In this document: positions 1-64,000 of the stretch, one piece after another
Layout of the letters: each line of letters opens with the position of its first letter
Position numbering within the stretch: the first letter of the stretch is position 1
NCBI GenBank assembly: GCA_951406725.2
Contig: OX597832.1
Location: 13,826,001-13,890,000, forward strand
Length of the DNA stretch: 64,000 bases
Origin: Octopus vulgaris
Taxonomy: Eukaryota
Direction of reading: 5' to 3'
Program-made: the position numbers and the translations under genes
The notes under the pieces: generated by a model
What the model was told of the DNA's origin: nothing
The model's input: the letters and a program-made list of their open reading frames with translations, nothing else
Databases searched by the model: none

Positions 1-424
1 ACGGGAGACTGGTGAAATATGACTCCTTTCAAACGTTAAGTTCTCTGTAAGATGTGCGTGGTGATTTGTTAGTTATATTGAATGTCTGATGGTTTGGATA
101 TGAAAATCGAATTTATCAAGTCGCAGTTACTATCTACATAATATGGAGTGTCAAAACAACCTCTCACTATCTATTATGACATATGTACTCCAGGTGGAAA
201 GTAACTGAAAACATTAGAAAATTTTGAAATATCGTTTTATCAGGTAGCTAACGCTCTTAGATTCATCCTGCATTCATAAAATTTCGTACATTAATATACA
301 TACATACACATACATATGCACAGGCCTATATATTCGGTCTTATATTATACGACACCATATATACTAATTTATCTTATAATACTTTTTCGCTATGTATTTC
401 TGCTCCAGATTTCGGCTCATATTT

Positions 425-429
425 ATATA

Positions 430-520
<91 letters not shown>
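425..520. repeat. (TA)n microsatellite
   Basis: Near-perfect TA dinucleotide run. Confidence 0.95.
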
Positions 521-523
<3 letters not shown>

Positions 524-1304
524 TGTTTAACTGAAAGGACGCTTTTGTTTACCCCGGTGTATACATGAAATTCTTCATTTTTTTCTAAAACACCCACAGG
601 AATATAAACAATAATAAAATATTAATGTCTGAGGGTTAAATTTAACAAAAAAAAAATTCTTTATTTTATAATTTTAGATTTTTCACTTTTGATATATCTG
701 TGTGTTTATGTCTGTATCCATACACGAACAAACACGCACACATGTGTAAGTATGTCTGTCTGTATGTAATTATTGACTCATTATTATTCTAACTGCAATG
801 TTCAAAATATAATACTACTTCCTTACAATTTAGTCAACTTATGTTTTACAATTTTATCCATATACTCGCAATTTATTCCATACACGCAAATTATTTATTT
901 ATTTTCGTTTTCATCGTACTTCTCCTTTCTTTCTTTTTCTGTCTGCATAATTTATTTCGCGCCACATCTTTCCTATATTTTCCTCTCAACGCTGTTTTCC
1001 AACAGCGATTGTTTATGTTAATTAGTGAAAACTAAGTATTTTTTTTTTCTGCACACAATCATAAAATATTATGTTATCGAAATTTTTTTGTCTTATATAT
1101 ATATTATATGACTGTATTCTATTGACGGCCGTAGCTGGAAGGTCAGTAATTCAGAATAATGATTGTGATATTTTGAGATTACAGAAGAAAAAAAAATATG
1201 ATCTTCAGTGACAGGAACAAACAAGTGTCGAGTTCGCTCTTATAAGCATCAGCATAACTACACCTACCAACACTGCATCTACTTTAATAAAACAACTATC
1301 ACAA

Positions 1305-1582
1305 CAGCCTCCACCACCACCACCACTACCACCACTACCACCACTACTACAATAGCAAGAACACGCAAAAATCATCATCGTATTTCTGTCGCTAACATCC
1401 ATCGCCTACTCATCATCGTTATCGCACTTCTCCTCCGACTCCCTTCCTCCTCCTCCTCCTCCCCTCCTCCTCCCCCACCTCCCCTCCTCTCCCACCACCT
1501 CCCCTCCTCCTCCTACACCTCCTCCTCCCCACCACCTCCTCCTCCCCACCACCTCCTCCTCCCCACCACCTCCTCCTCCCCA
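1305..1582. repeat. (CAC)n and (CCT)n low-complexity tracts
   Basis: CAC/CTA run at about 1310-1350 and CCT/CCA run at about 1430-1580. Confidence 0.85.
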
Positions 1583-1775
1583 GTTCAGAGTGGCGCACAC
1601 AGTGACCAGGTAGTTGTAGCCGTCTTTGCCTGACCTTTTCGCTTACTTCCAGTCGGATTCCCTGAAGGCGTTCATTTGTCATGTATTGTTGTCGTATTAA
1701 GTTTAGGGTCATTCATATCATGGTAATTTCTTTGTCAGGGTCCATGTTTCATTGCCATATAACAACACAGATTGC
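1583..1775 (-). mobile_element. RTE-clade LINE fragment (post-RT region)
   Basis: Minus-strand translation gives QSVLLYGNETWTLTKK...VSEKVRQRRLQLPGHCVRH, matching the RTE motifs ESVLLYG.ETW and RRL..AGH..R. Confidence 0.75.
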
Positions 1776-2175
1776 AATGACCTGGGAGAATACTAGAGCT
1801 CATGTGATCTAATCTGATGGAGAAACGAAATTCTTTAAAATGCTAGATGGGGTGCAAGAAAGAGATACGCTTGCACCTTACATCTTTGTAATTGTATTGG
1901 ATAATGCAATGTGGTAGGCTATAGACAACAATGACGAAGACATTGGTTTCAACATAGACCGATAAAAATCGCGTAAAGTACTAACAGTGACCTGAACGTC
2001 GCAGATGATATAGCACACATATCTAAAGAAATAGATCAAGCTCAACATTTGCTCAGCAGTGTAGATACATCAGCTGCGAAAACAGAGCTGCGCGTCAAGT
2101 AAACGGAACACATGTCTTTCAACCAATCAAGTGATACTGAACTGTTTGCTTCGAGCAGTTCCAAATTGAATGAGC
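1771..2175 (+). mobile_element. RTE-clade LINE fragment (reverse transcriptase core), degenerate
   Basis: Plus-strand translation gives ENTRAHVI*SDGETKFFKMLDGVQERDTLAPYIFVIVLD...ADDIAHIS...AQHLLSSVDTSAAKTEL, matching the RT motifs GV.QGD.LAP.LF and ADD. Confidence 0.8.
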
Positions 2176-2254
2176 AGTTTAGAAGCAGACCAGAACCACC
2201 ACCAGAACCTCTTGATTAATGTTCGAGTGGGTACGTCGCCGTTCTGTTAAAGAA

Positions 2255-2360
2255 AGTGACAAGGTAAGTACCAGGCGTAAGCAAAAAGTACTTGAGTCGA
2301 TTTATTCGACTAAAGATTGAAGGCACTGCCCCAGCAAGGACCCAGCCTAATGTAAAATAA
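2255..2360 (+). mobile_element. SINE family A, 3' fragment
   Basis: aagtacttgagtcgatttattcgac...aaggcactgccccagca, a diverged copy of the SINE tail shared with the CR1 LINE. Confidence 0.5.
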
Positions 2361-2394
2361 AATATGCGCGTGTGCACCAGTGTGGGATGAAAAT

Positions 2395-3260
2395 TTCATA
2401 GTCTGACCAAGATTCTCTCATGAAATGTGACCAGGTAAGTTTTAGTTTTCAACACAGTCCCCTTGCGATCCATAAAATTCTTCCATTGGTATGGTTTCAA
2501 CAGCAGACATGACATCATCATCACTGCGGCCGATTCGGGAGAAAAGGGTGAATGACCTACACGTTCAAAGCCACAGTCATGAACATTGTAACGAAGGACT
2601 TGTACACTGAAACTTTGTCCTCTTGAAAAAAACAAGTGACAACATTTTAGGTAACCTTCTCAGAAAATTGGCATATTACTCAACATTAATGGTGTAACTC
2701 TCTTGTAGATGGTCAATGAACGCAATGCTATTTGCGTCATCAAAACCTGAGACCATCATCTTTCCTCCCAATGGTACGACGGTGACCTCGTTCGGAACAG
2801 GTGAGGAGGGTTGTTTAGACTGTCTGGATTGTTTCTTTGTCTCTTGTTGAAGTGATAAATCCAACGGTCATCATGAATTTGGATACGTTCAACGAAATAA
2901 ACTAGAACTGCCTCAAAAAATGTCAGATTCCCTTTTGGTACAATCAGCCTGGTGGTAACCCCAACGTAGAATCATTTCAGGCTAAGTTCATTATACAGAA
3001 TATTCTGAATGTTCACACGTCATATACTAATACCGTTAGCTGTTTCATTTATAGTCCTGTATCAGATTGTGGTGAGCATGAACAATGTTTTCTCCGTGGT
3101 GGAAGATGCAGGACGACAATGGTTAGGGTTAGAGTCAGGCTCAACGTCAAACCTCTCCATTCTTCTACAAAATCTAGCTGCCCACTTTTAAACTTTAGAT
3201 AGTGCTGGAGAGTCATACACTCATGTCTTAACGATGTCCACATGAATGTCCATGGGAGGC
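2395..3260 (-). mobile_element. Degenerate mariner transposase remnant
   Basis: Minus-strand pieces ETKKQSRQSKQPSSPVP...GKMMVSGFDD.NSIAFIDHLQESYTIN.E*YANFL and VHDCGFERVGHSPFSP (the HPPYSP motif); many stops and frameshifts. Confidence 0.75.
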
Positions 3261-3299
3261 TCAATCCTTCCTATGCAAGTATTTGATTACACCAGAATG

Positions 3300-3635
<336 letters not shown>

Positions 3636-4231
3636 GTTTATAACTTGTTTCTGTGTGCATTGCTTATAACGAAAGTATGTATTCCAACATTTATGTTTTC
3701 ATATGAAGAAAAAAAAAAAAATGGCAACTAATTAACACGTCTAAACTATCGAAATGTCTGCATTTCGCTGATTTCCAATATTGCATAATTTCTGCATTGT
3801 AGAATTTAATAAAACTTTTTCATATTATTTATTACTTGATTCTTCGAGCAGACAATTTGGCTGATTTATGATTTTATATATTTCTTTCGCTTTGATTATA
3901 CGTCTATTGAATCTACTGTATTATTGCAACACATATCGTTTATCAAGAGCACACACTTGCTTAAATACTGAGACAAACCATTAACAGCTTTGCAGAAAGC
4001 ATTTTAAAAAAAATATTTTAGTTTATGCTGTCTTTTAAAGCACTATATTCAAATGATTTATTTTTGTTCTTTATTTTGTTTGTTGTGACACATAACAGCA
4101 TATAGTAATTTCGCTAAAATTAGACAATTAATCGTTAAACAAATAATGATTTGTTACTTTGGCGCAGGACCAGAGGTTTTGAAAGGCAGGCGTCAGTGGA
4201 TATCACCATCACTAGCACTTCACTTGCATAC

Positions 4232-4791
4232 TATTGGGTTGTCCGGAAAGTTCGTTCCGATTTTTAAAGGAAAGAAGAAGGTCAATAAATACTCGCCTTT
4301 ACCAGGCACGACGGATTTTGATAGGTTGAGGCTTTCTGCCAATTCTCGGGTTGCGAAATGTGGGTTATTCTTACTAAATGACTTGATTTGGACATCATCT
4401 GTAGTGGATGGTCTGCCTGGTCGTTCTTTATTACTAAGGCTACAATCTCAGCTCGGAACCTTGCGAACCACTTGCGTATAGTCCATTCGGATATAAGAAA
4501 TATCACCGTAAACTGAGCATATTTCTTTGGTTGCTTGTGGGGCATTTTTCCCTTTACGGAAAAAGAAAAGCATGAAGTGCTGAAAATTAACTTTCTTATC
4601 TTCCAGTTTAAAGAGTTACAAAATTAACACAGGTTATAGGAACATAAATCTTCTTCCACGAAAATATAGCGTAAATTGTGCTCCTAATGGAAGTGTAGTC
4701 AAATCCTATTTTATGGACTCAAAAATGTTCTAACATAAGTCAAAATATAAGCTACTATAAATCGGAAAGAACTTTCCGATCAAAACCAATA
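4232..4791 (-). mobile_element. Internally deleted mariner (MITE-like), about 560 bp
   Basis: TIRs tattgggttgtccggaaagttcgttccgattt (4232) and aaatcggaaagaactttccgatcaaaaccaata (to 4791); minus-strand N-terminal HTH remnant TIRKWFARFR...ERPGRPSTTDD. Confidence 0.8.
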
Positions 4792-6774
4792 TATTATGGA
4801 CCCCGATTAGATCAAATGCAAATTTGATCTCGGCACGATTTGAAGGCAGTCATCTGCCAAATAGTGTCTGTATTAAACTGTTTTAAACATTATTAAATAC
4901 ATGTAATTTCTATTAAACTTGGTGTATTTTGTCTGTTTCCGCTTTGTGCATTCCAGTCTGGAAAAATTAATTAAAATATATGAAATATAAGAAAATAATC
5001 TGAGATTAATTGAACAAAATGCTATTTTCAGTAACTGTATTTTTAAAAAGGTTAGGGGCATTTAAATTTTTCTTGCGTCATGAACATCTATCATGTATAA
5101 CATTAGTGCTATACTAAATGTGCTAATTACTTGTAGAATTTCATTTATAATTAACTGTAGTCATAATTTTGCACATTTAGTTGATGCATCAATCTGCTGT
5201 AAGTAGATAGAGTACATTATTATCCAGTAATTATTCGAAACATTATTATTGAGCTTTAAAATGCAAGTTCAAATACATGGATAGGTCTCGAAGGATAAGT
5301 TATTACAAGTTTGCGTGCTATATGCATATTTCTATAGCGTATGTATTAAATAGTTATATAATGATGAAAAATCTAATGGGAATAATATATCCAATAATAA
5401 TATATTCAGTTTATTATCTTCATAAACTGACTAACATTATTTCTATCACGTATAATTAGACGAAAACATTAATAAAAGTAGAGTGATTAGTTCTTTCAAA
5501 TAAAGCAAAATATCGCTTTCATATAACACTAACACGAATATATTTGTATATTGCTGTGAAGTGGTTAATTTGCTTTCAACTACGAAACACTCATCATAGA
5601 ACAATTTATATTTTTGTTTTAGAAAATTTGGATGAACATACTTCAGTCGACCTAGTTATTTGTTATGCATCGAAAGCTGTTATGTAATAAGCAGCGACTA
5701 ACACATTTGATTTCGCTTCTCATGTACCATTAGATATATTTTGTTTGGCAGAATGAAAATCCAGAATGGAGGGTTAATTTTTTTTAATTTAGAAAAAAGA
5801 AGAAAAACCTCAAATGTTCGTAAATATTTTTCACAATCTTTGCTAATTCCCACAATATAATGATCTTCAATTAAATGGACTAAGTGACACAATTGTTTCG
5901 GAGGAGTACTCTAATAAACTTTAAATATATATTAAGCAAACAACTATTCCTCGCTTGTTGACTTTACGTGACTTACAAATTTCAGAGTAGCAATACAAAT
6001 TAATGAATCAAGACATGGTCTACTAGGAAAGTAAGAACTTCTCAAGAATTTCTAAATCCAAGAGGATTCAACGAAGTAAAGGGAAAATATATGGATATCA
6101 TTATTATTATAATAATGATAAAATAACAAACAGGAAATAAATAGAAGCATAATTTTTCATGTTTAACACCCAGCGTTCGTAACAGAATATGATGTTTGGC
6201 TTACCAGCGTAAACATATATATTTCTATAAGAAAAATCTGATATGATAACGAGTTTTATAGACAGACAGGCAGACGTTAAGATTCCGATACGCAATGATT
6301 TATTTGGCGATGTTAGCTTAAGCGGGCATGTGTTTTTCTTGAGATACATCAATGCGGGTTATTTTGGCTGAATCAAGAAGAAACACTTTCATGATAAACT
6401 AGGAGCCAAAATAGATGATTGATAACATTTGTAAACTTTACGGAAAGATAACAAACTTTGTCCTTTGATTTCTAGTCGCCTACACCATCATATTTTCTCT
6501 AACACATAGTCATATATTTATTGCTCTAAAGCCAACCGTATCGTTCGATTGGAAGTTAATCAGAGAGTGGTATCGGCTGAACAAGCAACATAGCATATAA
6601 GCATACACATACAGGCATGCACACACATAGAAAATATGCACATAAATTACATACATACATGCATACATACATATATGTATATATATATGTATATGGGTGT
6701 ATATATATATGTATATATGTGTATGTATGTATATATATATATATATATTTATATATGTATATGTGTGTATGTAT

Positions 6775-7258
6775 GTATGGCTTGGCTTCGCGAACGAAAA
6801 TCAGGAAGGTTGTCCATGTCGCGTGCATGCACGCTCATGACTGACAAGTCCAATATGGGAAAGGCAGGTCTGTGAGCAGTGTCCACAGACGAAAGTAACA
6901 TCCGCTGTGGTGTCAGAGGCGGCTCGCACATTCCTCCTGCGTCTCTTGTCTTTAAGCGAATCTCTTGTATTTAAGCGCGTCTCTTCTTTGTTCTTCAAAC
7001 TTGCTGACTGCTTTGAAGATCGTGTGGCGCCAGACATCACGGTCCGCAGCCAGGTCTGACCAGCATTGGTGGTTTATATGACATGCTGTTAGAGACATCT
7101 TGAAGCAGTCTTTGTAGCCCTTCCTCGGAGCTCCTCTCACTCGGTGGCGGGTGGAGAGTTCGCCAAACGGCAATCTTTGGAAGGCGATGATTCTCCATTC
7201 TGGAGATATGCCCTGCCCATCGGCGGTGAAGCCACGCTACTGAAGTACCACCTCCGAT
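6775..7258 (-). mobile_element. RTE (BovB-like) LINE, 3' fragment
   Basis: [16 protein letters not shown]...[19 protein letters not shown]...[10 protein letters not shown], with a terminal C2H2-like [21 protein letters not shown]; tail runs into (CATA)n. Confidence 0.85.
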
Positions 7259-7275
7259 GTGTGTATGTATATACA

Positions 7276-7610
<335 letters not shown>

Positions 7611-7612
7611 AG

Positions 7613-7775
7613 TATAGGGGCAAGAGTGACTGTGTGGAAAGTAGCTTGATTACCAACTACATGATCCCAGGTTCAGTCCAACTGCCTGACACCTTGGGCA
7701 AGTCTTCTACTAAAGCCTCCGGCCGACCGAAGTTTTCCTCAGTAGATTTGGTAAACGGGAAATGAACAATCCCAT
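7613..7775 (+). mobile_element. tRNA-derived SINE family A, 5' part (diverged)
   Basis: A-box-like tgtgtgg..agtag and B-box-like ggttcagtcc; homologous to 48901-49090. Confidence 0.75.
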
Positions 7776-8029
7776 TATATATGTGTATGGATCAGTGTGA
7801 GTGCGCATTCACATATGTATGTATTTGTGTGTATATATACATACATGCATAAATACTTATGTGTATGCGCACGTACCCTAAACCACACATATGCGCGCAA
7901 ACAAACAAAAGGAACGGAGATCGGATAACGGACAGTCATCGGATATTGTGCGGATTCGAGGCGGGTCATCTTCCAGTGCATACACATATCAATGTGTGTA
8001 TATATATATATGCATGCATATATACGTTA

Positions 8030-8076
<47 letters not shown>

Positions 8077-8117
8077 TATATATACATAAATATATATATA
8101 TATATATATACTTTGAT

Positions 8118-8224
8118 ACTTTGATAGGTTTCGGCCATTATTGGCCCAGGCCATGTCTAACTTAATAGCACCACCTGGTGAAGTCTTTCAAGTCAGAATT
8201 TGGGCACTATGGCCCACTCAAGTG

Positions 8225-8226
<2 letters not shown>
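8118..8226 (-). mobile_element. 3' terminal fragment of a CR1-group LINE
   Basis: The reverse complement (ccaggtggtgctattaagttagacatggcctgggccaa) matches the 3' end of the CR1 fragment at 21250-21300. Confidence 0.6.
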
Positions 8227-8287
<61 letters not shown>

Positions 8288-8289
<2 letters not shown>

Positions 8290-8908
8290 GAAATATTAAA
8301 ATTACTAAGTCTCTCTAAAAGAGAACAACGGCAGCGTTCCCGGAAAATATTAGTTATCGCCATACTAATATGGCATTCTTATAAAAATAAGAATAAAGCT
8401 GTCCGCTTATTAGCTCCATGAGGCCATCGCCTTAAGTTAGCTATTTGATACACAAACTGTATCCATATAACCTTTGAACATGGAGCTAATAAGCGGACAG
8501 CTTTATTCTTATTTTTATAAGAATGCCATATTAGTATGGCGATAACTAATATTTTCCGGGAACGCTGCCGTTGTTCTCTTTTAGAGAGACTTAGTAATTG
8601 TAATATTTCTAATATTGAAAACAAGTGGATGTATTCCACCGAAGCTAGGTAAATAAAACCTTTGAACAGAGATTGTCAGAAGCGACACCTACTGGTCTGG
8701 CTACGCTGCATTGAAAAGGGGCAATACCCCGAAACGCGTCTGTAGCTGGCGGCCAAGTAGTGTGGAGCGACTGACCTCCCTTGTTCAAAGGTTATATGGA
8801 TACAGTTTGTGTATCAAATAGCTAACTTAAGGCGATGGCCTCATGGAGCTAATAAGCGGACAGCTTTATTCTTATTTTTATAAGAATGCCATATTAGTAT
8901 GGCGATAA

Positions 8909-8915
<7 letters not shown>
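8288..8915 (+). mobile_element. Retrozyme-like / non-autonomous Penelope-like element (363-bp unit, partial tandem copy, inverted copy)
   Basis: 8842-8915 directly repeats 8479-8552 (period 363). 8288-8420 is the reverse complement of 8479-8611 (1 mismatch) and 8347-8480 of 8782-8915. Contains a hammerhead, has no coding capacity and is flanked by (TA)n. Confidence 0.75.
8705..8746 (+). ncRNA. Type I hammerhead ribozyme, U3-A8 core variant
   Basis: Stem I GCTGCA/TGTAGC; core TTGAAAA; stem II GGGG-CAATA-CCCC; GAAA; palindromic stem III ACGCGT; GUC cleavage triplet, predicted cut after 8740. Confidence 0.8.
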
Positions 8916-10320
<1,405 letters not shown>

Positions 10321-10502
10321 TGATTGATTGATTGATTGATTGATTGATTCCATCCCAGCCTATGAGCTGTGGCCATGCTGGGGCACCGCCATTTGGTGTT
10401 GCTACTTGGTTTTACTTCATGGGGGCTTTCTAGCAACTGCTATTTGGTGCATGAGAGATCGATGCAGCTGCCCTCATCTGCCCCTCCTGCCGTGAAGTTG
10501 GT

Positions 10503-13500
10503 TCATCTGGGACACCATGACAGGAAGAGATCCAGCTTCATTTTAAAGACATCTGTATCCACCCCATGCAGGTCTCTCAGGTTCTTCGGGAGGATATTGA
10601 AGAGCTGTGGGCCTCGGAAGCCCAGGCTATCACAGAATCTTGTCCTACATCTTGATGGCAGGTTTGGAGTCCTAGGCACCACGCAGTGGCGCCCAGTTCT
10701 GGCATTTGTGTAACTCTCGATGCCAAAGTTCAGGACACTTCCCTCCAGGATCTTCCAGATGTATATTATGGCATATCTTTCCCGCCTACGCTCCAGGGAG
10801 TATAATTTTAATCTCTTGAGTCTTTCCCAGTAGCTTACATTCTGCATAGAGGCTATCTTCTTTGTGTAGCTTCGTTGGATCGCCTCAAGTTCTGTGATCA
10901 ACTTGACACTGGATGGTGACCACAGCTGAGAGCAATAGTCAAAGTGGCCCAGGACAAGCGTCTTCCAGAGGACCATCATGGTTTCTTGTTCTCTTGTTCT
11001 AAAGGTTCTAAGAATCCAGCCAGCCAGCCGTCTACATTTCACTGTCAGTTTAGCAACATGTACATGAAAGGTCGCGTCATCACTCATGTGAATACCCAGG
11101 TCACGCACTGATTGTGCCTCTGGGATTGCAATCCCTCCGGGTCCAGTGTATTCATTGGGTATTGCATTCAGTTTTGCATGCTGATAGTATAAAGCTTGAA
11201 ACTTTCCAGCATTGAACTGCATGCTATTCTTTTCAGCCCACTTGTATATTTCGTCCAGCTCACATTGCAGGTTTTTAGTGTCCTCAGGGTTCTGTATTGC
11301 CTGTGAAACTTTTGTATCATCTGCATAACTTGTGATCGTGGATCTCTGCGTGGCTGAGGGCATGTCTGAGAGGGCCATTATGAACAGTAGTGGTCCCAAA
11401 ACAGTGCCCTGTGGAACACCACTCATTATTTGCGTGTTAATGGAAGTGGCCCCATTGGCTACTACCACCTGACTTCTATTCTTCAGAAAGTCGTGAAGCC
11501 ATTCTCCTAGTTTTCCAACTATGCCAAGATCACGCAACCTGTGACATATCATTCCGTGATCGACTTTATCGAAGGCCTTTGCGAAGTCGAGATATATGAC
11601 TTCCACATTTGAGTGGTTGAGCAGTTGTTTCAGCACCCAGTCATAGTGCTGCAGGAGCTGAGTTAAGCAGCTTCTTCCTGGTCGGAAACCATGTTGGGTG
11701 TCAGGCAGCAAGTCATTTTCTTCAAGGAAGGTGATTAGTTTCCTTCTGACTATTCGTTCCATGACCTTGCTGATGTGTGAGGTCAGAGAGATAGGTCTGT
11801 AGTTCTTTGCCTCCGCTCTGCTACCTCCTTTATGAATAGGGCATATTTTACCTTCCTTCAGTCCCCTTGGAAGTTTGCCAGCTGCAAGGAAGCTCTTAAA
11901 GAGGGACTGCAGTGGTCTTGCTAAGACTCTCTTACATACTTTTAGGAGGATTGCCGGGAATCCATCGGGGCCAGTAGCTGAGTCTATTTTCATTTCATCT
12001 ATAGCCTTTATTACATCGTCTTCCTTTATCTCGATGTAACTTATCGTCGCCGCCTCTGATTCTATATCTGCAGTGGTAAAGAAGTCAGTTGGATTGCTGA
12101 TTTGGAAATGCCCAAGGGGTGGAGTGAAAACACTCTTGAATTGTTCATTCAGTATTTCACTTACCCTCATTGGTTTTCCTGTGAGTGTGCCATCCTTTTC
12201 AAGGAGTGGCCCTATCCTACAGTGCACTGTGGCCGTTTCTTTGGCATACCTGTAGAAAGCTCTGGGGTTAGTTTTTATGTTGTCTATAGCCCAGGCTTCT
12301 TTGTCTGCTCTTTCCTTCTCATGGGAAAGTTGCAGACAATTTTCAATTTCCAACAGTTTTATTTTCAGGCGGGACTTTTCACTACTTTCAATTTGTTTGT
12401 TTAGGCGATTTGAAATTTTTGTACGCCGTCTCATTAAAATTTTCCTCTCTCTGGGGATTTTGTTCTTGTGTACAGTGGCCTTTCTCTCTGGGACACATTT
12501 GTAGCATATGGCTTGCATTACAGACATGAATTGTTGAAGTATCATGTCGATGTCCGGCGAGGAGAGACATTCAGGCCAGTTTTGTTTGAGGATCTCTTTC
12601 TCAATTTGTTTCCAGTTTGCCTTATTGAAGTTCAAGCTGGAAAGATTCTGAGGGTTTCTTGTAGGCTGCATGTCCGTGCTCTCTTTTGGCCCGTACATGG
12701 TCAGCTCTACCATGTTGTGATCCGAGAGTAGTGTCGGTGTCACTTTCACATTATGGATGAGATCCATATTATTTGTGAAGCAGAGATCCAGTGTGTTACC
12801 TGCTCTGGTTGGTTGCAGTACTACTTGCTCCATGTACAGGGTGTTGGTGAGGTTCAGGAGGGACCTCGCCTGTCCACGTTCACATCTTGTCATTCCTGGG
12901 AGAGAAAGGCCCTCGGGCCATCTGACATTCGGTAGATTGAAGTCTCCCATGAGAAGTACACTTATGTGTTGTTCTAATGTGGTTAGAACTTCTTCTATTT
13001 TTAAAAGGCAGTCCTCGAACTTGCCCATATGACTTGGGGCATCTGGAGGGCGATATGTAGCACACACAACTACATCAAGTTGCCTTATGTGTACAATTAG
13101 TGTGTCACACACCGAGTTTGAGTATGACAAAAGGACCTGGGGTGTGAGGTCCCCACGGATGTACATAGCAACTCCTCCATGACTCCTTTCTTTCCTGTCG
13201 GTCCGTAGTACAACATACTGTGGTATGTGTAATTCCGCATCTGCTATGTCCGGTTTCAGATGCGTTTCTGTGAGTGCTATGCATAAGGCTTGATTGCATG
13301 CGACAAAGTCTCTCAGGAACGGGACTTTTGTCCTGTTACTGTGTGTTAGTAAACCTCTGATGTTCAGTAGGAGCATCGAGGTGAGGTGTATGCTGTTGCC
13401 GGCGTTGTCCACCCTGGGTCCATCTGCTGTGGCGGTCTTGTGAACTGTGGGCAGTTCCATCTGCGAGCCTGAGCCTGATGGAGCCAGGTTAGCTGCTGTA

Positions 13501-13520
13501 CAATCTTTTGTGCCATGCAC
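10503..13520 (-). CDS. LINE ORF2: APE endonuclease plus reverse transcriptase (1005 aa)
   Basis: APE motifs LNIRGL, ALTETHL, YRPP, GDFN, LDL, SDH; RT motifs NYRPISL, QHGFR, YLDFAKAFDKV, GVPQGTVLGPLLF, YADD, DLG; CR1-type C-terminus LERRRER. The track start is GTG and the first ATG is at 13460. Confidence 0.93.
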   Translation of the reverse strand: MHGTKDCTAANLAPSGSGSQMELPTVHKTATADGPRVDNAGNSIHLTSMLLLNIRGLLTHSNRTKVPFLRDFVACNQALCIALTETHLKPDIADAELHIPQYVVLRTDRKERSHGGVAMYIRGDLTPQVLLSYSNSVCDTLIVHIRQLDVVVCATYRPPDAPSHMGKFEDCLLKIEEVLTTLEQHISVLLMGDFNLPNVRWPEGLSLPGMTRCERGQARSLLNLTNTLYMEQVVLQPTRAGNTLDLCFTNNMDLIHNVKVTPTLLSDHNMVELTMYGPKESTDMQPTRNPQNLSSLNFNKANWKQIEKEILKQNWPECLSSPDIDMILQQFMSVMQAICYKCVPERKATVHKNKIPRERKILMRRRTKISNRLNKQIESSEKSRLKIKLLEIENCLQLSHEKERADKEAWAIDNIKTNPRAFYRYAKETATVHCRIGPLLEKDGTLTGKPMRVSEILNEQFKSVFTPPLGHFQISNPTDFFTTADIESEAATISYIEIKEDDVIKAIDEMKIDSATGPDGFPAILLKVCKRVLARPLQSLFKSFLAAGKLPRGLKEGKICPIHKGGSRAEAKNYRPISLTSHISKVMERIVRRKLITFLEENDLLPDTQHGFRPGRSCLTQLLQHYDWVLKQLLNHSNVEVIYLDFAKAFDKVDHGMICHRLRDLGIVGKLGEWLHDFLKNRSQVVVANGATSINTQIMSGVPQGTVLGPLLFIMALSDMPSATQRSTITSYADDTKVSQAIQNPEDTKNLQCELDEIYKWAEKNSMQFNAGKFQALYYQHAKLNAIPNEYTGPGGIAIPEAQSVRDLGIHMSDDATFHVHVAKLTVKCRRLAGWILRTFRTREQETMMVLWKTLVLGHFDYCSQLWSPSSVKLITELEAIQRSYTKKIASMQNVSYWERLKRLKLYSLERRRERYAIIYIWKILEGSVLNFGIESYTNARTGRHCVVPRTPNLPSRCRTRFCDSLGFRGPQLFNILPKNLRDLHGVDTDVFKMKLDLFLSWCPR

Positions 13521-13864
13521 AAAAAAGATTCCTGCTCAGCAGCTGCCCTTTCAACAACACGTTGGTGGTTTGTGGTACGCACCACATCTGCGTACCTCCG
13601 TTTTAGGGCAGGTGATGCCTGGTCCATCCCATTTCCTTTCGGTGGTTGGTTTCTGTGGCAGGGTCCCGGATGTGCAAAGCGGCAGCCTGCACCTTCCTCT
13701 CCATGCCGGCAGGCACCTTTCAGGTAGAACCTACATACCCGTGTGCGCTGCTTGTTTCCATCCTTTTTGGCATATGGACCGTTAGGTTTGCCTCTGTCCC
13801 TGGCTGCCTTGTCCCTTGGCTTTGTCTGAGTTTTAGCTTCAGTTTTTCCTCTTTTTTGGCCTCT
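13364..13864 (-). CDS. LINE ORF1, C-terminal portion with CCCH zinc finger
   Basis: Open frame of 167 codons containing [22 protein letters not shown] (C-x7-C-x8-C-x3-H, 13735-13670); overlaps ORF2 in a different frame. Confidence 0.65.
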
Positions 13865-13890
13865 TCATCTCCATCTCCATGTCCACGGCA

Positions 13891-15545
<1,655 letters not shown>

Positions 15546-15579
15546 TGCATATATACATTGATATCTATATATATATGCA

Positions 15580-15972
15580 CTAGCAGTATCGCCCGGCGTT
15601 GCTCGGGTTGTAAGGGAAATAACTATATATGCATTTTTAGAGAATTATAGCCCAAAAATAGCAAAAAAATGCATTAAAAATTGAAAAAAAATTAAGGTAA
15701 TTTTTTTTTTAAATCGTTGACACATTGTAGATATTTTTAGAGAGTTACTTCCCGTATATAAAAGAGAAAAAAGGCATTAAAATGGAAAGATATGATGGTA
15801 ATTTTTTTAAAATCGTAGACTCATCGTAGACGCACGCTAATACCCAGAAGGGCTCGATATGAATCACGACTATAAGATACCCGCTTTTGGTTAAACTGCA
15901 CCGCAACATGTGGGAGTAGTTAGGAATCTAAATCGTAGGAGACAGACACACAACTTCACTCTTATATAAAGA
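15580..15972 (-). mobile_element. Non-autonomous Helitron (393 bp)
   Basis: Minus strand begins A|TCTTTATATAAG and ends with hairpin CCCGAGCAACGCCGGG then CTAG|T; inserted between A and T with no TSD. Confidence 0.8.
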
Positions 15973-16321
15973 TGCTTTTCTTTTCAGTCATAGAGTTAGA
16001 TTTATGAAGGTCTTCAGTAGAAAATCCTTCGAATTCTGACTCGCTGCTTGATATAATGAAATTCGTATCCATTTTTTGTCAGAATTACAAATTTTGAAAA
16101 CACAATAGGAACAAATTTCGGAAAAAAATCTCCCATAATTCACGGAATTAAAATTACACTTCGATTTTTGTACAAAACTGTAGTTGAAGTGTTTACGAAG
16201 TATAATACGTGTTTTCACGAATGTACTAAAGAGATTTGCTCTGATATTCTCATTTAAATATGAATAGGTAAATTCGGGCGGCTTGGTAACGAAAGGGTTA
16301 AACGGATGCATACATTTATTA

Positions 16322-17188
16322 ATCTCTTATTATAATAACTATATATAAGTGTCGTCTGTTTATACATAAACACTGTTTCATACTGCAATTATATATACAT
16401 ATATCTATATATAATATTATATAATAAAATATATACAGAGTAAAATAAAAACCAATTTACCTTTTCTGTCCGTCCGTGTGTCTTTGCAAATGTGTTGGAA
16501 TGATAAGTGAGTTGTGTTTTGGCGCCTTTTTTAATAACAAACACACACGTGTTTGTATGTAGTTGTATGTGTATGTAGTTGTATGTAGTTGTATATGTAT
16601 GTGTATGCGTGTGTGTGAGGAATGACACACACACACTCACGCACGCACACATGTACATCAATGCTTTCGGAGTGATATGTTAAAATATTGAGTTTTCTCG
16701 AATTTTGTCTTAATTGGTGGTAAAATTGAAAGACATTTTTTATGGCATCACCCACTGAAGTACTCTGAAAAATCATGGGTACACTCTAATTGAAGAAATT
16801 GTGTGAGGAGTAAATCGTTATGTATTTATTTGTTTCTGTTTGCTGTGTTTTTTTATTTTTTGAGCAGTGGTTTAAATACTTTCAGTTTAGTCTTCCTCAA
16901 ATCACACTGTCGCTATTTACTTTCATTTTATTCGTTGCACACTGTATGTGTGCGTTTGCGTGTGGTGTAAACCAGACTAAGAAAAGCATTTGACACACAC
17001 ACCAGAATGTGAGTTTTCTGGTAATTTTGCTTAATTGGAGTTTAAATTTTAAAAACTGGACCTGGCATGACCCGATGCATTCTACTCTTAAAAATGGTAG
17101 GTAAATTGTAATTGAAGAAATCCTATATTGTAGATTTCTATAACTCCCAAAGGGAGGCAGATAAAATCTGCCTTTTATAATAAGAGAT
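16322..17188. mobile_element. Non-coding element with 14-bp TIRs and subterminal hairpin (Helitron/Helentron-like MITE)
   Basis: ATCTCTTATTATAA...TTATAATAAGAGAT; hairpin AGGCAGAT-AAA-ATCTGCCT next to the right end; internal diverged direct repeat (about 16690-16800 vs 17010-17122). Confidence 0.55.
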
Positions 17189-17194
17189 GCATAT

Positions 17195-17202
17195 ATACAT
17201 TA

Positions 17203-17243
<41 letters not shown>

Positions 17244-17612
17244 TGCATATATATTCATGCATATATACATTGATATGTATATATATATACATGCATATAT
17301 ACATTAATATGTATATATAAATATATATATACACACACATATATATGCATAAATATATATTTACATATATGTATGTATATATATCTATGTATATATATGT
17401 ATATACATATATATGTATGTATATATATATATACACATATATATACCTAAATATATATATACATATATGTATGTATATATATATATGTATTATATATATA
17501 TGTATGTATATATATATGTATGTATATATATATATGTATGTATATATATGTATATATATGTATATGTATGTATATGTATATATATATATTACACATATAT
17601 ACATATATACAT
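17195..17612. repeat. Degenerate (TA)n/(TATG)n microsatellite
   Basis: Direct inspection. Confidence 0.85.
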
Positions 17613-18009
17613 AAAATGACCTTAGCATCCTCAGCATATGTTCACCATGGTAGAGACTCTCGGAGTATCTTTGGAAGACTGCGATGGATCTGATTCTTTC
17701 TGCGCCGAAATAATGGCAGCCACCAGTGTGAAAATAATGTCGATAGAGGAGCAATCAAGTCACGGGGAAAAGAATTCACGAAAAATTAATTCGTGAAGAT
17801 ATCATCAATTCTGGTAGTATCCAATATAACTATTTTAAAAACAAGATAATAACAGAATCAATGATATAGGCGATTGCAGGCCCCACCAAACAGCATTAAA
17901 CAGCTGAAGGATTAAAATTATTCAAAGACATGAGAGAACTGACAAATGATATCAAAGCATAGATGTGTTTATATGTATGTGTATATATACATATATATGT
18001 ATATGTGTT

Positions 18010-18063
<54 letters not shown>

Positions 18064-18075
18064 GGTATGTATATA

Positions 18076-19278
18076 TCAGGTCATCCCATAAGCTCTGACC
18101 GAATTTTTAATAAAGAATACAAATAAACTAATGTTATATTTAATTGAAATTGAAACATCAAAACACTTTCACTTATTGTCTATTGCATCCTTCCATCTAC
18201 TTACAAGCTTTGTAATTCCATCAATTTCAAACTCTTTTGGTTTCAAACCGATGAAATATTAGTTTCAACCTCCTCCTGGCTTGCGAAATTTATGTCCCTG
18301 AAATGATTTTGTGAACTACGAAATAAATGGTAGCCTCAGGGAACTAGTTCGGGAGAATAAGGTGGATGAGGAATTTTTCTCAACCACGCTCTTCGATCTT
18401 TTGGGATGTGATCTTTAGAGTGTGGGGTCGCGCATTGTCCTGATAAACCATCACTCCTTTTCGATTCACTAACGTGGGTATTTTTTACTTTAAAGATTGA
18501 TTGAAGCGCTCTAATTGCTGGCAGTAAACTTGAATATTGATGGTTGCATTAGGTAGTAGTAGTAACAATTCAAAGTGAATTACTTCTTTGCAATCCCACC
18601 AGATAGAGAGAAGCACTTCGCTAGATGTTCCATTTTTCATCACCAGACACAAGTGCATCAAAAAAGGGTGAAATGAGGTTGCGAGAACGGAGTGAAGAGT
18701 ACATGTCAGCTCAGGATTTGCGGTTGCTTTCGGATAATTCATGAGGCACCCATTTTCCAAGACTAGGAAACTTTCCAAATTGTTGAAGATGACGATGAAC
18801 AGTTGTATGGTTTGAACTAAGCTTTATTGTCAATTTTCAAGTGATAATGCAGGATTTTCTTCAGGTGATGCCTCAAGGAGCTTATCACCAAACACAACTG
18901 GACGTCCTGTTCGATCTTCATCTTTAAGGCTGAAATCTCTACTTCTAAATTTTGCAAACCATCTTCTGCCATTTCTTTCATTCAATCATTCGTTCCCATA
19001 AACTGAGTGTATGTTTCAAGTCACTTCAGCTGCAGAGTCCTTTTTTGTAATCACAAAGCATTATGTGTCTGAAAGGCTCTTTGGATACTTTCATGTTAGA
19101 AATGGTTTTCATCAAGGAAATTTTAATTCTATTATTCTGTAAAATACTCTTTACTTAGTTTAAACGTACAGAAATGCATAAAAATAATTTTTAATTCCAT
19201 TAGATATTCTAAAATTCTATTAAATTTCATTAAAATTTTAAAAAGGGGAAATCGGACAGAACTTATGGGATGGCCTGA
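18076..19278 (-). mobile_element. Full-length degenerate mariner transposon (about 1.2 kb)
   Basis: TIRs tcaggtcatcccataagctctgaccga and tcggacagaacttatgggatggcctga with TA flanks; minus-strand motifs WVPHELS, SIWWDCKEVIHFEL, DNARPH, HPPYSP. Confidence 0.88.
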
Positions 19279-20559
19279 TATATATGTATGTGTGTGTGTG
19301 TGTGTGTGTCTGTGTGTGTGTGTGTGTATGTGTGTGTGTATGTGTGTGTGTGTACATACACAAATATCTGTATGTATGACTGTTTGCATATCTAGACTAT
19401 ATGAATAGATGAAATATCAGTATTTAGGAAATATAGTTCTGTGACCAGATGCTTGCATACTTGGATAGTTGCACAAATAACAGTTAAAACATGCTCTCAA
19501 CAACAATTTCTTTGAAAACTATGTTGACACTGAAATAATTTGGAATTTAATCGCCACTTTCTAATCACTAACGATTGAAGCAGTATTATTCAACAGATGT
19601 ATTCGTTCTTCATTTGTCCATAAAACGCAATATCCAAAACGTTCGAAATAAATCTTGTAGACGTCCGTTTGTTTACATTATTCACGATAATATTGTTAAG
19701 GGGCTTCTGGTTAAAAACAATACAAAATACACAAAAAGAGCGGATATACGTTGGGCGCATCAGCTTACGTGAGAGGATTTGAACTGCCCTGAGCGTATTC
19801 AGTGCATACAACGAAATGTTAAGAGGTAAATAGATATAAGATATTTAACGACGTGTTTTGATGTTCTTGAAAGACAGCTTTCATTGAAGTCGATGAAACT
19901 AGTTATGTCATGATCATGTATCATCTATTGAATGGAATGGGATTCGTCTGTTATCTTAGAAGCGTAGTGTTGGTAATTTATCATACAGAGGATATCAAAA
20001 TGTAATTGAGATATACTAGTTATTCTAGAAATTTTCCAAAGCCTTGCTTCACTTTAAATGTGCAGTCCAGAACTGTAATTCAAAAGATCCAATAAAATTA
20101 GTTTTGAATGGAAGCGTCAAATCATTCATTTGATTTGGTGCAGACTCTAAGAAATTAATGAAATATCTCTGCTACAGATGTTATGTAGAGAATTTGAGAA
20201 TAACAATGATCCTTAAGACAAGGGCAAACTGAATCTCATTAGTTAACATGACGTTAGGCATATGTAGTCATACGTAGATTATTCGTTAAGAACCTTAGAG
20301 AGATTTTCCTAAAAGTTGCCTTACATTGGAAGTATTGGTTTTAGAAGAGAAAATCTGCCAAGGATCCTGATGCAATTACCGGCACAAAAGGATTGGAGCT
20401 AAAAGAGGGAGCATTAAAATAAGTGGAACAAATTTGTTGCAGTAGATATTTGGTGCTGGATGGGCAAATCTAGGAATACAAACAAACCTGATAATGATGA
20501 TGAGGATGATGATGATGAAACATAATACACAGCTTAACGAAAAAAAAAACAGCCTAACA

Positions 20560-21325
20560 CACTTCGGTAAAGAGACAGCCACACACTCTCCCCTCGGGCC
20601 AAACCCGCGTGATATCCTTGGTGTTATTGTTGACAACAAAATAAGATGTAGTGCCCACATAAAAAGCAAAGTCGACATGGCTCGCAGAGCATGTTCCTGG
20701 AACCTCAGGATTTCCGATCTAGAGACGCACCTATCATTATTCTATTTTTGTCTATCTTTGCTCGCCCTTAACTTGAATACTGTTGTCCACTGTGGTCCCG
20801 CACATGATATAGAATATTATGAAAATTAAAGCTCCCCAGAGATCAATAAAGAAAAAGAACACATGACACGCCTTGACTATTGGGATCGACTAAAAATCCT
20901 CAGGTTTTACACACTCGGACGCCTCATTGAGCGCTATATCATCTGTATGGTGTGCAAAATATTCCATAAAAATCGCCCAAATAGTATATGTATCAATTTA
21001 AAAATTCACCCGTGCCGTATCAAAATACTACGGCAGAACATCATCACCTCAGCTGGATCTGCTTTCTTCAACATTGTGCCAGCGCACATAAAGGAGGAAA
21101 CTGATATCACGGCATTCAAACGGTCTCTAGATTATTACCCCCAACACATACCACACAAACCATCCACACCCGGCCCTGATATGTCTCTGAAAACAATAAT
21201 TCTCTGCTCAAATTGGCTACGGTGTTCAAGAGCTGACTCTGTATCTCTTCCAGGAGATGCTATTAAATTAGACATGGCCTCGGCCAACATCGGCCCAAAC
21301 TTAGGATTTTATCAGGTCACCACGA
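20560..21325 (+). mobile_element. CR1-group LINE, 3' fragment (degenerate)
   Basis: RDILGVIVDNKI.CSAHI.SKV, LDYWDRLKILRFYTL.R..ERY and FKRSLDYY.QHIP.KP, homologous to the C-terminus of the ORF2 at 10503-11200. Confidence 0.8.
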
Positions 21326-22208
21326 AAGAAATATAGGTAAATTTTCCAAATATTATATTAATTATAAACACAATTATAAGAACGGTTTGGAAATAAACCT
21401 CTCCGCACACTGAAAAAGACATCACATGGTGTTAAATCCACCTTGAAAACTCTCAAAGCATATGTAGTCGAGTAAAAGAATGATAATAAATTAAACTCAT
21501 TTGAAGATCTCATTTGAAGCCAAGGTAAAAAGTATACCCACTACTATCATCAGTGTCGATATTAAGATCTATTAACGTGTAAGAATTAACATTTCCCAAG
21601 CCTAGATTCGAAACCGCATCTAAGAATTCTCGGTTTTCCAAACAACCACGATCAACAGGGCCGAAAAACTGTTTTCTTTGTCCTGTCAAAAAGTGATTGA
21701 TCATCTCCCTTTCATCTACGACCTCAGCCATAGCAGGCGATGTTCAAATGGACAGGAGCTGACCTATTTAGGTATAAACTCTGCTGCAGTATATCTGTCC
21801 TTTTAGCTGCCACGATTATTATAAACACGGTGATCAACAGACACACAAGGAGAAGAAAGTCCTAGCAGGCAAACGAGAAAGGTCTACGAAACGTCGAGCT
21901 TTGAATGACCGCAGAGAGCCGAGAGAAATGTTCTAAGTTGCACGGTAGACTACTGATCGCAGATGAACTACGCACACACACACACACACACACACAAACA
22001 TATTCATTTCTGACACATCACCTCCACAGCTGTACCCTGTTTCTATTTCTAGCAACTCGTATCAGTTGTCAACATTTTGCACGTAGTGAAGAATTATTTA
22101 AACATTTTTGTCTCTTTTTCGCCCCTTTCGTTTCTTTTTTCCTTTTCTTTTTTTTCTTTCATATAATTTAAAGTTGTAAATCTGATGTGTTAATTTTAAT
22201 GGTATATC

Positions 22209-22252
<44 letters not shown>

Positions 22253-23022
22253 AATGAGGGTGAAAAATTGATATTAATTTAATAATACCATTAATTTTAC
22301 ACCAAGTGACTTTGCACGTAAAACTAGGGAGATAATACAAATCTATACATAAATTATTAGAGAGTTACCACTATGTATAAATACATATATATATATATAT
22401 AGTGAGCTTCGTTGCCCTACGAGTCGGGAAGACAATCGGCAACAAATGGAAAAGAAATGAAAGAAAAATAATGAGTTATTTTCTAAATTGTATTTAATAA
22501 TCGAACATAAGAAAATATGAAATAAAACAAATGGAACTTAATGTTATATGTCTCAAGTAAAAGAAACTATCTTGAAGCAAAGGTTACAAATGGACTGAGG
22601 AAAATTATTTTCCTATTACATTGAAGTACAGCAAATTTAGATTTATAATATTATCTAACTTAATTGATGTTAGTCATGAACGCAATTTTGGTCCAAATAA
22701 CGTCTTTGATCATAAGTCTCTTCAAATGGAAGTGGCATGACACTAAAGAAGAACGTCATTCTGCTTCTGATTGTGAGTTGACTCGGGACTAAACTACAAT
22801 AACAACGTTCTATTGATCATATGTCTTCAGAGAGAGCTCTTACTTGAGATTAGAGAACATTGCCTGTGATCGTTAGTCCAGAAACAGGGCTGACTTATAC
22901 TAAAAAAACAACAACCTGTCATTGTTCAAAATACTTTCTTATACAGAGATGAAATGGAACAAAGCAAAAACATACAATGTTTTGAAAATTACGGCATGAT
23001 TTAATATTCTATAAAATAGATA

Positions 23023-23102
<80 letters not shown>

Positions 23103-23469
23103 TTGTTTTGTTTCATAATCCAGTCATTTGTTCAACATATGACGCAATATCCACCGATAGACATTGACGTGCTTAAGTATGTAGTATGGGAGAAATATGA
23201 TAAACGGTTTCCCTTCTACGTTGATCTATGACCTATGTTCAACTTATCTCTGAACATGATTATACAAACAGCTCTTTGAAATTTTCCGGCGTGTTTAGAC
23301 CATTATAATTCTCTAAACAACCTACATATCTAACTTTTCCCTCAAATAATAATTCACCACATACCATGCTTCTGAAAAAGGATAAATATTGTTTAATATC
23401 ATTACATATTGTTTTGTTAAAAGGCTTATAATGTTTTCTTTATTTATTAGCTCTATTCGAAAATTTACA

Positions 23470-24060
23470 TAAGAAAAACAGCCCAGTATTCAAAGTGGAA
23501 TCAATCGTGTTGCACTGTTTGAAGCCACGTTTCCGCCAGTTTATTGTTCCCACCTAATATTGGCCGGTGAGGCGTTGCAGGAAGTGAGTCATGGCTCGAA
23601 ACAACCAATATCGTGTGGGAGCTTGACATTGACTACTCACTGTGTGGTATCAGACCGATAATTTATGGTAGGTTATTCGAACGGTCTTGCGTTATCTTGC
23701 GGCAGAAGAGCTCCATTACTGTTAACCAATGTCGGGTCTTTTTCCACACATTGACATACGCGCGTGAGACACCGAGCTGCCCTGATACTCTCCGAGTGCT
23801 GCTCGCACGATTTGCCTCTGTGGCTCGGAGCTCTGCTTTCGAATCCGCACTTTGACGCCTACCTAACCGTGTGCGATCAACGAGCTCCTGCCAAACCGAG
23901 CATCCTTTCTCGAGCCATCCCATTACTCTAGTCCGATCAACAGCATCTTCACTTTTTGGTTGCTTTTCTGAGATGTTACAGCGTTTTTTTGAATTGTGGA
24001 AACTTATGTTCTCGAATTAGAATATGATGCATGTTTATCTGTGCAGCTTACAAATCCTAT
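23470..24060 (-). mobile_element. Highly degenerate mariner remnant
   Basis: Minus-strand QDNARPF, YWLFRAMTHFL, KLAETWLQTVQHD. Confidence 0.55.
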
Positions 24061-24125
24061 ATGGAGTGAAGCAATGTTTAACCTGTCAGCACGGACGGGT
24101 ACCGCCTAATTGAATACCTCCAGTT

Positions 24126-24324
24126 GCGAAATGCTCAGCAGTATTTCGTCTGTTGCTACGTTGTGAGTTCAAATTCTGCCGAGGTCGACTTTGCCTTTCA
24201 TCCTTTCAGGGTCGATAAATTAAGTACCAGTTACGCACTGGGGTCGATGTAATCGACTTAAACCGTTTCCCTCACCTTGTTTGTCCCTTCTGTGTTTAAC
24301 CCCTTGAGGGTAGTAAAGAAATAG
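24126..24324 (+). mobile_element. SINE family B (tRNA head plus Meta-like core)
   Basis: gagttcaaattc B-box; core gcctttcatcctttc.gggtcgataaattaagtacc shared by about 10 copies in the window. Confidence 0.85.
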
Positions 24325-24451
24325 GTATCATATCCTCATAAACATTCACTACACACGCTCACACACAGTCATACACACACATACACACGTGTACACACAA
24401 ACACTGAAACGGCCACACGCACACATATTTATAGGTAGATATATATATGAA

Positions 24452-24488
<37 letters not shown>

Positions 24489-24604
24489 TGTGTGTGTGTA
24501 AATATATATGTGAGTGTTTATGTGCGTGCATGTGTACGTGTTTCTGTGTGTGTGAGCGTCTGTGTATGTGTGTGTCCACGTGCGTTTAAACATACATATG
24601 TATT

Positions 24605-25281
24605 TATGAAGTAAAGTCAAAAGCATTTTCTCTGATTTTTCAATGTTGATTTTCCAAATATTGTATCATCCTATCACCGAGTAGCATGAGTAATTTGATA
24701 CAATATGTAGGTAAATTGTTTCTATGTTTAACTTCATCTAATAATACATTGACATTAATTGTTTAATATTTATTTTACAACCTTGATAATGAGCGGCGAA
24801 AACATGGCTTTTAGGTTCAATTTATATTCCCTCTGCAGAAAAGGTTTGACTGCAAAAGTAGCGGCAAAAGAAATTAATGCTGTGGAAGGCTCAGGGGACT
24901 CTCAACAAACCTGTCGCACACAATTAGATTAGGCTTTTCATGGAAGACAAAGCAATTAAGCAAACCTTCGCCTGTGGAGAGCAGAAGAATGTGGAAGACC
25001 GTACCCTCACGCAAAGACAGCTGCCAACGTAAGTAAGTGCAAATTTGACAAACTTGAGGGGACTGAAGTGATGCTTCTCTCTCCCAATTGTGAAAGCTTT
25101 ACAGCATCGAATTACCACCTCTAACGAGCATGTTCCATTTCGTGACCGGATGGGGATTAAAAAACACGGATGATTTCGGAAACAGGTTATGGAGCTCCTT
25201 TCTTAGAAATCAGGTAAATGGTATGAGCAGGAGATTGAGCCCCTGGCATAACGGTGGCAAGACACAATAGAATATGAAGGG

Positions 25282-25285
<4 letters not shown>
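24605..25285 (+). mobile_element. Internally deleted mariner remnant
   Basis: RKGLTAKVAAKEINAVEG N-terminal remnant and WYEQEIEPLA*RWQDTIEYEG C-terminal remnant. Confidence 0.55.
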
Positions 25286-25318
<33 letters not shown>

Positions 25319-25471
25319 GGATGACTACTACTGGACATCTATTATGCTAGAAGTAGATCCGTTATGGCCTTACCACTAAGAAGGAAATGTTCTCAAGAAA
25401 AAATTAGCAATATGCTAGACCACTGGTTTTAAATTGACATTAATCAGATTAATATTCCATGTTTCTCCTTT

Positions 25472-25554
<83 letters not shown>

Positions 25555-25779
25555 CGTTTACCCATGGGCTCTTAAGGAGCGTCCTCGTTCGAATTGCTTT
25601 GCTGCGCCTCTGTTTTGTTTTGTTCTGACAACGTAATTCCTGGTTTTTCCTGAAGAGAAAGCTGCAATATGGTATCCTTATTTAATCAGAATTTGGAAAA
25701 TTGTGGCGTTTGAAACATGTGTAGAATGTAATAAAAGGAATTCTGTACAATCTTCGTTCAACTCCATTTCTTCCATTCA

Positions 25780-25828
<49 letters not shown>

Positions 25829-26505
25829 TTCGTTGCTCTAATGCAAAAGTGTCGTAAGTCCAGACCATTGCTATTTCAGACAACGAAAAAATAATTTCAC
25901 CATTCCATTTCTTCTTACATTAGCAATAATACTTTATTAGGTGCCTAAAATTGTAACGCCATACATGTATGATATTTCCAGTGAAATCTTCTGCTGGTTT
26001 GTACGAACATATGTAACAAGAGAACAAATTAGTGGATATGGCGTGAGATCATCAATCTCCGTTTTGTATTAGTAGTAAAAAAGAAGAGGCCGATGTTTCT
26101 ATAATTTATACTGTACTGCATACAGTGCATTGTTCCGATGTATGGTGTAGGTGGTTAAATCTTTGTTTAGTCCGCCTACTTTAAATTAATTCATATGCAA
26201 GCGGAAGCCAAAGATTAGAGAAATATTTGTTACTTGGTGTGTAACATTTCGAGTGTAATTGTATACCTATCAAACGATTACTACTCACACTGGAAGTAAA
26301 ACTTCTGTGGCTTCATTGCAGTATGTAAAAGAAAATAATGTATTTCTGTTTCAAATACCTGCAGGCATGATCCTTGACGAGCGCAGACATAGATATACTT
26401 TATATCTGATATGCCCTCGGCCATATATCTACCAATCTATCTACTTAGCTGTAGGTGCATATGCATGAATATGTGTAAGTATGTTATATATTTACGCATG
26501 CATAC

Positions 26506-26554
<49 letters not shown>

Positions 26555-26642
26555 GAAGTGAGGTACTCAGAAAATCGGATGGTTTATATTTACAGATATT
26601 TATTTGTATATTATATTTTTTAAATATCATATAACTTAGATC

Positions 26643-26686
26643 ATGTATTAGCGCTTTCTCCCATTCTAGTGGGGTTTTCAAATCAA
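26643..26686 (-). ncRNA. Hammerhead ribozyme motif (U3-A8), partly degenerate, in a Penelope-like tail fragment
   Basis: Minus strand tgat-TTGAAAA-CCCCA-ctagaa-TGGGA-GAA-AGCGCT-A-ataca; stem I is weak. Confidence 0.45.
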
Positions 26687-26767
26687 ACTATATATATATA
26701 TATATAAAACATATATATATATATATGTAATATATATCTAATATATATATATATATATTTTTTTTTT

Positions 26768-26978
26768 TGTACTTGTTTCAGTCATTTGACTGCGGCCATG
26801 CTGGGGCACCGCCTGTTAGAGTGGTGAAAGAGTCCAGCAGGGATCACCACCATCCCCTGCCGGAGCCTCGTGGAGCTTTTAGGTGTTTTCGCTCAATAAA
26901 CACACACAACGCCCGGTCTGGGAATCGAAACCGCGATCCTCCGACCGCAAGTCCGCTGCCCTAACCACTGGGCCATTG

Positions 26979-26984
<6 letters not shown>
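26768..26984 (-). mobile_element. tRNA-derived SINE family C, short form with CR1-type tail
   Basis: Head gaggcgcaatggcccagtggttagggcagcggac...ggtttcgattcc; tail ggcggtgccccagcatggccgcagtcaaatgactgaaac. Confidence 0.85.
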
Positions 26985-27052
<68 letters not shown>

Positions 27053-27439
27053 ATATATATCTAATATATCTATATATATTTATATATGAAGGAAAACTGT
27101 ATAATTGTGAATAAATCACTATTATAATGTAGAGGGTTGCTAAAATCCTTACATGTCTAGAAATAGCAGTCAAAATCGCTATATTACACGTCTAGAAAGA
27201 GGAATCAAAACCACGATAACCATTCATATTATATATCTTCCAAATAAAAGCAATCGACGGGCGATATACAATTCAAAATCTCAATAAAATTAACAGGTTA
27301 GCATTCTATTGTAATCTCCAAGATAGGAACAAAAAAAAAAGAATCCACTATTTTCGTCATGAGAACATTCCTGTAGATAGAAATTAACCTCGAAATCATA
27401 CTTTGTGTCATACAATCTGTCCCGACCAGCGGTTATTAT

Positions 27440-28345
27440 GTATCAACCTCAATCTACATTTTTTAACCATTGGTTTCGTGATTGTTATTTAAATCTTCGC
27501 ATGTTTTACAAGATTTTCTAGCGATTTGTGTTGCATTTTTGCGCTTGATGAATTTATTTGTTTTCAAAATGTTTTTCATTATTTGGTTTCTAGTCATCAT
27601 AGGGCGATTTTTTAATGCTACAGGATCCTAGGATTGTGAGAATATATATATATACAGTAGTGTATTGTGATGAAGTGAGGTGTTACATTTTGTTGCCCTT
27701 TGTATCTTAATGGTTAATTTCGTAATACGCTTAATTTCATCGTCAACAAGTAAGGGTGGATATTGTCTTTCAGATGGTGTTGTTCTGAGTTCCTGAAGGC
27801 GAAGATCTCTGATATTTCTATCAATCACTATTTTGAAAATCAATTTTGATAAATTGAAGGGGATATTTCTTTTGATATGTTTCGCGTAGCATGAGCTATA
27901 CAGTAGACAATGAGCCTAGTCTGTTGCTATATGAGAGATGTGACTTACCATTTGGTTTTTGATTTTTTTTATCCTAATACCGGAGAAAAGCAGCTGTGTT
28001 CTGGTATATTACATTGTGAATTGAATTATTAGTATTGAGTTAAAATTCCAAAAGTTTATCAGTGATCTCATTCCTAAGGATAAACCAGTCATCAAGATAA
28101 CTTTCCCAGTTCTTTCTCATACAATGGTGAAATGGACATCCATATGTTTTCAGGGCCACTTCATATATGGTAAATTCAAAATAATCCACTATTAGGTTCG
28201 CACGAACAGGGGTTGCATTCTTTCCCATCGCAATTCCACATTACTGAAGATCGCAGGCGTCATCAAATTGGAAATCATTTTCCTGAAGCATAAATTATAA
28301 AGTATAGATAATGAGTTCTGAAACTACTTCGGGGTACTTTTCGAA
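27440..28345 (-). mobile_element. Penelope-like element, RT region (degenerate)
   Basis: GIAMGKNATPVRANLIVDYFE, YLDDWFIL, RDLRLQELRT...RQYPPLLVDDEIKR. Confidence 0.75.
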
Positions 28346-28349
28346 TAAA

Positions 28350-29350
28350 CCGTAGCACCACGCATCATCACAATACATTACTGTGTATATCAACTCACCG
28401 CCCTAAAATCAATGAGGCATACAACAAAACAGTATAAAATCTACCTATGGTCACTAGAAATCCAATAACGAACAACATACTGAAAACATAAATTCATCAA
28501 ATGCAAAATGCAACACAAAACACTAAAATGTCTTTTAACAAATACGACGTTTTGCACAACAACCAAGAAACCAACGCTTCAAAATGTGGACGTCCAAACT
28601 GTGGAACATGCTCCTACCTACTTGAAGGCCCGCAATTGCTATTCAAACAACGAGAAAGGTTCATAATTAAAACCAGCTTCACGTGTGTTTCCAGCAATGT
28701 AATTTATGTTATAACATGCTTAGGTTGTGGACATAACTATATAGGACATATATAACTATATATTACGTAAAAAAACAGATCTGTTTATGGCAATAGATAC
28801 AGATTCCATTGAGTGATCACATAGTGAGATATGCCGGTAATATCCAACAAAACGTCACCGTCTTCCCCAATTGCCAGTGCAAAAAATGAATATGTATACA
28901 AGAACGTTTAAATGAAGGAAATTTGTTCATCAAAAAGTACAGAATACAACAGAATAGGAACGCATAACCAACGTTCATCTCACTATATATTTTAATTAAT
29001 GATCACGTACCTATCACTTTAAATATTTCTTTTCACTACTTATGCTTTTGAATTTTTGTCTATATTTATCTCCTCCCTGAGAAAGGAAATATTACCTCCC
29101 CTGTCCTCAATATTAACGATCACCAAATACCTACCTTAGATTTTTCTCGTTGAATCATTCATTCATAAAATTCTTCACATAGTACATACACTAAAATCTT
29201 CTTCAGAATATACGATACTACAATAATTTCAATGTCATGAGTAGCGAAAGCGAAACCGGTCGACAAAAAGAATATAAAAATATTAAAGTGATATATCAAT
29301 ACTATGTAAAAGTGTGTAAAGTGTGTATTTTCCATATTTTATGCTTTATG
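28350..29350 (+). mobile_element. Penelope-like element, GIY-YIG endonuclease region and 3' tail
   Basis: KCGRPNCGTCSYL...FTCVSSNVIYVITCLGCGHNYIG, the PLE GIY-YIG signature; hammerhead in the tail. Confidence 0.85.
29233..29265 (+). ncRNA. Minimal type I hammerhead ribozyme, A3-U8 core variant
   Basis: TGTC-ATGAGTA-GC(GAAA)GC-GAA-ACCGGT-C-GACA; located 3' of a Penelope GIY-YIG region, as expected for PLE hammerheads. Confidence 0.6.
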
Positions 29351-29352
29351 TG

Positions 29353-29429
<77 letters not shown>

Positions 29430-29585
29430 TATGAAGAACAATAAAATGGAGATATTGAAATTAATGAGAATTTATTATCAGCAACACGTCGATCATTATC
29501 TAATACAGCTGTTTCAATTAACCGTAGTGAAATTAAAAATGCATTAAAACAATCTTCATGCGTTAAATCTCTTCACAGAGAGAAA
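29430..29585 (-). mobile_element. Penelope-like tail with decayed hammerhead
   Basis: Minus strand gtgaaga-gatttaacg...cggttaatt-gaa-acagctgt-a, followed by an AT-rich tail. Confidence 0.4.
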
Positions 29586-29656
29586 GAACAAAACAGACCC
29601 TTAGAAACATGATGTGCTAGTTGTTTGAATCATCCCTGCTGTCGCACACGCACACG

Positions 29657-29693
<37 letters not shown>

Positions 29694-30428
29694 TCACACA
29701 CACATATATATATATATGCAATATAAAGCATACGAATTATATCGTATGTTATCACATATGTGTTCGCTATCACAACGAAACTTTTTTATTGATTCAATAA
29801 GCCTTTTTTTATCATTATCATAACATCTTTAATACGAACGGAAACCTAACTTTATGCTATGAACTTCAATATTAATGGCTTTCAATTTATTAGCTTATTA
29901 ATCTTTATATTTCTTACGACAGTTCCAGCTTTTCATTATCTTCACTATCATAATCATTATATCATATTTTATTAATAATCCACAGTATTACACACATTGC
30001 AATAATTTTTGCTGATGGCATTTCCCTTTCTTGAACGGATTGAGATATTTATTTGAAGAGATTCTAACAGCTGCTTCACCACCTGACGTAGTTGATAAAT
30101 GGTAGACGCGATGGTGGCTGAGGTGATAATGATATTGGTGGTTATAATGGCGACGAGCTACACCAGCAAATATGACAGTGATGATGATGATGGCGATGGT
30201 GATAGTGTGGATAATTTTGTATCAATGATGAAAATTTGCATCGATGTGAACGTCGACAGGAAGGAGTTAAAGATTACCATGGTAAGGATATGGTCGTTTG
30301 TGTTGATGATGAAGTGTAGGTAAGATGATAAGAAGAAGGAAGGGGGAAATAGTCGACGATGATGAAGACAAAAATAAGATGGGAATGGTGTTATTGATAA
30401 TGAAAGTAAAGACAATGGTGATAACGCA

Positions 30429-30512
<84 letters not shown>

Positions 30513-30545
30513 TAGATAGATATAGATATATTTCCTCTTTTTTTA

Positions 30546-30922
30546 AGCACTCCGTCAGTTACGACGACGAGGGTTCCGGTTGATCCGAATCAACGAAACA
30601 GCCTGCTCGTGAAATTAACGTGTAAGTGGCTGAGCACTCCACAGACACGTGTACCCTTAACGTAGTTCTCGGGGATATTCAGCGTGACACTTAGAGTGAC
30701 AAGGCCGGCCCTTTGAAATACAGGTACAACAGAAACAGGAAGTAAGAGTGAGAGAAAGTTGTGGTGAAAGAGTACAGCAGGGATCACCACCACCCCCTGC
30801 CGGAGCCTCGTGGAGCTTTAGGTGTTTTCGCTCAATAAACACTCACTACGCCCGGTCTGGGAATCGAAACCGCGATCCTATGACCGCGAGTCCGCTGCCC
30901 TAACCACTGGGGCATTGCGCCT

Positions 30923-30925
<3 letters not shown>
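30546..30925 (-). mobile_element. tRNA-derived SINE family C, long form
   Basis: Same head as 26984 and 32040; long body ending ...ccctcgtcgtcgtaactgacggagtgc; near-identical to 59180-59554. Confidence 0.9.
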
Positions 30926-30973
<48 letters not shown>

Positions 30974-32039
30974 GGTAGATAAATAAATAGATCAATATGC
31001 ATATTGATATACATACATATACATACATAGAAACACACATACACACACACATATATGCATGTACACAAGTTTGTTGCTGATGATTTTGCATACTGCGGTG
31101 TTGTTCGTGGTGTTAAGGATTTTGATGGTGATGGCGGCAATTGATGATGGTGATGGTGGTCTCGATGATAATGAGGATTGAGATGATGCTTATGGTGATA
31201 TTGCTTATGACGGTGGTGACGAGGACGAGACCAAGAAACAATAATGTTGAGTTGTTTGATAATGATGACCATCATGAGATAGATAATGCCGAGAATGCTG
31301 TCGCCATTGATGATGATGATGATGATGATCTCCATTACCATTTTGATTACAATAATGATTACGACTTCAGTGACAAAGGCCACAATGATCATGAAGACAA
31401 GCTAGGAAGATTATAGGAATTATCAAATGAAACAACGGAATGAAGAAACGTCTTTTTGAGATAAAAATAATATATTTATATATATTTATGTTTCTATATT
31501 AATTTCTCTCCCTCTCTCTCTCAGCATATGTATATAAAGTAGGTCCCCGACTCCTTATCAATATTCGAGCAGTGAGTCTAACTCAATGTTGTGCCTTTAA
31601 GGATAAACGCACGAAATTGCGTTAGAGACGCTGGTCGTGGTGTGGTGAGAACCTACGGTGTCTGGTTTCTGTTCGTCTGTGCATTCATTATATGTTTTTT
31701 ACTTGCCATTCGGTGACTATTTTTGTATGTGTATTTACTATATAAGTTTTAATTCATTAATTAACGCAACGCATTCTTGGTTTTATTCACAGTAAGTAAA
31801 TTTACACACACACAAACACACGCACGCACGCACGCTCACATACACGCACAGAGACACACATAGGTATGTAAGTACAAGAACATATACGCATCGCACACTC
31901 ACCATTGAAAAATGCTGGCTGTGGGGATAGTGACAAGAGAAGAGATAATAAATTTGCTAACATGAAATGGTGTAGAATAAATAGTGAACAAGCAATAATA
32001 AAAAAAAAGAAAATGAAAAAAATAACACTGGCGCAATGT

Positions 32040-32270
32040 AGAGGCGCAATGGCCTAGTGGTTAGGGCAGCGGACTCGCGGTCGCAGGATCGCGGTTTCGA
32101 TTCTCAGACCGGGCGTTGTGTGTGTTTATTGAGCGAAAACACCTAAAAAAAGCTCTACGAGGCTCCGGCAGGGGGTGGTGATCCCTGCTGTACTCTTTCA
32201 CCACAATGGCGGTGCCCCAGCATGGCCACAGCTCAAGAGCTGAAACTGGAAAAACAAAACAAAACAAAAC
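32040..32270 (+). mobile_element. tRNA-derived SINE family C, short form with CR1-type tail
   Basis: Head as above; 32205-32235 is identical to the 3' UTR of the CR1 LINE; (CAAAA)n tail. Confidence 0.88.
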
Positions 32271-32652
32271 TGGTTCCTGTTTTAGATCGTTATTTTGGTA
32301 GATTACCAAATATATTCCGAGCCATGAGCGCATCTTAACTAATCTTAATATTTAATGAGACATAATTACTTCTAAAATACAAACATATTAACAAATTTAT
32401 ATAAATAACACCAGACAGTTTTGCATAATTCAGAAATCTGATAAAGGTCCAAAGAAGAAAATATGCGGCAGAATGGAAGATGTCAGTAGGGAAGTACTTT
32501 TCTTACTTATTCAATTACTCACAGACCAATATACATGTATATGAATATGTATATGCATATTTGTGTGTGTGTCTACGTATGTATATGTATGTATATCTAT
32601 ATGCATATCGATATATTTATCTATCTAGCTATCTATATATGTATAAATAAAT

Positions 32653-32740
<88 letters not shown>

Positions 32741-32828
32741 TACAGATAGAGAGATTGATATGTATATAAATATATAAATTTAGAAAAAAACACATGACAA
32801 AGACAGGTGAATGAACACCAAGCATGTG

Positions 32829-32884
<56 letters not shown>

Positions 32885-32993
32885 ACAGAGGGAAACAGAG
32901 AGAGAGGGAGAGAAAGAGAAAACGAGACAAAAGCTATAAAGATAAATAGATAGATAGACGGATCGACATGATTGATAAATTGCGTGTTAGATA

Positions 32994-33076
<83 letters not shown>

Positions 33077-35239
33077 CATGTATGTATGTAATAATTCCTG
33101 TAGTGTCGTTTTGCTATATTCATGTATCAAAATATTTTATCAACTGCTATTTTGTTTCAAGTGCAATTATGGTTAAATATTTCCCTCCTTAAATATATGT
33201 ATATACATATATGGGTGTGTGTATATATGTATGTATGAATATATGTAAGTATTTATGTGTTTATGTGTGTACCTATTTGCCTACTTTCGTCTGGGAACGT
33301 GAAAAACTGAAGCGCCATCTTAATTTGTGTTTCAGAACTTGATTATCTTAGCGTTGTATAAATAGGTCTGCTTCAATAACTAGTTAAATGCTGCTTTAAT
33401 AACTAAGTTAAAAGCTGCTTAGATTTTGCTTGCGTGTAGATTGCCACGTAATTTCTATCTCCATGCATAAGCTAAGAAACCTATTGAAAACTAAAGAAAA
33501 GATCAAATATGCCACTTGCTTTAGGCAGTAGATTACTTGTAAGGTATGATAGGATTAATGGAACATCGTAGTACTTATTACCATGCTCATTTGGGCATCA
33601 TATATACTGCTTGGCTGTATCTTTAAAAACAAGATCTTTCTATTTAACTTCCTAATATATTAATGTGAGCTCATATACGAAACGTAGGATTGTTAATATT
33701 GTTAATAAGGTAGTTTCACAAAGAAAGATATATCAATAATCAACGACAGAATATTTCAATCAGCGTTAAAGCCAGTATAACAATGGTAATAGGGTGTATG
33801 ATGTGGAATTCACAAAATTAATCAAACAGATTCTAACCTCGCTGGACTCTCTTTATGTGAATTACACATCACTAGCCAAGAGGAGAAAGTTTGTTTCTAG
33901 AGTCAGGTGTCAGTGGCTCGATGCAAGAATGATAACGAAGAGTGAACACTTTTCATTGTCTGAAAAAGAGGGATTTAAATTTATCTACAAGGAGACACAC
34001 ATAACTGTAGTTCATGTTGAAAACGTTATGTAAGCATGGGTATCATATAGCATGGCACAAAGAAGGTTAAAGTATCCCCCTAAAGATATATAAACCGGAA
34101 AAGTGAAGGAAAGATGGAAGCTTCAATTATCTGATATCTGAAGATGACAAAGAAGCATAACTATGAGACGTGAATTGAGTGTCAGCGATTTATCAAGGAA
34201 CAATAATGCCAAAGTGTGTATAAGTAAATGGAAAAAAGAGAATTATGTTGCAAAATGCTTCAAGATTTGGAATTTTGAAATATAACATATAGCATTAGTG
34301 AATAGTGAATCTATATTACATAGTTAATATAGAGAAATAACCAAATTCAGCTGAGAGTGAGTTTACCTTTCATTCTTACAGCGGCGATGAAATATGTATC
34401 AATTAATCACTGGAGTCGAATGAAGGCTTTGTCTTCTAAGAAACTCTGGCTATAAACTAACGAAGAGCAGTGAAGGTTTTCCAAACATGAATATGGAATA
34501 TGTTTGTGCAGGATTGGAAATATAAAATCTAAAGAGAATAAGCGACAGGGAGAAAAACAAGGAGAACTTAAGGAAAAATAGTTCTATGAACTGATTTCGT
34601 CCTCTGAACTTGCTGGTCTTGTGCAAAAATTTGAAAACGGTATACAGAAATTAAGGTTTGAATGATATAGACAAAGTTTCAGTTTCAGAAGATATGTAAG
34701 ACGAGTCTTGTCATCCGATGGTGAACTACACCTATGAACATTTGCTAATGATATCCATACTGCAGAATTCCAGTTCAACGCTGCATTATTGTTTCCAAAA
34801 CTACTTTAATTTATTTTAAATGAATGAAATATCAACGATGGACTATTGAATTAGAATGCAAATTATAGCATACGCGCCACAAGAACAAAATTAGGTATAT
34901 CACAAACATCACCCTGAATCGAATGCAGTTTCTATCTACGAGTTGTTGTTTCCTGCTTCATATTTATTCTTTGCTAAAATATAGACTCTGTGTAACGGAA
35001 GTGTGTGGTGCTTATGATAATTTCCGATGATTTGAAGAGACGAAATACAACAGGAAAAAATTCTCGATGATATGAAGGAATCAAGCGTATCACAAAAGTC
35101 ATCAATTTAATGACCGTTTTGCGAGGTTTACCGGTAGAATATATGAAATAAAGATTTCTCGGAAAACAGAAGTTCATGAATGAAATATCTGATGTATTCC
35201 AGAGTCCAAGACATTTAGCGATTGATCTCTGTCTACGTT

Positions 35240-35299
<60 letters not shown>

Positions 35300-35300
<1 letters not shown>

Positions 35301-36584
35301 GAGGGGCGTTCAATAAGTAATGCCTCTGACCCACTTTCAGTTGTTTGATCTAGCTGAAATTTTGCATGTGCAATTATCCATATCTCTATAGATTAAGTGG
35401 TAAATTACAGCTCTGAACTAATTGTGGTTTCTGATTTACAGGTGTTTGAACTGAGTCAAGTGTGAAATGAAGCATGTTGAGTGTCGGGCAGTGATCTGCT
35501 TTTTATATTTGAAAGGACGCACACCACGGGAGACTTTTGATGAAATGAAAGTAACTTATGGTGATGATGCCTCATCATATGACCTTGTAAAACGCTGGCA
35601 TTGTGAATTCAAACATGGTCGGAACTCTGTGGAAACAGCTCCCAGATCTGGACGCCCCCTTCTGCTATTGATGAGGCATCTTTCCATCAAGTTGAGGCTG
35701 CCATTTTGGAAGCTCGACGCATAACTATTCGCCAAATAGCCCATGAGGTCAAGATTAGTACCGGGTCTGTAGAAACCAATCATTCATGACCATTTGCATA
35801 TGCAAAAGGTGTCTGCCATTTGGATTTCCAGGTTGCTCACACCGTTCCGGAATGCGTCGAGTTCTCGAGGATGAATTTGGAGATTTGCCAAGAAGATGAG
35901 TCAACATTTTTCAAAAGACTGTTTACACAGTATGAGACCTGGGTCAATCACTATGATCCAGAGACAAAAGCCCAGTCAATGCAGTGGAAGCACCGTGACT
36001 CACCTCCTCCAAAGAAGGCAAGGGTGCAGCCCTCCACTAGCAAGGTCATGCTCATAGTCTTCTGGGACCAAGACGGAGTAGTAATGACAGATTTCCTGGC
36101 AAAGGGTACCACAATTACAGGAGCCTATTATGCTTCACTTTTGATGAAATTAAGAGAAGCTATCAAAATCAAGAGGCGGGGCAAGATCAGCAAAGGCATC
36201 CTCCTCCTGCAGGACAACGCTCCGGTCCACAACTCGATGGTCGCCAGGTCAGAAGCACAGGCGTGCGGCTATGAACTCCTCCCCCATGCCCCTACTCTCT
36301 TGACCTTGCACCCTCTGATTTTCACCTCTTCACAGCCATGAAGTTGTTTTTGAAAGGAAAGCGTTTCCCAGATGATGCAGCCTTGATTTCTGACGTCACT
36401 TCGTGGTTGGATGACCAAGCTGGGGTCTTCTACAAAAACGGTCTCCAGAGCTGCATCAAACAATCGTAGAAATGCGTAACTATGGGTGATTCCTATGTAG
36501 AACAAGACTAATAACTGTGCCAAGTGTCGTTGCTCTACTGCTATGGGAAGTGGGTCAGGGGCATTACTTATTGAACGCCCCTCG
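35300..36584 (+). mobile_element. Full-length mariner transposon (1285 bp, irritans-like TIR), inactive
   Basis: 37-bp TIRs cgaggggcgttcaataagtaatgcc(t/c)ctgacccactt with 1 mismatch; TA target duplication. Confidence 0.95.
35467..36511 (+). pseudogene. Mariner DD34D transposase pseudogene
   Basis: MKHVECRAVICFLYLKG...VKRWHCEFKHGR...; TQYETW (first catalytic D changed to Y), VFWD, QDNAPVH, LAPSDFHLF; several frameshifts. Confidence 0.9.
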
Positions 36585-37072
36585 TATGTCTATCATATTA
36601 AATAAAGCCCTAACTTTAGAGTATTCAAGATTTTGTCAAAATCCACCGTTGTCAATGCAATAGTGTTCCCATTAATACAGCGTTTAGAATTCTTCATTTG
36701 GCGGCCATTTAGTTCATTTCAGATACTACATATATTTCACTGAAGAGATATTAATTCTTTTGAAACACAAACTTAAAGTAATTGTCAAACGACTACGATT
36801 ACTGAAGCAGTAATTAATATAAACGAATATTTTCTGTATTTATTTTCAATATTAGTAATTGAAATGTAATATAAATATTTGATGTTGTATAGTTTAATAA
36901 TATATACGTTTCGTCTTTAATGTTGAGACGTATGAAGGACGATATAAGCGAAAGAAAAACAAGCTGAGGCGAATATGAACGAAACAAATAATTTATAACA
37001 AAAGAAACGAAAGTGATAATACAATGGATTGCGTACAGAATTTTGAAACAAAGTTCTAAAGAACTACTATTA

Positions 37073-37115
<43 letters not shown>

Positions 37116-37164
37116 TTACATATCAACATATAAACAGCAATATATATATATATATATATATACG

Positions 37165-37241
<77 letters not shown>

Positions 37242-37894
37242 GAATTTACACATAAATGTATATACAGACGTTTATTTACATATGTGTGTATTAATATGCG
37301 TAGGTAGGCATTGTATGTAGGTATACACACAAACGCATCAATCAAAGTTCAGTATATAAAATATTTACATATATAGGAATTTTTTTTTTCCCCCTGAATT
37401 TAGCTAGATACATGACTAGACGTACATACGTACAATCTGATATATATATATAGATGCAAATATACAACATCTAACTTAATCTCGCTACAGGTGCATCCAT
37501 TTCGACTAGCTCAGTTATTCAAACTCTCATTTTCACGAGTTATGTAACCTGCACAGTCTTTTCATAATTTTTATATTTATATATTTATATAAGTTTTGCT
37601 TCCATATTAATGCTTTATTGGAAGTTATTCTTCTCCATTTTTAGTTGTTTTCACTTCTCTCTCTCACTGCAATCACACCGTCGTTGTATTTTTCCTTAAG
37701 TTCTCCTTATCTGATTGTTTCCCTCTCTGTCGCTTATTCTCTTTAGATTTTATATTTCCAATCCTGCACAAACATCTTCCATCTGTCCTTCTACTTATTC
37801 CGCAGCTCTTAAGTATTTTCGCACAAGTGATATACTGGAAATTTTACTTTACCGCTTGATTCTCCGTTCACTTATCTTTTGTCTTTTACCGATT

Positions 37895-38152
37895 TCACTC
37901 ATCAGACGCCGGTCATGCTGGAGCACCGCCTTGATGTTTTTAGCCGAATGAATAGATTGCAGGACTTATATTTGTGCCTGAAACCTATTGTATCGTTCTC
38001 TCATGCCGAGATGCTAAGTAACGAGGACGTAAACACACCGACACCGTTGTCGAAGAGGTGATGGAGGACAAATGCAGGCACACAGACACATACATATATA
38101 CGTACATACATACACACACACATATATAAACGACAGGCTGCTTTCCGTCTAA
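37895..38152 (-). mobile_element. SINE family A body and CR1-type tail (diverged)
   Basis: catgctggagcaccgcc...gctaagtaacgaggacgtaaacac...cgacaggct, homologous to 49160-49340 and 51630. Confidence 0.7.
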
Positions 38153-38219
38153 GAAACCCCCTGTGTCTGTCTGTCTGTATGCCTGTTTGTCTGTCTGTCT
38201 GTCTCTAACTCTCTCTCTC

Positions 38220-38276
<57 letters not shown>

Positions 38277-38357
38277 ACACGCATGCTTACATACATACAC
38301 ACAGACATGTATACATAATACAAACATACAGACATACATAAATACATGTATGTTAAC

Positions 38358-38920
38358 ATAAATCTAAAGATTCCCAAAAAGAAAAACTGAGGGATGTACA
38401 GCTACTCTATCCAGAATACAAGTTCAGATGTATACCTATAATTATTGTGGCACCGGGGTATGTAACATATTGCCTAAATGACAATATTGAGAAATGAAGC
38501 TTCTGAAAACCAGAAAGGAGAGAGCTGATGCGAAGGCTACATATGTAAGTCATTAATGGAACTGTAAAAATCTGTAAATGTGTATCATTGAAGTATATAT
38601 GTGAATGTCTAAATATGCTACCATATGCATGAGAATACATATATACGACAAAACATACAAAACTGCTCACATACATACTGAGATATGAAAATACCCTGTT
38701 GGTGTTGAAATTCCAACGAAGAAGCCATGGATCTAGGTAACAAACATGCTCCTCTATTGGCAAAGAATCTTGAAATAAAACCAAATAATGACGTACATAC
38801 ATACATGCATACAAAACCCTGTTATTGATGCTGAAATTCCAATGAAGAGGCCTAGCGTCTAGGTTAGAAACCGGCTCTTTGTTGGCAAGAAATCTTGATA
38901 TCAAACGGAACAATGACATT
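38358..38920 (+). mobile_element. 3' end of a restriction-like-endonuclease (R4/R2-group) LINE with duplicated 3' UTR
   Basis: QLLYPEYKFRCIPIIIVAPGYV...LMRRLHM*VINGTVKICK (resembles PIIIGALG and GT.KI motifs); 3' UTR present twice (38689-38805, 38813-38918). Confidence 0.6.
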
Positions 38921-39111
38921 ATCTATGTATAAATATATGCAACCACATGTGTTTGTATATGCATTTGTGGATTTATGGTAAAGCCTTTTCTCTATATGTA
39001 CTTAAGCTCTTACACATTCATGTTTGGAAAACCTTCACAGCTCTTCGTTAGTTTATAGCCAGAATTTCTTAGAAGACAAAGCCTTCATATAAAACAAATG
39101 TGAAATAATCA

Positions 39112-39170
39112 CCGTGTTACGACGTTTCTGGTTCATTATACTTCATCAGCTACCGACACCTAACGTGTCA
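39112..39170 (-). other. Decayed minimal hammerhead (Penelope-type)
   Basis: Minus strand ggtag-CTGATGA-agtataatgaacca-GAAACGTC-gtaac; stems are partly broken. Confidence 0.35.
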
Positions 39171-39559
39171 TTCATAGCCCACAATAGCTTGATGTACCAA
39201 ATAAATGTGATGTCTTATGCGAGCATTCGCCAAAGTGGAAGTAATTAATTAGATATGCAGCCAACAGGGATAATTAAGATAACGCTGCTTAAGTATAATT
39301 AAGATAACGATTTCAAGAAGGATGATTAAGATAAAGCGGTTTAGAATCAACCCGTTCATGTACGTTCAGAAACAGAAATGTTATGCATTCCATTCTCATT
39401 ATGAATTTACTAAGGTAAATTGTTCGGTTGTTGTACAATCTCTGATGATTTCACGCTGTGTTCTCAGTACGAGTTTAAGCATTTTTATGATATATTTCTT
39501 CTAATAAAGGAGCATTGTAGTCATTTATAAACTTATCTTCATACATGTGTCTCTCTTTA

Positions 39560-39626
<67 letters not shown>

Positions 39627-40267
39627 GCACACACAAACACGAGCGCGCACACACACACACGCACAGACATGCAATATATTATGTCGTGTTCATAAGAAAA
39701 ACTGAAAGATAATATTTGAAATGTTAAACCTCAAAAATATATCTGCCGTCCAGTAAACTGCATAAAGGCTTTACCAAGTTGTATAAATATAGCGATCTAC
39801 CTCTTCAGCGTTTTCAGCAGAAAACACAAGGAAATATATCGTTAGTTTTGTTCAGATATTCGACCGCTTATGTAAATAATCTAGAACATCAGTGGTGTTG
39901 CTGCACACTGACAGAAAGTTAAGAAGGCAAATTATTTGAATAGAATTTAGGAAATTATCTCCGTTAAGTAGATTTTATTCTTTGTAGTATATCAACATAA
40001 TCCATCCTGATAACACTCACAGATTGCCACTGGGTGCATAATGCTTACAAGCAAACATAATATATAATGAGAGGCGCTGATTTAAGGTTTTGATGCGTAA
40101 TAATACCAAATATTATAACACTATTAACCCTGTAACGTCTAAGCCTAACAATTACATGTCCAAACCTAGACATAAACATTTTTACCTTCATCTGTTTGAC
40201 GATAAGATGAGCTACATATTTAATGTTCAGTATTGGGATACCTTATACCGATTTATTTATTACATAG

Positions 40268-40438
40268 GTATTAAGTCGATTACATCGGCCCCAGTGTGTA
40301 ACCTGTACTTAATTTATCGACCCCGAAAGGATGAAAGGCAAAGCGACTTCGGCGGAATTTGAACTCAGAACGTAACGGCAGACGAAATAGGGTACGCATT
40401 TCGCCCGGCGTGCTAACGTTTCTGCCGGCTCACCGCCT
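40268..40438 (-). mobile_element. SINE family B
   Basis: Reverse complement of the 55982-56213 copy. Confidence 0.85.
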
Positions 40439-41018
40439 TTTTCTACAGATACCTTATACCGTAGGGTGTAGGGACCCATCCTTGCTGGTTATGTCCCAAT
40501 GTTCAGTGATATACATTATTAGTTACTATAAGAGCCCTCCTTGTCCAATGTAATGACTTAACTATTTGTAATGCACATAGAAAGTGTACGACATTCCGAA
40601 ATAATACTCGGTGAACGCTAGCGTACTGCTGATCCTCTATATGACTCGTGAAACATGGCAAACCTATTGAGATGGATTTCCTACATTTTGCATGTTTTAG
40701 TAAATCTTATACACAAATCTTTTTATATGTATAGCCTTGTAAAATATTGTTTCTCATTCTATCCATTTGTGTATATAACTCGAATTTCCTTTTATCTATT
40801 GCAATTTTCGGATCATTGAATGGTAACACTTCTGTAAAGAACGAAATACATGGTAAGGATCAATTATAGCACCCGTCGTCTTGAACATGGTCTGATGAAG
40901 GAAGTAGTTCTAGAGAATTCATGAATATATGCTATAACACGACCGTGGACTACGTAGTCTTAAAAGTTTAACTGATCCGGTAGTTTTTTAAAAACAGTCT
41001 TGTAATCTATAAGAATTA

Positions 41019-42140
41019 TATTGGTTTGACAAGAAAGTAATTTCGTTTTTCGCAAATAGATTTCCTTTTGAATGAATTTTTTCAATGTTATGATTTTTTG
41101 GCTTTTGACATTTGATAGGCGTTACATTTAGTTTAGTTTAGAAGCAAATTGCGCGTAATTTTGTTTACACCTGTTTGTTCAGTGTTTTAACATGGTGTGT
41201 AAAAACGAACATTTTTGCGATAGTTTGCATTTTTATTTCCGTAAAGATAACAAATCTGTTGAGGCTCTCAAAGATATATTTAAGGTTTACGTTTTGACCG
41301 TTTAACAGAAGGCACATGTCAGAAATGGTTTTAAAAATTCCGTTCCGAAAGATGACCAACATTCTCGTCGACGTACTGAAGTTGATGATGACCGAATCAA
41401 AACAATAACTGATTTGAGAGATTGCAGAGAGGTTAAATGTATCACACACTTCAATTGAAAATCACTTAAAATATCTTGGACATGTTAAAAAGTTCGATAT
41501 TTGAGAACCCCATAAATTGAAAGAGACTGCTTAACACTTAACACTTAATATTTGTGATACGCATCTCAAACGCAATGGAATAGACCCTTTCTTGAAAAGA
41601 ATCTGGTGATGAGGAATGGATTATCTACAATAACCTCACTCGAAACACTCATGGTCGAAGCGAAATGAACCAGCAGAGACTATATCGAAAGGTGAATCGC
41701 ATAAAGAAAAGGCCCGGGATTACAAAGGTGTTTTGCATCTTGAGCTGCCCCGAGGAACCAAACGATCAATTAAGAAGTTTAATGTCAACAACTAATGAAA
41801 CTGGAGGAAGCAATCAAATAAACGCTGCCAGAAATGACAATTCGTAAAGGAATCGTGTTCCAGCATGACAACGCTGGACGACACACGTTTTACAAACTCC
41901 TGAAACATTATTGGAGCTTGATTGGGAAGTGATGACACATCCACCGTATAGCCCTGCCCTTGCATTATTAGAATACCATTTATTTGGAGGTTTGCAAAAT
42001 TCTTTGAATGATGGCTTGAAATCGCACTTCCTTCAGGATTTGGCTGATAAGGACCAGAAATTCTATGGGCGTGGAATCATGAAGTTGCCAGATAGACGGC
42101 AAAATGTCATTGATTAAAGGTCATTCTTTGTATTCTATCT
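41019..42140 (+). mobile_element. Degenerate mariner transposon
   Basis: Left TIR tattggtttgacaagaaagtaatttcgtttt; motifs QKWF*KFRS, GDEEWIIYNN, FQHDNAGRH, WEVMTHPPYSPAL, GIMKLPDRRQNVID; right TIR not recognisable. Confidence 0.8.
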
Positions 42141-43062
42141 TACAACTCCCTAAATACGAACAAACACATACTCCTGTACATGACACTAGGTGACCACGCA
42201 GGAAGAGAGGAACACCTTTGTTTTGTACGGCATGATAGCAGTGAAAGTGTTTCAATATGATATTATACATGTATATCTACATCGTTGAGTATGTATGAAC
42301 GTATACATATGCCTGGATGTGTACGTATAAATTCTCGTACGGGTCCAGATTTCGTTGCGTGCCTATGAGTGATTGAATGCCAACGCAAATATTAGATACT
42401 TGCGAATGGGATTTCAAGTACACCACTTATCACTGTCCAAAGAATAAGTTAATAACGAATACCCATTTCTCTGCCTAAGATCGTGGTTTTGAAGCCATTT
42501 TTATAAACATTCAAAGTATGTGGTAACACGCAGTTCACCTCTGATATACGTCAGAATTTACCTATACCTTGATATTATTACAGTTATTATTGTTATTGTT
42601 TTTGTCTACATAGCTTCTGAGTCATGTGTAGGTACCTGTCCAGTTCTGTGAATGTACGACTGTGTATTTGTGTATACTTCTGTTTGTAATGATTCGGTAG
42701 TCTCCATCACCCTACTCGTTTTGTAAGATATTATATTTTGCACAAGCCATCTATAAACTTCAATCACAGAAATGTAGTTTTGTATAAGTTGGATTATACA
42801 TTGGAGAAATACAACACTACGTTTTGCATTATTCTCTGTAAACGCTGAAGAGATAAATCGAAAATATTATAAATTATAGCTAAATGCATGTACAATAGTT
42901 TCAGTCGATTTACTAAAACACATATATTTTTGAAAATTAAAACAGCTATTCTGTATATATAATTTTTTCTTACGTTGTTCGTATTGTATACACTTCTCCA
43001 TTATGATGCTTGGTGGCTTTCCTCTAACCACACAGAGTAGAGGTTTGGAATATGTATGTTCC

Positions 43063-43297
43063 TTATTTCTTTATTGCCAACAAAAGGCTAAACATAGAGG
43101 GGACAAACAAGGACGGACAAAGGGATTGAGTCGATTACATCGACCCTAGTGTATAACTGGTACTTAATTTATCGACCCCGAGAGACTGAAAAGAAAAGTT
43201 GACCCCGGCGTAATTTGAACTCAAAACGTAACGGCGGACGAAATACCGCTAAGCATTTTGCCCAGTGTGCTAACGTTTCTGCCAACTCGCCACCTTC
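43063..43297 (-). mobile_element. SINE family B
   Basis: Full-length reverse-complement copy. Confidence 0.85.
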
Positions 43298-43385
43298 ATG
43301 TGGAATGTGTATGTTCCTAATGAGCCTTAACATTTGTTTCTGTGTTTAAACTTACAAGTTCACTATCATATTACAATAAAATGTT

Positions 43386-43486
43386 ATTACACTGACGTAT
43401 ATATGCATGTAAATGTATATAAATGTATAAATATCTACATATACTTACACACACACATTTATATGTATATATTTGTGTGTATATGA

Positions 43487-43559
<73 letters not shown>

Positions 43560-43565
43560 TTTCTG

Positions 43566-43602
<37 letters not shown>

Positions 43603-43900
43603 ATATAACTAGAGAGATAGAGAGAGATATATGTGTATGTATGTGTATATATATTTATATATATATATTCATTTTATTACACTGGCGTATATATGCATGT
43701 AAATGTATATAAATGTATAAATATCCACATATACTTACACACACACATTCATATGTATATATTTGTGTGTATATGAGTATATATATATGTCCGTTTCTGC
43801 GTATATATATATATAAATATATATATATATATTAATATAACTAGAGAGATAGAGAGAGATATATGTGTGTGTATGTGTATATATATATATATTCATTTTT
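43386..43900. repeat. About 290-bp tandem duplication of microsatellite-rich sequence
   Basis: attacactg.cgtatatatgcatgtaaatgtatataaatgtataaatatc at about 43386 and 43676; attaatataactagagagatagagagagat also duplicated. Confidence 0.85.
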
Positions 43901-44417
43901 TTTAACGAAGGATTATATGAAATATTTATAGCTATTTCCACCATAAAGCTCACGTTTGTTTGCCTTTCTATTTCTTATTTTGCCGTAATTCATTCCAAAC
44001 ATAGGAATGTTCCAGAAAAGGAAGCCCTTGACATTTGACCCGGTCACCATATATTCAGAATCTACATAATAGCATTGTCTACGAAAATAAGATAAATGAT
44101 ATAGTGCTCCTCTATATGCGATCATAGGAGAAAATATATCGATGCATATATAATTCTCTGTGCATAGGGTTATGTAATTCGGTACATCTTTCAGAGAAAA
44201 TATGTATTTATATTTATGCGTTGCCTTTTATTATGCTTATGTAATTTTTTCTATTATATTCCATATGTATATTATTACATTATCGCGAAATATATGAATC
44301 TACTTTTAAGTTGAGCGATTTGCAACAGTTTGAGCAACGAAATATTTGGGTTATTTATCTGAATTCGTATGATCGTGTCTGTTAGTGTCCGTTTTCCTCT
44401 ATGTCTGTGTATGTATG

Positions 44418-44451
<34 letters not shown>

Positions 44452-44584
44452 TGTATGTATGTATGTATCTATCTATCTATCTATCTATCTATATGTAAGT
44501 TGGGTACAAAAATTCAGGGTGAATACTTGATAATTGTAAGCACCTGTATATACCATTTGGTGGTGTAGGTGGTAGTAATTGTGC

Positions 44585-44662
44585 GCGGCTGAAGAAGGCC
44601 ATAGACACACATTATGCGTTGTTATAAATCCGTCTAATAAAGGCCCGAAACATATGTACCGC
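44585..44662 (+). ncRNA. Type I hammerhead ribozyme (canonical core) in a solitary Penelope-like tail
   Basis: GCGG-CTGAAGA-AGGCC...GGCCC-GAA-ACATATGT-A-CCGC; predicted cleavage after 44658. Confidence 0.75.
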
Positions 44663-44792
44663 TGAATCCTTGGCATCATGTATCTATATGTATGTATGTA
44701 TATATAATATGTATATATGTATAAGTATGTGGAATATATTACATACGTATATATATTCACATGCAACACGTGTTGCTAGATAATTATATTTG

Positions 44793-44842
<50 letters not shown>

Positions 44843-45531
44843 CATATAGGTATATATGTGTGTGTGTTTGTGCGTGTTTTTTGTGTGTGTGTGTGTGTCT
44901 ATCTGTCTGTGCGATAGAAAGCTGCGAGTGATAAAGAGAATTCTGAGAAGTAGTGAGGAAACGTGATAAGAGATGACAGTTAGACAGTTAGACACATAGA
45001 GATATTGTTTATAAAAATTTCCGTTCGAATTTTAATGACAGTGAATTGAATTGAATTGTCGACACATTGGTAGATATTTGCGTGTACGTAACACTAGATA
45101 GGGTACATTGTGACACAACACGTTATACAGAAATGTAGAAGCAATAAAGAAATAGAAAAGAAAGAAAGGAAACAAAAACTGACTGAACAATAGCGAATTG
45201 AGAATGATACATAAAATTTGACTTGAAATAGAAATGAATAAGTAAATAAATCCATCAACAAATAATCGAAACATTTGCACGAACAAAGCAATGAAGAGAA
45301 AGCAATATACGTAACTCAGTTTTAATCGCAGGAGCAAAGAAAAAGCTATATTAAGATGAATAAATATGAAAGGCAAAAGAAAAAAAAAAATATTAAGTTT
45401 CTTATATCTTGGTGAAATGTGAGGAAATGAAATGACATCGGCTTCATATGAAGCGGCTTAAAATTTAATTATTATTCAATGGTTGAAACCGTATAAAACG
45501 CAACACGTCTATATTGAATGAATTGCTGCAA

Positions 45532-45569
45532 TGATGATGATGATGATTATGAAGATGATGATGATGATG

Positions 45570-45628
<59 letters not shown>

Positions 45629-45655
45629 AAGAAGAAGAAGAAGCAGAAGAAGACT
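45532..45655. repeat. (GAT)n-(AAT)n-(AAG)n compound microsatellite
   Basis: Direct inspection. Confidence 0.9.
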
Positions 45656-46545
45656 AAGAAACAAGTGAGAATCTGATGGCAACTGTGAAGATGATTAGGA
45701 AAGATATTGGCATGGAATTTAGGACCGAGAAATATGTTGTAATGATACTCAAAAGGGGTAAATTAGTAAAAGCCATGTGCTTCAGCTTGAAAGTGGCGAA
45801 ACTACAAAGGAATAAGTACCTGGGTATCATTGAAAGACATAAGGTGAATGAAGACAAGATCAAATGTACAGGAATGCGCATATGAGGAGAACACGGCTTG
45901 TGCTATAATCAAACCTAATTGGCCGTTATGATATTAGAGGAAATAATGAAAACGTGGGTGGTTGCTTTGACCGGAGAACATAAATTAATTACAATGAACA
46001 AGGAACTATACCCCATGTGTGATGTGTTAAGATTGTATGTAAAGAGGATATAAGGCGGACGGGGTTTTATGAAAGACCAGAGAGAGCAGATGAAAAAAGC
46101 TTTGGCAGGCCAAGAAAATGCAGTTCTTGAAGAATAAAGATGAGATTGGAATAGAACCTGACAATAGCTGCAGAAATTAGACTTAAAAGGTCCCACTGAG
46201 GCATTAGTGTGCAGCACTCAATGACAAGCTCTCAGAACAAACTACTCCAAATATCATATTGACAAAAGCACTGACTCATCAGATGTGCTCTGAGAAGGGG
46301 GAAAGTTTAAGTATATTGTTAGTGAGTGCTGTAAGTTCGCACAACGCGAATACAAAAGGAGACACGACAATATGGCCAGATATATTCACTGGTTGTTTTG
46401 CGGTAAAGTAAACCTCGAGAAAGTCGACAAACGGTATGAACACAAGCCAGAGGGAATAAAGGTAAAAAAAAAACATTACAAAATACTCTTTGATTTTAGC
46501 ATACAGTACGACCAAGTCAGAGGCAAGGCGGCCAGATATCCGAGA
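45656..46545 (+). mobile_element. R4/Dong-like non-LTR retrotransposon remnant
   Basis: DIGMEFRTEK, KYLGIIE, LYVKRI*GGRG, QALRTNYSKYHIDK, YKRRHDNMARYIHW, KILFDFSIQ, ARRPDI; adjacent to (TAA)n. Confidence 0.8.
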
Positions 46546-46964
46546 GTATCTGAGAATAACAATAATAACAAAAATAACAAGAGACAAGTATAGAAAGATC
46601 ACTGATTACATGAATGTTGTGAATAACGAGGTTGAAAAAAATCACCAACTACACCGAATTGAAAGAAGAAATGTGAAGACTGTATTGAATGGGAGAGTGT
46701 AATGTAAAACTGATGCCAGTAGTATCGGAAGTGGCACAACAAGAATACAAAAGACACCATCAGAATATGCCAAGAATGATTTACTGGGAGATCAGTGGAA
46801 ATCACAGGTTACGAAGAGCAACGACGTGATAAGAGAAAACTCCAGAAGGAGGCATCGAAAATGAGAATTGTAAAGGGACATGCTCAACTGATTAAGGTGA
46901 AGCAACTGACAATCAAATGTATACTATTGAGCAGAATATTTGCTGTAGCCCATCTTTTATATCA

Positions 46965-47072
46965 TTCTTCTTCTTCTTCTTCTTCTTCTTCTTCTTCTTC
47001 TTCTTCTTCTTCTTCTTCTTCTTCTTCTTCTTCTTCTTCTTCTTCTTCTTCTTCTTCTTTTTCTTCTTCTTT
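46965..47072. repeat. (TTC)n microsatellite
   Basis: Perfect trinucleotide run. Confidence 0.95.
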
Positions 47073-47649
47073 TAGCAGTTGTTTGATCACGACTGGGCCC
47101 ACGTTGCTCACCCGTGGGGCAACTGCCGGGCGAGAGACCATGACAAGTTGTTCCAGCCTCAACCACGCCATTCTTATTTCTGATTTTATTTGACATTTCA
47201 TCACTCATGGTGAAGGTTAGTGGATTTTAGTTTCACAACCACCAGTATTATTTTACCGTGACACCATCACTAACAGGAAATCCACCCTAGGGTATAAGAT
47301 TCCTGTAATCCTGCTTTACCTTTTAGAGATTTCATCCCCTTCAACGGGTATTCAAGCGTTATGATTGCTTCTGCCTCTTAGGTATATACTATTTTGGTGG
47401 CCGTTGCCTTGTAAGAGTACATTAGCCTTTATACAGGTCTGGTTTTTCTTCCTGTATGGTGCCAACATAGAAAGAATCATATACCCTCCTCACAGAGCTT
47501 GTTCTGCGGGTCTGCCGGTTTAGTCACCGACATTCTGCCCATAAAAATAATCTTAAAAAGAGGAGAGGAACAGGAAGAGAGAGAGAGAGAAATGAATAAT
47601 TTCCTCGACCCCAGTTTGGATATCGTGAAGAGTGGGTGAGAGAATGGTT

Positions 47650-48300
47650 GCATCGGCCTCATGGCAAGCCGTCTTCTCATTAGAGTAGCTAGGTCGGAAT
47701 ATTTGAAGATAATAAAAAAAAAGTGAAAAGAGAGAAAATAAATATTTGACTGACTTTCTATAGTGTAGGTAGGTAGGCATATTTGAAGAAGGTAAATAAG
47801 AAAAAGGGGAAAGAAGGAGAAGAAATGTTTACTGATTTTCTTCGGCGTTGTGTTGCTAGCCTCATGGCAAAGCCGTCTTTTCATTAGAGAAACTAGGGAA
47901 GTATATTTGAAGAAGATAAAAAAGGAAAAAAAAATCAAGAATGTAAGGTGAAGAAATTTTTAACAGGCTTTCTTTGGCGTAGCTAGGTAGGAATCTTTGA
48001 AGAAGATAAATGAAAAAAAAAGAGGAAAAGTGGGAGAAGATATTTTTAGCCGTCTTTATTTGGCGTTGTGCTTGCTAGCCTCATGGCAAAGACGTATTTT
48101 CATTAGAGTAGATACGAAGGAATATCCGAAGAAAATAAACAAGAAAAAAAAATAGAAATAAGAAAAGCGAGGTAAGAAATGTTTAAGTGACTTTCTTTGG
48201 CGTAGCTTGGTAGGAATATTTGAAGACGATAAATAAAGGAAAAGAGGGAGAATAAACGTTAAACTAACTTTCTTTGGTGTTGTGATGCTGCTAGCGTCAT
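47650..48300. repeat. Diverged tandem repeat, about 215-bp period, built from two related subunits
   Basis: gcctcatggcaaagccgtcttttcattagag recurs at about 47656, 47859 and 48078; agctaggtaggaatatttgaagaagataaa recurs six times. Confidence 0.75.
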
Positions 48301-48900
48301 TGTAATTAACATTATAATTAACATCATCATAATCATCATCATCGTTTATTACATGAGTTTCCCTTCATCAACTAAATGTCTGTTTTTTAAAAACATTTTA
48401 TGATATGCATATCTTAAGGAAGAGAGTTATGTGTCACTTTGTGAAAACGTTGAAAGTGTTTAAAAGCCCTGAGTAGTATCATTCTTGTCAGAAGAATTCT
48501 CCATAATCTACACAGCCATTTGTTTATAAACACAGTGCCACTAAAACAGACATCTACATCAGTATGTAAATTGACTAAAGAGCGATTATGTCACGAAGTT
48601 ACAGCACATTCTCTTCCTTGAATTCAAACGTCACACACCTGGTAGTTGTAGCAGATTTTGCGAGATTAACATAAAGAAGAAAGCAACATACGTAACAACA
48701 GTAATTGAAACAAAAATATCTGTAACATAACCAATGTTAGTAGCAGTTCCGCAACAGAGAACGACAAGTCGACCACAGAAATATCAGCTTAAATCAGAAA
48801 CAGTAAGAAAGGCTGCATCAGCGGTAGTAATAGTTGAGTTGGTAAATGGAACAGCGATAGCAACAGAAGCGACAACAGCAACAATAATAACAAAAACGTT

Positions 48901-49089
48901 ATAGGCGCAGGAGTGGCTCATAGGCGCAGGAGTGACTGTGTGATAAGTAGCTTTCCTGCTTACAAACCACATGGTTCCGGGTTCAGTCCCACTGCATGGC
49001 AACTTGGGCAAGTGTCTTCTACCATAGCCTCGGTCCGACCAAAGCTTTGTGAGTGGATTTGGTAGACGGAAACAGAAAGAAGCCCGTCG

Positions 49090-49166
<77 letters not shown>

Positions 49167-49240
49167 GACATCGCTTGGCAATTGATGTTGGTGTGTTTAC
49201 GTCTCTGTAACTTAGCGGTTCGGCAAGAGGGACCTATATT
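48901..49240 (+). mobile_element. SINE family A (head, internal microsatellite, body; 3' end missing)
   Basis: ataggcgcaggagtggct head duplicated (19 bp); ggttcagtcccactgc B-box; body gtgtttacgtctctgtaacttagcggttcggcaa. Confidence 0.88.
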
Positions 49241-49244
49241 CTCT

Positions 49245-49350
49245 GTAAGCCTAGTACTTATTCTATCGGCCTCTCTTGCCGAACCGCTAAGATACAGGGA
49301 CGTAAACACTCCAGCATCTGTTGTCAAGCGTTGTTGGGGGGTAAAAAACA
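49245..49350 (-). mobile_element. SINE family A body (head lies at 51630-51796, separated by a Helitron)
   Basis: Reverse complement of the 49165-49230 body. Confidence 0.75.
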
Positions 49351-49852
49351 GACACATACACATACGCGCACACACATACACATACACACACACATACACA
49401 CACACACATACACACACACATATATACATACATATCTCTATATATAAAACTGAAATGCGTTTTTACCGCTTGGTTCGCTTTCAATGCCACTACATCCCGT
49501 CCGATTCGCTCCAAAATTTACAGGGACATGTAGAATGAGGTGACGATGCGCGTGGGCTACCTTAGAAATCCCTATCTTAAAAGGTGTGGTTGCTAGGGGC
49601 CATCTTCCTACCTCACCCTATTTCCTCCAGTACTCTGTCACTCCTCTTCATTTGACAATGCAACTACCGTTATTTAACGTAAAGTCTTCCTCAAATCACT
49701 TTGTCGCTATTTACTCTCTTCCAAGAACATTTTCACTCACTCTATCTCTTACCTTCCTATACATTTTACTCATGTATCTATCAGCGTTCAGGGACAGTAA
49801 CAAATATTACATCGCCATCCCCATCGCCATCGCATTCTATTGTCTACCTGTC

Positions 49853-49896
<44 letters not shown>

Positions 49897-50013
49897 CATA
49901 TATCTAATATTATATTTTTATTTTTATGTTTTTGTTTTATGTTTTTGTTTTTGGTTTTTTACTGTTTCATTTCCCTATTAGTGGTTTTATCTCTAATTTA
50001 ATTTCTACAGCGT

Positions 50014-50078
<65 letters not shown>

Positions 50079-50324
50079 TATGTGGCCCCAGTACACCCGA
50101 ATGAAATCGGGTTCTCTTCATCAAAATGTGAAAAGGGGTCTACAATTATCATCGCCACAACTTATGTATGTCTTCCTCACTCACTCACTCTTTTTCCTAA
50201 TGATAATTATCATCGCCACCACCAACACCACCAACACACAATCTGGACAATCTTTCTCTTATAACAAATCATGTTTACATTGCAACGGCGTCTGCCACCT
50301 CCGCTGTCTCTATTTATTCTGCAA

Positions 50325-50522
50325 ATGACCAGAACTCGGGAAACTTGGTTTAGTGTTCTATGGTCTATGACCAGAACTCGGAAAACTTGGTTGAGTGTTC
50401 TATGGTCTATGACCAGAACTCGGGAAACTTGCTTGACTGTTCTATGGTCTATGACCAGAAATCGGGAAACTTGGTTGAGTGTTCTATGGTCTATGACCAG
50501 AACTTGGGAAACTTGGTTGAGT
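50325..50522. repeat. 42-bp minisatellite, about 4.7 copies
   Basis: atgaccagaactcgggaaacttggttgagtgttctatggtct at 50325, 50367, 50409, 50451, 50493. Confidence 0.92.
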
Positions 50523-51210
50523 CCTCATCTTATAAAATGTGGCCCCAGTAGACCCAAATGAAATCGGGTTATATTAACCAAAAGGTGAAAAGGGGTATAA
50601 ATGGGGCTGGAAGGGGATTAAAATTTAAAGGAGCGGGTGTTTAGCAATTCTCTGTTACATCAAGCTAAAAAATTTGCTCCAGCCTTTTAATCGTCAATGT
50701 GTTGCCGTCCATGATGAAGAAGTTTTGAATGCTTGCCATCGTGAGTCTACTGTCGTGAGAAAGAATCAAGGCAAAACTTGGTTTTTAGGGATTTTCTTTT
50801 ACATCAAGTTAAAAATTTTACGCCAGCCGTTGAACTGTCAATACGTTGCTGTCCGTCGTTAAGAAATGCCAGCCATGGTGACTCTACTATCCTCAAATTC
50901 TATCCCTTCAAACTTTGGTTTCCAATATTTTATTATTTTTATTCAGCTCGCAAGTTCGTCTGTCCCTTTTAAATGTTAGTGTTTTGCTGTCTGTCTTGAA
51001 GCAGACCTTTCCTTTGTAACTGCCTGCTATTTATGATTGATCTTTCTAAATATTTTATTTCTCAACTTACTCAAGATCTTTTGTTGTTTATAAATGGGAG
51101 AGAGATACATAAAGATAGAGAGTAAGAGAAAGCGAGGGAGAGTCCGAGAGAAAGGAAGAGTAAGAGAGTGGGAAAGTGAGAGAGAAAGGAGAAAGAAACA
51201 AAGAGGGAGA

Positions 51211-51525
51211 ATCATCATCATCATCATCATCGTTTAACGTCCGTTTTCCGTGCTAGCACGGGTTGGACAGTTTGACAGGGGTCTGGGAAGCCAGGAGGCT
51301 GCACCAGGCTCCAGTCTGATCTGGCAGTGTTTCGACAGGTGGATGCCCTTCCTAACGCCAACCACTCTGTGAGTGTAGTGGGTGCTTTTTTCGTGCCGCC
51401 TGCACAGGTGCCAGCGGGGCTGGCAGCGGCCACGATCGGTTGGTGCTTTTTACGTGCCACCAGCACAGAAGCCAGTCAAGGCGGCGCTGCAATCCGCCAC
51501 GTTCGGATGGTGCTTTTTACGTGCT
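51211..51525 (-). mobile_element. RTE-related short non-autonomous element with (GAT)n tail
   Basis: Minus strand ggttggcgttaggaagggcatcc...ccaacccgtgctagcacggaaaacggacgttaaacgatgatgatg; internal ggtgctttttacgtgc occurs three times. Confidence 0.6.
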
Positions 51526-51591
51526 GAAAGGAAGCAACAGAAAGTAACAACCACACTCTTACCCGCGCGTAGAGCGGGTCACCTTCAGCTA

Positions 51592-51629
<38 letters not shown>

Positions 51630-51631
<2 letters not shown>

Positions 51632-51796
51632 GACAGGCTTCTTTGAGTTTCCGTCTACCAAATTCACTCACAAGGCTTTGGTTGACTCAAGGCTATGGTA
51701 GAAGAGACTTGCCCAAGGTGCCACGTAGTGGAACCGAACCCAGAACCATGAGGTTGGTAAGCAAGCTTCTTACCACGTAGCCACTCCTGCGCCTAT
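51630..51796 (-). mobile_element. SINE family A head
   Basis: Reverse complement of 48920-49090. Confidence 0.85.
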
Positions 51797-52617
51797 TCTG
51801 TATCAAGGACTATACACAGAGTGCTCTGTCATCATCATCGTCATGTACATCATCGTCATCATCACCATCATCTTCCTCCTCATTGTCATCAACATCATCA
51901 CTATTATCTTTACAGTTAGATAAATTACATTCAGGTAATCATTTGGATACATTGTGTTCCCTGTTCAAAAATTCGTTGGTGTAGGTGTTTTATTTCCTCT
52001 TGTTTAGAGTAATAGGACTGATGCTCTGTTGTTTTTGGTTTTCTTTTTTCTAAGATTTCGAATTTTGTTCACACAAGTGTCATATCACTTCCATCAGGTT
52101 TAGGCGATACTTGTACGATGTCCCTCAAGTATTTATGTCTTCAACGAAGGAGAATAAAAAGCAACACAGTTCTTTGCTTCACCGGCATTCACGATTTTCG
52201 TATTTTTGTATTTTTATTCTCTTACTCTTACATATTATGTCGGGGAATTGAAAAATATTGAATACTACCAGGACATTTATTATGAAGACGCTGAAATAGA
52301 ATTCACTTTAAATTCACGTTAAACTCAGGCGTGGAAATAGCTGTGTAGTAATGTTGTAGGTTTGACAAATACGGTGTGTAATAAAAGAAGTGCAGAGTTA
52401 ATTCTATAACTTATTCAAGAGAAACAATGTTAAAGAATACGTCATCTTTGAAATAAAGCGGGGCTTTGATTTTACAGTATAAATTATCAATTTAATTTAT
52501 TGTTTAAGAATAGATTTATACCCAAAAGTCAACGTATATTAGAGGTATATATGTGGAATATCACATCTTTAAAATAAATTACAGAGACAATTATTTTCCC
52601 TTTAATATTTTTATATT

Positions 52618-53010
52618 AGGGCAGCGAGATGGCAGAATCATTAGCATGCCGGGCGAAATGATTAGCGGCATTTTGTATGCCGTTATGTTCTGAGTTCAAA
52701 ATCCGCCGAGATCGACTTCGCCTTTCATCCTTTCGGATCGACAAATTATGTAGCAGTTGCGTACTGGTTCGATATAATCGACCTAATCAGTTTGTCTGTC
52801 CTTGTTTGTCTTCTCTGTGTTTAGCTCCTCCAGGGTAGTAAAGAAATAGAAATAGGTATTTTGTATTCCGTTTATGTTCTGAGTTTAAATACTACCGAGG
52901 TCGACTTTGCCTTCCATTCATTCGGGGGTCGATTAAATAAGAACCAGTTACGCACTGGAGTTGATGGAATCGACTTAATCCCATTGTCTGCCTTTGTTTG
53001 TCGCCTCTAT
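52618..53010 (+). mobile_element. Two tandem SINE family B copies (second one 5'-truncated)
   Basis: Core gcctt.catc.ttc..ggtcga present at about 52720 and 52909. Confidence 0.8.
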
Positions 53011-55981
53011 AAATAAACAAATATTTTTATTATGTTTTAATATTTTTGTTATTGCTTTGTAATATCAGTGCAATAGTTTTGAATGCGAAAAGATACACAA
53101 AATATTTTTATATAGATTTGTTGAATAACTAAGCCTTTTAATCTTTACATGAAATTTTAGTTTCAATTTCGAGATACTTATCAATATAATTTTACGTAGA
53201 AAAAGCTCCAAGCTTTTCTTCGGTTCTAGAAAATCAGTTTAAGAATTTACAGCAAATACACCAGCTATGTACAAATCAATAATAGTCAACCGAAGAGAAA
53301 ATATTAAAAGACATGTTTTATTATTGAAGAATATATGGTACAATAAATTCCAAATCGTTTATGTTAATATTTATATGATTGATATCAACAACAACACTTT
53401 TGCACAGAATTAGCCGAGACAAATGGAATAATATGCATACACTTCGTTGGCAGATGATACAAGCTCTACTTACATTGTTGGAATCCATGGAAGAATGTTG
53501 TTCATCATGGAAACCTGTCATATTTTCCTTTCATTCTTGTTTGAATGATGGTCGAATAATCTTAGGAATATAATGCAAAAACTTTCTGTCTTCAAACGTT
53601 TTCAAAGCATTTATAAAGATTTTTTTTTTTTTTGCAAATAAGTCATCACGTAAAACATGTTTAACTTTTAGGCACGTAATGGTTCAATTGTATTTCACCA
53701 TATTCATAAAATAATTTCAGTGCTTCGATGTCTGGGATCTAAATACATTCTAAGTGGGTTAAACAATATCTTAAAAAGGATAAAATATGAAATATTACAT
53801 ATTAAGCATGCGATGTCACATTCCCTATTTCTCATCTGATTTTATAAAAATATTTGAGTATTGAAAAATAGACGTTTTAGAAGCACTACACGTAAATGTA
53901 TTTAGTTATGGTATTCGTAATTTGGAATGCTTCAAAATGTGTCTTTCATCCTTCCTGAATCATAGCAGTAAATAAGATTGCATGATCTCGTCATAGGAGA
54001 ATCTGCGGTTACATATTACCTGTGAACGATTTCTTCCTGTAAAATGTCTGTGAAAATCAGTTTATGGATTCAGCGGTATTTGCATTATTGTGTTTGTTCC
54101 ATCTAATGTGAGTTCAATTTCTGGCATTCAGTCTGTTATTACCTTATAAAATCAGACTAGAAAGAACATTGTAGAGTAAGAAATATTTGAATCATATTTT
54201 TTCTACGTTTACAGAGGAATATATTTTAACTAGAACTACGTAGGCGCTAATACGAAATTTCAAATCAGATTTCTTTCAAAAGAAGTTGAACAGTATAAAG
54301 GTTTTTTCAACATATAGGAGTATAAGTATTTCCAAAATTTACAGAAATATTAATAAGAACATTATGGTGAAGAAACGCATACACAAGCAGATAAAGGCAT
54401 CCATCTTTATGAGTATACATTCTAAAATAACATCAACTGTAATAACACTTGAGAGAACCGGGATACGAGCATATTTTCCCTAACACTGAAAAGTATAGCA
54501 TAAGTAACACAAAGGATGCCATCACAGGAATATACTTAAAGGGACCATATGGAGATACATATATTCGAACATATAAAACGCAAATCAAAAGAAATGGTGG
54601 TGGGTGTTACATCAACAGAAAATGAATATATCTTCTTTATTAAATAGGTAAATCTATAAGGAAACTTCAGTAATATATTGAGATATATTTCATGACATGT
54701 GTCGTCTTGAAAGGGTTGAGGACAAAATTTGAAATATGAAATTTATATAAGCTTGGTGAGTAGGAAGCTAGTCTTTGATCTGTAGAAACCACATTCCGTG
54801 GAACATGGGGGAAAGGACAACGTTTCATTTGCATTTGCTTTGAATTCCATGTTAGGCTAATGTTAGGGTATCCCGATATTCGATATACTTTACTAAATTC
54901 AATTGTATAGTAAATTTCTGGACTCTGAAGGAGTTATGATATGATGGCCGATGTCAATAAAAGAAAATGTGTGGATAGTGTTGAAAAATATTTTGATATA
55001 TTAATATCAGAGTAAAGGAGATATACACTTCATTATTTCACATAAAAAAAGAGTTTAGTTTTAGGGGAAAATAATTTGAAATCAGAGCATTCCGGTGCAG
55101 GTTGAAATATAGCATGTGGTGAAATAAATTAGAAAAATATGATTTAACGAATAAGTCAAAATACAAAAATAGACACCAGCAAAACAGTATCCCAATCTTA
55201 ACATATGCAATGCTATGGAACTAAAGAGGAACCATCGATATTGTCTCACAAAACTTTGATGAAGAACCAAATGAATCTCCATTTCTACAACCGAATATAC
55301 AAACGAAAATAGAGTTTCAAGGACAAGACGACTCGATGACCGAATATCTGGCTGTGACAAGCCAAATTAGTGATGAATATTATCGACCCCACCGGCTAAA
55401 GTATTAGCCCATCCGTTTAAAACATCTGGCGTGTGGTAGGTTATATGCTTGCCATTCGAGACCATTTGGAATTGCGGCAGGGATAATCCGCAAAAACTAT
55501 CACCCACAGTTATTCATAATACCTTATCTATTATCATAAAACTTAAAAGGTACATTGGATGTGGTAACTATAGAAAACATGTTTTACAGTAAAGAAGATG
55601 GAATACCAAGGTGAAATACACTTCATCATTAGTGTTTTAAATTCAGTGTTTAAAAGAACAACAGTTTTCACAGTTAGACTCGTGTATGGCAAATGCTATA
55701 CTCATAGACAATAGATCTTCCGAATATCGAATGAAGAATTTCGAAACATTCCAACGGTCGGAATGCTATATTGGTGAATTGGATATTGAGCAAATTGTAG
55801 ATTAGTTATTTATTCACCTCTAAATATTAATCTATGTTGAAATTTCAATAGGATTGCAGAGAAGTACTCAATTACATTAAACCGAATGTGTCTTTTCTGA
55901 AGTGAAACTCAACAATCGATGGATTATATGAATACATACTTACATGCAATCAAACACACACACACACACACATATATACAC

Positions 55982-56213
55982 AGGCGGCGAGCTGGCAGAA
56001 ACGTTAGCACGCCGGGCGAAATGCGTAGCTGTATTTCGTCTGTCGTCACGTTCCGAGTTCAAATTCCGCCGAGGTCGACTTTGCCTTTCATCCTTTCGGG
56101 GTCGATAAATTAAGTACCAGTTACACACTGGGGTCGATATAATCGACTTAATCCGTTTGTCTGACCTTGTTTGTCCCGTCTGTGTTTAGCCCCTTGTGGG
56201 TAGTAAAGAAATA
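55982..56213 (+). mobile_element. SINE family B (best-conserved copy)
   Basis: ggcggcgagctggcagaaacgttagcacgccgggcgaaatg...gagttcaaattcc...gcctttcatcctttcggggtcgataaattaagtacc...gtagtaaagaaata. Confidence 0.9.
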
Positions 56214-56256
56214 TATATACACAGATGTACGTGTGTGTGCATGTATGTCTACAATA

Positions 56257-56314
<58 letters not shown>

Positions 56315-56412
56315 CATATTTATGTATAATTACAAGTATATATATGTATACATGTATCTGTATGTATATGTATGTGTATATATCAATACTTACAAAGACA
56401 CTCACATATATG

Positions 56413-56493
<81 letters not shown>

Positions 56494-56973
56494 GCGCGCG
56501 CGACTACGTACGTATGTATCATGAGGACTGAGTAACAAACCAGCCATCTCCATACCTTCGATTCTCTCTGCCCCAAACACGAACTACCAAAACGATGGAA
56601 TATTTCCAAATTCTTACTGGCATATTCATAATATTTATTGTTTATAACTATCATATATGACGTACATAATCCGATCTGGGATCTCTCTTGTTTATTTTAT
56701 TTTTCAAGCTGCATCAGATTTAGAACATGAATGATCAATGCGAGTCTGCCTTGACCATCCATTTTGCATTCTGATGGAAGGCTTCTTGTTCTACCACATT
56801 GAATAACTTTTCTTCTTAAAAACAATTTGCAGCAAGTTTATATGATCGTTCGTGATATTACTCGTAGATTTGTCAGGAGGACATTCCATATCATATCGCA
56901 TGGCAAACGAACTTCTTATGTAAATCCAGATGTTAGCAATGTATTTGCTAATATTTCATAAAGCAAGTAAGTC

Positions 56974-57350
56974 GGGGTGGTGACAGAATCGTAAGTACGC
57001 CGGGCGAAATATTTAGCGGTATTTCGTCTGTGTTTACGTTCTGAATTCAAATTCCGCCGAGGTAGACTTTGCCTTTTATTCTTTCGGGATCGATAAATTA
57101 TGTACCAGTTACGCACTAAGGTCGTTGTAATCGACTTTATCTCTTTGTTTGTCCTTGTTTGTCCCCTCCATGTTTAGCCCCTTGTTTGCAACAAAGAAAT
57201 AAGAATCGCTAGCACGCCGGGCGTATTTACGATTTTGCCTTTCATCCTTTCAAAGTCGATAAAAGAATTACCAGCAGAGTATTGGGATTGGTGTAATTTC
57301 TACCGCCGATCGGTTTAATTTCTCCCCCGAAATTGCAGGCCTTGTGCCCC
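56974..57350 (+). mobile_element. SINE family B copy followed by a deleted second copy
   Basis: Same head and core motifs at about 57000-57200 and 57205-57280. Confidence 0.8.
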
Positions 57351-57619
57351 AACATGTGGAAGCACACAATTGTGTGCGCAGTGAGTGCTAGCAGTGACCC
57401 TGATAAACCTAAACTAATAGCTGAATTATTCAACCTGTGGAGTGACAAACTCAAATCTGGGGGAAAAGAAGCTTCATCTACGTAAATTAAGGAAAACATT
57501 ACGAATTGGAATTGTGCACATGACTAATAAAGGATATTCGATACACCCACACACACACACACAACTTGTGAAAGAACATCATATAAAATATATTTAAAAT
57601 CAATTCAGTGTGCCGAGTG

Positions 57620-58325
57620 AATTGCTGTGTTTACTTCGCAAGTTGTGAAATCTGTTATTCTGTGATCACGTGTATACTAGAGTGCAATTTTCTCATGGAC
57701 AGGAACAAAACGCTAGCATGGAATTTGGCTTCGGCAAGATTACGGCCATGTGGTAAGTGGTTGTACACAATTATTTGAGTGGCATGTGTGTTTCAAAATC
57801 GGAAGAACCTCCTTGGGAAACGATGTGCGATCTGGAATAACTGCCACGTGCATCTAGTCCAGAAATGTGGTATTGTGTATCGTTAGTTCAACCCTCAGGG
57901 CCAGACCATCAATCGAGTATTCTACTGCGAACATTTGAAGTTTTTGTGGGAAAAGATTCAGCAATATAGACCAGATTGGAGCACGAAGAATTGGATTCTT
58001 CAACGAGTTCCTCACCAAAGACAACATGTATCGCTTCCGAACCCATCCAATTAGCCAGATTTAGCATATTAGTCAGATTTAGCATCTGCCGACTTCCATC
58101 ACGTCCCCAAGATAAAAATGCATTTCAAAGGTCGCTGTTTTCACACCGTTGTCGAAAACCTGACCGGATCGCAGAAGGTCTTCGCCTCGCTTACGGGATA
58201 AATACTTCCACTTCGCATTCGGCGAATTGCTGTGCAAGGTGACTATTTCGAAGGAAATGATGTTAAAATTTAGGTAAATATCTTATTATTAAACCTAACT
58301 AGTTCGAGACATTTTTTATAGCAGT
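57620..58325 (+). mobile_element. Degenerate mariner remnant
   Basis: FEWHVCFKIGRTSLGNDVRSG, PQGQTINRVFYCEHLK, FKGR.F, QGDYFEGN. Confidence 0.65.
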
Positions 58326-58835
58326 TTGTATTTGCTAGTGACATTATTTTGTGTTGTTGGATATAGAAAACTATACACAAAAGACGGTATTGTGTAAAAT
58401 GCAATGGGACTGTATGTCACCAGGTTACGACCTTGTTTTTCATTCGTGAGGTAGCTAAAATCTTACAGCATGTGTATGCACTTTCTCTGTGACCTTGATT
58501 TTAAATCTGGACAAGATTGTCAATGCGTTTCATCTTTTAAGACTTCATAAATATTTGGTCGATTCTCGTCTCTTTTCTTATTTCACTGTCTTTTTTTTAT
58601 CGTTCAAAGAATTCGACAACTTTGGTACCTGACAGAGAATGGGATCAGGTTTCACAACGCCGAACATACTATATATCGGCTTTCCTTCGTTTCTATTAAT
58701 GTTTATGGATTGACTTCTTTCTAACGTTATATTCAATATATATTTGAAGTTGTTCGATAAAGTATTGTACGAAGATATCTTCCAAGTAGTATGATGTTAT
58801 GTGTATATCTAATATTGGTTTCAAATTCTGACAGA

Positions 58836-59166
58836 AGTCGACCTCAGAGGAATTAAATCTCCGATCTTACAGACGGATGAAATGCCGCTCAGAATTTTGC
58901 GTAGCGTGTTAACGGCTCTGCCATCTCTCCACCCTATCTGTGTATTTAATACTGGCTTCAAATTTTTGCATAGAGCCTGCCGTTTCGGAGAAAGGTGCCA
59001 GTCGCTTACATTGGCACTAGTTACTCAATTTGTACGCTTTTTATCGTCCTCGAAAAGATGATTGACAAAGTCGGCATCGACGGAAATTGAACTCAGAATG
59101 TTACGACGAACGAAATGGCGCTAAAATTTTTCCCCGTGTTACAACGACCCTGTTAGATCGCTGCCC
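58836..59166 (-). mobile_element. Two diverged SINE family B copies
   Basis: Minus-strand homology to the family B head and core. Confidence 0.6.
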
Positions 59167-59179
59167 TGCCTGCATGATG

Positions 59180-59554
59180 GAAGCACTCCGTTGGTTACGA
59201 CGATGAGGGTTCCGGTTAATCCGACCAACAGCCTGATCGTGAAATTTTCGTGTAAGTGGCTGAGCACTCCACACACGTGTGCCCTTAACGTAGTTCTCGG
59301 GGATATTCAGTGTGACACAGAGAGTGACAAGGCCGGCCCTTTGAAAAACAGGTACAACAGAAACAGGAAGAAAGAGTGAGAGAAATGTTGTGGTGAAAGA
59401 GTACAGCAGGGATCACCACCATCCCCTGCCGGAGCCTCGTGGAGCTTTATGTGTTTTCGCTCAATAAACACTCACAACGCCCGGTCTAGGAATCGAAACC
59501 GCGATCCTACGACCGCGAGTCCGCTGCCCTAACCACTGGGCCATTGCGCCTCCA
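59180..59554 (-). mobile_element. tRNA-derived SINE family C, long form
   Basis: Near-identical to 30546-30925. Confidence 0.9.
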
Positions 59555-61114
59555 CTCCTGCCTGCACATTCAATATGGCTTATGGTTATTTAATATTGCT
59601 TAAGGTCTAATATTGCTTATGGAGATGTGTGTAGCTCTCAAAGATTAGCATTGTCATGAAATAATGAATCCCTGTACCACACCTTTGCTAAATTTATTAT
59701 TTAATATAACGGTAGCTTGTCTATTGTCATGTCGTGTTTGAAATTGTGATTAGGGAGTGGTTGACTTTGAAGCATTTGCTAATATCATTAGCAGATACGA
59801 ATTTGTGCTCTTCAGTTTTTTCGCTTTCTCCTTGAACTTCTTATTAAGCCTTCAACCAACTGATACAAGTAACATGTTGCTAATATCAACAGTAGATAAG
59901 AAGGCATGCTTATGCCTTTCCCCCTATTTTTACATAATTCAATTATTATGTAAGCCTGCAACATAGAGTAACGATTCAGTTTGAGTGGGTGGAGGTGAAT
60001 CAGTGTTGCGATATTCAAAGATAAATATGGCTATAGGATATTTAAAAATATTCAATGGAAAGTAAATTATATATGTGTTTTTTTTTCTGTGACCGAGTAA
60101 GCTTAAGGTCTAGATGTCTTCTCTTTTCTCAAGTGTCAAGATTCAGGGAATTGGGGAATGTCGAAATCAGCATTTCAAAAAATACTCTCCCATTACAATA
60201 ACTTCATCTGATATTTCATTTACTATGTCTAAGCTTGTGCTTGTGTCTGAATAAAGGTAAATAACAGATTTGTGTATTCACTAAATCTAAACTTGTGTTT
60301 CTCTCGGAATAAAGATTAGTAGCAGATTTTGAATATTATGCGCATGTGTATGCCTATGCTTGTGTGTCCGTTTCAGTTTCTTTTCTAGGATTTTCCAAAA
60401 TATATCTATTATTATCTAACTGACAAGTCTGTATCTTTCATTTTGGGATTCTCCCTTTTCTACCAAATATTTGTTGACTGAATTTGATGAAGAATGTAAC
60501 TGATGATATCAAATCGTGCTGGGTACCTCCTCATTTGCACCATATACCACGATCTACCGAGGCATTCTTAATACGATGTGCACTATGCCGGCGATATTTT
60601 CATCGCAACGTTCTGAAAGAAATTGTGTTAAGCAATTTATTCACGACACCATGCAAGTAAAACATAGTGGTGAACATTACCGTAATAACACTAACATTTA
60701 ACTGTTTCACACCATCCATTGGATACATTCCTCGTCATTTATTCGATACATTCAGAACATTTACAGAACAAACCCTGATTTACGTTTAGAAATGCCCAAA
60801 ATAAACAGTATGCATGCGCTTCTAGTATTTATGCATGAATGTGATCAACGATTCGAAACAGTTCACTGCTAATGGATCTAAGTTTGCTAGGTGGAGGATG
60901 CTTATTTTGGCTTCTGACCGTTACCATTTAATCTTCTGCGCGTTTGCCTTTGTCATTTGTTTCCCATATCATACCTGAGTGCGTACAGTAATACTGCCAC
61001 GTCAAGCATAATTTCTACGATGGACATTAATTAATTCCATTGTTTATTTTATAAAAAAAAATGCTTTGCATCATAGAAATATCTCCGGTAGACAACGCTT
61101 AAGTAATAAAAAAA

Positions 61115-61168
61115 TATATATATATATAAATAAATAAATATATGTATATATAAATAAATAAATGAATA

Positions 61169-61235
<67 letters not shown>
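61115..61235. repeat. (TAAA)n/(GAAA)n microsatellite
   Basis: Direct inspection. Confidence 0.9.
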
Positions 61236-62189
61236 TTTGATGGACATCAGGCAGCGTAGTAAAAATGTTTCATACACCGACTACTAAAATTATTACAAAT
61301 TGTTCATTCCTGCAAATGAAGCATGCTATCTGAACAATTTTTATATTGATGCATGAGGAATTTAATTTCGTTTCTGACATGAATTGATTTTAAATATATT
61401 CTATATGATGTTCTTTCACATCTATTGTGTGTGTGTGTGTGTGTATCGGATATTCTTTACTATTCTTGTGCACTATTTCAATTCGTAATGTTTTCCTTAA
61501 TTTACGTAGATAACGTTTTTTCTTTTCCAGATTTGAGTTTGTCACTCCCCAGGTTGACTAATTGGGTTGTTAGTTTGGGATTACTCTTTTACTGTTACTT
61601 GTTTCAGTGATTTGACACAGCCTTGAAGTGTATTATCCTCTCAGTGTAAAGAAAACGCTGACACACGCATGCACGGAAGCAAGCTTCTTACTACACAGCC
61701 ACGCCTGAGCCTACATATTATAAATTCTTAACCTTTACATTGCTGCCATATTTTCAAATTATTTATTTATACTACTTGGAAAATTTGCGCATTCCTCTTC
61801 GTTTTAATGGGTTTCTGTGTTGATAATTGGTGTTTCAATTATACAATTATACAGAAAATAATAGTTTGGAAAATTTGATAAAACTGCCATATTTCTTTGG
61901 TAAAATCATCTTGTGTAGAGTTATAAAATGATTAGAGATGTTTTCTGACACAAATGTATGCGATAGTGACTTATGTTTGGTTATTTAAAATTTAGAAGGA
62001 TCCGAAACTGAATCCAGCTGCATATTATGTTCTATGAGGTTTAATTTTTGCACAAAGAAGGAAGCACATTTTCAGGAAAGCTCTAGAAGCTTATTGTACT
62101 CAACAAGATTTAACACCACCACCTCTATATAGAAATCATAATCGGAATCTATTTCTTTCAACTACAAACAATCCAATTGAGTACCTGCT

Positions 62190-62193
62190 TACA

Positions 62194-62291
<98 letters not shown>

Positions 62292-62630
62292 CATACATAT
62301 ATATATGTATATATCAATAAAGAAATAAATTATATATATATATATAGAGAGAGATATATATATATATAGATAGACAGACATATAGACAGCTAGACAGACA
62401 GATAGATAGACAGATATACAGATAGATAGATAGATAGAGAGATAGATAGATATATAGATAGAGAGATAGATAGACAGACTATAGATAGATAGACATAGAT
62501 ATAGATGTATGAATATATACTTACATGTATGAATGTTTATATGTGCGTGTATGTAAGTGTGTAAGTATATATAAGAGAGGGAGAGAGAGAGAGAGAGAGA
62601 GAAAAAGAGAAAGACAGTCAGACAGACGGA
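62190..62630. repeat. Compound (CA)n/(TA)n/(GATA)n/(GA)n microsatellite
   Basis: Direct inspection. Confidence 0.9.
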
Positions 62631-64000
62631 GGCAGAGATACCAATATAGATACACATATATGCGCTCTCGATTACATAACATCCGCAAAAGTCGATATCT
62701 AAGCAACTTCTCAAACTATATAACTTACGCAAAAAAATATCTATTTTATATACCATTCTGGATTTTGTCCATCTAATTTCACATCTCTCACTGTCAATAC
62801 ATCTTCATCCTTATTAGCATAAAAGTATCTACTTCAGTGCAAGTTTAGCTGTTTCTCTATTTTCCTCGCCTACTCTGCCATAGCTTCGATGATGTCGTTT
62901 TTATCCATTTTTCTCAATTTCTTACACACGCTTATTTCCATTTGTTCCGGCATGATAGCAAAGAAACACGTTTTCTCTAGAATCAGCTTGAAGATACATT
63001 GCGTTCTTTTATTTATTTATTCATCTCAGATGATTATGTCGTGGTTTATCTTCATACTGCTGACATTTTTGTTTCTTCTAAGAAGTTTCTGAATTATTGT
63101 TTCTAGATTGAACCTGCGTCCTTCAATGAATCATTCGTTCTATCTCCTTTCATTTTGTGCCTCTTCGTTGTAAATGTTATCAGTTCTCTGGCGCTTAACA
63201 TTGCATCCCATGCCACTTATTTATTTATTTATTATTGTTGCAAGACAGAAGCATGGACTATAAAGCATTCATCTCTAATCTATCAATTGCATGCAGCAGG
63301 TACGCTGTCATAGACCTTAACATTCTAATTTTTTGTTTCATTATCGAATTCATTCATAAAGCTGGATATTTTCTCCCGAGATACCCTTAACAATTCCACC
63401 TAGGTTCTATATCACGGCTTTGCTGAACAGAACTACATTCAATAAATCATGAGAAACGCGATTTACTTTTCAGTTAATGGTTATCTCAGAATGTTTATCG
63501 TGCACTACCACATGCAATATTAATTTTCAAATGTTACACGCAATTATTGTAAGCACTTATATTCGACTTCTTAAATTGCGTTCCAGTACAAAATTTACAG
63601 CGAATATTTTCTTTGGATTCGTTAACAGAGATAAAAACCTTTCCAATGCATCTGTGATAGTTTGTACTCATTTCATTCATTATATTGCTTCCATGATGGG
63701 ACCAGCCTTCAGGGAATTTAGTAAATTGTATCGATCTGGTATTTTTATAGGACTTGTTGCAACGTGTTCTTAACAAGGGAAATGAAAATGGATAGTGATA
63801 TAAAAGGGAGATAGCTAAATCGTACATAATTCGGTAGGGTTTACTGTTTGAGTTATACCGAACACACCAAACGCTTATACATTTAGAAACACATATGACA
63901 ACATAAGCATATAAACCCTCGTATATCTATGGATATATATATATATATAATAATTCTTTCGTAATTAGAAATAAAAAAAACTAAGACTGAGTAGATTTTA

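Follow-up and report, generated by a model that had tools for sequence, protein, structure and literature searches.

The insertion in the window

The window (the whole stretch of 64,000 nucleotides of Octopus vulgaris DNA that was analysed; contig OX597832.1, positions 13,826,001 to 13,890,000) contains two arms of a 363-bp non-coding unit joined head to head between (TA)n tracts (Table 1). Unit positions are numbered from u1 = 8479. The unit has a GC content of 41% and its folding beats 100 of 100 shuffles on either strand (z-scores -6.5 and -6.35).

The preliminary description, which proposed a young retrozyme copy, was reproduced in several points. The tandem overlap has a spacing of 363 bp, 8479-8552 being repeated as 8842-8915 with no mismatch; the unit has no open frame of 100 or more amino acids; and (TA)n is present on both sides, at 8227-8286 and from 8912 onwards. 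The reverse complement of 8288-8480 indeed pairs with 8782-8841 and then with 8479-8611, with one mismatch in 193 positions. However, the left edge of the inverted copy lies at 8284, four bases further out, and the added bases contain a second mismatch. This outer edge is the fixed long end of the family described below, and 8479, rather than being a unit boundary, is a chance 5' truncation point specific to this copy. Three letters of the forward unit (8600, 8612, 8749) are private to the window copy. Repetitive sequence also makes up the left flank (8110-8226), of which the first 71 bases recur unchanged beside a further family member (L063).

Table 1. Features of the two-armed insertion and its flanks (window coordinates)
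Feature	Position	Strand	Remarks
Inverted arm	8284..8480	-	0.55 unit; outer end long (tailed); inner end = 8782
Forward arm	8479..8915	+	1.2 units (363 bp each); short end outside, at 8915
Head-to-head junction	8479..8480	.	2-base overlap common to both arms
63-nt "tail"	8553..8615	+	from short end (after 8552 = 8915) to long end (after 8615)
Candidate minimal type I hammerhead	8705..8746	+	predicted cut 8740/8741
Long hairpin with hammerhead at tip	8657..8793	+	closing helix 8657-8668/8782-8793
Degenerate hammerhead-like motif	8615..8651	+	U3-A8 box, 5-bp stem; stem I out of register
Left (TA)n target tract	8227..8283	.
Right (TA)n-rich target tract	8916..10321	.

The candidate hammerhead

The cleavage site proposed in the preliminary description agrees with the fold, but the core is UUGAAAA (U3-A8) instead of CUGANGA. 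Stem I is formed by 8705-8710 and 8741-8746, the U3-A8 core occupies 8711-8717, and stem II pairs 8718-8721 with 8727-8730. They are followed by GAAA (8731-8734), a palindrome (8734-8739) and C17 at 8740, with GUC preceding the predicted cut. These letters agree with the definition of a minimal type I hammerhead, namely boxes N3UGANN8A and GAAA, a Watson-Crick pair between positions 3 and 8, and NUH ahead of the cut. The active fold of the window copy lies 1.1 kcal/mol above the minimum. As helix III is palindromic, cleavage after 8740 would be expected in a dimer. The core CUGANGA (CTGANGA) is absent from 8288-8915, so that the motif lacks the canonical C3-G8 pair, and an Rfam scan of the window yielded no match at the gathering score and no hammerhead at E-values up to 10. 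Many minimal hammerhead variants were reportedly described by Lunse et al., and may include the present motif. An alternative that treats the core as a new CUGCAUUGA insertion variant was abandoned, as covariation between subfamilies gave the U3-A8 register.

Among 104 motifs, distinct per locus, 103 have the core UUGANAA, although in some of the sample most of these letters were prescribed by the pattern used for searching. The palindrome has the forms ACGCGU (50 motifs), ACAUGU (38) and ACUAGU (3), and each of these three forms pairs with itself. Covariation was analysed in 36 aligned modules chosen for diversity from 62, junction copies excluded. Overall 98.3% of cells are paired (96-99% in helices I and II), and five pairs have two-sided changes. 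The palindrome centre is AU in 23 rows, GC in 12 and UA in one; compensatory changes, which represent few independent events, convert the first pair of stem II from G-C to A-U and a stem I pair from G-U to G-C. The number of two-sided cells exceeds that in all 500 shuffles, but the count of two-sided pairs is not above shuffles (278/500), and the two-sided changes mainly divide two or three subfamilies. The ribozyme fold is kept between subfamilies that are about 20% apart. Judged by this covariation the motif is real, and the element is predicted to carry a non-canonical minimal type I hammerhead of the Penelope type. U3-A8 cores are known in Penelope elements of Schistosoma, and dimer-type minimal hammerheads of low activity have been described for Penelope-like elements (PMC4209133). 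Self-cutting by minimal hammerheads is often weak, and eight of nine Xenopus dimers failed to cleave (bioRxiv 10.64898/2026.07.22.740005).

Two further motifs were observed. The degenerate one at 8615-8651 begins exactly at the long end; its GAAA box is intact in older subfamilies and lost in the youngest, and it is probably a relic hammerhead. An older, unrelated family of non-coding repeats (L216, L226, L227, L230, L233, L236, L241) contains a U3-A8 hammerhead-like motif with the same palindromes, near position 1500 in these 3-kb loci.

A multi-copy family

The unit belongs to a multi-copy family. Searching the 2.8-Gb genome with a 170-base query turned up 1,101 candidates, and the best 40 of these are 98-100% identical, in agreement with the young age proposed at the outset. 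The hammerhead pattern has 1,942 matches in the genome (6 for the reversed control), and a tighter version 1,802 (control 0). For a 24-mer located close to the short end there are 3,052 exact matches (control 0). As 100 listed of the 3,052 24-mer matches occupy 52 places, the family size is estimated at about 1,500 insertions. The youngest subfamily has units of 363 bp, another one, about 95% alike, has units of 362 bp, and older ones are about 80% alike; over the loci the unit length is 360-363 bp. The name "viroid-like", which would imply replication from RNA to RNA, ribozymes in both polarities and independence from a DNA form, has no support here: in the window the hammerhead motif occurs on the + strand only, and there are thousands of genomic DNA copies.

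Anatomy of the insertions

We collected 102 independent loci: 22 with the 170-base query, 20 with the hammerhead pattern, 40 with this pattern on the largest contig, and 20 with the 24-mer. Duplicates of the same insertion were removed (8 of 30 from the 170-base query set and 10 of 30 from the pattern set).

The outer ends are fixed. In the first 82 loci, 128 of 151 arms stop at u66-77 (short end) or u128-138 (long end), typically at u74 and u137, that is, 63 nt apart, and TA-rich sequence lies beyond 119 of these 128 arms. Thus the units are not freely permuted, as the term "circularly permuted" in the preliminary description would suggest; variation is confined to the inner ends. The two ends are inferred to be a pair of reverse-transcription start sites by analogy with the system of PMC11167929, where the spacing of two internal RNA start sites corresponds to the genomic tail.

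Head-to-head pairs were found 76 times in the 102 loci, locally duplicated insertions being counted once. Eighteen pairs with one or both ends elsewhere were set aside, and 56 of the remaining 58 combine a long end with a short one (p = 6e-15 against 50:50); one pair is long+long and one short+short. No tail-to-tail pairs occur among 82 loci. Overlaps at the inner junctions are mostly 1-6 bases. Target duplications of 12-14 bases, which may include microhomology, were seen at five loci outside plain (TA)n; at (TA)n they are hidden. At two loci (L169, L170) whole two-armed insertions have been duplicated locally, 2.4 and 1.1 kb apart.

More than half of the arms (70/128) are longer than one unit and re-enter the same 363-bp register. 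Two exceed five units, the longest reaching 5.5, which bears out the earlier suggestion that cDNA was copied past one unit length. The predicted cut site is crossed at least once by 93 of the 128 arms, with two stops in 147 crossings, under the mean of 2.8% per 11 bases; so few stops fit a circle and an uncut RNA equally. Inner ends gather at u299-309 (8777-8787; 21/183), at the inner end of the helix closing the long hairpin. L1-style twin priming that ends in a collision on a single linear RNA was considered and rejected, as inner ends coincide with the start of the other arm in only 3/172 and 5/113 cases.

Uniformity of arms and arrays

At an A/T polymorphism at u71, both arms agree in all 22 loci of the youngest subfamily, the expectation for random pairs being 0.52; in the second subfamily, two of 13 loci are discordant. 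Such concordance could also arise if the sources were active in turn. For the youngest set, divergence amounts to 1.1% within arms, 1.1% between arms and 1.6% between loci. The equality of the first two values indicates that the arrays are as old as the insertions. Within a locus, common non-CpG alleles show no variation in 137 of 154 cases. Some alleles private to a locus are present in every unit (4/4 in both arms of L029, 4/4 in L129, and three alleles 5/5 in L067); overall, 16 locus-private alleles are shared and 120 are single. A homogeneity test of the older subfamilies was dropped, being confounded by gap placement.

The search for a helper and a parent element

The genome contains 6,136 GIY-YIG candidates, and among 150 that were scored 16 have an open frame of 781 amino acids. 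The encoded protein has reverse transcriptase and GIY-YIG domains and, ahead of the nuclease, a CX4CXXC motif that by the criterion of PMC8557442 points to Neptune or Nematis. In this family too, copies lie in (TA)n as partial tandems; they have a U3-A8 minimal hammerhead and two ends about 39 nt apart. At both two-armed loci examined (L096, L098) the forward arm is tailed and the inverted arm is tail-less. The family, seen at L092-L103 (e.g. L093, 2942-5287), has a long upstream region in which the reading frame is broken, and its 3' region contains tandem repeats rich in CCAAT-like and TGACGTC motifs.

This young autonomous family and the unit have no common sequence, and their tails differ (39 and 63 nt). 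Nor was any likeness to the unit observed in the 3' ends behind 30, 20 and 20 GIY-YIG loci (the first two sets overlap in part); in this limited sample no terminal sequence in common with the unit was found. A reading frame for reverse transcriptase and GIY-YIG nuclease, as expected in an autonomous Penelope-like element, is present neither in the unit nor in continuity with its 5' side in the 102 loci, and at none of these does a Penelope frame run in sense into the unit. Two pattern searches designed to exclude ordinary copies, each of which would have detected a lone parent junction in roughly one case out of four, gave 5 and 10 matches (the latter with 4 control matches) and no parent; all 15 proved to be truncations, deletions or secondary insertions. 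Examination of other U3-A8 motifs also revealed no parent element. Thus the class of the helper is inferred from insertion anatomy, and sequence does not pin down a particular family. PMC3846280 reports an absence of cross-mobilisation among Penelope families, which, like the missing helper, counts against mobilisation in trans.

Several other candidates were rejected. Match pairs 6.6 kb apart (two) and 5.3 kb apart (one), considered as parent ends, reflect coincidence or segmental duplication, and a relative near a Penelope frame (L049/L061) proved to be an independent insertion that points the other way. In L083 (position 1145) the 3' side of an arm is fused to a Penelope coding piece with GIY-YIG in sense, and in L075 (911/1839) an arm is joined on its 3' side to an N-terminal Penelope piece in antisense, duplicated in inverted form. 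Both fusions look like rearrangements and not parents. The window itself contains decayed Penelope-like reverse transcriptase and GIY-YIG pieces on opposite strands (27649-28955) and, between TA tracts, an intact 1,010-aa frame on the - strand (10503-13535) with endonuclease and reverse transcriptase domains, a LINE-type element.

Sequencing runs

By sampled words the stretch was detected in 20 of 24 listed sequencing runs, with six organism labels and from eight studies; none of the 20 is on record as RNA. Contigs of four of the 24 runs, with two organism labels, were considered; evidence of this type is blind to ends, strand, level and the distinction between circle and tandem. The join 8915->8553 is bridged by contigs from one public run of DNA size. 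Contigs of three presumed-RNA runs span every one of the 28 bins of the unit as well as the tandem join; in two of these runs the cut site is bridged too.

A splice-donor-like signal at 8649 and branch-like and acceptor-like signals up to 8790 lie on either side of the hammerhead hairpin and are conserved between subfamilies. No joint skipping 8649-8790 was found in the contigs of the four runs, contigs being prone to drop rare forms, and the conserved letters of this segment have a further explanation in the helices. Clusters of T>C and A>G changes at 8693-8712 and 8823-8880 were noticed in single low-depth contigs of presumed-RNA runs, one of which crosses an inverted joint; A-to-I editing of a double strand formed by the two arms would fit them.

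Proposed mechanism and alternatives

Very probably, the family is a non-autonomous Penelope-like retroelement of the non-LTR retrozyme type, moved in trans by a Penelope-like reverse transcriptase-endonuclease. Mobilisation by a Penelope reverse transcriptase, as suggested in the preliminary description, is supported by the fixed tail ends, the inverted arm and the TA targeting, although no Penelope element related to the unit was found among the loci sampled. A tail at one end only is a frequent hallmark of Penelope elements (PMC8557442, PMC3846280), and a Penelope-like protein, modelled as a dimer, nicks and extends both strands of AT-rich DNA (PMC11167929). Under this interpretation a tandem transcript would be produced, and a dimer of the Penelope protein would nick both (TA)n strands some 12-14 bases apart. 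Each free 3' end would then prime reverse transcription at a different internal start, after 8552 or after 8615, the templates having a common source and probably being one molecule of RNA. Both enzymes would pass the hammerhead site, often repeatedly, before dissociating at random points, among which the base of the long hairpin is a favoured place to stall; finally, the two cDNA ends would be joined head to head. The tandem units would be created during insertion. This requires that, at least occasionally, one unit is read repeatedly, since the arrays stay long and uniform; the template could be an RNA circle, formed by hammerhead cutting and ligation, or the enzyme could jump from end to end.

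The main alternative concerns the template. The same element and helper may use an uncut linear multimer generated by read-through from host promoters, the hammerhead being a passenger or serving another stage, so that no circle is involved. We give this reading a little less than an even chance, and the same holds for an RNA circle as the usual template. Read-through from a host promoter would explain why contigs of the three presumed-RNA runs extend from the element into the flank with loose ends, and an uncut template agrees with arms that so commonly cross the cut site and with inner ends that disregard it. Hammerhead cleavage is dispensable for insertion in vitro: hammerhead mutants of the anole element insert normally, and no RNA reads end at its cut (PMC11167929). 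On the other hand, linear copying can only shorten arrays and leave mosaics, yet there are arms of 5.5 units and private alleles in all units of an array; also, the ribozyme fold is preserved across divergent subfamilies. The circle is the simplest step that provides repeated reading, template jumping being the alternative, and most insertions may come from an uncut linear multimer; a 363-nt circular RNA is a plausible product of the unit. One specific version seems to us rather unlikely, though far from negligible. A 363-nt self-cleaving circle would be recruited by its shape, without any likeness to its helper; a Penelope dimer would load at two sites, each subunit being primed by one strand of the staggered (TA)n cut, and both would run round the circle simultaneously. 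If so, the combination of one long and one short end would be the footprint of a general Penelope mechanism for tandem and inverted insertions, and the 363-nt unit a minimal substrate for proving it.

The remaining explanations deny either the element or its mode of insertion. It is improbable that the copies are 5'-truncated pLTR pieces of an overlooked autonomous Penelope family and the unit no element of its own. Truncated Penelope copies dominate many genomes (PMC4209133), and only 150 of the 6,136 GIY-YIG candidates were scored, in addition to the low sensitivity of the exclusion searches. However, none of the 102 loci leads in sense from a Penelope frame into the unit, the exceptions from the exclusion searches have the other explanations given above, and arms longer than one unit in the same 363-bp register (70/128) are impossible for the pLTR of a long element; the condition named in the preliminary description, that all other copies are such pLTRs, does not describe the family. 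Still less credible is a satellite-like repeat that acquired its tandem and inverted copies at the DNA level, by unequal crossing-over or slippage, after single insertions. Such a process has been proposed for the arrays of vertebrate retrozymes (bioRxiv 10.64898/2026.07.22.740005), and whole insertions were duplicated locally at L169 and L170; but the arrays here are short and dispersed, their outer ends are fixed and comprise a long and a short one, divergence within arms of the youngest set is not below that between arms, and there are target duplications. Finally, the long (TA)n tracts on both sides could favour an assembly chimera, a concern raised at the outset. We consider its chance vanishingly small: the same anatomy with different inner breakpoints recurs at 56 independent loci, the join is bridged by contigs, and the two arms of the window copy differ at two letters, so the structure is neither accidental nor chimeric.

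Comparison with known systems

This kind of element is already in print (PMC7229834; bioRxiv 10.64898/2026.07.22.740005), and the class is not new. The family has a non-coding tandem unit in the range of about 170-400 bp, a candidate hammerhead in each unit and target duplications of more than 4 bp, as expected of non-LTR retrozymes. The metazoan non-LTR retrozymes of coral, mussel and axolotl (PMC7229834) are similar in their 350-390 bp non-coding tandem unit with GC content below 45%, one type I hammerhead per unit with a palindromic helix III, strong self-pairing, and coexistence with autonomous Penelope-like elements. Their hammerhead is canonical, whereas that of the present unit is minimal and of U3-A8 type, and the present insertions lie in (TA)n and have two arms that meet head to head and stop at fixed tail sites; the words "inverted" and "microsatellite" do not occur in the main text of PMC7229834. 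Accumulation as small circular RNA is a further trait expected of non-LTR retrozymes, and for the present unit such an RNA is plausible. Vertebrate retrozymes (Li, Clavereau and Pollet, bioRxiv 10.64898/2026.07.22.740005) are likewise tandem hammerhead units proposed to hijack the Penelope machinery, and the octopus family fits their interpretation as non-autonomous Penelope derivatives. There, however, the link to Penelope is likeness to pLTRs and the arrays are ascribed to local amplification, whereas here the link is insertion anatomy, with no related pLTR found, and the arrays appear to be born at insertion.

Endonuclease-positive Penelope-like elements (Penelope/Poseidon, Neptune, Nematis; PMC8557442, PMC3846280, PMC11167929) have partial tandems, an inverted 5'-truncated copy, a tail at one end, AT/TA targets with a duplication of about 10 bases or slightly more, and a minimal hammerhead. 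The present unit differs in the absence of a reading frame, in a tail of 63 nt compared with the usual 30-40, and in several full units per arm. The non-autonomous Chlamys elements, e.g. MRC1 of Chlamydomonas, are also non-coding and of Penelope type, with pLTRs and multicopy head-to-tail insertions (PMC8557442); unlike the present unit, they usually have 3' sequence in common with an autonomous family, and their clade mostly lacks hammerheads. In Schistosoma mansoni, Cercyon resembles the unit in covariation of the U3-A8 core and has dual motifs on opposite strands, 100-700 bp apart (PMC4209133). Its motifs are mostly single, heterogeneous and bound to truncated elements, with a longer stem II, and a uniform 363-bp tandem unit is not described in the accessible part of that paper. 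The octopus repeat annotation of PMC13282606 lists 31 recently active Penelope-like families, and its accessible text does not mention ribozymes. In the papers searched, neither a cephalopod retrozyme or hammerhead family nor the one-long/one-short rule as a mechanism was found; the family may already be contained in Repbase, Dfam, the library of PMC13282606 or the supplements of the papers cited.

The family bears on the way in which Penelope-like elements come to have partial tandems, an inverted copy and a one-sided tail, and on the function of their hammerhead. The in vitro studies revealed two internal starts and two nicked strands but left them unlinked; in the present family the ends are paired. 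An estimated 1,500 short, nearly identical insertions allow one to count end pairing, arm haplotypes and stops at the cut site. Earlier, the mobilisation of retrozyme-type repeats by Penelope was based on co-occurrence and pLTR likeness; the octopus family adds evidence at the level of individual insertions.
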